From NCBI GenBank assembly GCA_004764695.1, contig SMSO01000031.1, positions 8,724,761 through 8,788,760 on the forward strand: a stretch of DNA of 64,000 nt, given 5' to 3'. The DNA is from Schizochytrium sp. TIO01. Lineage: Eukaryota; Protista; Bigyra: Labyrinthulomycetes. The notes beneath the pieces were generated by a model that was not told where the DNA came from, ran no database searches, and saw only the letters and a program-made list of their open reading frames with translations. Positions within the stretch are counted from its first letter, which is position 1, and every line of letters begins with the position of its first letter. Below are positions 1 through 64,000 of the stretch, piece by piece. A program made the translations under genes and the position numbers.

Positions 1-2088
1 TATCTGAATCGTATTCATTCAACCAATTCCCAGCCAATTTCATGTTATCATGGTCGTTGTTGAAGTGGACTCTTTTCATTTATCCCCAGCAGGAAGTGTC
101 AAAATCCGGTGCTGCGCCACCTTGCGCAAGCATAGGTCTTTGCAAAGCTCAGATACGCAAGCAGTCGCTCATGAACAAACATGGGATGAGAGGAGAGTAT
201 TCGGACGTTTCTTTGTTCATTCAGGCAAGGTACGAGGCGTTCATTTTTGCATAGCGGACATGAGAGGTATTGCTGATATATGGCTTTGTACGAGAGCCAC
301 AGTATGTTGGGATAGCATGTGCTAAGAGACTTGCATGTTTCTAGCGCCGCGACTATTGTGAGCTCCATGGGAAATATTCTGGCGAGATTGCTAACCGAGA
401 AACGACAATTGATGGTATGATGACGCGCAACTTCATGTAGGAAGTCTGGTGCATCATTTGATCCTGTCGCTGTACAAGTCATAGCCAGAGAAAGGGGTAC
501 CTACTAACGCTAATTTAGGGTTCGCTCTTTGGAAATTAGTCGAGCTCTGTATGCTATTAGCGAAACGCATTACACAAGAAAGTAAAGTACCAAGCACTAC
601 TCAAAAAGCTCCGAAAGGGAATCAGACATCCTAGAACCATAATTTACAGGACATAGAGACACACACTTCTCGCCCCCAACATTATTTGCTCGCCTCTTTC
701 AGTTGCGACGATTCGCTGTACTAATGATTTTTAAACTTTGTGTGGAAGTCGTTATTAATCTTAGAGCATTCAACTTATTGAATTGCAGCATATGCAAGTC
801 ACTATCACTTGTTCAAAGCTGGTAATGAAGCAATTGATACTTCGATTGAAAATTGTATTCACAGACCTAACTTTGCGACACGGTCAGGAACCATGATAGA
901 CCAGTACTTCCCTTTGGACCAATTAACTTTCTCCAGTTAGGGCGTTAGGGCTGTTTTTTTCCAGAGATTAGCAAAACAATCAGACGGGTCGTCAAATGCC
1001 ATGACTTCATGGGGAAGTTGGAGAACATTTATACCAGAACTGCTCGATACTATAGCAAGTAACCAGTGGACGTAGCAAAAGAATAAAGCTTGAAGGGAAT
1101 TCTTGCTGACAATGGGAGGACATCTCCAATCTTCAGATTTCAATATATAGTATTAGTAATCTCGATTATCTAATAAGGATTAGGTCAAATAGAAAGTATT
1201 CACGAGAGGAAGCAAAATACCCTTGCACAAGAATATATGTCTTTGGCAAAACCTTCGCGTAATAGAGAGAATATGAATATTTGCCCTCATGCGTTGAAGT
1301 TAGATGACATAAAGAACTTGGGTTCATCTCGCAAGACTCTAACTACAAATATCTTTGGTGATAACTGCGAACAGCAGTAGCTGAATACTATCATTAGAGA
1401 AGTGGGAAAACTGAGGAGCTCAGCAGACAACTATTATCGATGAAGTGAAGCCATTGGTTTGGTGTAAAACTGCAAAAAGTACACAACTCAGTGAACAGCC
1501 TATTTTTCTACTTTACAAGTTTTGTTTTGTTTAGAACTTGAAAATATACATGCCTGAATACCGCGATGACATCAAGCGAATTATGACTGCTTTAACAAAT
1601 GTGATATATAATGACTCTCGTCTGAGTGCACACTGGTACGAAGAAAATGAGTTCTCTGTGTGCTGATAATATAGTGAAGGTTAAAATTGCAGAGTAGAAC
1701 CGTAGAACCCAAGGCTTACTTTGTGACAGGTATAAGTCTGATAGATTTTTTCCTAATGTGTGGTGACACTTAAGGAACGCGAGTTAGACACCGTTGGGAG
1801 TGCCAAAATTTGATAAAACGCTGAGAGATATAAGTCCTGTGCAACTTTGTATCAGATGAAGGATGCCTAGCCACGTAAATGTCGCTATCGCATCTCACTA
1901 TGAAACATAGTTTTAAACCAGAGAAAGAGTTAGATAGAAATAATAGATCAATTTTCTTCAAAAACAAAACACCAAACCCCCGAGTCCTGCAGATTTCGAG
2001 ATAACCCGCGGCTTTATCACAGGCTTGCAAGGAGTGTTGGAGACGCTGGCGGTCTCAAACGGTCTCCGAGAGGCCAGTTCTCTCGGCA

Positions 2089-4635
2089 ATGCCTGCTCTG
2101 CGTTTTCTGCGACGGCAGTTCGCCTTTGGAGACGATGATCTACCTCTGCCGTCGTGCATGGGGTTGGTGTCGAGACTCCTGCTCATTACCGCACTGGTTG
2201 CAAGCTTGATGGTAATCAGAGACGTAGATTTTGCAGAAGATACAAGTCCATGTTCTAGCGATGAAGATGGCGTCGAGAAGGTTCAGGCTATAAGGATCCT
2301 TGCTATCATCTTGATCGCTTTGCTCAGCCTCACAACCTTCGTTTTGATGCTCCTCTTTCTGCATTCACTTCGAGGGACTATTGTGGATAGCGCAGAACGA
2401 TCACTCGTGATTCCACTTCTCAAAAGCGTTGTTTTTCTTGTTTCTAGCGAGGGTATTGCGGCTCTTGCAGGGCTTGGCCCTGCGTTGCGATCGGTGCCAC
2501 ATGGGTGCAAGGGCATTGCGGATAAGGATTTGCATCTAACCTTTCTGGTGGTCCGACTTGTGATTGTTGCTGTACTAGTAATGGCGACCTTCTTCTTTAC
2601 TTGTGGTTTCCTCACGGTGACCAACAAACGCACAAACTACACTTACCATCAGGGAAGTAGTGGGAGTTATAGCTCGCTGGATAGTAACTCACGGCCCCTT
2701 AGGGACTTTAATGGCGATGACGACCTGGATTTAGAGGACCAAGCCATGTTCTTCGTGGACGTTGAACATGCCACAGATTCAGAGGGCATGTCAATGTCGG
2801 TTACTCGCCTCGACTGGGAGAAAAGGTGCCGCAGGTGGTGCAGGTGCTTTCAGATTATCACCTGCAATATTTTTGGCAGTTCATATCACGAAGTCACCGA
2901 CGAAACATACCGAGACGTGGCCAACGTCATGGCACGATTTTTCAAGGGCATGGACGTTGTCCCGTCAGATCTGATTGCAGCTTTATGCCTCCTCCGTGCG
3001 GAGCAACGGTCAAAGGAAAAGGCTGCTGTTGACGCGCTCTTGAAGTCACAGACCTCTGGCCGCACACTTCGCCACGAGATTGAGCAAGAAATTACACAAC
3101 ATGTTGAAGCTGATCACGAACAGTCAGTCCACGAGTGGTTGTGGTCTGCAGAGAACTTGAAGTACAAGGCCAGGACTCTGTTACGCATTCAACACATTAG
3201 CGAAGCACGAATTGCAGTAGACGCAGATGCGCGGCAACTGTTAGCAGAGGCCAATCATTTTGCGCCGTACATGCTCGCCATTTATGGCAAACTATTGTAT
3301 ACGTATATGAATATTGTGACCGGCCCTTGCCAGCTACTGTGCGGAGAGCACTGCAAGTTTTGCCTTGGCCTTGCGGCTCGAAAGCGCAAGCGCCGTACCT
3401 CGGATGATAATATTTCTTCTCTTCGTCAAACCCACTCGAGTGATTTCTCTCAGAACATGCTAGATGACGACTGCTGTGGGTTAAATTACTCCGCTTTGCA
3501 AAGAAGTGCGATTGGAGGGCGAGATCCTGTCTTTGTCTTTGCCAGCTTTGGTAATCGCCCACATTTTCTACCTTATTCTATTGGTGTAGATGAAGAAACT
3601 CGCACGGTAGTACTGGCTGTCCGAGGTACTTTATCTGCTTCTGATATGCTTGTTGACGCTGTAGTAATACCACAATCCTTGCAAGCCTCTGCGGAGCGCT
3701 GGGGATTCTCGGGTATGATTGGAGAGGAATCCTACGCACATTCGGGCATGCTCCGCACGGCAGAGAACATGCGCAAGGACATTGAAGAAAGACACATTTT
3801 GCATACACTACTGTTAGGCGCCCGCGAGGCCAATGCTTCGTATGGCTCTTTCAATTCTAATCATGCCCAGCATGATCAGGCTGACCCGGAACGAAGTCTT
3901 CCAAATCGCCCATCCGCACGGATGAACGTTCATGACCTTTCGGATTTGCCAGATTGTAGAGGCTACAATCTCAAAGTTGTGGGCCACAGTCTTGGCGCTG
4001 GTGTTGCATCAATCTTGTCGCTTATGCTGCAGGACGCCTTCCCAGGCCTCACTTGTCTCGCATATTCTCCACCCGGATGCGTTTTTGACTTTGAACTTGC
4101 ATGCCGGTCAGAGGCATGGATCAAAAGTATTTTTGTTGGTAGTGACCTGATCCCTCATTCTTCTTGGGGTTCACTCATGCGATTGCGAGGTCAAATGATG
4201 GAAATGCTGCGGCGTAGCAAGGTGAATAAAGCAAAGGCGATCCGCTCAGCTATTCTCAATACCCCTGCTGAAGATCTGCTTTACCCTGAGGACGGCGTAC
4301 CAGAAACCTTTGCTCGTCGTCAACTTGCAATTCGAATTGAGCAGCTTCGCAAGCAAACAGAGGGGTCGGACTTTCTCAATCGCACGCCAATGTTTTGCCC
4401 TGGTAAACTTCTCCACATCATGCGAATTGACACCGTGCAAGAAGGGATGTGCTCTTCTCGTGACGAGTTCATGCCAACATGGGTAAGGGATCGCCGTACA
4501 TTGCACGAGTTTGATCTTGGATCTTCTACAAGAATGGCACTTGATCATTTTCCAGATGTCAGTGCATCTGTAATCGACCGAGTTGCCAAAGAATTCGCAT
4601 CTCTCGACGACCGTTTTCACGGGTTTCATGTATAG
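2089..4635 (+). CDS. sn1-specific diacylglycerol lipase (DAGL alpha/beta-like), class 3 lipase
   Basis: 848-aa ORF with four N-terminal hydrophobic helices, the 'DVVPSDLIAALCLL' DAGL segment, 'VLAVRGTLS', 'AHSGM', nucleophile motif GHSLGAG, 'YSPPG' and C-terminal 'DHFPD'. Confidence 0.88.
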   Translation: MPALRFLRRQFAFGDDDLPLPSCMGLVSRLLLITALVASLMVIRDVDFAEDTSPCSSDEDGVEKVQAIRILAIILIALLSLTTFVLMLLFLHSLRGTIVDSAERSLVIPLLKSVVFLVSSEGIAALAGLGPALRSVPHGCKGIADKDLHLTFLVVRLVIVAVLVMATFFFTCGFLTVTNKRTNYTYHQGSSGSYSSLDSNSRPLRDFNGDDDLDLEDQAMFFVDVEHATDSEGMSMSVTRLDWEKRCRRWCRCFQIITCNIFGSSYHEVTDETYRDVANVMARFFKGMDVVPSDLIAALCLLRAEQRSKEKAAVDALLKSQTSGRTLRHEIEQEITQHVEADHEQSVHEWLWSAENLKYKARTLLRIQHISEARIAVDADARQLLAEANHFAPYMLAIYGKLLYTYMNIVTGPCQLLCGEHCKFCLGLAARKRKRRTSDDNISSLRQTHSSDFSQNMLDDDCCGLNYSALQRSAIGGRDPVFVFASFGNRPHFLPYSIGVDEETRTVVLAVRGTLSASDMLVDAVVIPQSLQASAERWGFSGMIGEESYAHSGMLRTAENMRKDIEERHILHTLLLGAREANASYGSFNSNHAQHDQADPERSLPNRPSARMNVHDLSDLPDCRGYNLKVVGHSLGAGVASILSLMLQDAFPGLTCLAYSPPGCVFDFELACRSEAWIKSIFVGSDLIPHSSWGSLMRLRGQMMEMLRRSKVNKAKAIRSAILNTPAEDLLYPEDGVPETFARRQLAIRIEQLRKQTEGSDFLNRTPMFCPGKLLHIMRIDTVQEGMCSSRDEFMPTWVRDRRTLHEFDLGSSTRMALDHFPDVSASVIDRVAKEFASLDDRFHGFHV

Positions 4636-5659
4636 GAGTGCGTATGTACATTGCTTCAGTTTTTGTACGTGTCTTGAGTGGCTTAGTAGATAGGTTAGAT
4701 AAGCAAGCAGTTCATACAAAAGTCAAGACCTCGAAAGCGTAAGATTCTCCGAAATTCTAGCCAGACAACCAGACAGCCAGACAGTTTGCCAGCATCTAAT
4801 TTGAAAGTTTTGCTTAAGATCTTGTCTTTTGGTGTCAGACATTGTGTAAACGTTAGAGCCAAACAACATGCAATCGTATAGTAGTAGTTTTGAATAACAT
4901 ATCTCCTGACTCGTCGCATTGCGTGTCCCCAACCAAAAAAGTCAATTTCTAGCTCTTGCATTCACTCGTGATAAAACGTGGTCAGAGTCTTATTCTCTGC
5001 CCATTACGAGTGACCCTTTTGGAAATTCTTTTAAATGCCTTTGGTTACAAGCGTACAAGCTAATTAGATCAAATAAAAGCGTTGGCAGGTATGTAACTTT
5101 CTCATGATAATTTCTGTACTGCAATCTTTTCAAGTATCTTGGTCCACCTTTATGTAGAAGGAGCTTCATTTCTCTCTAATATATTATTTAATTTTAATTA
5201 TTTTTTAATTTTAATCTCAATTAAAAATTAAAGGAAAGGAAGTAATCTTTCTTCAAGCTAGCTCTATTCTTTTTCTTTTTATTTTGGAGAAGTAAGACTC
5301 TCAGGCTTCTTTTATTAATTTCTTACAATCTTGATCAACCTCAAGCATAGGGCATCGCGGCATAAGCGAATATCGCTAGACCCTTTCGGTTCGCGAAGGC
5401 GACTCGCAGACCCTCACCAACAAGTCAGATCTGATTAACAAAGCACGCCTATTTCCCCAAAGAAAGGTTGTTGCCGCGGACATCGAGAGAACCCAAGATA
5501 AGATAGTGCCGCTGCTAAGTATTCGGAAATCGCCCCAGAAGGTGCCCTCGGCTTTGAAGTCCTTTGCTTCAAGTAAGCAAGCACGGCAAAGGAAAGAAGG
5601 TGCCGAAAGCAATCTTATAGCTCTACAAATCCACCAAGAGCAGAATATTTATAGAGAGA

Positions 5660-7489
5660 ATGACGACTCCCTACACAGTTTTAGTAAGCGGAGTCTTTGA
5701 CCTTCTACATTCTGGCCATATTGCATTTTTGCTTAAAGCTCGCGAACAAGGTCAAGCTGAGGCTGGCGAGCATCGAGATGTGCGAGTCGTAGCAGTGGTC
5801 GCGAGCGACGATGCTGTGAAGGCGCTGAAGGGGAATTTGCCGACCTACCCTGCTTCCGAGCGCACCTACTTTCTCAAGAATCTGAAAACTGTTGATCTAG
5901 TTGTGGAGAGCATTGGGAAGGATAAAGACTTTTACCTTGAAGACATGGAAAGAATCAAACCGGAGATGTACTTCGTTAACGAGGAAGATGTCTCTGAGTC
6001 AGGCAAGAATGCTGCTGTGAAGGTGGGTGCGTCATACGTTATTGGCGCCCGATTGCCACTCCCAGGTCTTACAGCGCGCAGCACGACTTCGATTCGAGCG
6101 ATGCTTAAAAACAAAGGGGACCCTGACCCCAATCGTGAGCCTGACAGAGGCCAGTCCACTACATCCGCAGCCGGATTTTCTGATGGGGGGGCTACTGAAG
6201 AGAACCATAACAAGGCCATTCTTGAGCCACCAAGGGCAGTAGGTTCTAAACCTGTAGTTTTTGTATCTGGGTGTTATGACCTATTGCATACTGGGCATGT
6301 TGCTTTCTTCAATGATGCGGCGGCCCTCGGTGATTTATACGTTAGCATCGGTAGTGATGCAAATATTCTCCTCTTAAAAAAACATCATCCGATGTTCCCT
6401 GAACAGGAGCGCCTCGTCATGGTCTCTGCTATTCGAAGCGTCACTGAGGCTCGAATTTGCCGTGGTAGTGGGATGCTTGATTTCGAAGCTGACTTAGATA
6501 TCATCAAGCCTGATATTTTTTTTGTGAATGAGGATGGTCATCGTGAATCAAAAGAAAAGGCATGTGCGGCACGCGGCATTCGCTACGTGGTTGGGCATCG
6601 CAAGCCCGAAGAAGGAATGCAAGCCCGAAGTTCTACCTCCTTAAAGAGAACTCTGGCCCATGGTGGATCAAGTAAAATCGATTTTGAAACTGCTTCCAAG
6701 GCAGGCCTTTCAAAGGAAGACTGGGAAGACCTCAATGCCTTCCCATGGCGAATTTGCCTTGCAGGTGGCTGGCTAGATCAACCTTGGGTTTCTGAAGTTG
6801 TTCCTGGTTCCGTCATTGTTGTCAATGTTATGCCTCATCTTGAATTCAAAACTCGCTCAGGACTGGCCACAAGTACGCGTCAAGTTGGCATTCGTCTTTG
6901 GGGAGAGCAAGGTCCTCCTCGAGGAATTCCTTCTTTAGAGCTTGCTCATTTTCTTTTTGGCGCAGAAAACCCACCCGGAAGTAAGTATATTGCAGGCTCG
7001 CAAGATGCTATCGGGCTGATGCTCTCAGGCATCAGCCGATTAGATTACAGCGGTGGATTCTGGCCTCATTCTGTGGAGCAGTGCCTTGATCGCCAAGACA
7101 CAGTTGACTGGTTGCAAAAAGTTTTGTGGCTTGTGCCCCTTCCCTCGCGTCCCGATGGCTATGATCCACTCGAAAAGAAGGATTTGACAAAGGAGAATGT
7201 TGGCCTTTTAGCGGAAGCAAGTAGTCGTGCATGGACTGCGATCGAAACGCACGATGCACCTATGCTAGGTCAGGCTCTTTCCGATACGATGGTAGCATGG
7301 AGTCGTATTCTCCCTAACACCGTTCCTCAGCCAGTTTCTGATGAATGGTGTGCACCCTATCGCAACAAGCACCATGGTTGCCTTTTTAGCGGTTGTGGCG
7401 GTGGGTTTTTGCTTGTAATATCTGATGAGCCAGTAGATAAAGGCTTTCAGATTGAGATCAAAACCACTCACTGGCTTTCAGAGGAATGA
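5660..7489 (+). CDS. Fusion of two cytidylyltransferase-like (HxGH) domains and a C-terminal GHMP-kinase-like domain
   Basis: Two repeats of the nucleotidyltransferase fold: 'VSGVFDLLHSGH...ARSTTSIR' and 'VSGCYDLLHTGH...ARSSTSLK'. These are followed by 'PWRICLAGGWLD', 'SGLATS', 'GSQD' and 'SGCGGGF', motifs of sugar-phosphate GHMP kinases. Confidence 0.8.
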   Translation: MTTPYTVLVSGVFDLLHSGHIAFLLKAREQGQAEAGEHRDVRVVAVVASDDAVKALKGNLPTYPASERTYFLKNLKTVDLVVESIGKDKDFYLEDMERIKPEMYFVNEEDVSESGKNAAVKVGASYVIGARLPLPGLTARSTTSIRAMLKNKGDPDPNREPDRGQSTTSAAGFSDGGATEENHNKAILEPPRAVGSKPVVFVSGCYDLLHTGHVAFFNDAAALGDLYVSIGSDANILLLKKHHPMFPEQERLVMVSAIRSVTEARICRGSGMLDFEADLDIIKPDIFFVNEDGHRESKEKACAARGIRYVVGHRKPEEGMQARSSTSLKRTLAHGGSSKIDFETASKAGLSKEDWEDLNAFPWRICLAGGWLDQPWVSEVVPGSVIVVNVMPHLEFKTRSGLATSTRQVGIRLWGEQGPPRGIPSLELAHFLFGAENPPGSKYIAGSQDAIGLMLSGISRLDYSGGFWPHSVEQCLDRQDTVDWLQKVLWLVPLPSRPDGYDPLEKKDLTKENVGLLAEASSRAWTAIETHDAPMLGQALSDTMVAWSRILPNTVPQPVSDEWCAPYRNKHHGCLFSGCGGGFLLVISDEPVDKGFQIEIKTTHWLSEE

Positions 7490-8538
7490 GAGATAATGAA
7501 TGAGCATGGGGAGCTTAATTTATCGCCTGCAACATAAGCACCTCCCCTTCCAAAAAAGTGAAATCTAAAAGAGTATCATTTTCAATCATTTTTTTGCCTA
7601 TGTCATGTCTCCCTTCCCCCCCCTGTAGTACAACACGCCTTTCTGTTATTATGTACTGCAACGACTTCCACTTGCTGCTACAGTGAGCAGAGTAATCAAG
7701 AACTTTTGTTTCCCTGAGGGTAACATGGTCCGGTTTGTGTTCATACGTATTCGCGACTAGACTGTGTTGTTCTAACGGAACTTTTGTTTTTAAAACCTTT
7801 TTGTTTTAGTGGAAGTCTAACACATGAATACTCGCTCTCTATTTCCTCACACATATTTGCAACTCAGCAGCCTGTTTTATGGCTGCAAACACTCGCTTTG
7901 CAAAGCATCCTGTCCTTTGAAGGCGAGTAAAAGGAAGGAAGATCTAAGTACAATGTGTGTGTTTTGACCTAGGAATTTTCTAGCTAGAGAGTAGTACGAA
8001 AGTATGTTTCCTTAGGTTCTATCAATCAGTGAAGTTTGATCACCTACATTGCATTGTATAACCATGTGAAAAATCAACAGTATGGTGTTTCCTTTCCTTT
8101 TGCCACCTTGGGTTTCAATGAAGTCAGATAGTGAAACCTATGTGGTTTGATGATTTTGTACTTATAGCAATATGACACTTCCTTTCTCCTTATCATCTTG
8201 ATAAGGAGATCCGTTGAACACAAGGTAAACGTTCTAATGAAATATATACATGCATGATAATACACATATGACAATCAGCTCGTCTATACGACATCATTCA
8301 ACCCAAGGAAGCATCAGCCAAAATTGAAAATGAGTTCACGTTGTTTACTGTTTGACGATAGGTACACGGAGCTAGCGCAAGAGTGAGCCTATGTAATATT
8401 AGAGAATTCAATAATATCAAATACTACGTGACGGGTCAGGTCAAGCTTGTATCTCCAGTGCATTGACCTTTCATTGCTCACGCCAAAAGTTGGCGTGTAC
8501 ATCAACCAATTGTAGGCGATCTTTGGGGACGCCTAAGG

Positions 8539-9840
8539 ATGTCGTGCACGGAGTGTTGGAGAACAGAATACACAGCTACCCTAGTTGTTTTGTTTGTGTT
8601 GACCGTCGCAGTTCATCTTAAGTCTGCTTTAATCGCAAGTGAAATTCGGCATGTTGATGGACGAACTGAGCTGGAGTCGATCTCATTAGCCGGCACAAGC
8701 AAACGCATGGACTTTATTCTGCAAAAGTTGCGCACATTCAAAGAAAATGGCAGTGTACTAAGCCTTCCCATGTCTTCGAAAAGGCAGAAAGTACGGCCTG
8801 ATGATGACGGGGCGAAGCTGACATCATCCAAAAAAGTCCACTCAGCCCGCTCTTTCAAGCAGAGCGCAGGTCACCAGATGAGTCGCGCCTTTACAAGTGC
8901 AACTTTGCCAATCGGTCGAATGTTTTCAACATCTGAGGCGCACAAAGTTGTACGCGAGAGTGATTGGGTAATTCAACCACGAGAAATCAAGTGTGGTGAG
9001 CGCCTTGCAGGAGGTTCATTCGGTGAGGTGTTTCTTGGTGAATATATGGGAAGTGTTGTTGCTATCAAAAAACCTAACAAAGACATTCCACAAGAAATGT
9101 ACGAAAAATTTGTTATTGAAGTTGAGCTGATGGTTGGCCTCCATCATCCGAATATTGTTCGATTCATTGGTGCTTGCTTAAGTCTTGGGGACTCTTTTCT
9201 TGTTCTCGAATACCTAGAAAAGGGATGCCTTTATGATTTTCTTCGCACGGATGAGTGCAAGGAATATCTTACATACGTCAAAATGCTTAAATTCGCCGCG
9301 GACATTGCAAGAGGAATGCGCTATTTACACTCGCGGGTTAACATTATCCAGCGTGATTTGAAAAGTCGCAATCTACTGCTTGATTACGCTTATAACGTGA
9401 AAATCTGCGATTTTGGATTAAGCAGATATTCAGTAAACAATGAACAAATGACTGCATGCGGTACACCATATTGGGCTGCTCCTGAGGTGATCTTAGGGAA
9501 AGCTTACAATCAAAAGGCTGATGTCTTTAGTTTTGCGATTGTGCTATGGGAGATTTATACACAAGAAGAGCCCTACGAAGGCCGGCCAGGCATTGATACT
9601 GCAATAGAGGTAGCTCAGAGTGGTCTTCGCCCAAAGATCCCAAGAACTTGCCCTCGATCCTTTCGATCATTAATGGAGAAAGCATGGGCGCACGAACCAA
9701 AAGAACGCCCTTCTATGGAAGAAATCCTTCAAAGGTTACTTGAGATGGGAAAAGAAGCGAAAGCAAAGTTGTCACCTCCAAATTCACCTAACCCACCTTC
9801 TCTCATCAGTTCGGGGCCAACGCGGTTGGGCTCAACGTAA
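8539..9840 (+). CDS. Tyrosine-kinase-like (TKL, MLK/Raf-like) protein kinase with N-terminal hydrophobic segment
   Basis: GGSFGEV, VAIK, HPNIV, QRDLKSRN (Q in place of H in HRD), DFG, 'GTPYWAAPE', 'DVFSFAIVLWE'. Upstream exons cannot be excluded. Confidence 0.9.
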   Translation: MSCTECWRTEYTATLVVLFVLTVAVHLKSALIASEIRHVDGRTELESISLAGTSKRMDFILQKLRTFKENGSVLSLPMSSKRQKVRPDDDGAKLTSSKKVHSARSFKQSAGHQMSRAFTSATLPIGRMFSTSEAHKVVRESDWVIQPREIKCGERLAGGSFGEVFLGEYMGSVVAIKKPNKDIPQEMYEKFVIEVELMVGLHHPNIVRFIGACLSLGDSFLVLEYLEKGCLYDFLRTDECKEYLTYVKMLKFAADIARGMRYLHSRVNIIQRDLKSRNLLLDYAYNVKICDFGLSRYSVNNEQMTACGTPYWAAPEVILGKAYNQKADVFSFAIVLWEIYTQEEPYEGRPGIDTAIEVAQSGLRPKIPRTCPRSFRSLMEKAWAHEPKERPSMEEILQRLLEMGKEAKAKLSPPNSPNPPSLISSGPTRLGST

Positions 9841-10682
9841 TTCTTTTATTGCAGACCAGTTCTGAATATATTTTTTTCTGGATAAAGGAGCATATTATTG
9901 CTAGTCGTGCCTTTTCAACGTAGTACCAGTAGTACAAACTTGTGAAAGTTCCTTCTTTGCTTGCTTAGGCGGGTGTTGCAACTGTGTTGTTAGGGTTCTT
10001 GGTATGTCTATAAGGACTAACGTAATATATAAACCAAGCTAAGAAGAAAGAATCAAGTCCAACTGCAAATAGTCAACTTCGTACATGAGTGGTGTTTTGT
10101 GTTTTTGTGATGTTTGCGACTGGGATAGAACATGTTCAATAATGTAAGATATCATCTGTGGTACAAACATCCTTAAATGATACTTAGTTGCAATCCGCAT
10201 TCTTGGAAATTAAATTTTGGTAACAATTACACCGCAGACAGAATTGGTAGTTAGGTGATCGTTGTCGAGCCCTAGCACATGTTTATTACTGTACAGACTA
10301 TTCTTCTGATACTCTATTGAGTTGGTAGAACATTGTGATCTCTGGCATAATATCTCGAGATTTCTGTCTAAATTAATAGAAGTTATCAGCTTTGAATAGA
10401 GTTTTTTTTACATAGACTAAATTTAGGGATACGAATTTGTGAGCCCGCCATTGACAAAATAAGAGATATTCGAATGGTTTGAACATCCAAGTCACTTTTA
10501 AAAAGTTTGAAGAGCAATGTGAGATAGGATTAAAAATAGTTCTTGAGCAAAAAAAAATCAATATACAAGGAAACAAAGTTTAGAATCACGAAGTGTGCAG
10601 ATAAGATGCCAGAATCTCATCGGTGCGATATGCAGAAAAGCTGCTGACGAGGAGAAGGAGTATACTACAGCATACGATATAT

Positions 10683-12836
10683 TCAGTCAAGTTTAAATTT
10701 GGTGTCACGGAAACAAATGATGAGATAACGCAAAGCAAATATGCACGTAGCGCTCATGCCAAATCCAACCACGAGGAGGGCAATCATTGTGGAAGAGCTG
10801 GTAGCAACATAGTAAAGCGTCAAAGAGCCATCAGTCCACCTGGGTTCAGTCCAAATAGCGTCGACGTCCGAATCTGCGTTGAGAATTTCGTATGAGCCAT
10901 CCGAAATGTTGACTGAAGTAGACAAGGCATCGTGGAAATAAGCATTACTACATACACATACTCCCCGAATACAGGCAAGTGCGGAGCGGCCGAGGGCACA
11001 CGTGGGTGGGGAGGAAAGCTCCATGCAGGCAAGATCTGCAGAGCACGCATATTCAGAAGTAATGTTTGTCTCAATCTGGTTGTCACGGCCATACTGCGCC
11101 AAATAGTCACGAACGAATAGAGGTAGTGGCTTAATGTTGGAGTTTTCAACCTGGTAGGCACTATAAATGCCAGAGAAGAAAGATGGTGGACCATCTGAGA
11201 CTGCAGAAGTTGCAGCGAGAGCCGAAGACTCCACATACGAGGCGACCGCATCTACGCTCGAAGCTCCAAGAACATTGGCAACTAACTCACACGCGAACTT
11301 GTCTGTTAAGCAACCCCAAAGGTCACTAGCAAGTGTGGTATTCACATTAACGTTTTCCACGGCATCCCCAACTGTGCCTCCTGCTTGAACAAATGCATGG
11401 CGAGCGATCAAGGTAGCGACTTGAGCAATGCGAGCTGCAGTTTGTGTCTCATTCAGGTCTGCATTTGTCCCTGAAAGACGACGGTCATATCTGCTCAAAT
11501 AGCGTGGGTTTACATCAGTGATAGCGCTCTTGAAACCTGCAAAAACAAAACCACTTCCTTGGTAGGATTGAGATGTTTCATTTGTTGCTTCAAGGAAACT
11601 GTCCAAAGGCGACGGAGGTAAAACACCCGTTTCACCTGAGGATGTAAGAGTGATGTTCAAATCTGTGCTGTTCGCAAGAATGTTCAAAAGACTTGCGGTG
11701 GCCTCGCTGCTTGGCGACCCAGAGGCAGCGTGATAGTAGTATTCTCCAGTAGATGGCGAGCCAACAACATTGCTCACACTTACAACATCAGAGATGTTGT
11801 TAAGTCCTAACTCAGTCCATGCGAGGGCATAGATAAGAGGTTCTGCACACGTGCTACCATTGTATGGGTTTGATGTCTCAAATGTAGAGCAACTGCCTGA
11901 AGCGATATCGCGGACAAAGCGTCGTGAGCCTACGCGGTCCCAAAATTCACCATTGAAGAGCGCCACAGCAATCTGGCTGGGCAGGCTTGCTAGGATAGAG
12001 CTATCCACAGCTGCGAGGGCTTGAGCACTCAGAAGGACAGCTGCGACGCCACTAGCAGCAGCGTCTCTCGCAGGTACCACATCGTGAAAAATATCACTGG
12101 AGTCTAAATTAGTCGTGATCATTACTGTTTCTTTAGAGGAGTTGAGCAGTGTGCTTCCAACAGTGCCCCATACACTCAAGCCGCCAAGAGGATCACAGTG
12201 GCCTCCCGGAAGGCACGAAGTACTAGTGGCGTCCTTCTTGCCAAGATAGAACTGGTAGCGTGCACTGTGAAGATACACCGCATCTGCGTAGCCATTATTG
12301 CGATTGGTCTCGGCTAGAGCACGAACCTCCTCACTCTGAGATGCATTCCGCATTCTTGTAACCACAAAGGAGACTGTCTCGTTGAGTAGACCGTCTCCAG
12401 TTGGTGCCCATGAGGAAGGGGGTGCGGAGCTCTGGGCAGGAACTTGCGGAGACCCCTCAGAGTCTACAGTAATGATAACACTGGAGATGAAGATTTTGGT
12501 TGAAATTTCTTCGATGACTCGCATGCTTTCGCCGTCAAAGATTGCGTCATCCATCACGATTGCAATTTCTTCAAGACCGTGTTGATTGTCTACGAGACCT
12601 TGCAGATCTGAAAGACTTTCCACTAAGAATAGAGCTCCACCTCTTGCAACGTCGTCGTCATTCGGAGACCCGCATCCGACGGCGCCGTGCTTGGATATTG
12701 ACCTCACGCAAGGCAACGAGTCGTACGTCGTGAACATTGCCTCTACCATGGCATTGACACCGTTTACGGCACCTAGCGCAACCTGCACACCGCATGAGAG
12801 CGCCACAAGGGTCACTAGGGCCCAACTCCTGCCCAT
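10683..12836 (-). CDS. NCSTN: Nicastrin (gamma-secretase subunit)
   Basis: Signal peptide from ATG 12836 (MGRSWALV), 'PCVR...GAVGC', 'CDPLGGLSVW', 'FNGEFWDRVGSRRF', 'LPPSPLDSFL', 'YLSRYD', 'WTEPRW' and a C-terminal TM helix. The ORF track starts at an upstream non-ATG codon (12941). Confidence 0.9.
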   Translation of the reverse strand: MGRSWALVTLVALSCGVQVALGAVNGVNAMVEAMFTTYDSLPCVRSISKHGAVGCGSPNDDDVARGGALFLVESLSDLQGLVDNQHGLEEIAIVMDDAIFDGESMRVIEEISTKIFISSVIITVDSEGSPQVPAQSSAPPSSWAPTGDGLLNETVSFVVTRMRNASQSEEVRALAETNRNNGYADAVYLHSARYQFYLGKKDATSTSCLPGGHCDPLGGLSVWGTVGSTLLNSSKETVMITTNLDSSDIFHDVVPARDAAASGVAAVLLSAQALAAVDSSILASLPSQIAVALFNGEFWDRVGSRRFVRDIASGSCSTFETSNPYNGSTCAEPLIYALAWTELGLNNISDVVSVSNVVGSPSTGEYYYHAASGSPSSEATASLLNILANSTDLNITLTSSGETGVLPPSPLDSFLEATNETSQSYQGSGFVFAGFKSAITDVNPRYLSRYDRRLSGTNADLNETQTAARIAQVATLIARHAFVQAGGTVGDAVENVNVNTTLASDLWGCLTDKFACELVANVLGASSVDAVASYVESSALAATSAVSDGPPSFFSGIYSAYQVENSNIKPLPLFVRDYLAQYGRDNQIETNITSEYACSADLACMELSSPPTCALGRSALACIRGVCVCSNAYFHDALSTSVNISDGSYEILNADSDVDAIWTEPRWTDGSLTLYYVATSSSTMIALLVVGFGMSATCIFALRYLIICFRDTKFKLD

Positions 12837-14298
12837 TGTGAACTCGAAACCCAGTACTTTGCGTCTCTTTTCAACACGACGCCTCCTCGCGGGGACGATC
12901 TCGATTTGGTTGATGTCCAGTTTAGAATCGAGGTTGGTCAACGGAGCATTTTATCCTATTTTATATTGGCTTTTAGGTACCTACCTACCTACAGTGTGTA
13001 GTAGTAGTAGGTAGCAGGTAATAGGTTGGGCGACCCCAAAGTAACAATTGTAGTACTATAAAGAAAAACACGAAAGTTGTGCACGAGCGATGTTCTGTGT
13101 GATGGACAGTCCTTGTTACGTGGACTTGTTGGCTTGGACCAGGACCAATTAATTATGATAGTGCCGTGCCATAATGAGGTGCTTGAGTGGCGCAAGCATG
13201 ATGTAAATATACATGCGTATGAGAGGACAGTTCTAGCGCGAGATTTCGCTGAAGTCCAGCTTTGGCTTGCGTAGATATTCTTATCGAGGGCCTCATAACA
13301 AGTAGTTTTTATGTTTATTGTGACAAGAAAACCTGAACAAAAATCTTAATAAATTGCTTACTGCACTGCGGATAGAATTGGCAGCAAGCACATAGTTTGG
13401 GAGGAAGACACTCATCCATGGCAATTTATCGAGCTTTGAAAAATACTAATAATTGAAACACTCCAAATAGCCTATAACTAGAGCGCATATGACACTGAAA
13501 CACATTAAGGTCGAGCCTCGAATCAAAATACAATCTCATTGTTTTACCTGTCTGTGCCAAATTTTCAAGATGATGAATAAAATCGTTTCAATAAAAATAC
13601 ATATCTTGGAAATCTACACCTTAACTACTAATTTATTCTGCGCTTGTATATCTTCATTCTCAAGTTCTATGTTGTCTCTAAGCCATTCAGAGTCAGATTC
13701 TTTCACTTCTGCTGCTCCAATCTCAATTCGTGTCGCCTCAACCCACAACTATTTCTCCGAAGCCCCATATGGAGTATTCTATACCTTTATGTAACTGTAA
13801 TTTCCCATTTTTAAAGCATCTTTTAGCCTTTCGGCGAAACCTACAACATTCACTCACCCATATTCTACGGCCCCAATGGGTGTATACCTGAACTTTATTT
13901 CCTCCGATACTCATCTCCCAGCGGACATACCCTTTTTCCTCCGGCTCTTTCTTTCTTTCGAGTTCCTTGTAGAAAGAAAGTTACTCACTAACCCCTAACT
14001 ACTGCCTACACTAGCACTTCAATACAGCAACGTGTAATAAAATGCCACCTTTTCGATTTCCTACCAGAACGCGTGTCATGCCGAGGCTTCATTGTTCACA
14101 CAACTGAAGCACCAAAGCAGAACAAAGAGAGCGATAACCGTATAACTCACTTTGCAGAATGTGGCTACAGTAGAGTATTTGGGTATACTATAGAGTAAAC
14201 AAGCCAGCTCAAGTGGACTTCTATTTCATTTTCAGAACTGCGCAACTTTCCGCAGAACCAAAAGAGGCATCGCTGCCGCCGCCTTCGAGTTTGAGCAG

Positions 14299-15039
14299 AT
14301 GGAGAGCTCACTGCGGTCCGCGTTCTCGCTGCTGCCGCTGGCTGCCTCGAGGCTGGCAGCAGCTGGCGACACGCTTGCCCGCCATGCGGACCGCGCCGCT
14401 GCAGCCGTAAAGGCCATGGGCGCCGGAAAGGCATCCATTGCGGCCTCTTCGGCAACCCAATCCTCTTCTGCCTCTGCTCCCTCTGCCGCTTCGTCGGCGT
14501 TGAGGGCCGCTAAGGCGTCTTCTTCTTCGACCAAAGTTCTCGCTGCGCGATCTCCACTCGCGAGGCTTCTGCGCGAGGCGCGTTTGGATATTCACGACGG
14601 TGCTAAAGATCGCCAAGGACTCCGCGGTGGCGCGAAACTCAAGTCAGCTCGCGCCGCCGGTCCCCTTCGCGCTTCGTGGTTGGCACAGGAGGCTGCTAGG
14701 CGTGAAATTGTCGCTCCTGCAGTTTCCCGGGGCGGCACAGACGCAGGCCTAGGCGCGGCATCGGCTGTTATGCCGTGCATGAGCCTTGGAGGCCTTTCGC
14801 AGGTCTCTTTCGCGGTCCTCCTCGGCACAGACGCCTCTGCATGGAGCTCTTCTTCGCACAAGGCCACGTCTGAGCTTGCTGCTAGACTCCAGGATCAGAA
14901 TGAGTTCTTGGAGGACAACCACGTGTACATGACGGCATTCATCGAGCGCCAGAAACAGAGGATTGAGGATCTTGAGAAAGAGGTCAGGAACCTCAGAAAC
15001 CAGCTTGCAGAGCGCGGACCAGGACTGGAGTTGTGCTAG
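14299..15039 (+). CDS. Hypothetical Ala/Ser-rich protein with C-terminal coiled coil
   Basis: 246-aa ATG-initiated ORF in a GC-rich block, with a heptad-like tail 'RQKQRIEDLEKEVRNLRNQL'. No family recognised. Confidence 0.4.
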   Translation: MESSLRSAFSLLPLAASRLAAAGDTLARHADRAAAAVKAMGAGKASIAASSATQSSSASAPSAASSALRAAKASSSSTKVLAARSPLARLLREARLDIHDGAKDRQGLRGGAKLKSARAAGPLRASWLAQEAARREIVAPAVSRGGTDAGLGAASAVMPCMSLGGLSQVSFAVLLGTDASAWSSSSHKATSELAARLQDQNEFLEDNHVYMTAFIERQKQRIEDLEKEVRNLRNQLAERGPGLELC

Positions 15040-15642
15040 ACTGCCACCTCAAGAGCTAATTTAAACGTGGCCAGGAACGTTGATCTACTTGCTTATTTCA
15101 TTGCAAATTCGAACTGTTCTTAGGCTATGCATGGCTTCTCTCTGTGGGATCCCTTCTTGATTGGATGAGAACTTGTCAACACCTGTGAGTTGGCTCAACT
15201 CCTGGAGGAACGTCTTGTGAACCTTCATTCCTTTGTCTATCATTCGTTTCTCGAAGAGACGCGAGGTTCATCTTTAACTGAATTAATGTTTATTTCTGTT
15301 TGTATATTTCTTTGTCAATCTTTTTTATTACTGTTCATAGTTATCCCCGCACCTCTCATAGGTGAGCTGCCACATCACATGAGTTAATGTGATAACTTAC
15401 TTGATTCACATGAAACAGAGGTATGAATAAACTAAAGAAAAGTGGTTTTGCTCATGGTTTCAATCTGCTGTCTAGCATTTGTGACTTTGATTGACTCGGT
15501 TTTAAGATTTATCAACAGAGTTTATGTATCGAATATTGATGTTTTTACATCAATTTGTTTGTTTGTTTTTCACCATAGAAAAAACCATATTCCTAGTATG
15601 ATAGTTATAATACCTACTTCAGAACTAATATGGAAAGACGAA

Positions 15643-16017
15643 AGAACCCGCAACCTATATATAGTTGGCTCGTTGTTTATGAGACATGAGCCGCGGTGCC
15701 AATACTTCTAAGTCATACGTCCAAATTATGATTACAAAGCCCTCTTACGCTGGGTTTGCAGTCCGGCACCATTTCGATACTCAATTCAATCTATCTTTTT
15801 ATTTACTTTTTGCAGCTGTGAGGGTCGCATCAGAACCAATATGGGATGATACCAGAACCAATCTGGGACGATAACAGAACCCGCAACCTATATATAGTTG
15901 GCTCGCTGTTTATGAGACATGAGCCGCGGTGCCAATACTTCTAAGTCATACGTCCAAATTATGGTTACAAAGCCCTCTTACGCTGGGTTTGCAGTACGGC
16001 ACCATTTCGATACTCAA
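15643..16017. repeat. Near-identical ~142-bp direct duplication (15643-15784 and 15876-16017, offset 233 bp)
   Basis: Both copies begin AGAACCCGCAACCTATAT and end CCATTTCGATACTCAA, with only a few substitutions and a 2-nt TA indel. They give twin short ORFs 'MSRGANTSKSYVQIM'. Confidence 0.92.
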
Positions 16018-16506
16018 CTCAACTCAATCAAACCTTTTTTTTTTTGCAGCTCAAGTTCTGATTTACTCTATATGCTTAGTAGATTGTCTAGTCATTGTTT
16101 CTTTTAGCTTCAAGCGACAAATTCCTCTATCTGTAATACGTTTGTACAACGCAGTTTTGAACTCTTACTTTTCAAGTTAAACAGGTGGCCATTGAATAAA
16201 ACCATATGTCTTTTCATTAATGAATGTATGACAGTCGAGTCTGTCGAGCTAAAGTTATAAGAAGTTGGACGCATCCTCTTTAAAAATAATCTGAAGGTAG
16301 CAAGCGATAAATGTTAGCGCCCCATCGTATTACGGGCAAGATGCAAGATGTATAACAATTTTCTTCAATTCTTAAGATACTACTCACTTCTGACGAGACG
16401 TTACTTTACTGCTGTATTTTCCTAAATGGCTATGCAAGGACGTCGAGCCACTACTACAGTTATTCTAATTTTAATGTAGAAAGATTTGAGGATGAGAAAG
16501 CTTAGT

Positions 16507-19500
16507 TCATGAGAAATTCTCTTCGTCAATTCCAGTTGCTTCAACAGTGACATTTACTTGTTGCCCCCGAAGCATAGCCTTCCGTTTGAATGATCCAAGT
16601 TTTCCACCTCTTCCCAAGGGTTCAAGATTAGTTGCAGCATCCATCAAAGCTTCATTTTGCTCGTCATTATCACTCATGCCAAGCACCTCTTCTTCCTCTT
16701 CTTGTGGCTTAGCCTTCGAAGCACGCCGCTGCTTTCGTTTGCTACCATTCGCAAGAGCAGACGCAGCACGCTTTCCCTTGCCTGTGCTCTGAGCCGGAGC
16801 AGGCGTTGAGCTGACACCGTTCTTTGTCGGTTTGCCTTTAGCCTTTCCTTTAGCCTTGGCCTTACCCTTGGTCTTAGAGCGATGGTCTACACAGTAGAAT
16901 TCAAGCTCCTCATCTGGATCCCAATCTGTCTTGACAGCACAAGGGACATGAAACGATTTATCACACTTTCCATAATAGCAACCTACAGTTGCACCACGAT
17001 TATTACAAGATGCACATGAAAGGAAGCGGCCACGACGCACCGCCTTCAGAACATTGTAATACTCATTGTCCTTTACGTAGGCTTCTGGGCTTAAAGTGGC
17101 ACAACGCAAATGAATCCATACTGGGGCCCAGCGGCTCTCACCCTTGGCTTGTAGGAATGGATAAGGCATTGGGCGGTCATAATCATCCATAGCTTCTAAA
17201 GCAGCAGTATCACCTTCTGCAGGAATCTTCATATCACGCATACACAGAGCACAAGTCTTGATCACAGGCTTACTCGGATCAAGAGGCTCAGGCTCATGCT
17301 TGCGCCAATCCTTGTCAATCGGGTCGGGGCCATCACGGCGACGCTTCTTTCCAGTACCTGCTGAAGCCTTTGCAGGTGTTGAGGAGGTTGCTGCAGTGAG
17401 AGTGCTGGCAAGAGTCACAGTTGGAATTGCCGCTCGCGAAGACCGGCGGCGATTAGATGAGCTCGCCGCGTCGGCTTCCTCGTTAAATCTTCGAGTGCGG
17501 TTACGCGGGCGCTTGCTGCTGCGAGTATCATGGCCACCCTCCAATCGCTTCCGCAACTCCTTATCAAAAGGATAGTGATGAGAGACGTCAAACTCTTTGC
17601 CTTCAAGATGGTCAGGACAGATAATGAGATTCTTGTGCAATCGCAGAGAATGTTTGTGATCAAGGCACATATTGTGGAAACCCTTGGGACAGCGTAAACA
17701 GTGCACTTGGACAGGTGTTGCAGTGTCAGAGCACTTGCAGCATTCATGTAGAGGGCAAAGGAATGTATTATTCGTCTCGTCAAGCATGCGTGCTTGCTTT
17801 GACTTCTTGATGCATGCCATGTGGTGAAAGCGGCCGCAATTTTCATCCGCACACTCAAAAACACCATCTTTAACACCTGTGTAGCCACCCTCACGACATA
17901 AAAGGCACGTGTGGTAGCCGTTGCTACAGTCTGGGCAAAACCATTTATCCTCTGTCTCTACAGTCTTGGCCGCATTGGGACTGAGGCACTTGATGTGGAA
18001 AGCCTGCTTACAAGGACCTTCACAAACCACAAGTTCACCTCCATCTGCACAAACTGTACATACCTCACTAAAATGATCTTTCATTATACCTGGTGTGCCA
18101 TCGTCCTCGTCTTCCTCGCCGTCTAACAAATACTGTGCGTCATCGAATTCATCGTCGCTCAGCTCCGTGTACTTACTGCGCTGGGGCTTAGAGCTACGCT
18201 TGCTCTTGGTATCGTCAGCATCAGCCATGTTGCCAGAGTCACCATATCCGCCATCACTCTCATCACCAGAAAACAATTCATCATCACTCTCTCCAGATGT
18301 ATTGCGTCCACGCCTTGCTCGGCGCTCTCGAAGACTTTCCAAACGCCGCATCCAACGATCAGCAAGATCCGTGTAAACCTTACGCGCAGGATTACCCTTG
18401 TTGAAAGATTCAGACCCGAAGGTTTTCTTCATGTTACTAATCTGTACCAGCAACGATACAGCAGTTTCCATATCGTGCTCATTCACAATCTCACCCGCGT
18501 TCCGCTGACTGACAATATCACGCACCAGGAGACGTACATCCTCCATAAACTGACGGCGTTTAGCAGGGTCGCGACCAAGCTCCATAGCTTGCTGCACGTC
18601 GTTCAGCTTAGCAAGCATCGTATCTGGTGTCGCCATATCAGGAAGTACCTTTGACCAAAAGTTAGGATCATTGATATCCACACCATCTTCACGCTCCTCT
18701 GCTTTGAAGGTAGTTTTATTAACAGTATTGTGCTTGAGCTTGTCTAACGCTCCACCACCCGCGGAGTCACCCTTGACCGGGTCCATTTTAACTGTACGTG
18801 CATTGGTCTTCAGGAGGTCATCAATGTTGGCTCCCACGAATGTCTTAGCAGCGGCGTTGTCATCATCTTGCAAATGATGATATGCACCCTCTCGGAGCAT
18901 GCGTTCCAACTCTTGAGGACTAAGGTTTTTACCACCAACACCCTTCTCGTCCTTATCCCCTTTGCCCTTTTTAGAAGACTTCAACGTAGATTCATGGACT
19001 GTGCCTAGAACTGCCCGCTCAAGACCGAGCTTCATAGCAGCACGTTGGAGCATCGTCTCTTCGTAGGTGTTCTTGGTGACTAGTCGAAAGATTTTCACAG
19101 CCTTCTTCTGACCAATACGGTGCACGCGAGCCTGAGCCTGAGCATCATTCTGCGGGTTCCAGTCAGAGTCAAAAATGATCACAGTGTCTGCAGCCGTCAG
19201 GTTGATACCCACTCCACCAGCGCGAGTGGACAAAAGAAATACAAACGAGTTCGATTCAGGGTTGCTAAATCGGTCAATAGCAGCTTGGCGCACATTACCT
19301 TGCACGCCACCGTCCAGACGCTCCATAGGGTACCCACGGCTCTTGCAAAGGTATTCCAACAAATCAAGCATACGAACCATCTGTGAGAAAATAAGGACTT
19401 TGTGACCCTCGCTACGCAGCTTGGGTAAAAGCTTATCGACCAGAACTAGCTTACCCGACCCGCGAACGCATCGCTCAAGGGAGGCACGATCAAACAACTC

Positions 19501-22500
19501 ATCGCGGCTCACCTTCTGCTGATGTGCCGTGCGAACCATTTGTAGCAAATCGGCCTGTTCGTCAGCATCGGTAGCACTTTCCTCTGCACCTGTAGCCTTG
19601 TCTGCCCGTCTGCCTGAGCGATCTTCCTTTTCCACAGCAGCCCATTTTGCTCGGATCTCCTTACGAAGATTGGAATTCTCATTATCCTGCACACCAGAAA
19701 TTAAGTACGGGTGATTACAGCACTTGCGGAGTTCCATTTCTACATTGATGAGCTGCGGCTTATTACCACCCTTGCAACCCTTGTATAACACTTGCCGGTT
19801 GCGATCGAAGATAGCACGATAGTACCGTTTTTGCAGCATCGTCAGTTCCACATCAATGATAGTTTCCTCCTTTGGTGGGATACTCTTCTCAACATCTTCC
19901 TTGACACGACGCAGCATGTAAGGCGCGATCTCCATTTGCAAACTGTCAAGTTGCTCTGCACTATGCATATCGCCATACTTTTCCATGAAAAGATCCTGGT
20001 CTGGGAACTGATGCGGATCACAAAAGTTAAGCAGAGACCAAAGCTCCAAAATATTATTTTGAAGAGGTGTACCCGTTAGCAATAACCGGTTTGCATCCTG
20101 GATGCGGTTCAGCATCTCCAACAGTTTAGACTTCACGCTCCGCAATCGATGACCCTCATCAATAACGACACCAAGCCACGGCAAAGATGTGAGAAAATCA
20201 ACATCTGCCATGAATGTCTCGTATGTGGTGACTAGTACGTTAAACTTCAGCAAATCCTTACGACCATCCAGACCAGGATAGTACCACTCATATTGACGAA
20301 TCACTTCACGAGCTTCTGCACCACCTGTGTCATAGTAAGTACAGACGTTCATATCAGTCCACGTTTCAACCTCACGATGCCAATGTCCGATAGTGGATAA
20401 CGGGGCAACAATCAAAAAGGGTCCACGAAGGCTCTCACGAGTACGCAAATGCTCAAGAGTAGCAACGACCTGAACGGTTTTGCCCAGACCCATTTCATCT
20501 GCAAGAATGCAGTTCACACCGCGGTACCATTGACTGAGCAACCAGTTGATACCTTGCAACTGATAAGGCCGCAGCATGTTGCCGTTTTTGTACCGCGGCT
20601 GATTACGCGGAAGGTAAGGAACAAACTGTTTCCGACGCAATTGATTGAGAGCAGCACGTTGGGCTTTGAAGGCACGGACCGCAGACTGACTTTCCATATT
20701 TGCGCCTCCTGCAGCCTTCTGTCTAAACTCCATTTCCTGACGTTGCAGATCCCGCTGTTGCTGGATGTCTACCTCGCCCACGAAATTTTCCTCGGGCAAA
20801 GGCATGAGTGACACAGCAGCCTGCCAGGCTTCCATGCGAATTTGAGTTTCAATTTGCATTAAAGCCATTCGACGTTGGTTTGGATCGGCAATTGCATTTG
20901 CTTCTGCACGCGCAGCTTTGACTTCTGGTGTATCAACAGGGAGGTTCTGCCAGATACGCAAGTTAGAACGCAACGCTCGAAGTGATTGAGACAGGTGGCG
21001 CGCCATGTAGACATGGTCTTCATCGGGTGGCGTACGCGGGGTACCATCGAATTGTACGTCGGTGGGTTCTACACGCATAGCATCATAATTTTCACCTTGA
21101 CATTCCTTCCATTCTGCAGGGGACAGTTCTGATTCCTTTTCGTGTTGATCCTCGATTTGACGGATAATATCATCAAGCACCGGAGCAACCTTGGCCAACC
21201 TTTGCATTCGATAATTTTCTTCTACATTGTGACCATCTTCCTGCTCCATCAACTGAGCCTTACGAGCAGCCCCAGCATGCACACGCTTCTTGGCTGCTTC
21301 AGCAGCAGCAGTCACAGCTTCATTATCAGCCCCAGCCTCTGCTTTAGCTTCTGCTTTGGCCTTTGCTTTGGCAACTGCTTTGTCTTCCTTAATCTGCGCG
21401 GCCTCGGCTCTCAAAATTGCAAGAGCTTCCTGAAACAGTGTCAATCGACGCTTAATTGTAACTTCAGGCACAGTACCAAATAGGAGACGATCCAAACGTG
21501 CGGTTTTCATCAGTCCATAAGTGGCAAAGCCAAAGATTTTACGAGCCCGGTAAAGAAGGGCAAGAATCTTTTGTTCAGTAAGCTGACGAGCGTCGGCAAA
21601 AACCTCCTTACCATTGGATGGCCATCCCATGATCCACCGGGTGAGAGAGCCGACGTTGCACCCGGCGAGTTTGCTCAACTGAGTGATACTCACTTCTCGC
21701 CGTGCCCACACGACGTTAATAAGTGCGCGGAACATAGCAATGGTAGCCGCGCGAAGCGATTGATTCGCGTGGTGGTTTTGCAATTGAGCTGAAGACAGTT
21801 CATCATGATGCAGCAGACCTTCAACATATGCGCATCGTAGTGCAGATTTGGGACGCTCGACAATACGGTAAGGGTACTTGCCTCCGGGACCAATAAGACC
21901 GAGACGCACACCAAGGGGCTCTTTGCCTAGATAAAGAGTGAATAAAACTGACTCCACGGGAGGCTTGTTTGTAGTGGGGTCCTTGCGGCGATCGTATCGG
22001 TACACAAAGCGGCGCATTGTCACAGCATAGGATGTACGCTCCCCTCGCATAACCTCTCCATGACGTGCAGTTAAGTGACTGCTGACAGTTGCGAGGTCAA
22101 GACCTTGCATACTAAGGCTTTCTACGGCAATAATTTCATCTCCAGGTAAGAGCATGGAAAGGTCTGAGGGCATCACATAAGACCTCAACGCAGCAGGTAT
22201 TTTTACACACCCGCGTGCTCTTCGCCCTTCAACACATTGAGCGGCAACACTGGGAAGACGAGCAGTTTGTGCCGAGACTTCGTCTTCAGCATCTGCGCCG
22301 GCTGCAGCACCAGAACCTCCAGCACTACTGTTTTGTTTGCTTCGCGAGGATGTCGTCGACCCCATAGCATTTGGTAGCAAGGCTGGCCAAAGCATATCAT
22401 CATCATCGACCTGGAATCCCCTTGTAGGTACACGATTACGACGGTGGTAAAGGGCCATCTTGTAATCATCCTGGACATCCTCTTCGAATTCCCAGGTGGA

Positions 22501-23193
22501 ATCTTTGTAAGAAAGCTCACACCATTTAATGAGAAAGAGCTTTTTGATTGTCCGTTTCTTGCCCATATTACGGTCACTGCGTTCTTTCTCGGTAAGGAGG
22601 TCCATCATCCCGCTTCCCTGATCTTTCACACGTCCGCCAAGCCATTCGAACCACTCCAAATCAGCAACATCCTCAGCACGACCCTCGTCCATAACCTGTG
22701 TGCTTTCTGCCAGAATTCGGTCAACCTCTGTGTAACGAGGATCAAAAAATTCTTCTTCGCCGTCTTCGGATAACTGGATATCCCCTTTGCCCGAGAGAAC
22801 CTTTTGTTTGAAGCGTTGCACCATGCTTTTATATTTGCGATGCAAGGCTTTGATTTCATTTTCGTGGATCCATTTCACATGTAAATAAGATTGGTTTCGG
22901 TATTTCACCAACAGTTCATGTAGAGGCCCACGGCCAGCGACCCTCATACCCAGGAACTTTTCGATGACGGGACCCTTTTCGAGCTCCTCATCCTCACGTT
23001 CTAACTCAAGACGGCGTTTTGTGTCGTCTTCGGTCTCGCCGAAGTTATCATCCGAGTCATCCTCATCTTCTGCATAGCTTACCACCTTCTTAGCACGCTG
23101 TCGAACGCGGGAAGACCTTCTCACGCTATCATCGGCTCCAGCACCCATTGGCCCACGGGCGCCATCATAGCCGTCATCCTCGCCTTCAAACAT
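16507..23193 (-). CDS. CHD-family chromodomain helicase (SNF2 ATPase) with C-terminal PHD fingers
   Basis: Tandem chromodomains ('LLVKYRNQSYLHVKW', 'FLIKWCELSYKDSTWE'), 'ILADEMGLGKT', 'DEGHRL', 'LTGTPLQN', 'FLLSTRAGGVGINL', 'QAQARVHRIGQ', several PHD fingers and an extended PHD ('CASCNNRGATVGC'). Confidence 0.95.
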   Translation of the reverse strand: MFEGEDDGYDGARGPMGAGADDSVRRSSRVRQRAKKVVSYAEDEDDSDDNFGETEDDTKRRLELEREDEELEKGPVIEKFLGMRVAGRGPLHELLVKYRNQSYLHVKWIHENEIKALHRKYKSMVQRFKQKVLSGKGDIQLSEDGEEEFFDPRYTEVDRILAESTQVMDEGRAEDVADLEWFEWLGGRVKDQGSGMMDLLTEKERSDRNMGKKRTIKKLFLIKWCELSYKDSTWEFEEDVQDDYKMALYHRRNRVPTRGFQVDDDDMLWPALLPNAMGSTTSSRSKQNSSAGGSGAAAGADAEDEVSAQTARLPSVAAQCVEGRRARGCVKIPAALRSYVMPSDLSMLLPGDEIIAVESLSMQGLDLATVSSHLTARHGEVMRGERTSYAVTMRRFVYRYDRRKDPTTNKPPVESVLFTLYLGKEPLGVRLGLIGPGGKYPYRIVERPKSALRCAYVEGLLHHDELSSAQLQNHHANQSLRAATIAMFRALINVVWARREVSITQLSKLAGCNVGSLTRWIMGWPSNGKEVFADARQLTEQKILALLYRARKIFGFATYGLMKTARLDRLLFGTVPEVTIKRRLTLFQEALAILRAEAAQIKEDKAVAKAKAKAEAKAEAGADNEAVTAAAEAAKKRVHAGAARKAQLMEQEDGHNVEENYRMQRLAKVAPVLDDIIRQIEDQHEKESELSPAEWKECQGENYDAMRVEPTDVQFDGTPRTPPDEDHVYMARHLSQSLRALRSNLRIWQNLPVDTPEVKAARAEANAIADPNQRRMALMQIETQIRMEAWQAAVSLMPLPEENFVGEVDIQQQRDLQRQEMEFRQKAAGGANMESQSAVRAFKAQRAALNQLRRKQFVPYLPRNQPRYKNGNMLRPYQLQGINWLLSQWYRGVNCILADEMGLGKTVQVVATLEHLRTRESLRGPFLIVAPLSTIGHWHREVETWTDMNVCTYYDTGGAEAREVIRQYEWYYPGLDGRKDLLKFNVLVTTYETFMADVDFLTSLPWLGVVIDEGHRLRSVKSKLLEMLNRIQDANRLLLTGTPLQNNILELWSLLNFCDPHQFPDQDLFMEKYGDMHSAEQLDSLQMEIAPYMLRRVKEDVEKSIPPKEETIIDVELTMLQKRYYRAIFDRNRQVLYKGCKGGNKPQLINVEMELRKCCNHPYLISGVQDNENSNLRKEIRAKWAAVEKEDRSGRRADKATGAEESATDADEQADLLQMVRTAHQQKVSRDELFDRASLERCVRGSGKLVLVDKLLPKLRSEGHKVLIFSQMVRMLDLLEYLCKSRGYPMERLDGGVQGNVRQAAIDRFSNPESNSFVFLLSTRAGGVGINLTAADTVIIFDSDWNPQNDAQAQARVHRIGQKKAVKIFRLVTKNTYEETMLQRAAMKLGLERAVLGTVHESTLKSSKKGKGDKDEKGVGGKNLSPQELERMLREGAYHHLQDDDNAAAKTFVGANIDDLLKTNARTVKMDPVKGDSAGGGALDKLKHNTVNKTTFKAEEREDGVDINDPNFWSKVLPDMATPDTMLAKLNDVQQAMELGRDPAKRRQFMEDVRLLVRDIVSQRNAGEIVNEHDMETAVSLLVQISNMKKTFGSESFNKGNPARKVYTDLADRWMRRLESLRERRARRGRNTSGESDDELFSGDESDGGYGDSGNMADADDTKSKRSSKPQRSKYTELSDDEFDDAQYLLDGEEDEDDGTPGIMKDHFSEVCTVCADGGELVVCEGPCKQAFHIKCLSPNAAKTVETEDKWFCPDCSNGYHTCLLCREGGYTGVKDGVFECADENCGRFHHMACIKKSKQARMLDETNNTFLCPLHECCKCSDTATPVQVHCLRCPKGFHNMCLDHKHSLRLHKNLIICPDHLEGKEFDVSHHYPFDKELRKRLEGGHDTRSSKRPRNRTRRFNEEADAASSSNRRRSSRAAIPTVTLASTLTAATSSTPAKASAGTGKKRRRDGPDPIDKDWRKHEPEPLDPSKPVIKTCALCMRDMKIPAEGDTAALEAMDDYDRPMPYPFLQAKGESRWAPVWIHLRCATLSPEAYVKDNEYYNVLKAVRRGRFLSCASCNNRGATVGCYYGKCDKSFHVPCAVKTDWDPDEELEFYCVDHRSKTKGKAKAKGKAKGKPTKNGVSSTPAPAQSTGKGKRAASALANGSKRKQRRASKAKPQEEEEEVLGMSDNDEQNEALMDAATNLEPLGRGGKLGSFKRKAMLRGQQVNVTVEATGIDEENFS

Positions 23194-24390
23194 GATCTAT
23201 GTTCGTTTTGTTGGTTCCAATTTAGGAGTTTGCTTGGATAATTGATTTCGTCCCGGTATAGGTAAATAACGACCTCGGAAACGAAAGCAATGTACTTTCC
23301 TGCTCACGCACGTCCCGGTGTGTGTGTGTGTAAAATCCCACTACAAGTTTCGCACGATGTCCTCTCCAATCTGTTGCAAATAAAGATTTTTACTCTCCAA
23401 ACAGAGAACTACAGCCGTCAATTTCGAGTTGGGTAGAGTCTAGCTAGCTAGCTCGCCACGCTGAGTCGAGTCGAGTTAAGTCGAGCCAAGCCACCAGCCA
23501 GTTGACCAAACTCGCCAGCTCAAGGGTCGCAAATACCTCTCGCGGCTTTTCAATTTATTGCGTGCAAACAAGTCGCCTCGGAGCCCTCCTCAGCGCAACC
23601 TTTTCCAGCTCCTCGATGATTTGCCTCCGCCAAACCGCTACTGCGTCGATTCTATCGATTTCCTCGCCCTTCCTTGTTGTTATCCAACACTCTGTTATAC
23701 AATACAATCAATACACAGCGCAATATATATAATATACTCTACAATACACGATAATCTATATATACCTTCTACGTATATATACACTATGTATACTATACTC
23801 TCTCTGCTATATTATATTATTTGAGGTGAGGAAGATTAGATAGAGTTGATAAGGCCTCTTCAGACAGATAGGACCCGCCTAGCCTGAACAATAGCAGTCT
23901 GCGGTTGTGCTTTTTTCCCTTCTGGGCTCCGTGCCCTGGCGATAGCTCTGGCGGCGGTGCGGGCGCCCAGATCGGCGCTCGTGCCCAGGCAGACCCTCAG
24001 GGCGACCTGTGGCAGCGCTCAGGCACCTCTGCCAGTCGCCTTCGCGGCTTGGCCGCTGGACTGTGTCCTGCCGGTGCAAGCTGTAGTTAGTTGCTTGCAG
24101 TCTGGCCTCTTCCCTTCTCTGTATTTCAAAAGCCTTCGCTCTTCCTTGCCTGCTCTCGAAGCGAGGCGAGGCGATCGCAGCCGCTCCCTTTGGCTGGCAC
24201 CACGCCCGGCGGCCCTTGGGAGGCCCGAGAGAAGACGCGAGAAGCGGAGCGCCGCGACGGTGGTCGCTCGAGGCTCGACGGAGGCTCCGCGCGATGATAG
24301 ACTGCTGTCGCCGCCGCCGAGTCTGATCCTAACAACCAACTGACTGGAATTACTATGGAGTCTTCGCTCTCCTTATTATCCCTATTTAAC

Positions 24391-24462
24391 GAAGAAGAAG
24401 AAAGAAAAGAAAGAAAAGAAAGAAAAGAAAGAAAAGAAAGAAAAGAAAGAAAAGAAAGAAAG
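24391..24462 (+). repeat. Purine-only tandem repeat, (GAA)3 then (GAAAGAAAA)n
   Basis: Read directly from the sequence. Confidence 0.9.
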
Positions 24463-27400
24463 AGAAGTTGTCATTTTCACTATTTCATTCATTCGTTCTT
24501 TCATTCATTCATCCATTCATCCACTCTTTCATGAATTAGTTGAATTAGTTTATGTTTGTGAGTGATCGCCATCGCCATCACACGTATCATGCGATACTCG
24601 GATTCAATGATTCACTTGTACAAAGTAAGAGCGAAAGATGCCTACTTTTAACTGCTTTCAATTTATTAAATAAAGAAAAAAAGCGCTTTGTAACATGGTT
24701 TTAGCTTACAGCCTGAGTACTAAAAATTTGTTTTTAATTAACGAAAACTGCGTATGTATAGATAGGGCTCATATGGGAAGGACCAAAGGTTTTAGCAGGT
24801 AGGTAGGCATTAATTACCCTATATTCTACTGCGTCCAAGTTTTCTCCAACGAGTGAATATCTTGCATAATCACTGAGCGCAAGCGAGCAAGCGCTGCCCA
24901 AGGGCACCTTGTAAAGAAATCGGCAGCTTCGAGCTCCCGCGCCCACCGCTTCAGGAATCGAGGCAGGGAGTCCTTATCAGGCACCCCTCGCGTCTACAAT
25001 TCTGATCGTGTATCGTTTGTTTTTGTCCAATTTATTTATTGCCTATCGCACTATGTACCTAAGCTACCAACTTATTTTTAACTTTGAAAGGTGATTTGTT
25101 TTACTTTTACTTGATTTGTTTGGATAAGTAAATGTATCTATTTTTTCAATCTCTTTTTTTACTTTTCATTTTTGATCAATTAAACTAAAAAGCGGTTAAT
25201 CGCTATCACAAGGCCCTCAAAAGGCCACCGTCATATCTTTGCAAACCATGGGGACGAAGAAAAGCGCGAGCTTATACAGGTGCGAGCAATCGACTGAATG
25301 GCCCCTTTGTGGATCTTCAAAGAGGATCGTATTGGTATCTTTATCGTGAAAGGGTTTTTTTTATTTGTCTATTCAGAAGAGTACCCAGCTACTTCCATTC
25401 CTTCCTTGTTTCTTTTCGAAGTTCGAGTTAATAAAAGATAAAAGGTTGCGAATTGAGTAGGACCTCTGATAGTCGATACTCTAGGCAGAAGCTAACCACC
25501 ACCACCAGAGCAATACACTCGAAATGAGCTGATCATCACTCAAAAACTGAGCCCCGAAGAGTCCTATTCACCATAGGTGAAGAGACTCTGCGTAGCCAAG
25601 ATTGTACGAAGAGAATGCATGCAGCCCCGCAGAAATAGAACCCGGGCCAAACTATAAACCTCCAAAAGTTTGAGATTGAAATCACATAATGAAATTATAA
25701 TAATAAAAAAAGGTGGAAAAGCTTATTGCTATAATTACTTCTAAAGAGTGGCCTTTCGATTGCTCCATATGCCCTCAAAATAGCATAAGCTCATGGAAAC
25801 GCTTTTCCTGATCAGGTTATTCGAGTTTCCCTTTCTCGCTGCGACCAAATTGGCGATCTTGGGGATGACCCCCTAAAAACCCAATTGGAAATGCTCAACT
25901 TCTCCCTGTTAGCGCTGCATTCGGGAAAACGGTTGCCTCTCCGCTACCCTGGAACTGCCGTTTATACGTGCGATAAGATATGCAAATGCGTACTACCTTT
26001 GAGCCCGCCAAACGCCTCAGCAGCAAGTTTTCAAGCTTGTGGATGGGCTCAATCACGAATTGCATTGGTCAAATCAGCTCTTGAGCTCCTGCTCCCTCTC
26101 CTCTCTAAAGGCCTTTCTAAAGTTTCCCCTTTGCAGTAGTCAAAGAAGATGTTCATCACACAGAAAAGCCACTTTAGATTCCTTCGGCCAGGTCTAAGAA
26201 GCACCTTAGTGGGAGACCTTCCATTGAACAAAGTTTATTCAGGTTTTGCAGCTCTGATGGTCTTGATTCCTGCCTCGAAGACGAACCTGGATTAGATTTG
26301 GTGTCTTGGCAATGCACAAAGGACAGTGAAGGGAAAAAAAGGTGTGTGCTGAGAAAGACGAGCATGGTTGCACGTGACTATGACCAGCGACGCAGACACC
26401 AAAACGCCAAAATGAGGTCTCGTGGGGTGTCAATAGTTCTGTGCAACGCCAGGAAGAACTCAATTAGGCAACGAAAGTAAATTCGAGGTCCAAGGGGGTT
26501 CCTGGGATTATTACTGTGCAGAAGCTCGCTTGGCAATGAGTGTTTTTGCGTAAGGACTGGAGCTCCGAAGAGCACACTTGTCTCTGATTGTTATAATTTA
26601 TGTGGAGAGGCTGAAACAAGATCCTGCGGGGCTACACACGACGCAGCTTCTGAGATTGACGCCTCTTTTAGGGTTGGCCAGATCTTCAGAGAGCAAGCTT
26701 CTATGGAAGTGGGTGCGAGGAGTCTTATCTTCTCGAGGTGTTTATGAGTGAAGGTTAATAATGCAATTCATGTATAGCTAGGCTCTCCCATTCTTTTCTT
26801 TCGTCCAACTTTTTATTTTATTTTACTCTATTTCACTATTTGAAAGATTCAGGTGACTTATTGGTAAAGACTGCTCTGTCTCTGTGAGAAGGCGTCGATA
26901 GAACATCGGAAGTGTCGATCAGAATAGAAGGTTCTAGAGGATGTGCTCATCAAATGATGCCAAAAGGGAGAGAGAGGAAATTACGGCATCCAAGCTTGTA
27001 TTTCTGCAATTTATCGCGCACTAAGAATGTGGTAAAAAGCGATTTTGTTCAGCATAGAAACCGTTTGACCACACCAAATGAGGAGAAAGGAAGAGAGAGA
27101 CTTAAGAAAAGTATCGCACAGCTTACTTGAATATTGTTGTTAAGATTTTAGTTTCGCTTTTTGAAACAAGGAGGTGAAATAAAAGCGTGAGGCGCGCGGT
27201 GACGTTGACGAAAGATGTCCATTCTGCTATTGGCATCATCGAATTGGAAGCCGCCTTTACCCTTTTTTTCTTGGATTGCCTTCACAGATCAGAGAGAAAG
27301 AAGAGCAACTTGCAATGCTTAGAAGACTATCCATCTCATCTACATGGGATGGAGAATTATAATTTGTATCTTGTTGGGTGGATGAGCTGGTAAAGCTATT

Positions 27401-27915
27401 ACCATTGAAAAATGTCTACCCATGAGGGAACCTGAGCTCTGATATTCATGAACACGAAGAGGCATACCCCTGAATCAAAACACTTCCGCAAATCCACACA
27501 AAATGCAAAGCTAGCTTGACTAAGTAAGACCTTAGAACCTTTGTGTCTAATTTGCCGATTAAACATTAGAGACCATGTGTAATACCCACCATTAAGGGTA
27601 ACAAAACAAAAGATAGCTCGTTCATCATCTTGCGAGAGTGCGAAAAATGGGGGAAAGAGTTTGTGAATCGTTCCTGAGATAAATTCTAATTTCATGATCA
27701 GAATATCAGGGTAAGCAAATTAACATTATCATCATCAGAAGGAGACTAAGCATTTTTTGTCCAGTTGCACACAAAAGTATAGGTAACCATAAATAGTTCG
27801 GAGATCTAGCTCAACACTACCCACCAAGCTTTTTGGCCTTCTGCATACAGTTCAGGTGATTTGATTCTAAGCCTATCTTGGGATTTGACTTTAACGTCAA
27901 ATACTGGGATCCAAA

Positions 27916-28170
27916 TTAGGCCTGTCCAGCAGCAGCCTCTGCGCGGTCCTTGGCGAGGCGCTCCTCAAAGCGCTTACGGCTCTCGCGAGCCTTGTCTGCA
28001 TTTGCCTTGCGGATAACCTCCTTCTCAGCCTTGAAACATTTGTCGAGCGCTGCCTTTGGCTCGTTGCAGACGCCAAAGAACTTCTTGTATGGGTTCTCTT
28101 CGTGGCAGTTTCTCAGCGCGTCAATCACATGCTGGCAGTAAGGGTGCGGGCGATCCAGGGGCGGGTGCAT
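27916..28170 (-). CDS. CMC2: Twin CX9C mitochondrial intermembrane-space protein, COX assembly factor CMC2-like
   Basis: 'MHPPLDRPHPYCQHVIDALRNCHEENPYKKFFGVCNEPKAALDKC': MHP start and two CX9C motifs typical of CMC2. Confidence 0.85.
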   Translation of the reverse strand: MHPPLDRPHPYCQHVIDALRNCHEENPYKKFFGVCNEPKAALDKCFKAEKEVIRKANADKARESRKRFEERLAKDRAEAAAGQA

Positions 28171-29422
28171 GCTTGCAGCTCACAAACCAAAACAAGTCTT
28201 CGCGAGCGAGCTGGACGAGGTTAGTAATCGAAGCCCGATCACGGAGGAGCTGCTAGAGTCGGTTCCTCAACCGAGAGTCTGCAATTAGAGTTTGGGATTG
28301 CCAGACTATGACCCTGACTGCGAATGGTTTCATTAGCTCATTTTTTATCATCAGCTAGTATTATTATGATTTCTTTCTCTTTTCTCCTTTTCCTCTCAAG
28401 TTTAACTATATTTTATGAAATGTAGTCCACAGCTACTCTTACTAATTTAAACTAGTATATCTTAGTAGATACTCATCGTTTCGTTCACTCTTTTACTCCC
28501 CCGAAGTAATTTTGTGCCTCTACTATAATATATGGTATATAAGTTCTATCAGTGAACAGGAGGGCCGTGCAGTGATGCGGAGAGATAGAGAGAGGCCGCG
28601 CGAAAAGCCATTTCTGCGATGAAAAAAGGCCGCTGAAAGAGGCCTATTAAAAGTGGCTCGCGCGCCAGCGACTGCACTATCCGTTCACGCAGGAGTGCAC
28701 ACCCTTATGGGTAAGTGATGGTACAAAGTACTGCGGATAGAGCACCTGCCGCGCGAAAAGATTGAAGGAATGGAAGGAGTAGGCTACTGAAAAGGCTTGA
28801 AATAATCGATTGATAAGGCTTGTGTGATCATATTACTGCTTAGGTGCATATAGAGAGTCAATTTCGATAATCTTCAGTAGTTCATCTTTAAAGTCTTAGA
28901 ATTGAAGGACGAAGGAGGATCTCTATTCGATGTAAAAGTACTTTACTCCATGGACTCCGGTTACTCTGAATTATAGGAAGTGTAGTAGAGAAATAAGTAG
29001 GTTCCGGGGAGAATCAAGCAGAAACACGGTGCTGGCGTGGACAAGTCGGTAATTTCAGAGAAGTTGAGAAGCGCAGTGCATAACACCGGACACGTGTCAA
29101 GACGTGTCGCAGGTGAACTACGAGACAGTGGTGTGGAGTGCAACCTCAGAGACATTGAGACTTAGAAATCGAGAAACCCAGTATCGTTCGCTCACCCGCA
29201 TTTGCTGCGATTTTGCACCTTGCAGCTACTTACGACCGACACGAAGATTATACACGAAGAGATTCTGCGTCGCAACGACTTATGCGTATCAGGCAGTGAT
29301 ACTGCATCAGCAACCAGCAACCTAAACTCCTCCACCCGCAATTCATAGGCTAGTGAACCACTAAAAGCGAGCCTAGAAAGTGCAATAAATATTTCGCACA
29401 AGCAAAGGAGTTGTTGAGCAGG

Positions 29423-31363
29423 ATGGCCTACCGCACACAGAGTTCGGGTACGATGCCACGTGCTAGATGGCCAGAGTCAGAGGATACGAGAATTGAGCAT
29501 GAGCAACTACGCCCACAGTCTGCGTCAAGGCGGCGAGAACTTGCCAAAAGTAGATCTCCAAGCAAACAACGCCGGAACCTTGGAGGGCCTAGCGCAAATC
29601 TCTTAGCTAGAACAGCTTCATATCAGCGACAGTTGACAGCTACAGCCTCTGTAGATGAACATATGCAGTATACTTCACGGAAAACACTCACCAGAAGGCG
29701 TACAACTTCTTCTTCTTCAAAAACTATTCATGATGAGATGACGGATGTCCCAATCAGCAGCGATGACTCCTCCGATGATGACGAGGTGCAGTCGCGCGCG
29801 AGTAGAAAAACCCGCGCAACAGTTCATCGGGAAGCAAATGGCATATGGGTTAGTAGCGACGACGAGAGCGATGACAACGAAGTTAAATCACAGCAATGGC
29901 GAAGTCGCCGCTCAAGACGAGCTCACTCTTATCGAACTTCTGAAGGTTTAGCCGCATACTCCGATACAGATATCCGCATGAGAAGTGGGAGTCGCTCATC
30001 GGCCTCATCATCCACTTTTCTAGACCAATATCAGCAGCAAAATAGAATAAGCTCTTTCCAGCAAGCTCAGCAAGAACACTTCTCATCACAACAAGGTGGT
30101 AGCAGTGGCAGCAGCGGCGGCGGCGGCGATTCGGAAGGACCAATGAGATTTCAGAGTCGAGCTAATGCACCCCCAACGTCGTCACCGACAGCGTCTTCGC
30201 TCGGTTCGAATAGATCTTCCCGTTATTGGTCTTCGTCAAGCTCTGAGACAAGCTCCATTAGTGGAAGCATTGGAGAAACTACACTCCGGCAACGAAGGTC
30301 CCGAACATCGTCAATCGCCCATCTTGGTACGCAGCCAGCGCATGGTGCTGGAGGTGGATATGAATCATTCGACTCCGTAAGTCTTGCATCTACAGTTGCT
30401 TCAGAGGCTACGGGTTATATGTCTGCAGCATCCTTAGATCGTCGTAGTATCCAAAGGGGTATCCACCATTCACGTGCGGGCGGATATCGTGCTTCTGGGC
30501 TTAGTCAAGGCAACAACACAGCAGCTTGGGGAGGCATTTCGTCATCTGTGACCAATTTTGCCACAAATTTACATCAACATAATTCTTACAGTGAACAGGG
30601 CACTATTTACGAGCATCCTTCGTCGATGCCTTCCGGCGTATCATATGTCTCATCAACGAGTTCGTCCCCAACTATTCATTCACAATCACAAGAGTGTATC
30701 GGTCCGCAACAAGCTCAATACCAGCTATCGCAATCATCAAATCCACAGCGGCAAATGTACGAGGGAATGCTTACGCCTATCCAACTCCATGCTGTACAGT
30801 TCTGGGATCCCGATGGAACAAAGGCTCTTCTCGCGGATCGGGGTAGCACAGGAGGTGGGATTGCAGTTGGAGTGTCTCTTTTCGCGTTCGGATTTTGGGC
30901 ATGGGGCCTTGTCGTTTTTGTGTTGACTATTTTGACTGCAAGCTCAGTTTCAACCATGTATCGTCTGTCAAAATGGCGAGGATCGAGTGGCATAGAGCAG
31001 CAGGCGCTCTTTAATGAAATGTACGAAATTGTAGAACAAGTCTGTACCGATACTCGAATTACTTTACCAACTGGAGAGATGCGTCCCAGGCTTGTATGCG
31101 CTGGTGAGCTTGGCACAGCGCTTGACCGGCACTTTCCTGGACTCGATGAGGCAACCAAGTTACGATTCTGGACAGAAGCCTGTGTTCATTTCCGGCTTAC
31201 ATTGCGCAGTGGTTGCCATCATCTTGGACAGGGCAAACTTCATCCCCGCAACCTAGCTACGTCTACTCTCGGCACAATGACAAAGAATTTACCACATGGG
31301 ATTTGCCCTAGTTGCGATAACAAAATTGCAATTGAAGCTAAATTTCCACTGAAATGTGACTAA
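29423..31363 (+). CDS. Hypothetical membrane protein: long Ser/Arg-rich disordered N-terminus, hydrophobic segment, small C-terminal domain
   Basis: Long uninterrupted ORF (first ATG at 29423) with the hydrophobic stretch 'IAVGVSLFAFGFWAWGLVVFVLTIL'. Confidence 0.7.
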   Translation: MAYRTQSSGTMPRARWPESEDTRIEHEQLRPQSASRRRELAKSRSPSKQRRNLGGPSANLLARTASYQRQLTATASVDEHMQYTSRKTLTRRRTTSSSSKTIHDEMTDVPISSDDSSDDDEVQSRASRKTRATVHREANGIWVSSDDESDDNEVKSQQWRSRRSRRAHSYRTSEGLAAYSDTDIRMRSGSRSSASSSTFLDQYQQQNRISSFQQAQQEHFSSQQGGSSGSSGGGGDSEGPMRFQSRANAPPTSSPTASSLGSNRSSRYWSSSSSETSSISGSIGETTLRQRRSRTSSIAHLGTQPAHGAGGGYESFDSVSLASTVASEATGYMSAASLDRRSIQRGIHHSRAGGYRASGLSQGNNTAAWGGISSSVTNFATNLHQHNSYSEQGTIYEHPSSMPSGVSYVSSTSSSPTIHSQSQECIGPQQAQYQLSQSSNPQRQMYEGMLTPIQLHAVQFWDPDGTKALLADRGSTGGGIAVGVSLFAFGFWAWGLVVFVLTILTASSVSTMYRLSKWRGSSGIEQQALFNEMYEIVEQVCTDTRITLPTGEMRPRLVCAGELGTALDRHFPGLDEATKLRFWTEACVHFRLTLRSGCHHLGQGKLHPRNLATSTLGTMTKNLPHGICPSCDNKIAIEAKFPLKCD

Positions 31364-32674
31364 TTTGAAACACTTTGCTATATTCCTGTGCAAATTTCTT
31401 TATACAATGTTTTATTGTGATCAATAGTACTTCCATAATCTCAAATTAAGATCCTTCGCAAGTCTACTCTTGTATACATACTTAATCAGAAAATATATTA
31501 TGCGTGTTTGCCATGTTTTCCAATATTCACAGATATATTTAACGTTTAAATTGTTTCCCCTGATTTACCAAATCTTGAAACAGAATTGCACCTGATACAC
31601 ATTTGCCATCTCTCCATACCATTGATAAAACAGTTCTTATTAAGATAAAGACAAGAGCGGTCGTTGCAAGTCCTAGATTTCATATATAGCTAAATAGCAA
31701 ATGTGGAGCTCTAGGTAATTTTTTTTAGCATGTGTATGGATCTATTGCAATGAAAAGAGTTATGGAAGAGCTGAGCATAGCGTATTCGTTGCTTTAAGGC
31801 CAGAAAATTTTCCTAATGTATGATGTCTTGGTTGAAAAGGAAATTTAATGTGTTTGTCTTTTCCCGAAGAGTTAAGAATTCTACCGGATATTTCAAGAGT
31901 GGGCAGTGAATATGCATATAGCTACTAGATTCGACATTGCAGTAAATCGGTGTCCCGGTTTTCCGAGGAAATGATCTCTTTCAACTGAAATAGAACAAAG
32001 ATAAATTCTGGTTCTATCCCTGTTAATTATCGCACAAGGTGCGCGCGCACGCTACTCACTAGTCGTATGGGAACAAACACTTCATATTCTACTATTACAA
32101 AGTCGTGCACAGGTTTAAAATTTAAAGAAAGTTACATTTTAATATTAGTGCTCCTTTTTCAGCTCTTCTTTCGGAAGAATAACTTTGCTCTGCAACGTTC
32201 TCGACATGATTACTCTTTTCAAGAGCATTAACTGCCGTGCGCAGATACGTTCTCTAAGACGTATGTCTTGCACTTCGATTCCAGTATTTGAAACACGTCC
32301 CATCACAACAACTCCTCCGTATAGTTATATCAAGAAGTTGATTCTTGAATCTCCAGTTCCAAATGGCCACACGCAAAAGTTCCTAGAGGACAAATAAATT
32401 ATACATCAGCATTATTTGCACAATTAGCACTTGCACTCTCCCATAGCCTAAGAACAACGAGGGTCCTCAATATCAACAGTCACACCCATCATGCATGCTC
32501 CTACAATTCCTGCGAAGGCACATATTCATACATCTCGGACAGATGCTCTCAACATCACATTTACAATTCTGCGCAAATCGCATGCATCTCAGACAGCATA
32601 ATAATACTCAGAATGTCCTCTCTACTAATTATTTAGGTCTTTGTTAAGGGATGGAGATTAGGTAAGAAACTGGA

Positions 32675-32988
32675 ATGGCCAAGGAACCACCAACTCCAAA
32701 CACTACAAGTGGAATCAAATCTTCAATTCAACTTACCAAGAACTTCAACCAAAAGTTTGGTGCCTCAGCAAGTGCCCTTCGGGTGCTTTCCCGGAGGCAA
32801 TCGCATATACGCAAGTGGCACCTATGGCTGCGGTTTGTTACGCCAGGGTGCCCTCCGCCAAACAAAAAGAGAACTCCAACTGCAGGATTGGTGACCTCTA
32901 GCGTGTCTAACCAGACGCCTCCGCCGTCTACAAAGATGTTGGTGGAGGGTTTAGCTTCAAAAGGACGGGCTTGTGCGCCCTCCTGGAC
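32675..32988 (+). pseudogene. tnpA: IS607 TnpA serine recombinase relic (N-terminal HTH plus start of catalytic domain)
   Basis: Manual translation across frames gives 'QKFGASASALR', 'FPGGNRIY' and, from 32836, 'CYARVPSAKQKENSNCRIGDL*RV*PDASAVYKDVGGGFSFKRTGLCALLD'. This matches the IS607 pattern YARVSSxKQ...KDxGSGLNFKRxGLxxLLD. The catalytic Ser position reads Pro and there are two stops. Confidence 0.88.
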
Positions 32989-33360
32989 TACCGAGATACA
33001 CTGCAAGCTTGCACTTTGGTTCTGTGACAACAATCCTTTTGCCTAAATCTGACACCTCAACAGGTTTACAAGAACGATCGAGATCAACAACGATCGAGAT
33101 CAAGACAGCTCAAATGCTGAGTCGTTGGCCTCCGGCAAGAGCTCATCCACAACGCCGAGCTTCTCCCGTGCCAGTGGTGTAAAGCGGTTCTTCGCCGAGA
33201 GGGTTGCACTTCAATACCATGCAATGAATGTAGGTGGTACCATCCACGGAACATCCAAGGTTTTCTAATGTCCCCCCAAAATGCAAACGCGTAGCCGACC
33301 GCGATACCCACGCCGCCAAATGCATGCATCCCTTGGCGCTACCTCTCCAAGGACATGATT
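32987..33360 (+). pseudogene. Fanzor2/TnpB relic, C-terminal half (bridge helix, RuvC-II, zinc finger, RuvC-III)
   Basis: Frameshifted segments read 'TTEIHCKLALWFCDNN / ILLPKSDTS / IEIKTAQMLSRW / RQELIHNAELLPCQWCKAVLRREGCTSIPCNECRWYH / SKVF*CP / KCKRVADRDTHAAKC / RYLSKDM'. Confidence 0.88.
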
Positions 33361-33555
33361 CAAGAGTTGTCTTTGAGTTCCGGGTTCGCGATTGGGCCTT
33401 AGCCCCGTTTGGCACAGTGGGAAATGCAAGTTCTGCAAATTTTATAGGGTAAATTATAGGCGTCTTACCATGATATGACTAGGAAAAAGACGAACAGAAA
33501 AAGAAAGAGTCGAGGAAGGTAACAAATCGACAAGGAGCAACAGACCCTTCCCTCG

Positions 33556-36036
33556 ATGAGTCGCAAGGCCGTGGGCCGCTGGCAGCTCGAGCGCAGGCTC
33601 GGTGCGGGATCCTTCGCCAGCGTCTTCCTTGCGAGCCGCCGCCCAGACGGCGGGGCCGTGGCCGCTCTCGACGCCGGGCTCCGGCAAGATGGCCTCAAGA
33701 AGAACGACGCCGGTGACGACGGTGCCGACGGCGACGTGCAAAGTCACACTGCTGAGAACCAGAGCCAGTATGGAATGATAGGAAACAACGCAGGCCCGTG
33801 GCCAGAAAGGGTGGCCATCAAGGCCATTTCTAGATCAAAATTAACGAAAAAGCTCGAGCGGAATTTGCAAAAGGAGGTCTCAATTTTGCAGGGTTTGGTG
33901 CATGACAATATTGTGGCATTGCTGGAGACCGTCGAGACAGGGAGACATATTTATCTAGTAATGGAATACTGTGCAGGAGGAGATCTCCACGCACTCCTTA
34001 AGTCTACAGGACCGCTGCCAGTGGATCTAGCGAGACACTTTGTACGACAGCTTGCGGATGGTATGCACTTCCTGTGGTCGCAGAACCTCATCCATAGGGA
34101 TCTCAAGCCACACAACTTACTTCTCACAGAAAGGTCGATTCGTGGCGTACTTAAAATTGCAGATTTTGGATTCGCAACGCATCTCGAGGCGGCAGCTATG
34201 GCAGACACCATGTGCGGAAGTCCACTCTACATGGTAAGTTCATTTTGGAGAGAGAAAACTTGGTCTTAGATTGTAAAGGTTCACGAATTCATCAGGCCTG
34301 ATTTTGGCCTTTGTGGTTTCATAAATTAGAGAAAGCTGGAAATCTGGAGAAAACTAACAAGAGACAACTTTTATGATGTTATTGGCAATGTATTTGTTTG
34401 AAAACACACATTTTACAAACAGGCACCAGAAGTTCTCGATGGGAAGCGCTATGATAGCCGTGCTGATCTATGGTCAGCCGGCACTATTTTGTTCGAGATG
34501 TTGATAGGAAAGCCCCCCTTCCAGGGATCATCTCCACGCGAACTTTTGCGAAACATTTTACGCAGTCCGTTCCGATTTCCTTTAGAAAAAAGAGATTGTC
34601 CGGGTGATTGCATTAGTTTACTTCAAAGTTTGCTCATGGCAGACCCTAACCAACGAATCACCTTTGAGGAATTTTATGAACATCCTTTCCTGCGAGAAGA
34701 CATCAATCCGGACGAGGCGGCTCTTCGCGCTCTCTCCTCTTCGTCCTCAAGCGACAGTGAAGACTCCAATCTTCCAGACTCAGCAGATGAAGACTCTGAT
34801 GGAGAATTCAAGGGGAAGAAGAAAGAATTAACCACAGATGATGATCCACCACATAGTAGCGGGCCAAAGGCAAAGGGTTTACTCGATCGTGTAGTGAATG
34901 GTCCAGGACCCTCAAGCCCAAGTGAAGAAACATGGGAGATCATTCCCTCGTCACAACCTGAGTCATTCCGGAACCGTACACAAAGTGATCAGCAACCCTC
35001 TCGGAACTCTCCACCATTACATCGTCGTGCCTTTCAGCCACTAGTAAGGGGTGCTTCAGGGACTGGGCTGAGTAACCATCATCACAACCTCTCCAAGCAA
35101 CCCAATCACCAAATGGGAGCTGTTTCTGGAGGTAGCACGCAAGCAACGAATCTTCCACGAACTCAAAAACAAGTAGCACCAGGCACTGCTGTAACCGTCC
35201 AAGCGCTGCGTTTCGCTGGAGAACTTACAAAGCGAATTCGTATCTTGGTAGACCTTGCTCGTGATCTCGCGTCCGATGGCGAAGCTGATTTCGGCATCAC
35301 ACGTAACCTGACCATGGCACATTACCGTAATTTACCGTCAATATCTCTTGTTCTCATAGTAAAAGCCCTGAAGCTGCTTACATTAGGTCTTGACGCTACA
35401 GAGCAGGCTGCAGGAGTACTTGATCAGACCTTGCTTCGAGCAGCACGTGTAACTCGCGACGAAGTTCGCAGCCTCTATGCAGAAACAGCTCGACACGGTG
35501 AGCAAATTCGTAAGCAGGCTCGTCAAATGGCAAGTATGGATCGAACACCTAGTGCAGAGAACCTTATGATTGAAATTGCTTTGCAACTTGGACAAGCTTG
35601 CGCGACTAGTGTTTTGCGATGTCAACATAATGGATCTGTCCAGGACCAGCAAACTTCGTCTAAACTTAGCCATACTGAAGCAAACAATCACGAGTTAGAT
35701 CAGATGCAGAGTTTGGGAGAAACCCATACACCTCAAGAAACACAGAACAACTATGTTGAAGATACCGACGTACACCATGGTGAAAACTTTATCTTAGATG
35801 GCAATGCTGGCCAAGCCAGTAACACTGACTGTAAACATGGGGATACTAGCACTACCCCACATGATTCTGGTGGCTCTGAGCAAACTCCGCGCGCAGCATC
35901 AATTCGTTCGCTTGAAATTGCGATTGTTATTCTCGAATTACTGACTTGTGATCCAAATGTACCGAGTACAGAAAAAGACCGTATCATGGGCCTGAAAGCA
36001 GTCTTTCTGCAACGGAAACGAAGACTTTGTTCATAA
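33556..36036 (+). CDS. ATG1: ATG1/ULK-family Ser/Thr kinase, 2 exons (33556-34233, 34423-36036)
   Basis: 'LGAGSFASV', VAIK, 'HRDLKPHNLLL', 'LKIADFGFA', 'TMCGSPLYM|APEVL...DLWS'. The GTAAGT...ACAG intron (34234-34422) joins the two ORFs in frame. Confidence 0.88.
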
Positions 36037-36122
36037 TTTAAACTGATACCTAGGCCTATTTAAACTTTGATAAATTCTGAATGAACTTCTTGCTCATTTA
36101 TACTCAAGCGTTACCTTTTGAC

Positions 36123-36268
36123 TAGCCAGTTAACCACAGATTCACCTACGGCAGGAATAGCAGAAATAAGATTAGTAATAACGGTAGCTCCCCCAAAAGA
36201 CATTTGACCCCAAGGTAGAACATATCCAATGAAAGCGGTAGCATTAAAAAAAAAATAATAATAATGCC
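36123..36268 (-). pseudogene. cob: NUMT fragment of mitochondrial cytochrome b
   Basis: Minus strand reads [40 protein letters not shown], the invariant cyt b segment, with the conserved W replaced by G. A frameshift lies next to the upstream T-run. Confidence 0.93.
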
Positions 36269-36270
36269 TT

Positions 36271-36390
36271 TTTGATAAAGTGTACACCGAAATCGTAGGT
36301 CAATCTGGTTTGCGATTCACTTATGATATTTCATACCGTTTGCTAGATCGAGGTATTCTTGAAATCTTGGGACCTTTTGGGCTGACTAGC
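36271..36390 (+). pseudogene. nad5: NUMT fragment of mitochondrial nad5 (C-terminal region)
   Basis: Reads [40 protein letters not shown], matching the Nad5 'FDxxYN...SYKxxDKGxxExxGPxG' segment. Confidence 0.85.
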
Positions 36391-36808
36391 TTCCCTCCGC
36401 AGACGTGTGCTTTGAAGGAACACGAAAACAGTGCAATCAAAACCTGCACTTTTTCTTCCAAATCATAGGTCATTACTTTTCTTCCCCCAATAAAGAAGTT
36501 TGTAAACTTTATCCCTACCAGTGTTCCACAGTGGACATGTTTAAGAACTAGAAAGTATAATTAAAAACCCAAAAAACTGCTTCCTCAGAAAAAATGAAGC
36601 AGGCCTGTACGTTGATTTTCAAAGGATAGTTGCTTTTTTTTTCGAAAAGACCTCTTTAATAGTGCTATGGAGTGCAATATATATATATATATCAATTTTA
36701 AACAATTACTAATATGATTTCAGGGATCAGCATGAGGTTTAATAAAGTCGATGAACTGTTAGATGCGCGATGTTCACGATTCATTAAGACATCATAAGGT
36801 GAGATGCA

Positions 36809-39800
36809 CTATACTGCTGACGAGGAACAGCTAAATTCCGATTCCAGAGCAGCCGTGAGGCGCTCCTGAACAGCAGAACGAGCTCTGGAAATTTTCAGAA
36901 AGACATCTGCAGCCTGTGCTTGTAAGTCCGGATGGAATGAAACCCACCTGTCCGGATGCCATTCTAAGGATGCGCGATGATATGCCTTTCGAAGTTGGGA
37001 GGATGTTACATTTGCTTCAATTCCAAGAATCTCTTCTGCAGTCATCTCCTCAGTTGGTACACCAAAGCCAGCTAAGAGCTTTGCTGGTCCATTCTTCAAG
37101 CGGACGTATGTCCCTTGAGAGAATGGGTGAGGGCTCTCGAGTACTTCAATGCCAACACTCTCTAGTTCTTCTTCACATGATCGAGCATATAGCCAACTGG
37201 ACCACGGGTAAGAGACGTAGTGTACTTCATCAGCTTCATCAAGAGGATTCTTGCATTGGAGTCGCACTGGGAGAGACGCACACCGAAGTAGCGCCCTAAG
37301 AGCTTCGGCCATGTTGCGGTGAGCTGAGAATTTAAATGGCAACGAACGGATCAAAGGGAGGCTGGCAAAAGAAGCAATTAGTTCAAAATCACCAGAAACA
37401 CCAACAACTCGGACTTGGGGAAACTGGACCCAATGGCCATTCGAATAAAGCGCGGGGTCCGTTTCTAGGTTCTCCACAGGGAGAAATTCATTTGTAATGC
37501 CATCACGACGGAGGCGAACAATGACAAAGTCTTGTCCACCCCAACCTAGGCCGCGACCAGGTGCATCAGATAAGTTTGTTGGAAAATTGAATTGATCAAC
37601 AAGCTCGTAAATCAAAGGCCCCAAATTATCTCCTGTCAACAGCTTACCTGAAATCACAAGCTCATACAATTCCCGTGTCTGTAGCAGGGTGAGTCGCGTT
37701 GGCCTACTTGCAGCTACACGGCATGCTTCAATCATACGACGAGATAGGCCCTTGTTCGGAGTTAATGATCGACTTACAATAGAGTGTGATGCACAACGTT
37801 GAGGGGCTTCTGACACACCAGGTTCAAGAGCAAGTCTCTCAGGTTGACGGCATATCACGACAGCAATATCCGCCCCAGCTGTTGGTACTAGTGCTTGCGC
37901 ACACTTCACTGGACGTAGATCTTTCGCCTTTTGACAAAGCTTAATCATCTGGCCTCGTGAAATGCGCAGATCGCGAGAAATAGATGCAGCACATTCTCCG
38001 GGAATATGGCTTTCTGCGTTTGTACATAGCTCAATCTTATCCAGACGAGTCCATCCCGAGGGCGCAGAAGCTACACACAACGCAGTTATGTTCGCAAATG
38101 GTACACTACAAAAGCTCAGTAGCTCGCGAAGCTCAAAATCTCTTGACTTGTCGAAGACATCGCGAACACATCCCGGGGCTTCATTTGCGTCTGCTAAACA
38201 AAGTTCTATAATTTGCTTGCCTGTAAGACTAGACATTTCGCGCTGTAAATTTACAAAGCACCGTACGGGTAATTCAGAAGTAGCGTTTGTACAGAGTCGA
38301 GCCAGGTCATTTTGTCCGAGCCCAACCTCCGAACCAAGGCGCAAGCATTTACGCATATCATTTGAAAGGTTCACATCAAGAGGACTTTGACAAAGCTGAA
38401 CAATTGATTCGACATCATCAAGACCCCCACTCGTAGCGGCTTGTATACAACGTGCTAACTTCTGACTATGGTCCTTCCCCGCTTTAGCACATAGACGCAC
38501 TGCCTGGCCGGGCGAGAATGCTGTTGCGAGGCTTTCCAGGCAAACTGTTGCTGGATCGTCACCTGCGTTTGAGCAAAGCTCTTTGATTTGAGACAAGGAC
38601 AATCCTCTTCTAGATCCTAGGCGAGCACACTCAAGGCTCACAACGCTTCTTACAAGGTCAAGTATGTCTACAGGTTTCAGATCAAGAACTTCAGCTAGAT
38701 TTGCAGCATGTTGTGCGCCCTTGGAACCCGAAAGCACAGATTGTCCATCGTGTCGGAATTGACAAAGCTTGATGACTGAGCGCTTAGTAACACGTTTGAC
38801 CTTGGCTTCCACGCCACTGACTACACAATTTGCGATTGCTTCACCTGGAAACTTGGCATTTTGGCACGCATCAACGATCAACTGAGCATCCAATTTTAAT
38901 GAGGACTCCTCGAGTCGACTGGCACACACAGCAGGAGCACTCGATTCACTACCTGTGCACAACTTCTCGCGAAAAGGACTTGCCAGAGAGGTAGCCAGGA
39001 CGCACGCCTCAATGCTTTGAGTTCCATTTGGAACTGACGTGCAGAGATCAACAAGTATTTGAGACTCTACTCGACTCGTCCCAACTCGCTTTCGATAGTG
39101 TTGAATGCACTCGATTGCATCTATGCCATATTGAGCCTTTGTACACAATTCACGAAGTCTGGGTAGAGGTTCGTCAAAAACTCGTGCCTTTAGTAAACCT
39201 TTGCCGGCCTCCATACATGATGTTGGCTCGCGTTGCTCAATTCCAAGGTCTCCATGAGTTGTGTTGGAACACATCTCCTGTACTTCATCATCAGAAAGCT
39301 CTTTGTAGTGCTTTCGTAGCTGAAAGGCACACTGTGCAGGGTATGAGTCCTTTGCTGATTGACAAAGGTTCGCTGCAAACTCCTCATTAAGCTTACGAGA
39401 AATTGACTCTGCAAAGCACTCTGCAGGGCCTCTGCAGTTGCCTTCACGAAGTGGGCTCTTACACACAAGAGCTGCCGATGCTGCAAATTGTTGCAAATTG
39501 GATTTGGAGAGGCCACGCTGCAAAGCTTCGATGCAACAAATTCCATGAAGTGGTTCAACAGCACACATAGCAATAGTTGCAGCACGGTGAGCGCTTGCCA
39601 GGCCGATTTTGTGGCTTTGTGTATAACAGTATGAAGGGCCGCCGTCAGTCGCGAACCTACAAAGATCAATGATCTCTTGCGTCGACATCGTAGGGTCTAC
39701 TTTTACCGCATCAGCGGCACATTGTAGCTGGGATGCACCAACCCCACTAGGTACGAGATGATGATCCTTGCATAGTTGCAAGGCAGCTGCACGAGGTGGC

Positions 39801-40993
39801 GATGACTGCCTCATTGGCCGTAGGCATTGAGCCCTGGCCAATCCATGCTCGTCTGAGCGAGAAAATGAATTATGAGCTCGACAAAATCCATGTGCTTCTT
39901 CGAGCGATACAGGTACATTCCCTCGAAGTATATCACGAAGGCAAGTTGAGGGTCCGGTCTGAGATTTGCTTAGGTCTACTGTGGTGCCGTTGCATAATGA
40001 AACACGTTCCTCCGGGCTAAGCTGGGAGGGAGCCTGGCGTACACACTTGAGACGGTCAGGCAAAATTCCTATCGGATGTGCACGGTTGCATAGACTCGCA
40101 CGAAGCTCAGGGTTGAAAGAGGCACCTTGTACTTGCTGCCAGCCTCCGTGCTGAAAACAAGATACTGGGACATCCGATTCTGCTCCTACACAAAGAGAGG
40201 CAGCAATTTCTGGTTGTATATTCGCTTTGTTGGCACTTGCCGCACACTGTCCAGGGCTTGCAGTTTGGGCTTCTTGACAGACACTTGTGCAAACTTCACT
40301 CGGGGCTCGTCCGCACGCAAGAGCACATTCTTGCGGGCTCGATGATGCTGCCTTATGGCAGATCTGAATAACCTGGTCATTAGAAAGACCACGATTCCCT
40401 TTACGTACAGCTTCTGCGCAGGATGCCGCGTTGCTTTGTCCTTTTTGACAAAGACGCACAACATCATACGTATCAACTCCTGCGGTGCGCATTGAGGATT
40501 CGACACATTGTGCTTTGATGTTTGCTGTGCCTTCGACGGTTTTAGCACAAAGTTCGATTATTTGTCCATGGGAGAAGCGTGGGTCTTCCACTAGTCGTAC
40601 GCAAAGCCCAACAGAGTTAGACTCAGCACCAGCACATAGCATAGCACGCTCAGAAGCTGCCCATGTCGCTCGAGGCGCTGACAGGCAGTCTCGCAGAGCG
40701 TTGAGGTTTCCTCCGTGGCTGCAAAGCGTAATTAAATCTTCTCGATTGAACTGTTCCGAAAAGGTGACAGCACATTTTGCAATATTTTCATCGCTAGGGT
40801 CGAGTCTGCAGAGTCTCCCGCGCTGGTTCTTTGACCATACGGCGAGAGCTGGGAAGCTCGAGCATGCCTGGCTCTCATGACCAGTTTGAGAAAGTGAATT
40901 TGCAGCTGCATCCACCTTCAAGCCTTGAACAATGAAAAGAACGATGCATAGGGCTAGGATTCGTAGTGGTGCCGGGCATTCTCGCGAAGCCAT
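36809..40993 (-). CDS. Large secreted/ER Cys-rich repeat protein with C-terminal DnaJ domain
   Basis: ATG 40993 (MASRE) and a signal-like hydrophobic stretch, then ~1,050 aa of repeating 'xxxLC...PxxC' units. J-domain 'AEEILGI...LRKAYHRASLEWHPDRW...FLKISRA' with HPD. Confidence 0.82.
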   Translation of the reverse strand: MASRECPAPLRILALCIVLFIVQGLKVDAAANSLSQTGHESQACSSFPALAVWSKNQRGRLCRLDPSDENIAKCAVTFSEQFNREDLITLCSHGGNLNALRDCLSAPRATWAASERAMLCAGAESNSVGLCVRLVEDPRFSHGQIIELCAKTVEGTANIKAQCVESSMRTAGVDTYDVVRLCQKGQSNAASCAEAVRKGNRGLSNDQVIQICHKAASSSPQECALACGRAPSEVCTSVCQEAQTASPGQCAASANKANIQPEIAASLCVGAESDVPVSCFQHGGWQQVQGASFNPELRASLCNRAHPIGILPDRLKCVRQAPSQLSPEERVSLCNGTTVDLSKSQTGPSTCLRDILRGNVPVSLEEAHGFCRAHNSFSRSDEHGLARAQCLRPMRQSSPPRAAALQLCKDHHLVPSGVGASQLQCAADAVKVDPTMSTQEIIDLCRFATDGGPSYCYTQSHKIGLASAHRAATIAMCAVEPLHGICCIEALQRGLSKSNLQQFAASAALVCKSPLREGNCRGPAECFAESISRKLNEEFAANLCQSAKDSYPAQCAFQLRKHYKELSDDEVQEMCSNTTHGDLGIEQREPTSCMEAGKGLLKARVFDEPLPRLRELCTKAQYGIDAIECIQHYRKRVGTSRVESQILVDLCTSVPNGTQSIEACVLATSLASPFREKLCTGSESSAPAVCASRLEESSLKLDAQLIVDACQNAKFPGEAIANCVVSGVEAKVKRVTKRSVIKLCQFRHDGQSVLSGSKGAQHAANLAEVLDLKPVDILDLVRSVVSLECARLGSRRGLSLSQIKELCSNAGDDPATVCLESLATAFSPGQAVRLCAKAGKDHSQKLARCIQAATSGGLDDVESIVQLCQSPLDVNLSNDMRKCLRLGSEVGLGQNDLARLCTNATSELPVRCFVNLQREMSSLTGKQIIELCLADANEAPGCVRDVFDKSRDFELRELLSFCSVPFANITALCVASAPSGWTRLDKIELCTNAESHIPGECAASISRDLRISRGQMIKLCQKAKDLRPVKCAQALVPTAGADIAVVICRQPERLALEPGVSEAPQRCASHSIVSRSLTPNKGLSRRMIEACRVAASRPTRLTLLQTRELYELVISGKLLTGDNLGPLIYELVDQFNFPTNLSDAPGRGLGWGGQDFVIVRLRRDGITNEFLPVENLETDPALYSNGHWVQFPQVRVVGVSGDFELIASFASLPLIRSLPFKFSAHRNMAEALRALLRCASLPVRLQCKNPLDEADEVHYVSYPWSSWLYARSCEEELESVGIEVLESPHPFSQGTYVRLKNGPAKLLAGFGVPTEEMTAEEILGIEANVTSSQLRKAYHRASLEWHPDRWVSFHPDLQAQAADVFLKISRARSAVQERLTAALESEFSCSSSAV

Positions 40994-42143
40994 GTTGGAG
41001 CGGGCACGTCTAGCCCGCTCACGCTTTACGTTTCGCGACGTAGAGATGTTTAGTTTTATTGACCAAGTTAGCAGTTTGCGACTCTTCAACAAGTTTTGGT
41101 TCGATTCCCTCTTCTCCCTAAAGTCTGCGAGAGTTTCTGAATCTACACTGGTTTGCGCCCTTGGGTGATCTAGATCTCCTTACTTTCCCGAGTAGCCCTG
41201 TAGGATCAATAGTAGTAGCGTTTATTTTAATTTCTGCTGCGATCGTTTCGACTTTGTCTCGCCCGAGAACGATGAATCTGAACCTTAAAATTTAAATGCA
41301 GAGCGCAGGTAGCGAGTGATGTAAGCTCTGTAACCTGTACTCGTTGTCAAGGAAACTAATCGAGGGCCTCTTGCACCATAGAAAGAAAATCGCAAAAGGC
41401 AACGTGGTTTCCCGAGTATCTGTTTGGGCAAGCGTGCCCGTTTCCTCACCACCTCAGACCAGGCCTATGCTTCTCGCTCTAATTTGTTGTTCTTGTATAA
41501 TACTACGTAGTTCTAGGACCCAGAGTTTCAGAATTGCGCCCCCTAAGAGGTTCTGCGTTTTGTCAATCCGAACGCGGGCAAATGAAGGTTGGATAGCCTT
41601 CGCTCTTAGTTTTAGCTAACCACCTTCTTCTACCTTGGTGCGCAGGGTGTTTAATTTGAGGCGTAGGTATGGCTAAAGCGATTGATGAAGAATCCTCTGC
41701 GTCAACAAAGGAAAAAGAAAGGTACTCTAAGAAAGAGTAGGGCAAAGCCCTGCTATTGCAATATCGTGCACGATAGTCATGCATGACCCTATCTTATGTG
41801 TTGAAAAACTTCAACGGTCAAATGGTCTTAAACGTAAGTGCTAATAACAAGCGCTTCAATCTATTTCTGGCTATGCAAACACTAGGGATTATAGTGTGAT
41901 GAATAAGCAGGACTCACGAGCGGTGAATGCAGAATGGAACAAATGGGCTTCTGAGAACGTATAGCATATAGCGAGGTTGCTTATTGAGGTGGCGCTGACA
42001 CCCACGTTTACTGTGCAATAAGGTAGCAACAAACTCACGTGGAAAAGTAGTTCTTGAAAATAGAAAGGAAGTCAATACGCTTGAGGGAAACAGACAGTGG
42101 TGATACGAGGCGTTGACGTTGAGGCCGATCGTACTCGGCAGAG

Positions 42144-43124
42144 ATGGTCGTGACAGTGTTTTCTGAGCCTGTGCAGAGGCGCTACCGGACGTCAGTGTGC
42201 TCATTGGCGTTTTGCTTTCATGCATTAATGATTGTGGGCGCAATCTTGGTGCCATTCTACGTGGGGTTTGCGTCGAGGAACTTCTGGCTGAAGACGAATA
42301 CTTTTCGTGAGCAGCCCAGCTTGGAGTTCAAGTATGATATGATCTTCTTGCTTCATGGGATTTCAACTGAAGATCAGAGCGTGCAGACGTGGGCATGGGC
42401 CACTAACGAGGATGTCCGGGATGTTTATGAGCCGTACCTTCGCGCCCCAATGATCCGTGCTTGGTCGGAGGACGATAACATGGACGGTTTGGTAGATCGT
42501 TGGACTGTTGCAGTGCAGATGCCACTTGATGCGAGTGAGCAAGTGCTTCATGTGCAGGCCTTGGCTATGTTTGATTACTCATTAAACGGACCTGCACAGC
42601 TTGACATGGATGGGGTTGTATTTGTAGACTACAGTAGCTCAATGCCTGGGAAGAGTCTGCAGGTGGAGGGAGAGGTGAAGTTGAGACAGCGCTCGCCTCT
42701 CTCTGTGCGTCGCACGAACGCTGATCCGGCCTTGCTCTTCAATGCAGGACGGGGTTTAGCCTCGATGCAGTCTGCATCATTGGGAGCAATAATGGGAAGC
42801 TATGCAAAGCGCAACTATACCATGGACTTTACAAATGAATTCAAGGTCTGGGAAATCGCGAAGTCGCGTGATTCTTTTAGCACAACTGCAGGAAGCTTTG
42901 GACTCAATCTGACCGTGCACGTTCCGGTTGATGAGATTCTCTACACACCAGATCTGCCAGAGGTCCTCAAGGTAGCATGGATTCAATATTTTAGCTTGTT
43001 TGCATTATTTTTCTGTCTCATGTATGGGCTCATGTACTTTGTGTACACGAACCAGGTTCTTGAGACCCTGGTGGAGAGTGACGGCCGGGCACCCCATGTT
43101 CAATTTAAGCAGCACCGTTTCTAA
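42144..43124 (+). CDS. TMEM231: Ciliary transition-zone (MKS complex) protein TMEM231
   Basis: 'VFSEPVQRRY', TM1, 'FWLKTNTFREQP', 'EDDNMDG', 'LRQRSPL', 'ILYTPDLPEVLKVAWIQY', TM2. Confidence 0.9.
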   Translation: MVVTVFSEPVQRRYRTSVCSLAFCFHALMIVGAILVPFYVGFASRNFWLKTNTFREQPSLEFKYDMIFLLHGISTEDQSVQTWAWATNEDVRDVYEPYLRAPMIRAWSEDDNMDGLVDRWTVAVQMPLDASEQVLHVQALAMFDYSLNGPAQLDMDGVVFVDYSSSMPGKSLQVEGEVKLRQRSPLSVRRTNADPALLFNAGRGLASMQSASLGAIMGSYAKRNYTMDFTNEFKVWEIAKSRDSFSTTAGSFGLNLTVHVPVDEILYTPDLPEVLKVAWIQYFSLFALFFCLMYGLMYFVYTNQVLETLVESDGRAPHVQFKQHRF

Positions 43125-44147
43125 TCTCTTTAAACACTCCTTCATATACAACAAGGGCCTGTTTCTCCTCTCTATGCACTTCGTACTATTATTATCTCTC
43201 GTACCAAAGCTATAATCTTTGTTTGTTCTTGTTTGATCTAGCCTCTTTTTGTGTATTTGTTGGTTTATAGCCTTTGTTTATAGTAGTAGCCAAGCCACCC
43301 AATTTCTTTTTTTAAAAGTCTCATAAGTGAACCAAGTTATTATCAATCTACATCATGAAAAACTGAAATAATTATACCCAAAGTACTACCTAGGCACGTA
43401 CCTATTCATGATTTAAGTAAACGAATTGATAGGAGCGGACTCTGACTAGTGAGAGAGCTGGGCACTTTTTACCAAGGTAGGTAGTAGGTACCTAATACAG
43501 CGATCTTCAATCAGGCAACGCTACTTGCTACTTGTCACTTGTTATCTACCTACATAAGTTCTTTCATCATGCAACATTATCTCGCCAGCCAGGACTCAAT
43601 TCATCAGAGAACATGCTTCACGTTCTGGGTAGACGCATTGAACTTATTGTGGCAGAAAAGCTTCCGTTATCATGAACAATAACAAGAACAAGCGAGTAAC
43701 AAGGTGAACAACCCAAAATCTTGGGAAGAGAGAAATGTGACGATTGCTCTTGGGACACTGGAGGAGGAAGAAGAGCACGAAACCATCTTAATTACAAAGT
43801 GTAATGAAAGATACAAGTGAGGAGGGTGGAGGAGTTTGTAAGTTATTCATCGATGTGAGTTCGTTTCGTTTGAGTGTTAGCTTTTGGGATTACTACGATG
43901 ATTCAAGGTTGTTATTGCACGCAATAGTGGTGCATTGGACTTGATAGAGCCTCGGCGGGGCGACACGGGAGGGACAGAGAAGCAAAACCTTCGCTGGGTT
44001 TAACATAGGTCAGGTTTTGCCTAAAAACCACCGCAAGGACAGTGCTCTCAGGTCAAAATGTCACAAACGTGCAAAACGGAAAAGATCAATCAAGTAGGAT
44101 GTGGAGAAACAATAGATCAGCAGGCAGTAGTAGTGATTTATAAAAGA

Positions 44148-45322
44148 TTACTGACCACGGCCAAAGCCGCCCTCCCTCCGGTAGCCATCACCGAAGCCGC
44201 CGTTGCCACGGCCGAAGCCACCGTCGCCGCGGAAGCGGGGGTTGAAGTCACGGCCGGCACCGCCGTCCTTGTTGTATCTGTCGCCACCGAAGCCGCGCTC
44301 GCGGCCAAAGCCAGCGCCGGCAGGGCGGGCGGCCTGGGCCTGCTGCTTCTTGTGAGTCTGGGGGACAATCTCCTCAGGCAGGTGAAGGAACTCACGGAGG
44401 TAGGCGATGCCCTCCTCGGTGAGGTACCAGTAGTACCACTGCCAGTTGAAGGTCTCGCGAACGTAGCCGCGGGACTTGAGGGAGGTCATGAGCTTGACAA
44501 CCTGGAGGTTAGGCACGTCGATGGTCTCATGCTTGGGCTTGACAAAGTCCTTGGAGGCGACAACGACACCCTCTGCGAATTACAAGAATATACAATAACG
44601 TCAACAAGATCAAAAGTTAGTCAACCAGTTCAAATTCTGAGGTTCCCCCCGCTCCTTTGAAAACACACAAAAGGGAGGATGAAGGCAGATGTCGTTTCCT
44701 TTCAGATTAGGCAATCACGCGTTCAATCTGGTACATGGTGCAGCGGAGACAATCAATCAATCACTCGAACCGTCATGACCAGTCAAATAAATGAGAACTC
44801 AATCAGACCAAACCAGGCCAAGCGAGGCCTGTTCTTCAGCAGATTCAATCCACATCGAGCGCGAGCGTAGTTCACAATCGTTCAGGTGCGCGGTAGTTGC
44901 CAGCACATCATCCACATAAGCACCAGATACACATGCATTCATTCATTCATTCAAGCGCATGCGTATAAGACTCCCTATGTAAACTACGGCAACCAGCCAG
45001 CACCATCGTCAAACAACTCTTGCGCAGGTTCTGCAGGCGGTCGGTTCGCAGCCCTTTCCCGCGCTGCTCCCTTCGCCGCCGCCTCCTCCCGCGTGCTTCA
45101 ATCCTCCCCGCTGCGTTGCTCGTCTCTCCGGCGTCTCTTCTGTCGCCTTTCCCAGGAGCCACACATATCATCATCATCTCTCCCTGCCCATGCCTGCCTG
45201 CCTGCATGCCATCCTTCGGCCCGCTGCCTGCCTCTGTGCGAGCGAGGCTCTCGTCTCCGCGCCAACCTACCCTTGAAGAGGTGCGAGTACACCGCGAGGC
45301 GGTTCTTCTTGGGCACGAGCAT
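44148..45322 (-). CDS. RPS10: 40S ribosomal protein S10 (eS10), 2 exons (45322-45271, 44572-44148)
   Basis: [17 protein letters not shown]|EGVVVASKD...[30 protein letters not shown], with a GT-AG intron 45270-44573 splitting the Glu codon. Confidence 0.95.
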
Positions 45323-46520
45323 CCTGCTGCTGTCGTCGTCCACTCCGGTCTGTCTCTGCCTGTGGCTCTGTCTTCGCTTCTGCTTCTGTCTCTCTGCTTG
45401 CTTTCTCTTCGCCAGCAACCCTATTCCTCCCTATCCGCCGCTATTCGTCCATCAATCGCCTCCCAACTACCCGCGCCTACCACTCCGCTACCGCCCGCTA
45501 CGCCCCCTTTGCCCCACTTGCGCCGCCCATTCTCCACTTGCAGACCCCCCCCGCAACTGCCCTATCCCCCATTCTCTACTGTACGCCCGCCCATTCTCCA
45601 CTTACCATACCCCACTTGCCGCCCGCCGGGCACCGCTCCCCGCGTTACCTCGCCCTACGCCCAAGGATTCCCCGCGTTACCCCATGTTGGCAAAGGGAGG
45701 AGGCGGATAGGCCGCGGCTTAGGCCTCTTTTAAGGCGCCGCCATCCGTGCGAAACGCGCCTCGGAGCAATCGGGAGAATTGTACCCTAACCCTAGAAGGA
45801 AAGAGGCCTAAAGAGCTAGGGTTAGGTCTTTGGAGAAGGGGGGTTAGCAGGAGCGGGAGCGAGGGGGACCAGAATATAGGGCATATAAAGTTACAGGATA
45901 CATCATTGGGGATAAGGGATAGTTATGGGTCGGGGAATCATGGAGGGGGTATGGCGCGTAGGAAAAGCTGTGGCGGCGAAGAGGTGCGGCAGGCAGGCTT
46001 GAGCTCGCAGAGGGAGCGATGCGCCCCGAAATGGCGCTCCGTGGCCTTCCTGGCCCGCTCCCCGCCGCCAGAAAAATTCCCCTCTCGCAGCCGGCACCCT
46101 GGGCCTCCCTGCCGCCCTCGCTGCGCCCTTCTCCGCAGCCTGCCCGGCCCTCCACATTTCCTCCCGTTCTCCAAATCTGCCTCCGCTGCGCCCAATCCCC
46201 TCGCCTCTTTTCCTACACTCCGTATTTTATCCTTTTCGGACGCCCACCGCGCACCGCCCATCCCTAGCCTCCATTAGGTAACCCTTACCCCCGCCCTCTC
46301 GAGGTCCGGGGAACGCGGGGAAACTATCTGTCTTCTCTACGCCCAATATGGGAGGGTGGTGCGGAGCGGCGGGGACGCGGGGGCATTAAAGGCGCGCGAA
46401 GGGGGGCCCGAGGAGGGGGGATGGAGAAAGGGGACCCGGGGTCAGTGCAGAAGGAGGCAAAGAAGGGAAAGAAAGCAAAGGCGGCGGCGCCACCAAAGCA
46501 GATCAGGAGCACGACACCGG
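45323..46520. promoter_or_regulatory. GC-rich bidirectional promoter region between RPS10 and RPL23, with inverted telo-box-like motifs
   Basis: Head-to-head ribosomal protein genes. CCTAACCCTAG (45785-45795) and its exact reverse complement CTAGGGTTAGG (45816-45826). Confidence 0.5.
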
Positions 46521-47135
46521 TACGTGGCGCTGCGCGGGCGCGGCGGAGCGGCGGGCGGCGGCGGACAGGCCGCGGTCGCCGGGGTACCTAGGCAGGCCAG
46601 GGTCAGTGGTTGACCGCGGCCGAGTCGGCTGACCGCAGGCAGCTGCTGGATGCATGCATGCATGGACGGCCGAATGAATGGATGGCCGAGTGAATGCTGC
46701 TCTGCTCGACTTGAAGCCCGAGACTCGCGGAGACGCGGAGCGGAGAGGGACCGAGCGTGGAGGAAGACGTCGAGGCAGGCGGGGAGAGCAGAAGCGGAAG
46801 AGGATTGCCGCTGATGAGTTCCCTCACGAGGCAGCCCGTCAATGGGCGGCTTCGCCTGTCTTGGAAGAGCCAAGAACTGGGTGGTGGCGAATGATTGATT
46901 ATGGTGAACTTACATAATCTTGTTCAAGACCAAAACTCATTCGACGCTTTCTGACTTGAGCTTTCATCCGAGTCGCAGCAACAGAGTGTGGGTGGAGAAG
47001 AGATGATAGAGATTGTGAAGACGTTGAGTGAGCGTGAACTGTTGAGACTGACGTATGGTGACTGGATGAAATCGTGATGGACCAAATGTTGTTGGTGAAT
47101 ACAGGAAGAGCTAGTTGCTTTTCTACTAACTCAAA

Positions 47136-47788
47136 ATGCCCACCCGTGGACGCGCCGGTGCCGCTGGCACCAAGTACCGCATGACCGTTGGTCTCCCCAC
47201 GGCTGCCCTCATCAACTGCGCCGACAACACTGGTGCTAAGAACCTGGTAAGTGCAGAGTATGCGCCTCATGAGTAACTTTAATTCTCTGGGGTTGTATTA
47301 TGTTTATAAAACAACATGGAGGTGAGATTCCTTCATTGGTTCTTGGAGGTCAGTCGAATGCTAACTCGAACAAATTCAATTGGGTGCGCGCTCGCTTGTT
47401 TCTTGGTTGCTCGTCATTTATTATTTCCATCATAAACCATTATTGTGGCTCGTCTTCTGTACATTAATAATCACAGTACGTCGTCGCTGTGACCAACATC
47501 CGCGGCCGCTTGAACCGTCTCCCCGCCGCCAGCGTTGGTGACATGATTCTGTGCTCTGTCAAGAAGGGTAAGCCCGAACTTCGTAAGAAGATGATGCCCG
47601 GTATTGTCGTGCGCCAGCGCAAGGCTTGGCGCCGAAAGGACGGCACCTACATCTACTTCGAGGACAACGCTGGTGTCATCGTCAACCCCAAGGGTGAGAT
47701 GAAGGGCTCTGCCATCACTGGCCCCGTGGGCAAGGAGTGCGCCGACCTCTGGCCGCGTATTGCAAGCAACGCTGGCTCCATTGTCTAA
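47136..47788 (+). CDS. RPL23: 60S ribosomal protein L23 (uL14), coding exons 47136-47246 and 47477-47788
   Basis: [37 protein letters not shown]|YVVAV...[10 protein letters not shown]...[24 protein letters not shown], with a GTAAGT...ACAG intron. A 5'UTR intron from ~46520 to 47104 is likely. Confidence 0.96.
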
Positions 47789-48563
47789 TTGCTTAAAACC
47801 CTATCCTTTCCCCACATGACCTCGTTTTTGCTCTTTGTTTCATTTGATTCTTGGTGCTTTTAACAGCACGCCATTTAGTCTCCTTGCTGATGTTCTTAAT
47901 TCCTTGAGTTGTCCCGTCCTCACTGTACCTGCTCGGTGTCTGTGTTTCCTCTTTTGTTTTCATTCAGAGATAGATTATGGCAGAGCAAGAGAATTTACCT
48001 TGCAAACTTAGTCTTGCCTTTCTCCTTATTTGTCTCTCTGGTTTCGTATGGGTGCAGAAACTAACGAAGGAGTGGTGCATTTGTGATTGCAAAAGTGGAA
48101 CAGCATGGGTACTGTGCAGTTAAAGATGTCTTGCGAAAGGTATGCGGATGACAATGCGGAGGAAGCTCTGTTAGCGTTTTATTATGTATTTAATTGACTG
48201 TGCCTCCAAAATAAAATACTAGAGTTTGAGAAACTTGGTTTACGCCCAAACTATCAGAGGGAGGAATATGCTATGCAGTAAAAATGTAACGGCTGATACA
48301 AGTCCCAAGTACTCATTATGAGCTTGAAAGGGAAGGGAAGAAAAGAACACATGTATTCTGAGATATCTATCCAATTTGAAGAATGCGATTCAAAGATGTG
48401 CTTATTTACAGCTTCTTCATATTTCACATTAGAGTGATAACATAATGGAGATTTGGAACGCCTCAAAGACAACAGAGGACTCAAATTTTTTGGTACTGAA
48501 ACGAATAAGAAATAAGATGTACAAAATACTAACAATACAAGCTATCATTATTCCATGACAACC

Positions 48564-51500
48564 TTATTTCGGTGGTTGTTGCTGATGTTGTTGTTGTTGC
48601 TGCTGCTGCTCCTGCGGCTGTTGCTGCTGTTGGGAGGCTTGGTGAAGCAGGTGTTGGTGATACTGAGAGTATAGCTGATGATGTTGTTGTTGTGGTACAT
48701 AGTGAGGATACGCCGGTACCAACATGTAGGGATGGGGCATCATCATGGCACCTACAGGTGGCATCGCTTGAAACTGACTCACGTTAGGGACAAATTCTGC
48801 TGCGTCGACATTCCATTTAGTTGCCTTAGCCTTCTCGTTTGGCACAGATGAGGTTGATGGAGGTTCTTCTTGTACAGTTTGTACCTGCCTTGAATCCCTT
48901 TCGCTGCTTGAACTTCCTTGTTGTTGTTGTTGTTGTTGCTGCTGCTGCTGGTGGTCGTGGTTTTGTGAGAGATCCCCAGCTGAGATAACTGGGCGCGATC
49001 TTGCTTCAGATGGCTGCGTACCCTTGCGAGCTTTGCGGCCTTTGCGATTAGCAGCTGCCGCCGCTGCAGCTTTCTGTTTAGCAATTGTTGAGCGACGACG
49101 AGCATCTTCAAGAAGGTGCTCAGGAATGCGACGCGCGATGTGCACCAGCTTGCATGGCACTGGCCCACTCGACTCGACATCAGGCAGTTGCTGAGCTAGC
49201 AAGGCCTTCTTCTTTTGTTTTCTTGAATCGCCCTCGATAGTCCCACCGGCATTATTCTCTGTGGATTCTTCACCATTTTGCTCCCCTCCATTACCTGCAT
49301 CGGGAGTTTGCGATAATCGTTTCGCCTTCTTTTTACTATTCGAGTACTGCTTCGAAGACAATGAGTTATCCAAGAGCGAAACGGTAGCTACGCAGATTAC
49401 TCGGCGTGCTTTCGCGGATGTAGCACAGGATTTGCACCGCACGCGATGGCATACTGTACAATCAAAACGATCCCTCTCAATCGGACCCAGGCAAGTGTCA
49501 CATAGAGGCAAGACACCGGTTTCGCGTTCTGCATTCACCGCTGCAGCCCAGGCGTTACGAAGAGGTTCTCGAAGACGTAACATTCGCTTATACTCTTCAT
49601 GGGCGCCGTCAGCAGAATATATACCGACAACGCTCACATTCACGCGTTTTTTCAAAGCTTTGCCTAGCTTTGCTTTGCTGAGAGCAAATACAACAGGAAT
49701 ACCATCCGTTCCCATTTCAATCTCATCCTCAGTTGGAGTACATCGATCGATAATTTCACGAACAGTACTATCGATGCCTTTGTCATCATCTGGACGCCCC
49801 TGCTCGATATTAAAGGCAACAATGACACAAATGCAGCGACGGCTACGAATACCGCGCAGAACTTCGCGAAAACCAAAAACCATACGTCTTCGCATCAGTG
49901 ATTTTACTTCATCTTTCATCCGCAATCTCTCCTGCAGTTCAATAAGGCGACGCAACATGCTAGCAACGACGTCATCCATTTCATCGCTCATAGCTTGGTC
50001 GACATAGTCTCGTACAAGTGATGTAGGCCGCAGCTTTGTGCGCAAACCAATGCGGCGTTCTCGCTTAGAAATTTCATCCTGGGGCGCAGGAGTTACTTCC
50101 TCAGTTTGTAGGTTGTCGGCATCGCTTTCAATGACGGTCTTTGGTACCAAGGGGCATCCAAAAAACATTGGGGAAATCCGCGTCGCGTCCCATGAGCTAG
50201 GTTGCATGATAGACTCTAAAAACTCTCGCACAGGGCCTTCATTCAGTAATTTCCACTGTTCTCCCTCAACAATATGTTGTTGATCACCATCATATTCAAC
50301 CTCGTTTTCATCCTCATGGAAATGTTCCTCTTCATCCCCTCCCATCGTACCTTCATCCTCGTCATGTTCAACAGTGCTATCTTTCTCTGCACGAGTGGTG
50401 TCAACATCAGAGTGTTCTGCGATATCATCGTCTTCCTCTAGAACAGGATCTACTCTGCTAAGCTCATTATAAGAGGCTGTCTTCTCATTTAAGTAACCAC
50501 CCCGACTTTCGCAGTCATCCTGCTCACTGGCAGTACCGAGATCGCCGCTGTTTTCATAATCTTCAGATTGAATCTCGAGATCCGAGACACCGTCTCCACC
50601 TGAAGGATGACTTTCACTATCATCAATATTAACAACTTCCTCACTTGCATTCTCATAGCCGTCCTCCTCTCTTTGTTCTTGTGCATCAGCGGCATCAACT
50701 TGGGACTCTTGAACTTCCTTCACATCCTGACCATCACGAAGTTCGTCTGACGAGACATGGTCATGACGAGAGACCATTACATATGATTCATCTGCTCCAG
50801 AGTAGCCTCCTGATGTATTCTCAAGGCTGTTGAGTTCAGCTTGATCATCTTCTTGATCACAATCTTCTTGATCACCATCTTCATCCTCACCTTCCATTAT
50901 AAGATGGTCCTCATCATCACTTTCATGAATAGATGCAGCGTCATGGTCAACTGGCTCCACTAAAATGTCAGCCAAGTGAACACGAACATAACCGTGCATT
51001 GAGGGATGCACCTGCAAGGGGATTGGGCGAAGCCCTGGACGCAAGAGACGCCATCGAATCGCACGATCGACGTATAAGTGCTTCTTGAGGGTCGAGATCT
51101 TTTTTGATTTCTTTGCATTGGGTGGCCGAGTTTTACCAGACCTCACCATTGAACGAACGGTAGAGTCTAAAGCATTTGGGTTCGCTGTTACTCGTTTGTT
51201 AATAGGTTTGGATGATGGCTTCTTGGTTGAAGGCTTGGCTGGGGTAGGCTTCACTTCGGTGTTGTTTAGACCAACCTCTCTTGCTTTGGCGCTCTGGTTC
51301 TGCTTCTTGCGACGTGCAAGCGCGGAGTCAAGGTAACTGCCTAGGCCGATCTCTGCTGAAGGCATGGGTTTGACTTTCTTCTTGACAGTAAAAGAATCAG
51401 TACTTGATCGTTGAACTTCACTTGAGGTTAACGCATGTGAACTTGATGTATCCTTGCGAGGTTGGGGAAATTGTACTTCTGCTGTCATTGAAGCTGTCGT

Positions 51501-51998
51501 TGATGCTGTGACTGGGCCCCATATTGAAGGCACAGCCAGGTTGCGTTTCTCGGAACTTGGGACAAGTCTCGGAGTATCATTAGCAATTCTCGCGTGCGGG
51601 TGTTGCAAAAGCCTCGCGGTACCAGAGTACGCCCGGGTTTGAGCAGACGCTGATGCGGCTTCAGTTTCCTTGTTCTCATGTCCTGTTTTAGGGGCTGAGA
51701 GCCCTTCCCGAGGATGTTGTCGGTTCATTTTCCTTGCAGCACCGCTTGATTGCTGATTTTGACCATGCCGGTCTCCCACTTTGCCATTTTGAATCTTGTC
51801 TTTGCCTTTGCTAGTAGATTTGATCTTTGCATTGCCTCTTAACTTGCCGCTAATTTTGTTGTTGCCATGACTTCCACTTTCCTTGGTGTTGATGTCACTG
51901 TTGCTCTTGTCGTCTTGCTTGGGCCTGCTTTCCGGGCGCTTCGACGATCTTCGCCGCACCGGAAGCCACGAGCCTTCTGCTAACTCATCCTCTTCCAT
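48564..51998 (-). CDS. SECISBP2: SECIS-binding protein 2 (SBP2/SECISBP2-like)
   Basis: Lys-rich SID-like 'KKISTLKKHL', 'RDYVDQ', L7Ae domain 'RRRMVFGFREVLRGIRSRRCICVIVAFNIE...IPVVFALSKAKLGKAL...VSVVGI', PAM2-like 'WNVDAAEFVP' and a polyQ tail. First ATG is at 51998. Confidence 0.85.
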   Translation of the reverse strand: MEEDELAEGSWLPVRRRSSKRPESRPKQDDKSNSDINTKESGSHGNNKISGKLRGNAKIKSTSKGKDKIQNGKVGDRHGQNQQSSGAARKMNRQHPREGLSAPKTGHENKETEAASASAQTRAYSGTARLLQHPHARIANDTPRLVPSSEKRNLAVPSIWGPVTASTTASMTAEVQFPQPRKDTSSSHALTSSEVQRSSTDSFTVKKKVKPMPSAEIGLGSYLDSALARRKKQNQSAKAREVGLNNTEVKPTPAKPSTKKPSSKPINKRVTANPNALDSTVRSMVRSGKTRPPNAKKSKKISTLKKHLYVDRAIRWRLLRPGLRPIPLQVHPSMHGYVRVHLADILVEPVDHDAASIHESDDEDHLIMEGEDEDGDQEDCDQEDDQAELNSLENTSGGYSGADESYVMVSRHDHVSSDELRDGQDVKEVQESQVDAADAQEQREEDGYENASEEVVNIDDSESHPSGGDGVSDLEIQSEDYENSGDLGTASEQDDCESRGGYLNEKTASYNELSRVDPVLEEDDDIAEHSDVDTTRAEKDSTVEHDEDEGTMGGDEEEHFHEDENEVEYDGDQQHIVEGEQWKLLNEGPVREFLESIMQPSSWDATRISPMFFGCPLVPKTVIESDADNLQTEEVTPAPQDEISKRERRIGLRTKLRPTSLVRDYVDQAMSDEMDDVVASMLRRLIELQERLRMKDEVKSLMRRRMVFGFREVLRGIRSRRCICVIVAFNIEQGRPDDDKGIDSTVREIIDRCTPTEDEIEMGTDGIPVVFALSKAKLGKALKKRVNVSVVGIYSADGAHEEYKRMLRLREPLRNAWAAAVNAERETGVLPLCDTCLGPIERDRFDCTVCHRVRCKSCATSAKARRVICVATVSLLDNSLSSKQYSNSKKKAKRLSQTPDAGNGGEQNGEESTENNAGGTIEGDSRKQKKKALLAQQLPDVESSGPVPCKLVHIARRIPEHLLEDARRRSTIAKQKAAAAAAANRKGRKARKGTQPSEARSRPVISAGDLSQNHDHQQQQQQQQQQQGSSSSERDSRQVQTVQEEPPSTSSVPNEKAKATKWNVDAAEFVPNVSQFQAMPPVGAMMMPHPYMLVPAYPHYVPQQQHHQLYSQYHQHLLHQASQQQQQPQEQQQQQQQHQQQPPK

Positions 51999-52709
51999 TG
52001 TACCAAGACTTGTCACAAGCGTCCAAGTCGTGGCTGTGCAAAACCCTGCGGCACGGTGAACACGGCTTCGTCGGCGATTCTGCTTTGCCGAAGCCAGCTC
52101 TCGACCCGTGCTACAGAAACAACAACACTACCAGCTTACTTTCTTCACTATATAAAACTATAGGACTTCATACCGAGAGTCCATGTATTAGAGAGCGTTT
52201 TGGAGCATCACTTGGACGTTGTGGCAATGGCTTCCGCCCATGGGATGAAAGGATATCTGGACATCGAACAATTGCTTTTGCCAAAATGGGCTACATACGC
52301 CAAGCTCCATCTGTCTTGGTTTAATCCTGTGTCATGGGTTAAAAGCAGTCAGAAGATCAATGTTTGAGATAAATAGATTTACGGTGTTTAGAGTAGATCC
52401 GAATGAGGTGCAGAAAGCTCTGCTAAGGCCTCAGAATAAAGTGCGCAGGGTAGAGAGTGTGTACCATATTTAGCGCAGAAAAGGGTCCCGAGGTTTCTGG
52501 GAAAGAGTCGGCCTTGAGAAACGACGGACATAGAATAGGTCGAAGTTATCCCTATCGGTTCAGAGCAGCTGAAGAGATGGACATAGAGAGTTTTTGATTC
52601 ATTAAAAACCAGGCAGCCCTAATATATTGGACAGAAATGTTGGTTTCATACCTGGGCGTGGCGAATAAGTCTGAAAAGATGTTGATTGAAAACAGATCTT
52701 GGGATCGAG

Positions 52710-53609
52710 CTAACCAAAAATTGGCGGTTTTCCGCCTGCATGGATCCTACGAGAGCGAAAGCGCGCAATCTGAGCAGCTCTGACAAAAGATTCTACTGCT
52801 TGATCCATTTGAACAGACGGAGTCCCTCCTAAACGCTCCGGTGAACGCTCACCTGGAAGAGGGGTGAACAGCTTATTATCTCCTCGAGAATTTAGGCGGC
52901 TAGGTGTACTAAACTGTTGGCTAGGCAGTTGGCGATCTAGAAGGGGAGTGCGAAGTTGTGCTTTATTAGGGCCTTCCGTTTTTTCAGTAGTCTCTTTCGA
53001 AAAAGTTCTGGTACGTTCAATCTCTCGAGCAACATCATTCTGGAAAGTTTCTAGGCTGAATTCTTTCACGTCCTGGTTACGATGGCGAAGTTGGGCCACC
53101 ATTGTATCTTCAGCGCTTCGCTGAGCAATCTTTTTCAAAAGGCGTGACCAAGCCGCATCATATACGCTTTGAGACATTCGAAAACCGTCCGGCATAAGCT
53201 CGCTAATTCTCTCTGCTGAAGACGCCGCACAAGGAGTTTGTGGTGTTACTCTTTTCGCCATGGATGGCATTTTTAGGGAGGTTTCGGGCATTCTGTTTGC
53301 CTCTTCTCGTGTTTGACTTGGGAGATCCTCCTCCTCGAGAATATTGTCATTAATATTGTCATCATCATTGCCATAAACTTCTTGGAAGTAGAGTTCGCTC
53401 TCACTCATCTGTGATCCCTGTTGTAGGTGAAGATCTTCATCTTCTCGATTTTCATCACCTTCTTCTCTAAATCGGTTTTCTTCATAATCTACTGCTTCTT
53501 CTTCTTCATAGTCCTCTTCGTAGTCTTCACTTTCTCTTTCGTCGTCATCAGCTTCGTCGTTTGGCAAGTCCGTTTGCAGGAAACGATTGTCCTCACCAGT
53601 TGGCGTCAT
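52710..53609 (-). CDS. Hypothetical acidic protein
   Basis: ~300-aa ORF with an Asp/Glu-rich N-terminal half. No family recognised. Confidence 0.65.
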   Translation of the reverse strand: MTPTGEDNRFLQTDLPNDEADDDERESEDYEEDYEEEEAVDYEENRFREEGDENREDEDLHLQQGSQMSESELYFQEVYGNDDDNINDNILEEEDLPSQTREEANRMPETSLKMPSMAKRVTPQTPCAASSAERISELMPDGFRMSQSVYDAAWSRLLKKIAQRSAEDTMVAQLRHRNQDVKEFSLETFQNDVAREIERTRTFSKETTEKTEGPNKAQLRTPLLDRQLPSQQFSTPSRLNSRGDNKLFTPLPGERSPERLGGTPSVQMDQAVESFVRAAQIARFRSRRIHAGGKPPIFG

Positions 53610-54420
53610 TTCTAGCACTTCTTGTGTGGGCTCACGACCGTCCGAGTCTTCTAGGAATCAGAGTCACCAGCTGCTACAAGCTAGCCAAACCTAGTCAAAG
53701 AGTCTGCCAAGCGACCTTTATCAACTTCAGCCCCTCCAGGGTAACCACTCGCGATCGTGAATTTTTGGGTTGCGAAGCCCTCATAGTTTTGGTGCAAAGA
53801 ACAAGAAGAGCAAAAAAACAGGGGGCTTTCCCAAAAGAACAACTATAGAACAGAACACCTTGCGTGACTTTGGGGTCCCTTCCACCAACGGCTCTGTGGA
53901 CTGATTTGTGAATTGTCTGGCCACCGGTTGTGCAACGAAGATGCTAATTCGTAAGAAGTCTTTCTTTCTTCAGGAGCCTTGAAACCGGTAATGAGATTTT
54001 ATATTGGTTGAGAAGCATCTGCTACGAAAATTGTGCCGTTTGCGTTGACGAATAAGGAGGCGAGCGGGTTTCTTCGCCGCAGGAATTTGGAATTCGAGGT
54101 GCACTAACTCATTTTCCCAAGAATACCTAGAGATATTGAAAGGGGTGGGATATAGATACATACGTGCTTACCCTTGCGGACTCAATCTGGGGTATATCGT
54201 TCTCAGTTAGAATGGGTAGGGTTAACTGTCTTATATTGTAGTCAGCAGTTTTTTACTTTCAGGTATTACTCACAAAGTGGGGAACACACCATATCGAAAA
54301 CTTTGGTCAAATAACACAACCCGTTACCAGCAGGCATATATATTACACTAAAGTTTACACACATATTAGACCCGATAGCCGAGAAGGGTAATGCAGCAAT
54401 CATACAACTAGTAGAGAGCG

Positions 54421-55725
54421 ATGTCAGGTATGCCTCCCTCGGAGCCTACATTCGAAGGCGCAGGATGTATGCCCGGGTGCTTGCCTCTGCGTTGGAAGCA
54501 TCGTGTGGCTCCACTCAAGACAGCAGAAAGTCCTTCACGTCATGGTGATCAAAATCAAGCACCCAAAGCTGCGGCAAATTCAAAAGCAACATTAACCAAG
54601 ACGCGAGAAGTCCACCCAGCAGCTGACAAGAAAACCAATGACTCACGTGCAGCAACGCAGGTGAGTCATGAGGCGTCAAACAGTAAATCTAATATTTCAT
54701 TGAGTAAACATTCAAATGTGAGTGAGCAAGAACTTGAGGGAACAGGCTCAACGAGAGGGCGTAATCGTAATACTTTGATTGCTTTATCAAAATCAGGGAA
54801 GCTCGAAGAAATTATTACACTATGTACCAATTCGCATCAAGATGTTAATGTACGAGGAATGTGGGGCAACACTGCACTAATCTGTGCGTGCCAAAACTGT
54901 CATCAAGATGTTGCTCTTGAGCTTTTACGCAGAGGCGCCGACGCTGTGTTGTATAACGAGGATGGCTGTACGGCGTTTCATCACGCGTGCTTGGAAGGTT
55001 TGGAGGAGGTTGTCTATGAAATGACGAAATCTATCGCGGGTCGTGCCCCATCTGAGGTCAAAGATATGTTTAAACCAGCACCGATCTACAATTCTAAGAC
55101 AGATCAGAAAAAGTTCCTCACCCCGCTTGCTGCGGCCTGTATCAACGAACACATTCGTGTTGTCGAACACTGCCTTTCTGAGCCAGTATTGTTACACGCT
55201 GCTGACCGCACAACTGTAATTAGCGCTTTTCGTCAGGCTATCCAAGCAGGCTCCGAGAAAAGTGCCAAATTGCTACTTCTCGAGCGTGAACACTATCTGA
55301 GCGACGTTGTTAAACAAGATTCGACCTTGCTCGCTCGAGCATGCCAAATTGAAGCAAATGATATGGTCAAACTCCTTCTAAATGCTGGTTGCGAGGTGAA
55401 TTCTTGTTTATGCTTTCGTAGTGCTGAGGCTCGAGGAAACCTTTCGCCAGAAGCGCCTCTGGCCGTTGCTTGCCGATTGGGTAATAGTGAATGTGCTCTT
55501 GACCTCTTAGCTGCGGGTGCTGATCCTAACTACACCTGTGGTCAATGTAGTTTACCTTTGACTCTAGCTTGTCGTGCAGGGGAAGTAGACTGTGTGTCAG
55601 TTCTTGTCAATGCAGGCGCCCATTCAAAAGTTTTAGATCCGGTTACTTCAATATCACCATATGATTTTGTGAAGAATGTTGGGATGAACACTATTGTGGA
55701 GATCTTTGACTCGAGCAGTGTTTGA
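54421..55725 (+). CDS. Ankyrin-repeat protein
   Basis: Repeats such as 'GNTALICAC...LLRRGAD', 'GCTAFHHAC', 'TPLAAAC', 'PLAVAC...LLAAGADPN'. Confidence 0.9.
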   Translation: MSGMPPSEPTFEGAGCMPGCLPLRWKHRVAPLKTAESPSRHGDQNQAPKAAANSKATLTKTREVHPAADKKTNDSRAATQVSHEASNSKSNISLSKHSNVSEQELEGTGSTRGRNRNTLIALSKSGKLEEIITLCTNSHQDVNVRGMWGNTALICACQNCHQDVALELLRRGADAVLYNEDGCTAFHHACLEGLEEVVYEMTKSIAGRAPSEVKDMFKPAPIYNSKTDQKKFLTPLAAACINEHIRVVEHCLSEPVLLHAADRTTVISAFRQAIQAGSEKSAKLLLLEREHYLSDVVKQDSTLLARACQIEANDMVKLLLNAGCEVNSCLCFRSAEARGNLSPEAPLAVACRLGNSECALDLLAAGADPNYTCGQCSLPLTLACRAGEVDCVSVLVNAGAHSKVLDPVTSISPYDFVKNVGMNTIVEIFDSSSV

Positions 55726-56966
55726 TGAGTGCGAAGACAGGCAATTGTGAAATCCGTGTTCCTGATGTAAATAGGAATTATTCAAGCATTAGAATATGCC
55801 CCACTCAGAAAAGATGACCTCTATTAACCCCCCCCTTAGGGCATGACTGTATCATGGCAAAACCAAACTCTGGTATGTTTCGTTCGAAGTATAACTCTAA
55901 ATCTAATTTTACTTACTTCCTTTAAGCATTTCCAGCTCAAAAAAAGAACAACTTGATGAATTGGGACTTTCCTTTAATTGTTTGGCGTGCGTACTCCGTG
56001 AGCTATTTTCTCGCTCGTTTCCTATTTTATCATCTGACATTTTCCAGAAAATATAAAGGGGCAGATTTTTCAGATGTCCAAGTACACGGCTAGTAAGAGC
56101 AACAAGGAAAGTATGATTTAGACATTACAGCGATGCCGAAATGTGCAAGGCATAAATTTATCAAGATAAAAGTGAAGTTTGTAGCCTGCAACAAAATAAT
56201 AAAGTTACGAGGTAACAATTTAAAAAGGTCTATCAGAGATCTCATTACATTCATTCATTATGTGATAGTAGTTAGGAGAAATGCTTCGCTCTAGGCACCA
56301 TGAACATTGTCAGGCATGCAATTACAATTGGCTGGATAAGGCCAACAAAGAGAGAAAACAAAAATGATTCTCTGACAGCTGGTCTGAAGGACGAAGTGAT
56401 CCTGGCTTTTTAAAATTTAAAAGGCTAAGAGACGAAATTTGCCAATGCGAAAGCTAGGGATTGAACTATTCATCAATTCCTTACATAGAATTGTAAGTTC
56501 TTAAAGTGCTGAAAGCAAAGTTCATCATAAAGCAGTCAATGTACTCGCTGCATCCGAAATCAAAGAATTGAGATGTTTTCCAGAAAAGTACTCAATCCAG
56601 AGTTAAGCTCCATTATTTTTCTCCGCAATCCAAGATCTCAAGGATTTAGAAGCTAGTCCCTTGCTATCCCGACAATAAAACTCATTTTGCATTACCCTAT
56701 AATCACCTCAACGTAGAAAAATGATAGCAAAGAGAGGTCATGACAGCAAAGAGATAAAAGATGTGAGGTATAAGGGTAGTAGAGACGAATGTGAAACGGG
56801 GATATATGTATGTGAGTGCATTTGCCATCGCTGGTAGTTCGAATCCTTGGTTTGTTGTTAACGATGTTGTTTTGTTTTCTGTTTCGTGACGAAGGTTTAG
56901 CTTGTGAATTTCCCGCCGATTGAGATTATTGTGCGTTTTAATGCGGGGACACAAGGTTAATTTCAA

Positions 56967-58145
56967 TTATGCATCTTTCTTATCCTCCTTTGAGACAGAA
57001 GCCGCGGAACTCGAGGAGGACCTCGCGCCGTCCAACAACGCTGGCCCTCCTTCGGCAGCGGCAGTCGAAGCGGAAGAAGAAGAAGCTGACATTGGCACTC
57101 CTGAGATCCTTGCTTCGTCAGGCCGAGCACGACCTGCAGCAGTTCGGACATCAATCACGAGCACAGTCACATTGTCCATTGATCCCTGCGCAAAGGCTTC
57201 TTGCGTGAGGATCTCTGCGCCGTCCTGTGCATCCTTACAGTTAAGCAAAAGACGGCCTACATCGTTATTATTCACAACATCCCAAAGACCGTCCGTGGCA
57301 AGTACCAAATACATATCTTCAGGTCCACATTCCCACTCCTTAAACTCTGGGTCCGGGATGACATATTCTTTCAAGAGGCGATCTCCAATAGCGCGGGAAA
57401 CGGCGAGGATACCCTCCACTCGCCAAACTCCCCAGTGTACCACTGAGCCTCCTAATTTTGCAATACGATCCCGCTCATCATTGCGATCAGGCTTGTGGTC
57501 CTTAGACAATGGAAGTACGTGGCCATTTCGCTGCACCAGCACAGCGCGAGAATCTCCAGCATTGGCTACAACAAAGGTATTGCCGTGGGCCAGAGCGACA
57601 AGGGCGGTGGTGCCATCGTCCATCTTCCGAACGTGCGCATATTCTAAGAATTTGGCGTCAATTGCCTTAAATGCGTGTGACAAAGCTTGCTGAGGTCTGA
57701 CAGCAACATCAGTGGGAGCTTCAGAAAGCATGGCACCGAGGTACTCTGCGCAGAACTGGGCAGCTGCATCTCCTCCGTGGCCGTCAAAGACTCCATAAAG
57801 GGTCAATTCCTGGTTTCCATTTAGGCGGGGGACGACCGTGTGCCGGTCTTCCATGTATGGTCGCCTTCCTTTGAGTTCCACAACTCCATATCCATGTACG
57901 GCACCTTCCACACGCTTGGGCATAAAAAGACCAGGTGACATAACATTTCCGCGTTGAAAGACAACGCGCTGTAGAAACGAAATCCAGCGCAGCACAAGCC
58001 GCAGAGCCAGAATAACAATAGGAATTAACACAATGATTGCCAGGGGGTGTCGCTCGCTCAGGAGTGCCGAAATAGGGCTAAACATCCAACCGCTCGGTGG
58101 GGTTGAGGAAAATCCTGCATCCTTAGAACCTGCCGTGTCTACCAT
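56967..58145 (-). CDS. PP2C (PPM) protein phosphatase with N-terminal TM helix
   Basis: 'GRRPYMED', 'VFDGHGG', 'ANAGDSRAV', 'DHKP', 'LAVSRAIGD', 'ATDGLWD', 'GSMDNVT'. Confidence 0.95.
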   Translation of the reverse strand: MVDTAGSKDAGFSSTPPSGWMFSPISALLSERHPLAIIVLIPIVILALRLVLRWISFLQRVVFQRGNVMSPGLFMPKRVEGAVHGYGVVELKGRRPYMEDRHTVVPRLNGNQELTLYGVFDGHGGDAAAQFCAEYLGAMLSEAPTDVAVRPQQALSHAFKAIDAKFLEYAHVRKMDDGTTALVALAHGNTFVVANAGDSRAVLVQRNGHVLPLSKDHKPDRNDERDRIAKLGGSVVHWGVWRVEGILAVSRAIGDRLLKEYVIPDPEFKEWECGPEDMYLVLATDGLWDVVNNNDVGRLLLNCKDAQDGAEILTQEAFAQGSMDNVTVLVIDVRTAAGRARPDEARISGVPMSASSSSASTAAAEGGPALLDGARSSSSSAASVSKEDKKDA

Positions 58146-58580
58146 TCTCTCGTATTTCTAAGTTCTTTTTCTCTTTGCCTGTGCCTTAATTTTGCTCTTT
58201 GTGGAGGTTCTCGTTTTCGTGTGAGGATCTTAGGAACTAGCCCTGCGAGGAAGAGTCGCGTACCTTCCGTCTCCGATCAGATCCTTGTTGTCCACTGCAC
58301 CTCTAATCGCTTTTTATAAAGTCCACAAAGTATATCTTTGCTCTTTATCTGATCGGGGCTTGTTGTTGTTGTTGTTGTTGCCTGGCAGTCTCGTTGTGGG
58401 GAACTAAAAGCCAAAACCAGAAAGCGAGATTTTGGAATAGCAACACCTCTGCACACCAGCAGAGCTAGAATTATAAATTCGTACAATGATTTTCAACGCG
58501 TCAAGAGCGCTCAAATCCAGCAACAGAAGGCAGATATTCCACTTGCTTGTAGTAAACGATGCGTAACGAGAGTTTCCCAG

Positions 58581-58581
58581 T

Positions 58582-58612
<31 letters not shown>
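58581..58612 (+). repeat. (GCA)n microsatellite upstream of PP2C
   Basis: About ten GCA units read directly. Confidence 0.9.
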
Positions 58613-58613
<1 letters not shown>

Positions 58614-59559
58614 TAACGCAACAAAAAAGAAAAAGAAAAGCAAAAAGAGCAGGAGCTTTCTATTATCTATCGATTCGTGAGGCCCAGGGTTGCTCTTCGA
58701 TATCTATCTCGGCGATCGCAACGAAGCTCCGATCTTACCAGATGCCCACGTCGCGTCCGTAGCCCGCTGTGGAGGTCCTCGGTGGATCGCAGACGAGGGG
58801 TAGTAATGATTCTACGCGAGTGTCAAGCGAAAGAAAGAGAGGAAAAAGAACAAACGAACGAATGATTTAGTCAAGTCAATGAATGCGCTGAGTGAGTCTG
58901 ACCTGGCGGCCGGCGCCCACACTGTCACTGGTGCAGAGCAAGATCGATCTCAGATGCTCCCTCGAGGCGTAAAAATCCCGTGGCTCAGCGAGTCGCGGTC
59001 TTTGCCGGCACTACTGCTCCTCAGCTCCGGCAGCGAGCAGAGTTGTGGCAATGCCAGCCCGCGCATGCTGCTTCTCCGGCCTCACTAACGGGGTTCCACA
59101 AGTTCCAAATGTTCTAAATGTTCAGCATCAAGGCTCCGGGATCCTCGGAAATCCTCGTGGCTCTCCGCGCTGTCCGGGCCAAAAGGGTCTGCGAAGCGCC
59201 AGACCGCACCCCGGCCGTGCAGCGGGGATCAGGGCAAAATATGCCGCCAGCCCGGCCAATTTTGGCTGAGAATTCATCGAAAAGGCGCCCCTTTCGGCTC
59301 ATCAGAGCTTGCCACGTGGGCACTCATATATGCTATGTGAAGATGGTTCATGTGCTCTCTATTTCGGTGACCTGGCGCCGCAAACCTCGAATTCGTTCTG
59401 CCCAAACGAGATGAGGTTCGAGGGCCTGCGCTGCCATGGCCGAGCTCCGGTCGCCTGCTTCGGGGTTGTGCGCCGGGGTCTCGGTTTTTGGTCCTTTGTG
59501 TACATGCACGTGTGTATTATGAAGAAGATTACACGAGTGAGACCAAAGAGTGAATGTCG

Positions 59560-59609
59560 CATTGCATTGCATTGCATTACATTACATTACATTCATTACA
59601 TTCATTCAT
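59560..59609 (+). repeat. Degenerate (CATTG/CATTA/CATT)n microsatellite
   Basis: Read directly from the sequence. Confidence 0.8.
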
Positions 59610-59916
59610 CGCGGTGTGTCCTTCGTTTTCAGGGGTCGTGCCTCAAACAGATCTCGCTCCGCAAGTTGACTTCATCAAGACCGGAACCCTCGTGAGACGC
59701 ATGAGATAATAGCTTACGCGAGCAGAGCGGACTTCTCAAAGGGACACGATTCTTCGCCATCGATGCGAAATGTGCAAACTTGGGATCGCGGAAACTCCAC
59801 GCATGAAAACGTTAGAGGTTACGTAACTTCCGAATGGAAGTTTTTATTTCATGGAGGTGATATGTTAGAGTTATTTAGGCCTTTGCTAAGAGGTGGGGGC
59901 GAGGTAAGAAAATGGC

Positions 59917-60390
59917 ACGGCTAAGGAACCACCAGCACAGACGGAGGAAGCCAGCAAAGTAATTCAACCAAAAGCCTGGCGTCTCAGCAAGTAAACTTCC
60001 GGCGTTCCACTGGAAGAAACTGCATCATCGCATCTATGGATGCGGCTCCGGAGCCCGCGAGCAACGCAGCACTGACCGTACCATTATCTACGGCATGCAC
60101 CAAGCAAAAGGGGAACTTCAAATGTCTGATTGGTGATCTCCAGGGTGTTTATTCAGACGCCTCTGATGTCTATAAAGACATCGGCAGAGAGATCAACTTC
60201 AGGAGGCCGGACATGTTCGCCCTAGCGGACGATGCCTGCCTGTGACAGCTGCGGACTTAGTCATGCATCAGTATTAACTTGTGCGAATCGCCATCGACCT
60301 CCTTGAGCACCTTTTTCGAAAGAGTAAATGTCAAACTTCTGGTGTACGGCCAAGCTGCACACGCAGGAGACTCCAACACCTTACACAGGA
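59917..60390 (+). pseudogene. tnpA: IS607 TnpA serine recombinase relic
   Basis: 'FNQKPGVSASKL', 'TIIY', 'TKQKGNFKCLIGDLQGVYSDASDVYKDIGREINFRRPDMFALAD', 'LVRIAIDLLEHLFRK' across frameshifts and stops. Confidence 0.85.
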
Positions 60391-60419
60391 ACCATATTTG
60401 TTGACAAAATCTAAACTAA

Positions 60420-60860
60420 CTTGGCGAAAAACTATGCCTACCTACGCGCACTCCTCAAAATCACAAACAAGACTACCGAAATTCACCATAAGTTTACACA
60501 TTGGCTCTGTGAAAACTATCGCATTATTTATTCTTTTACCTAAATTTGACACCTCCTAGATAGTCAACAAGTTGACAAGACGGGACAAAAGCAAGTCGGT
60601 TCGAGTGATGTGTCGTTGGGCCATTTTAGCTTTGCCAAGCGTCCATTCACAAACGCGAGCTTTTCCTCTGGTGAAGACTTGTTATTTGCCGAGGGGATTA
60701 CACCTCAAAAACATGCAACGCAAGTGTGACCAGCTAAGATAAGCTCGAAACATCCAACTTGAAGGTTTTCAAATGCCCAAAATACAATCATGTAGCCGAT
60801 CTTGATATCCACACCGTCAAAGGCATCCTTCTGCGCTATCTATCCGGGGACATGATCTAA
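60420..60860 (+). pseudogene. Fanzor2/TnpB relic, C-terminal half
   Basis: 'YAYLRALLKITNKTTEIHHKFTHWLCENYRII / ILLPKFDTS*IVNKLTRRDKSKSVRVMCRW / IHKRELFLW*RLVICRGDYTSKTCNA / LKVFKCPKYNHVADLDIHTVKGILLRYLSGDMI*'. Confidence 0.9.
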
Positions 60861-61509
60861 AAATTGTCTTTGAATTGTGGGTCACGTTTTAAACCTGTGA
60901 TTGGGCCTTAAACCACTTTGTCGCCATAGAAAATGCAAATTTTGCAAATTTTATAGGTGAATTACTAAGTGTTCACACTGGGCTTATGTTCCAAATGTTC
61001 ACAACGGACAAATTCGCGTTATAAGAGAAGGGATGGCGTACGCAGCGAAGCAGAGAAAATCACCTTCCAGGGTAGCCCTTGGAGAATTGGTGTTTGGAGT
61101 ACAGATGCAGAGGAAACCAATTCGAGCTTAGTTTGTTTGTGACGCTTTCTAGATGGTACATATATGTGCATTAGCTTTGAGATAGCTTGGGTAAAGGTAG
61201 CTGAGAAAAAGAGGAGGGGGTTGGTGTTTCTTGTTTCTTATTACAAAACAAAGTCCTCTGCTTTCCGCTTTGTTATACAGGCACGGCAACTCCTAGAAGA
61301 AGAGTAGGGCACTGGTTTGGGTCTAGCGGAACGTTAGTGCGAAGAAAGTAGTTCCGTCTCGCGGACCTCGGAAGCTGCAGGACTTAAGCAAGAGACTTTG
61401 CTGTTTATGCGCGGGAGGGAGCGAATCAAGAAACGCTCTGCTGTTTGAAGAGAAAGACATTTATTCCTCGTAGCGCAAACCACGTGAGTGACTGTCAACT
61501 ACATAAATC

Positions 61510-62589
61510 ATGGTGTGTCGCAAGACCTTGTGGGTCGCCCAGGTGAATGTGTATGTGTTGGTGGTGATTGCTGTGCTCTTGTGCGTACACGTCCAGGGAC
61601 AGAGCGTTGGAGCGGATGTGGCAGACCCCATTCGCGCTGCAGCTGCGGCAGGTATTGACCTTAATGCAGTCATCATGGACAGCGACTTATCCAAGCCTTT
61701 GGAGAGCTCCCCCGTTCCCAATGTGCCAACCAATGATCAGAAAAAGAAAGATAATAGTACCAATGCTCGCATTGAAGCGCAACGCGTAAAGACAATTTCT
61801 GAAGGCCAGAAGTTGCGTGAAGAAGCACGCAAGAAGGCATTTGAGCGTGCAAAGCAGGCCCGAGAAGGTCTCACGGTTCGTGATAACGAGGAAGAAGCAC
61901 CTCAACGTGGTGGTATGGAAAAGGCTGAATGGCATGCTGCTCAAAGGGAGCATCGACGCAAAATGCGGCATAGAGTGCTACAAGATGCTGCTGAAGAAGA
62001 ACGCCAAGCACAGCTTGAGAAAGAACGTACAACTCGTGGACGAAGGTTGCAAGAAAAAGAAACCCCGCCTACTTGCTATGATGGCAAAGCGTCTGATGGT
62101 TTTGATACCGATGTTGACTGTGGTGGTGAGTGTCGCGATATTGAAGCTCTTGATCACGGGCTTCCATTTCTCTTAAGGTGCACCTTTGCGCAAAAGTGTA
62201 ATGTGAACAGTGATTGCATTAGCGGGTCATGCGAAAGCAATCACTGTGCAGCTCAAACTCCTCTACAGTTTTCTAGCTCGGAGCAGCTCATGCGTTACAT
62301 GCACAAGGCTTTTTTCCAGATCAGCGCTGATAAAAATTCGACAATGCTTTCTCCAAGCGATGTGAGTCGCTTTTTCAGTCTTGCGTTGAATCCTGACCAG
62401 GTTTCGTTAACTACCGCTCAATCAGAAATTGTAGAAACCGCTCTTGCGGATTACCAGCTTAAGCAAGGCTTAGTTAATTCCACCATGCCACTTGCATATG
62501 GTTTTCTCACGCGGGGTGCAAGTGTGGAGGTTGCAGAAACAATCATTGCTGCCAATAAGGCTCTTTCGCAGACTCGCCGCGAGCTGTGA
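61510..62589 (+). CDS. Secretory-pathway protein: signal peptide, coiled coil, 'DxDCGG' Cys-rich module, C-terminal RREL
   Basis: Hydrophobic N-terminus, charged helical region, 'CYDGKASDGFDTDVDCGGEC...CTFAQKCNVNSDCISGSCESNHC', and a KDEL-like terminus. Confidence 0.72.
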   Translation: MVCRKTLWVAQVNVYVLVVIAVLLCVHVQGQSVGADVADPIRAAAAAGIDLNAVIMDSDLSKPLESSPVPNVPTNDQKKKDNSTNARIEAQRVKTISEGQKLREEARKKAFERAKQAREGLTVRDNEEEAPQRGGMEKAEWHAAQREHRRKMRHRVLQDAAEEERQAQLEKERTTRGRRLQEKETPPTCYDGKASDGFDTDVDCGGECRDIEALDHGLPFLLRCTFAQKCNVNSDCISGSCESNHCAAQTPLQFSSSEQLMRYMHKAFFQISADKNSTMLSPSDVSRFFSLALNPDQVSLTTAQSEIVETALADYQLKQGLVNSTMPLAYGFLTRGASVEVAETIIAANKALSQTRREL

Positions 62590-63119
62590 TCCTTTACTGT
62601 ACTTGCGGTCGTGTTCTTGATGCCCAGTTTTGAATTCTAGCCAAACGTGTTCACACAACTCCTAGATATGCGCGATGCCCTTGTCAGTCTTGCCGTCTCT
62701 TCATCTCCTTTGCTTTGTTTTTGCTTTCGTTGTCATAAATTACTTTCTTAGAAGGAGTCAAAGCAACGAAAATTTTTCACATTTTATGTCTACACTTTTA
62801 CAACACAATGCAAAACACATGCGTGGTGAGACATTTACCTCTATATAAATTTGAATAATTAGGTTATGGCTCAAAGTTAAGACCGAAAACGACACATATT
62901 GTAAATTTGCTCAAAGGGATTATGATTATCCTTTCTTGTAAAGAAGTGAATTACAAAGACGACAAATATATGTTTTTTAGATAAACGACGCTTTTTATTT
63001 TTGTACTAGGTGAGTGGACAGCAAGTTAATTAACCTACTGCCAGCTGTCGGCTATCATATTCACGCAAATACCCGCCGGGGTTTTTTGAGATATCACGAT
63101 GTTCGCTGACGTGGTTTAC

Positions 63120-63971
63120 CTATGGCAAAATGCTTTCCACAATCTTTACAACGACATCTATGGGAGCGTTGGTAAACATGGTCGCAGGGTACATACACTC
63201 ACCCCAGCTTGGGTGGAGGGCAACGTGGCATCCGCCGGCCGCAAAGGTAGGGAAATTGCGTAAACGAACAAGTCCATTAATATCCGGGTACACGGTGTTG
63301 CCATTTGACAGCATGGGAAGACCACAACACGGATCGGTGAAGTCAGCCCAGTAACCTTTAGCCTTGGTCGCTTCCGCAAATCGCTCAGCGAGGCGCACAA
63401 ATCGCTCCAAGCAGTCATCTTTAATCTTGGCAGTTTCCTCATTCACTGCAAGAGTGCTCAGAAGTGTTTTTTGCACAGTAGGCACAACCTTAAAGTCAGC
63501 AGGGTTAAACTTGTGCTGCTTCAATGCGTCGCGAAAGACGACTTTCAGGTCCCGGATCAGTGATCGTGGGGCCTCGTGAATGGAGAGGTCCCAGGTGGTG
63601 TCTTCAAGAACGAACGAGAACAACTGTTCCTGCAACGATGGAGATTTCGTTTCGTCGCTCGAGCTATTAATCGAGGTAGAACTCGTGCTTGATGCGTGAG
63701 CTGTCGGGGAGGCAGGTAGACCAGCAACGATGCGCATGTCTTCCACACCTTCGACCACAAGGTCGAATTCGTCCTGGACATCTTCTGCACCATCACTGAT
63801 GACATCTTCATCTTGGGGGGCAAGCATCGCCTTGAAGACCTCCTCTTTCATGGACTCAGAAAGAACAGAGCTGCTGAAGAGGAGATCGTCTTCGCTGTTT
63901 TCCACATGGTCCACAGTGTTGTTCTCCTTGTTGTTGACACTAACCACGTCAAGGCGGTTATTGGAGGCCAT
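63120..63971 (-). CDS. MMADHC: Cobalamin trafficking protein CblD (MMADHC-like)
   Basis: 'KDDCLERF', 'GYWADFTDPCCGLP', 'GGCHVALHPSWG...YPATMFTNAP'. ATG at 63971 is close to the window edge, so an upstream exon is possible. Confidence 0.88.
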   Translation of the reverse strand: MASNNRLDVVSVNNKENNTVDHVENSEDDLLFSSSVLSESMKEEVFKAMLAPQDEDVISDGAEDVQDEFDLVVEGVEDMRIVAGLPASPTAHASSTSSTSINSSSDETKSPSLQEQLFSFVLEDTTWDLSIHEAPRSLIRDLKVVFRDALKQHKFNPADFKVVPTVQKTLLSTLAVNEETAKIKDDCLERFVRLAERFAEATKAKGYWADFTDPCCGLPMLSNGNTVYPDINGLVRLRNFPTFAAGGCHVALHPSWGECMYPATMFTNAPIDVVVKIVESILP

Positions 63972-64000
63972 CTTCAATAGTATATGTTCTACAAAGATGC

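Follow-up and report, generated by a model that had tools for sequence, protein, structure and literature searches.

The window (the whole stretch of 64,000 nucleotides of Schizochytrium sp. TIO01 DNA analysed here) carries a recognisable mobile element at 32623-33462 on the forward strand. It is 0.84 kb long and non-coding, the decayed remnant of an IS607/Fanzor2 transposon. A preliminary description made from the letters alone had placed it at 32629-33459, limits accurate to a few bases, with its right end ~100 bp before the start of an ATG1 gene; the distance is 93 bp, to the ATG at 33556 of a Ser/Thr kinase gene. A second relic lies further downstream in the window. The features of the locus, with coordinates in the window, are:

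32623..32988, + strand: TnpA-derived half (leader, HTH and N-terminal catalytic part up to TnpA residue ~137; tblastn E = 1.4e-20)
32672-32813, + strand: MerR-like HTH remnant, within the TnpA-derived half
32833-32988, + strand: N-terminal part of the serine-recombinase catalytic domain, within the TnpA-derived half
32851..32853, + strand: nucleophile codon of the serine recombinase, changed to Pro (YARVPS, compared with YARVSS in intact copies)
32979..33002, + strand: family-wide deletion junction (breakpoint at about 32988/32989), joining TnpA codon ~137 to Fanzor codon ~520
32989..33360, + strand: Fanzor2 C-terminal remnant, split over three frames (tblastn E = 8.7e-11)
33351..33462, + strand: degraded, non-coding right end (RE), ending in ...TATAGGCG (RE profile match 33351-33460, E = 1.8e-22)
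33463..33555, + strand: single-copy spacer of 93 bp from the RE to the kinase start codon
33556..36036, + strand: ULK/ATG1-like Ser/Thr kinase gene (exon 1, 33556-34232; exon 2, 34422-36036)
34233-34421, + strand: kinase intron of 189 bp (GT..AG), removed in RNA-derived contigs
59795..60977, + strand: second relic (copy 2), of the old lineage

The homology of the relic is established with intact proteins of the same genome. In a tblastn search, residues 2-137 of an intact TnpA (L031:2870-3568) match window positions 32672-32997 in three frames with a linked E-value of 1.4e-20, and residues 520-646 of an intact Fanzor match 32990-33360, again in three frames, with an E-value of 8.7e-11. Both matches are on the forward strand with TnpA before Fanzor, which is the order and strand claimed for a serine recombinase joined directly to a Fanzor, and the E-values rule out chance similarity as the origin of these translated matches. 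At the DNA level, an nhmmer profile of the family, made from 27 further short copies, matches 32623-33483 with an E-value of 5.5e-235. All of the peptide strings quoted in the preliminary description are present across the three forward frames of 32600-33500: frame 1 includes GASASALR, frame 2 includes FPGGNRIYA, and frame 3 includes VCYARVPSAKQKE and AVYKDVGGGFSFKRTGLCALLD, and they are followed by TEIHCKLALWFC, ILLPKSDTS, LRQELIHNAE, WCKAVLRREGCTSIPCNEC and VADRDTHAAKC. The Fanzor2 remnant includes the RuvC-II region (ILLP), the alternative Glu (REGCTSIPC), a degraded zinc finger, and RuvC-III (ADRDTHAAK). Against Pfam, the six stop-free pieces of the relic have no resolvase or TnpB match, and a single weak and irrelevant match to Pox_E10. 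These pieces go unmatched because they are short, decayed and split by frame, and the homology drawn from the intact proteins is unaffected. The proposed check against PF00239 and PF07282 thus comes out negative for the pieces of the relic, and positive for the intact parents in the genome.

Those parents were found by searching the whole assembly (64.07 Mb in 37 contigs), as expected from the earlier proposal that this genome hosts an IS607-Fanzor2 family. In a six-frame search, PF00239 (Resolvase) has 30 matches, of which 12 contain no stop, and PF07282 (Cas12f1-like_TNB) has 43, many in open frames longer than 660 aa. At more than 15 loci the two pair up on the same strand, about 1.1-1.5 kb apart. 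Taking L031:2756-4961 as the reference element, there are about 21 young full-length elements of 2.2 kb that are 94-100% identical, four copies at 80-90% identity, and at least three old copies at 67-69%. Among 17 young copies examined, at least 7 have neither ORF interrupted. Because of these copies with both genes open and of their 94-100% identity, IS607-Fanzor2 elements appear to have been recently active in this nuclear genome. IS607-family elements are without terminal inverted repeats or target-site duplications, and they insert by recombination at a matching dinucleotide. Here, a comparison of the left end (LE) and RE of the reference element gives no terminal inverted repeats, and the flanks of about 40 copies give no target-site duplication.

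The reference element encodes a TnpA of 232 aa and, downstream on the same strand, a Fanzor of ~492 aa. TnpA includes a PF00239 match at residues 83-216 (5.1e-20) and a weak MerR/HTH_17 match at residues 28-66, and its best matches among solved structures are all catalytic domains of IS607-family TnpA (6dgc with 1.1e-18, 3ilx and 6dgb). The Fanzor matches PF07282 (1.5e-13), PF12323 (1.4e-9, the N-terminal HTH_OrfB_IS605) and, weakly, PF01385. Its best solved match is the mimivirus "TnpB-like protein L79" (9b0l, 3.7e-19), a partial match with its best stretch at query residues 284-483. The motif of the parent Fanzor is DPG-145-E-6-CxxC-14-Cx4C-D, where the DPG at RuvC-I (ALDPGVRSF, residue 290) is in the region deleted from the relic. 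Aligned to L79, the alternative Glu of the parent is in QESYTSKTCNEC, six residues before the first CxxC, and the canonical site reads VILLPKFE; the counterparts in the relic are REGCTSIPCNEC and ILLPKSD. The preliminary description had taken both as hallmarks of Fanzor2. The alternative Glu is one indeed, together with the DPG (PMC10711439), but the Pro at the canonical Glu position is a trait of this particular family, as L79 has Gly. The parent does not match the strict published Fanzor2 expression, DPG..E-x6-CxxC-x12-18-CxxC-x4-8-D (PMC10711439), on account of its second knuckle CPNPKC (Cx4C); relaxed at that point, the expression matches residues 290-475. The Fanzor2 of the parents is a predicted RNA-guided nuclease. 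In the MMETSP marine transcriptome collection, the predicted product of one transcript reaches 92% identity over 601 aa; members of the family are thus transcribed, either in this organism or in a marine microbial eukaryote closely related to it. Metagenomes contain numerous relatives that are more distant (about 35-48% identity), among them one named "transposase A625R" after the chlorovirus gene. Viral contigs scanned with the Fanzor protein yielded no close relative.

Set against these parents, the copy at 32623-33462 reads as dead, for the reasons originally proposed and for others. The nucleophile Ser has been replaced by Pro, stop codons interrupt the sequence at 32899 and 32908, and Fanzor is without its N-terminal three quarters. 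That list of lesions was correct but incomplete, as the left-end terminus of ~70 bp is also gone: the nhmmer alignment starts at profile position 127, leaving positions 57-126 unmatched, and a profile of the LE only finds the terminus (CTGTACCTAYGAAAACG... in other copies) on neither side of the relic. A resemblance of the right flank (TCTTACCATGA...) to the left terminus of the family is below significance, and we discarded it. Relative to the profile of 27 copies, the private lesions of the relic are deletions of 12, 42, 8 and 9 bp and two insertions of 4 bp. In addition, there is a tandem duplication of 16-17 bp at about 33073-33105, within the Fanzor2 remnant, and a deletion of 11-16 bp in the RE takes out the 3' arm of hairpin 1. 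With the left terminus and the catalytic Ser gone and the RE hairpins incomplete, the relic can be neither mobile nor a source of guide RNA.

Several other lesions are not private. As a DNA query against the genome, 32629-33459 has 49 matches, most of them of ~0.8-0.9 kb, spanning the full query at 65-74% identity. Mapped on the full-length element, the breakpoints are identical in 28/30 short copies (L031 ~3271-3279 joined to ~4467). What is missing is the 1.19 kb (L031 ~3272-4466) that separate TnpA codon ~137 from Fanzor codon ~520. With at most 3 mismatches allowed, a 24-mer that bridges the junction matches 51 sites in the genome, the window copy among them, versus 0 for the reversed control. 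The short family probably numbers nearer 100 copies, an estimate that follows from roughly half of the true copies passing the 24-mer filter at about 15% divergence. Small indels tell the lineages apart. A 32-bp deletion in the HTH, which by itself frameshifts TnpA, is common to all copies of the old lineage, full-length and short. Three indels in the Fanzor remnant (-10, -7/11 and +6) are specific to the short family and absent from the old full-length copies. The window copy has all four (-32, -10, -7/11 and +6), and so the frameshifts between GASASALR and FPGGNRIY, as well as those within the Fanzor part, are largely inherited.

An alternative history has a full-length autonomous IS607-Fanzor2 element inserting at this locus and decaying in place, with its own independent deletion and frameshifts. 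The preliminary description implied as much. An N-terminal piece of TnpA fused to a C-terminal piece of Fanzor, with stops and frameshifts, is what such decay could leave behind, and copy 2, the other relic of the window, has indeed a different deletion of its own. Copy 2 keeps its left end (terminus at 59798-59867 by the LE-only profile), its internal deletion is smaller (TnpA kept to about residue 189, Fanzor from about residue 507), and it carries none of the short-family indels. Decay in place, however, does not account for one junction shared by 28 of the 30 short copies examined and present at 51 sites in the genome, nor for a window copy with indels that the old full-length copies do not have. 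Making the junction a recombination hotspot would still leave the shared small indels unexplained. We consider decay in place very improbable. Because of the junction at 51 sites and of the signature indels, the window copy belongs to an old, amplified and non-autonomous family of ~0.9 kb, and its 1.19-kb deletion and several of its frameshifts come from a non-autonomous master that reached at least 51 copies.

The short copies are 11-18% from the family majority (the window copy 15.2%), with a pairwise identity of about 75% and a transition-biased spectrum. This star-like divergence points to a single old burst, after which the copies would have decayed neutrally. RIP-like mutation was considered as the cause of the divergence and discarded, as GC is not depressed and the substitutions are an ordinary transition-biased mix.

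We conclude that 32623-33462 very probably holds an inert copy, truncated at its 5' end, of an old IS607-type transposon family that is non-autonomous and whose autonomous parent is the 2.2-kb Fanzor2 element. In the history that we propose, one lineage would have lost 32 bp of the TnpA HTH. That lineage would then have dropped the 1.19 kb between TnpA ~137 and Fanzor ~520, with further small indels. The resulting ~0.9-kb element, non-coding and with both ends kept, would have spread to at least 51 sites using the TnpA of autonomous copies; since the master was already non-coding, we infer that its TnpA was supplied in trans. The short copies would then have decayed neutrally to their present divergence, and the window copy would have landed, or later been truncated, just upstream of the ULK/ATG1-like kinase gene.

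What the short family keeps is its ends. The RE terminates in ...CTAAGTG in the old lineage and in ...CTAAGAG in the young one, with A or T as the next base. The LE starts with (C)TG-TACC in the old lineage and with (C)AG-TATG in the young one, although the LE and RE of individual copies do not always match. The pattern suggests an LE/RE core that co-varies between the two lineages. The 120 nt that follow the Fanzor stop of intact copies form, in the predicted fold, hairpins of 13 bp and 5 bp and a third stem; altogether the region has three to four hairpins, a candidate omegaRNA/reRNA scaffold. The folding z-scores of intact REs are -4.6 and -6.0, and 0/200 shuffles fold as well. In 14 lineage representatives, 86% of the cells of the RE hairpins are paired, versus 32-45% when the partners are slid. 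Five pairs have changed on both sides, and the observed covariation measures are reached by 11-35 of 500 shuffles. These results give modest support to the RE being a conserved structured RNA. The proposed structure agrees with published work on IS607 TnpB and Fanzor2, whose right-end RNA has three stems (PMC10711439), and the structured RE of the parents is likely a guide-RNA scaffold. A search of Rfam (E <= 1) with the intact element and the window locus gave no family of the omegaRNA type. RNAalifold returned no structure for all 38 right ends, as the decayed copies swamp the signal, which is why we relied instead on single-sequence folds and on pair counts in the lineage representatives.

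It could be argued from the RE that the window copy still works by itself as a guide cassette, with an omegaRNA whose guide starts after 33462 and which is used by Fanzor2 in trans. The short family does keep its last ~490 bp in full, the structured RE with them, and some compensatory changes between lineages are seen in the hairpins. But the window copy, with the 3' arm of hairpin 1 deleted, has a folding z-score of +1.08, and 172/200 shuffles fold as well as it does. It is also 15% from the majority and without its LE, so homing would have nothing to restore. For this copy we regard a guide function as extremely improbable. Applied to the family as a whole, the idea is quite unlikely, though less so: the ~0.9-kb elements would have spread as a guide-RNA cassette, consisting of two TnpA-recognised ends and an omegaRNA scaffold, one remnant of which may also have been absorbed into the 5' transcribed region of the kinase gene. 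If true, each short insertion would be a new guide for the Fanzor2 of the autonomous copies, with its own retention secured by RNA-guided homing, and guide-only TnpB derivatives would have in this family a eukaryotic counterpart based on a serine recombinase.

The inert copy lies next to a gene that the preliminary description named ATG1. The best solved structures for the kinase are indeed the kinase domains of ULK2/ULK1 (2.4e-32), while Pfam gives only a generic kinase domain (Pkinase, with 2.8e-41 and 1.3e-16 for the two exons searched separately). The spliced joint 34232>34422 is present in contigs of runs X3 and X14, which come from different studies with different organism labels, and is absent from the DNA run X18; the removal of the intron identifies X3 and X14 as RNA-derived. 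In X3, the spliced kinase contig starts at 33397, 65 bp inside the right end of the relic, and another contig spans 32091-33382. Contigs of X14 cover 32354-33377. Those of run X1 include the left flank only and no kinase exon, and carry no information on expression. Being covered by RNA-derived contigs, the relic occurs in RNA, where it probably belongs either to a long 5' region of the kinase transcript or to a transcript from upstream. A comparison with related strains had been suggested to find an empty site. None is found among all the runs compared, under three organism/strain labels: the insertion is everywhere, with differences below 1%.

These data bear on whether the relic has been co-opted as a promoter, transcription start or 5'-UTR sequence for the kinase, which would be compatible with its origin as a dead copy. 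The X3 contig that runs from the relic into the spliced gene, the other X3 and X14 contigs over the relic, and the presence of the insertion in all runs compared agree with such a role. So does the intergenic region at about 31392-32090, which neither X3 nor X14 covers, and this argues against plain DNA carry-over. Contigs, however, give no transcript start, strand, ends or level; k-mers from other copies of the repeat can seed them; and their depth is about 10-24 over the relic versus 41-90 over the gene. The relic also decays in the neutral-looking manner of the other copies. Co-option is in our view unlikely, and the relic would now simply be part of the upstream and 5' transcribed region of the kinase gene, evolving neutrally to judge from its divergence.

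By itself, the relic has little weight, being a dead transposon fragment upstream of a gene. The family is of moderate interest. Young parents together with an old high-copy derivative that keeps the guide-RNA region make a natural system for the cooperation of a serine recombinase and an RNA-guided nuclease in a eukaryote, and the family is also a source of a compact Fanzor2, a predicted nuclease, with a defined right end.

Elements of IS607 type carrying Fanzor2 were described in eukaryotes and giant viruses in 2013 (ACa-1/-2, ISvMimi_1/2 and ISvAR158_1; Bao & Jurka 2013, PMC3627910), and in 2023 came the demonstration that their nucleases are RNA-guided (PMC10530073; PMC10711439). The present family shares with the IS607 family an N-terminal MerR-like HTH followed by a C-terminal serine recombinase in the parent TnpA, with remnants in that order in the relic. 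This order, HTH first and serine-recombinase domain last, is typical of IS607 TnpA and the reverse of that in resolvases. Shared as well are the best solved matches of the parent TnpA (the TnpA of ISC1926, ISC1904 and IS1535), a TnpB/Fanzor downstream on the same strand, and the lack of terminal inverted repeats and of obvious target-site duplications. It differs from the elements of Bao & Jurka 2013 in being a nuclear eukaryotic family whose copies fall into two age classes and which includes a non-autonomous derivative, internally deleted and present in many copies, and the window copy differs in being a truncated, non-coding remnant.

The signatures of Fanzor2 given by Yoon et al. are a DPG at RuvC-I, an alternative Glu six residues before the zinc finger, and a non-acidic residue at the canonical Glu position (PMC10711439). 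In common with known Fanzor2 proteins (mimivirus L79 = ApmFNuc, 9b0l, and chlorovirus proteins of the A625R type), the parent nuclease has the DPG, the alternative Glu, the HTH_OrfB_IS605 domain, a length of about 490 aa, and a non-acidic canonical position (Pro, compared with Gly in L79). It differs in its second zinc knuckle, Cx4C in place of CxxC, and the relic retains only the equivalent of the last ~127 residues, out of frame. The parent nuclease groups by these features with Fanzor2 and the TnpBs of IS607 and not with Fanzor1, because an IS607 TnpA adjoins it, L79 is its best solved match, it has PF12323, and it has A625R-like relatives. The short family resembles MITE-like derivatives, and the TnpA-less or TnpB-only derivatives of IS200/605 and IS607, in its internal deletion with both ends kept, in being non-coding, and in having been amplified to many copies, presumably in trans. 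Unlike MITE-like derivatives, it stems from a serine-recombinase element without terminal inverted repeats or target-site duplications, and it retains a putative guide-RNA scaffold region. For the IS607 and Fanzor2 features examined here, the family conforms by sequence to a kind of element already known in eukaryotes, the IS607-Fanzor2 transposon.

Three young full-length elements (loci L071, L073 and L077 of the same genome) lie 0-90 bp from an old copy's left terminus:
L071:2532-2562, site of a young element close to old-copy left end
L073:915-1002, site of a young element close to old-copy left end
L077, flank past the right end, young element close to old-copy left end
The left ends of the young element and the old copy face each other in two of the three cases, and in one of the three the right end of the young element is followed by ...CTGTACCTATG. 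These young elements adjoining old-copy left termini suggest that TnpA targets sequences similar to the element's own end. The termini of the old lineage read (C)TG-TACC... at the left and ...AAGTG at the right; those of the young lineage read (C)AG-TATG... and ...AAGAG. The terminal dinucleotides of the two ends appear to co-vary between the lineages, a pattern that would fit a changed crossover core, but not every single copy conforms.

Five young elements have in common an identical 294-bp insertion at about codon 28 of TnpA (L031 2951|2952 in the reference intact element), the last two found by the genome search for element copies:
L078:493-786, 294-bp insertion
L037:2440-2733, 294-bp insertion
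L077:2367-2661, 294-bp insertion
C13:2774694-2774987, 294-bp insertion
C13:5455965-5456258, 294-bp insertion
The insertion includes a telomere-like repeat, (CCTAA)5, and lacks GT..AG ends. The subfamily in which it disrupts TnpA has multiplied all the same.

The Fanzor reading frame of the reference element overlaps nearly all of tnpA, in a different frame:
L031:2910-4850, + strand, Fanzor reading frame, open for 646 codons
The overlap region is represented, at 92% identity, in ORFs of 601 and 617 aa from MMETSP transcripts. In this predicted frame, a basic, NLS-like stretch (RKKRARTKARKTTKK) precedes the Fanzor HTH. A 478-nt contig from the RNA-derived run X3 joins a young-type Fanzor 3' end and the right end to 319 nt of flank from another locus:
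window 33326-33360 and 33421-33447, matches to the 478-nt contig (X3, record 27)
Its depth is ~1771 vs ~41 for the kinase mRNA, contig depth being an unreliable guide to expression level. The contig could represent a strongly expressed RNA that includes the right end of an intact element.

Two further open frames flank the relic and the kinase gene:
window 29411-31363, + strand, Ser-rich ORF of 650 aa, upstream of the relic
window 36111-36290, - strand, cytochrome b-like fragment, 59-codon open frame directly downstream of the kinase gene
No Pfam family matches the Ser-rich ORF at E <= 0.01, and RNA contigs cover its 3' end (run X14, window 31000-31391). The contig matching window 36126-36200 has a depth of ~1463 vs ~50 in the flanks (DNA run X18), and the cytochrome b-like frame probably represents mitochondrial DNA copied into the nuclear genome (NUMT).

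Follow-up and report, generated by a model that had tools for sequence, protein, structure and literature searches.

Two stretches of the 64-kb window (the whole stretch of DNA analysed here), copy 1 at approximately 32596-33462 and copy 2 at 59800-60971, are colinear with one another at 64-81% identity. In a first-pass annotation they had been read as old insertions of one IS607-Fanzor2 element, independently deleted from a full-length ancestor and belonging to a dispersed family with many copies genome-wide. This raises the question of which element they derive from, how each of them was shortened, and how two of them came to lie in the same region. We consider it very probable that both are relics of a eukaryotic IS607-type (IS607EU) element encoding TnpA and Fanzor2, copy 1 representing an amplified derivative and copy 2 carrying a deletion of its own. 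Both are dead relics and cannot be functional.

The similarity of the two copies was evaluated by blastn of 59401-61400 against the window, which yielded the blocks 59871-59934/32629-32692 (81% identity, E = 2e-11), 60100-60223/32858-32981 (73%, E = 3e-15) and 60471-60964/32986-33456 (64%, E = 2e-24). The local alignment score of copy 1 versus copy 2 was 123, compared to 12.7 +/- 1.4 for 200 dinucleotide shuffles (z = 76), confirming the colinear blocks described in the first-pass annotation. The peptides that it had quoted, LVRIAIDLLEHLFRK, EIHHKFTHWLCENYRII, ILLPKFDTS, DYTSKTC, KVFKCP and ILLRYL, are likewise all present and in the order given. In the pairwise alignment both ends are common to copies 1 and 2, and one large block is found only in copy 2. 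A third copy was not detected in the 64-kb window by tblastn with the intact TnpA and Fanzor2 proteins.

At the DNA level, 58 matches were obtained in the organism's own genome (64 Mb, 37 contigs); in some of them, the gap between the parts corresponding to the two halves of copy 2 is about 1 kb wider than in the window. The full-length element measures 2,206 bp (locus L031, positions 1756-3961), and its copies are 94-99% identical to one another. As natural intact copies exist, reconstruction of a consensus was unneeded, and these copies served as the reference throughout. The first open reading frame, tnpA (L031:1870-2565), encodes 232 aa that match NCBIfam NF033518 ('IS607 family transposase') over residues 27-210 with 144.9 bits (curated cut-off 110) and Resolvase PF00239 at residues 83-216, with weak MerR-type HTH matches at residues 28-66; the motif YARVSS..Q is readable in the sequence. 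Judged by these matches, TnpA is an IS607-type serine recombinase, in which a predicted N-terminal MerR-like HTH precedes the catalytic domain.

The second gene lies downstream of tnpA on the same strand. Its product matches NF040570 (guided_TnpB), PF07282 (Cas12f1-like_TNB) and PF12323 (HTH_OrfB_IS605), and its best PDB match by sequence is the mimivirus 'TnpB-like protein L79' (E = 3e-19). For an AF2 model built on a 48-sequence alignment (mean pLDDT 79.5), the top Foldseek match was the mimivirus Fanzor2 ternary complex 9b0l (E = 2.8e-17; VIA Z = 21.9), with 432 residues aligned and model residues 88-618 placed on residues 53-518 of 9b0l. Residues 1-87 of the model are disordered and residues 88-190 are folded (pLDDT 68-92). 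Fanzor proteins carry the motif D...[TS][TS]xx-C4 zinc finger...RD (Bao and Jurka 2013, PMC3627910), with DPG in RuvC-I and a catalytic Glu that has moved to a position shortly before the zinc finger (Yoon 2023, PMC10711439; reviewed in PMC13565253). The corresponding alignment invariants in the long protein are D416 (LDPG), T567-S568-K-T-C571, C574, C589, C594 and R600-D601. E564, located seven residues before C571, the first zinc-finger Cys (QESYTSKTC), is invariant in the 48 sequences, and LDPGVR at RuvC-I, the C4 finger and ADRD can all be read in the sequence. Fanzor2 proteins further possess a structured N-terminal domain (NTD) that is absent from TnpB and comprises residues 53-130 in ApmFz2 (Schargel 2025, PMC11832414). 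On the basis of the predicted structure, the nuclease is a Fanzor2 with a structured N-terminal domain. With intact copies encoding both proteins, the IS607-Fanzor2 identity first proposed for the two window stretches is thus borne out.

All features of the two relics lie on the forward strand, and in both of them a tnpA remnant is followed by a Fanzor2 remnant, as revealed by tblastn. Copy 2 begins with a decayed non-coding left end (59800-59911), whose alignment with the intact left end extends to the very first base of the latter (L031:1756) and which also matches the left ends of L018 and L019. The tnpA remnant (59912-60392, ATG at 59912) covers approximately TnpA residues 21-189 and is interrupted by frameshifts and stop codons; tblastn with the 232-aa TnpA recovered it in two frames with several stops (E = 1.6e-16 and 2.6e-10). 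At the deletion junction (60388-60434), approximately 850-1000 bp are missing, comprising the end of tnpA and the REC/WED/RuvC-I part of Fanzor2, and about 47 bp of unmatched filler are found in their place. The C-terminal Fanzor2 remnant (60436-60860, residues 479-618 of the long protein) includes RuvC-II, the zinc finger and RuvC-III; it was detected as three HSPs (E = 3.6e-34, 51-68% identity) distributed over three frames with stops, and ends with the stop codon TAA at 60858-60860. Of the Fanzor motif residues, copy 2 has lost the first D by deletion as well as one Cys, and it has LD in place of RD. The non-coding right end (60861-60971) contains three hairpins, terminates in ...CTAAGTG and is a candidate omegaRNA scaffold and/or TnpA site. 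Compared with the intact copies, the first-pass annotation had located copy 2 correctly but had drawn its ends too narrowly, the true start lying 70 bp further left and the true end 7 bp further right.

Copy 1 consists of a degraded left end (32596-32692, the exact start being uncertain within 32596-32629), a tnpA remnant (32693-32988, TnpA residues 9-134; tblastn E = 3e-20, three frames), a deletion junction at 32988-32990 that is common to a subfamily, a C-terminal Fanzor2 remnant (32990-33363, residues 492-618; tblastn E = 1.7e-10) and a non-coding right end (33364-33462) terminating in ...TATAGGCG. Projected onto the intact element (ref), copy 1 corresponds to ref 71-229 and 367-516, followed directly by 1712-2095 (junction 516|1712, about 1.2 kb missing). 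Copy 2 corresponds to ref 63-137 and 307-671, followed by 1682-2098, with approximately 50-60 unmatched bases in between.

As had been noted before, the junctions of the two copies differ (32988/32990 versus 60388-60434). This is what would be expected if both copies had inserted at full length and had later been deleted in place, independently of one another, and the copy 2 junction (60387-60434) is indeed spanned by no other locus in the genome among the loci scored. The copy 1 junction, however, is found base-for-base in L007, L010, L011, L014, L018, L019 and L030, whose flanks are unrelated in the multiple alignment, and a 201-bp probe centred on it aligned contiguously at at least 39 further loci (40 of the 111 candidates scored). 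Deletions that arose independently would not coincide to the base pair, and deletion of copy 1 in place is therefore rejected; that both copies were shortened separately after insertion is accordingly unlikely. Given that its junction is common to dispersed loci, copy 1 must have been short already at insertion. By the evidence of this junction, copy 1 is a member of a non-autonomous derivative of approximately 0.85 kb with at least 40 members, which was amplified after the deletion. The closest full-length relic of copy 2 is L002 (approximately 74% identical), in which the two sides of the copy 2 junction are separated by 904 bp; the copy 2 deletion seems to be private to this copy and was probably acquired in place. 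The notion of independently deleted insertions thus applies, as far as can be judged, to copy 2, but not to copy 1.

The 0.85-kb derivative lacks ref 517-1711, i.e. the final part of tnpA and the greater part of Fanzor2, and accounts for no less than one third of the copies that can be recognised. Since it makes neither protein, it must have been moved in trans. Similar to MITE-like deletion derivatives of DNA transposons, the copy 1 type has kept both ends, has lost the middle, and outnumbers its autonomous relatives of the same age. It differs from them in that it would be mobilised by a serine recombinase rather than a DDE transposase, and in that it retains the whole right-end RNA region together with approximately 380 bp of Fanzor 3' coding sequence.

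We also considered whether the copies might be remnants of integrated giant-virus DNA rather than members of a cellular transposon family. Fanzor2 in association with IS607 is common in giant viruses, and giant-virus contigs in IMG/VR encode relatives in which the genes are nested in the same way (see below). The copies, however, are discrete units of 0.85-2.2 kb with defined ends on many contigs, and the closest relatives of the nuclease are as follows: a protist transcript from MMETSP is 91% identical, unlabelled contigs from ENA, Logan and NCBI are 45-50% identical, and a protein of the dinoflagellate Durusdinium trenchii named 'transposase A625R' is 46% identical. No close viral relative was found, the best match in IMG/VR being 35% identical, with giant-virus MAGs at 25-33% and PBCV-1 and NY-2A at 26%. 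In a nuclease tree of 99 rows, rooted on the cyanobacterial pro-Fanzor Moorena P0112 and computed with FastTree only, a weak method, the nuclease groups with viral and eukaryotic Fanzor2 next to cyanobacterial pro-Fanzors. Viral rows branch basally in this tree, which speaks for a viral source, but the family itself is placed in a 38-row clade, well supported and free of viral rows. Taken together, an origin of the copies as viral remnants appears very improbable, and we retain the reading as a cellular transposon family. Long ago, the family may still have taken a viral route, a giant-virus origin having been considered plausible in the first-pass annotation, but no viral donor is visible.

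This family is large. Protein searches of the own genome revealed 15 full-length stop-free Fanzor cores (89-100% identical), 10 stop-free TnpAs and 9 elements with both genes open, in addition to well over 100 further broken matches with 33-60% identity. A 23-nt right-end motif occurs 121 times genome-wide at up to 3 mismatches, versus once for the reversed control; all copy counts are lower bounds. Together with the 58 DNA matches, these motif counts substantiate the dispersed family with many copies that the first-pass annotation had anticipated. Pairwise divergence (K2P) separates two age classes, as young full-length copies differ by 0.003-0.062 (mean 0.040) and old copies, including copies 1 and 2, by 0.25-0.39. 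This split indicates at least two phases of activity, with both window copies belonging to the old one. The old phase (pairwise K2P approximately 0.30) was dominated by the 0.85-kb derivative, and the young phase is represented by the 15 stop-free Fanzor cores and the 9 copies with both genes open. Copy 2 is an old copy of a related lineage, nearest to full-length relics such as L002.

The flanking sequences were examined for a segmental duplication, and no shared flanks were found: the 400 bp on either side of copy 1 and copy 2 scored at shuffle level against each other, indicating that the similarity of the copies is real and stops at the element ends. Although the copies lie just 27 kb apart on the same strand, their origin by segmental or tandem duplication within the 64-kb region, instead of transposition, can be dismissed with near certainty, given where their similarity ends, their K2P of 0.38, the presence of closer kin of each of them on other contigs, and the existence of more than 100 dispersed copies with unique flanks.

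Gilbert and Cordaux (2013, PMC3673617) found nothing to show that IS607 does transpose in eukaryotes. Strong genomic evidence for such transposition is provided here by the more than 120 dispersed copies, whose flanks are unique, by their division into two age classes, by nine copies in which both genes are open, and by a protein-less derivative of at least 40 members. The organism thus offers a natural system, with natural intact genes, in which to study how a serine recombinase transposes and how Fanzor2 homes in a eukaryotic nucleus.

The ends of the element were determined on 19 young copies. All 19 terminate in ...CTAAGAG on the right; on the left, CAG directly precedes TATGAC... in 13 of them, the other six deviating, and in 18 the base that follows the element on the right is A or T. 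The old copies have TG or CG at this end instead of AG. No direct repeat flanks the element in any of the 19 young copies, i.e. no target duplication was detected, and a repeat search of L031:1700-4020 found no inverted pair linking the ends. IS607 elements cross over where a dinucleotide matches (PMC10711439, PMC6188088). Judged by 13 of the 19 left junctions, this dinucleotide appears to be AG here and not the bacterial GG, and the same junctions suggest a 3-nt, CAG-like TAM. Following established IS607 biology, TnpA would excise the element as a double-stranded circle, which would insert by crossover at a short matching dinucleotide, apparently AG, with CAG as left flank. By analogy with TnpB, Fanzor2 and the right-end RNA would then cut the emptied donor site, and its repair would restore the element.

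The structured non-coding right end would be the expected source of the guide (omega) RNA. Conservation of the approximately 110 nt that follow the Fanzor stop codon extends to copies with 30% divergence elsewhere. The right end of the young copies folds better than all of 200 shuffles (z = -2.98), and on the right-end alignment two hairpins form standard pairs in 87.8% of the cells, compared to 29-57% with slid partners. Covariation in the right end was not significant, with 6 pairs changed on both sides versus 4.0 in shuffles, 67 of 500 of which reach 6. RNAalifold returned almost nothing on roughly cut right ends, and a cleaner alignment evaluated with the named structure gave conserved pairing. 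The conservation is compatible with an omegaRNA scaffold, as described at the right end of other Fanzor2 systems (PMC10530073, PMC11832414), and equally compatible with TnpA-binding DNA.

The eukaryotic and viral IS607-Fanzor2 elements described to date are ISvMimi_1/2 (encoding ApmFz2, i.e. mimivirus L79), Acanthamoeba ACa-1/-2 and 'IS607EU' (PMC3627910, PMC10530073, PMC11832414). The present element resembles these in its content of IS607 TnpA and Fanzor2, the apparent lack of target site duplications, the RuvC signatures DPG and relocated Glu, a basic NLS-like stretch before the core and a conserved, structured non-coding 3' end. It also has the structured N-terminal domain of ApmFz2, with which it aligns at ApmFz2 residues 53-130, although the two nucleases are only 17-19% identical in the structural alignment. 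Further differences are the flank and crossover motif, which seems to be (C)AG here and is a GGG TAM with GG core there; the inverted terminal repeats described for the mimivirus copy (Jiang 2023, PMC10530073), of which none were found in this element; and the copy number of more than 120 together with an amplified non-autonomous derivative. The chlorovirus Fanzor2 proteins (PBCV-1 A625R and NY-2A) belong to the same family at 26% identity and have the N-terminal P-W-W...L..W motif in common with the nuclease, and the Durusdinium homologue P0015 bears the name of chlorovirus A625R; the chlorovirus genes, however, are shorter (432 aa) and have no adjacent tnpA. Bacterial IS607 elements (H. pylori IS607, ISXfa1 and the cyanobacterial 'pro-Fanzor' elements; Yoon 2023, PMC10711439) likewise encode a serine-recombinase TnpA with N-terminal HTH and a downstream TnpB, lack terminal inverted repeats and, as the present element apparently does, target site duplications, and are comparable in matching-dinucleotide insertion and right-end guide RNA, both of which are presumed for the present element. 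They differ in their crossover dinucleotide, GG as opposed to the putative AG, and the N-terminal extension of this nuclease is missing from their TnpBs (e.g. Moorena P0112, 393 aa). The element is of a known kind, and its family is unusually large.

The N-terminal extension relates to the arrangement of the two genes, in that tnpA lies entirely within the 5' part of the Fanzor2 reading frame, which is in +1 relative to tnpA. The tnpA ATG is at L031:1870, and the Fanzor frame is open from 40 nt further on (L031:1910); the next ATG after the tnpA start, at L031:1994, is in the Fanzor frame. In seven of seven elements the Fanzor frame is free of stops over tnpA for 168-235 codons. Synonymous-codon shuffles of the L031 tnpA contain on average 3.2 stops in this frame, compared to none observed (P = 0.0095). 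The six viral elements behave alike (shuffle P ranging from 0.10 to <0.0003), and the +2 frame contains 5-30 stops, as expected. Among 68 viral and metagenomic loci with upstream tnpA, about 50 display an overlap of 300-760 nt, always in the +1 frame. In 27 clean nested loci the median overlap is 587 nt and the median ATG-ATG distance 58 nt, often 4-10 nt, and in 17 of them the stretch between the two starts contains no ATG. In the structural alignments, ApmFz2 matches from model residue 88 on, with its NTD included, whereas bacterial TnpBs match only from residue 191 on, whose codon directly follows the tnpA stop. The N-terminal motif P-[FYW]-W...L-W is also present in Fanzor2 genes without tnpA, e.g. 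PBCV-1 A625R, indicating that the overlapping frame is truly coding.

According to this layout, the coding sequence of the disordered N-terminus and of the Fanzor2-specific NTD would be superimposed on tnpA, and that of the TnpB-like core would begin immediately behind the tnpA stop. We see an even chance that overprinting on tnpA gave rise to the Fanzor2 NTD and to the disordered head with its NLS, the layout being that of this family and of most sampled viral and metagenomic IS607-Fanzor2 elements. Both proteins could then be made from a single transcript, eukaryotic or viral, either via leaky scanning or via alternative transcript starts. We found no mention of the nested layout in the Fanzor and IS607 papers searched (PMC3627910, PMC10711439, PMC10530073, PMC13565253, PMC11832414). 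If confirmed, it would explain both the origin of the Fanzor2-specific N-terminal domain and the expression of a two-gene bacterial element from eukaryotic-style transcripts.

Sequencing runs provided some further observations on the element. In two runs guessed to be RNA, contigs cover L031:1936-3867 strongly and 1768-1935, which includes the tnpA ATG, at approximately 1-2% of that level, and a DNA run covers all of it. This pattern hints that the main transcript starts downstream of the tnpA ATG, with the reservation that contigs can show neither starts nor levels. Loose ends at L031:1951/1952 were considered as a site of splicing; this was rejected, as they correspond to a 294-bp insertion of a subfamily. 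An oligo-dT RNA library contained two low-depth contigs inside the element, which together with the MMETSP transcripts are a weak sign of expression. The element is present in runs from 11 studies, under about ten organism labels.

Five young copies of the family (L035:1592-1887, L045, L047, L048 and G000:C13:5455883-5456785) share an insertion of 294 bp, located between positions 196 and 197 of the intact element, within the N-terminus of tnpA. The tnpA of all five additionally contains a TAA, and their Fanzor2 frames remain open. The five copies represent a TnpA-defective, Fanzor-only lineage that has multiplied nonetheless. The same insertion accounts for the loose ends at L031:1951/1952, where contigs were aligned onto the locus holding the intact 2,206-bp element.

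In an element on an IMG/VR giant-virus MAG contig (L056:2511-3212), the open frame of tnpA lacks any ATG, whereas the Fanzor frame that overlaps it carries one at 2563. Either this viral tnpA would use a non-AUG start, or its translation would since have been lost.

A single DNA segment of the intact element (L031:2480-2568) encodes a basic stretch in both the tnpA and the Fanzor frame, reading ...KRAAQNRRRRRSEEE... in the TnpA tail and ...AARKKRARTKARKTTKK... in Fanzor. The latter directly precedes the TnpB-like core, the same place as is occupied by the NLS of the mimivirus Fanzor2, ApmFz2. The stretch may serve as a nuclear localisation signal for TnpA and Fanzor2 alike.

Three of approximately 23 young copies have an old relic from the same IS607-Fanzor2 family as a close neighbour, 30-400 bp away (L033:1021-1615 and 1702-3898; L015:1-627 and 657-1932; L017:468-1104 and 1484-3509), two of the three pairs being arranged head-to-head at their left ends. 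Given that family relics occupy only ~0.2-0.4% of the genome, young copies look enriched beside them. Insertion beside ends already in place, local hopping or islands rich in TEs could each account for this.

In copy 2, the decayed relic at window 59800-60971 (+), the first right-end hairpin (window 60900-60930) carries TGTG in place of CGCG in both arms: CpG has become TpG on each strand, and the arms can still pair through G-U. The pattern, viewed in copy 2 and other old copies (columns 36-64 of the right-end alignment A5), suggests CpG decay in old copies, possibly methylation-driven. Approximately 200 bp upstream of the left end of copy 2, units of the CATTG/CATTA type are repeated in tandem over a short stretch (window 59556-59610).
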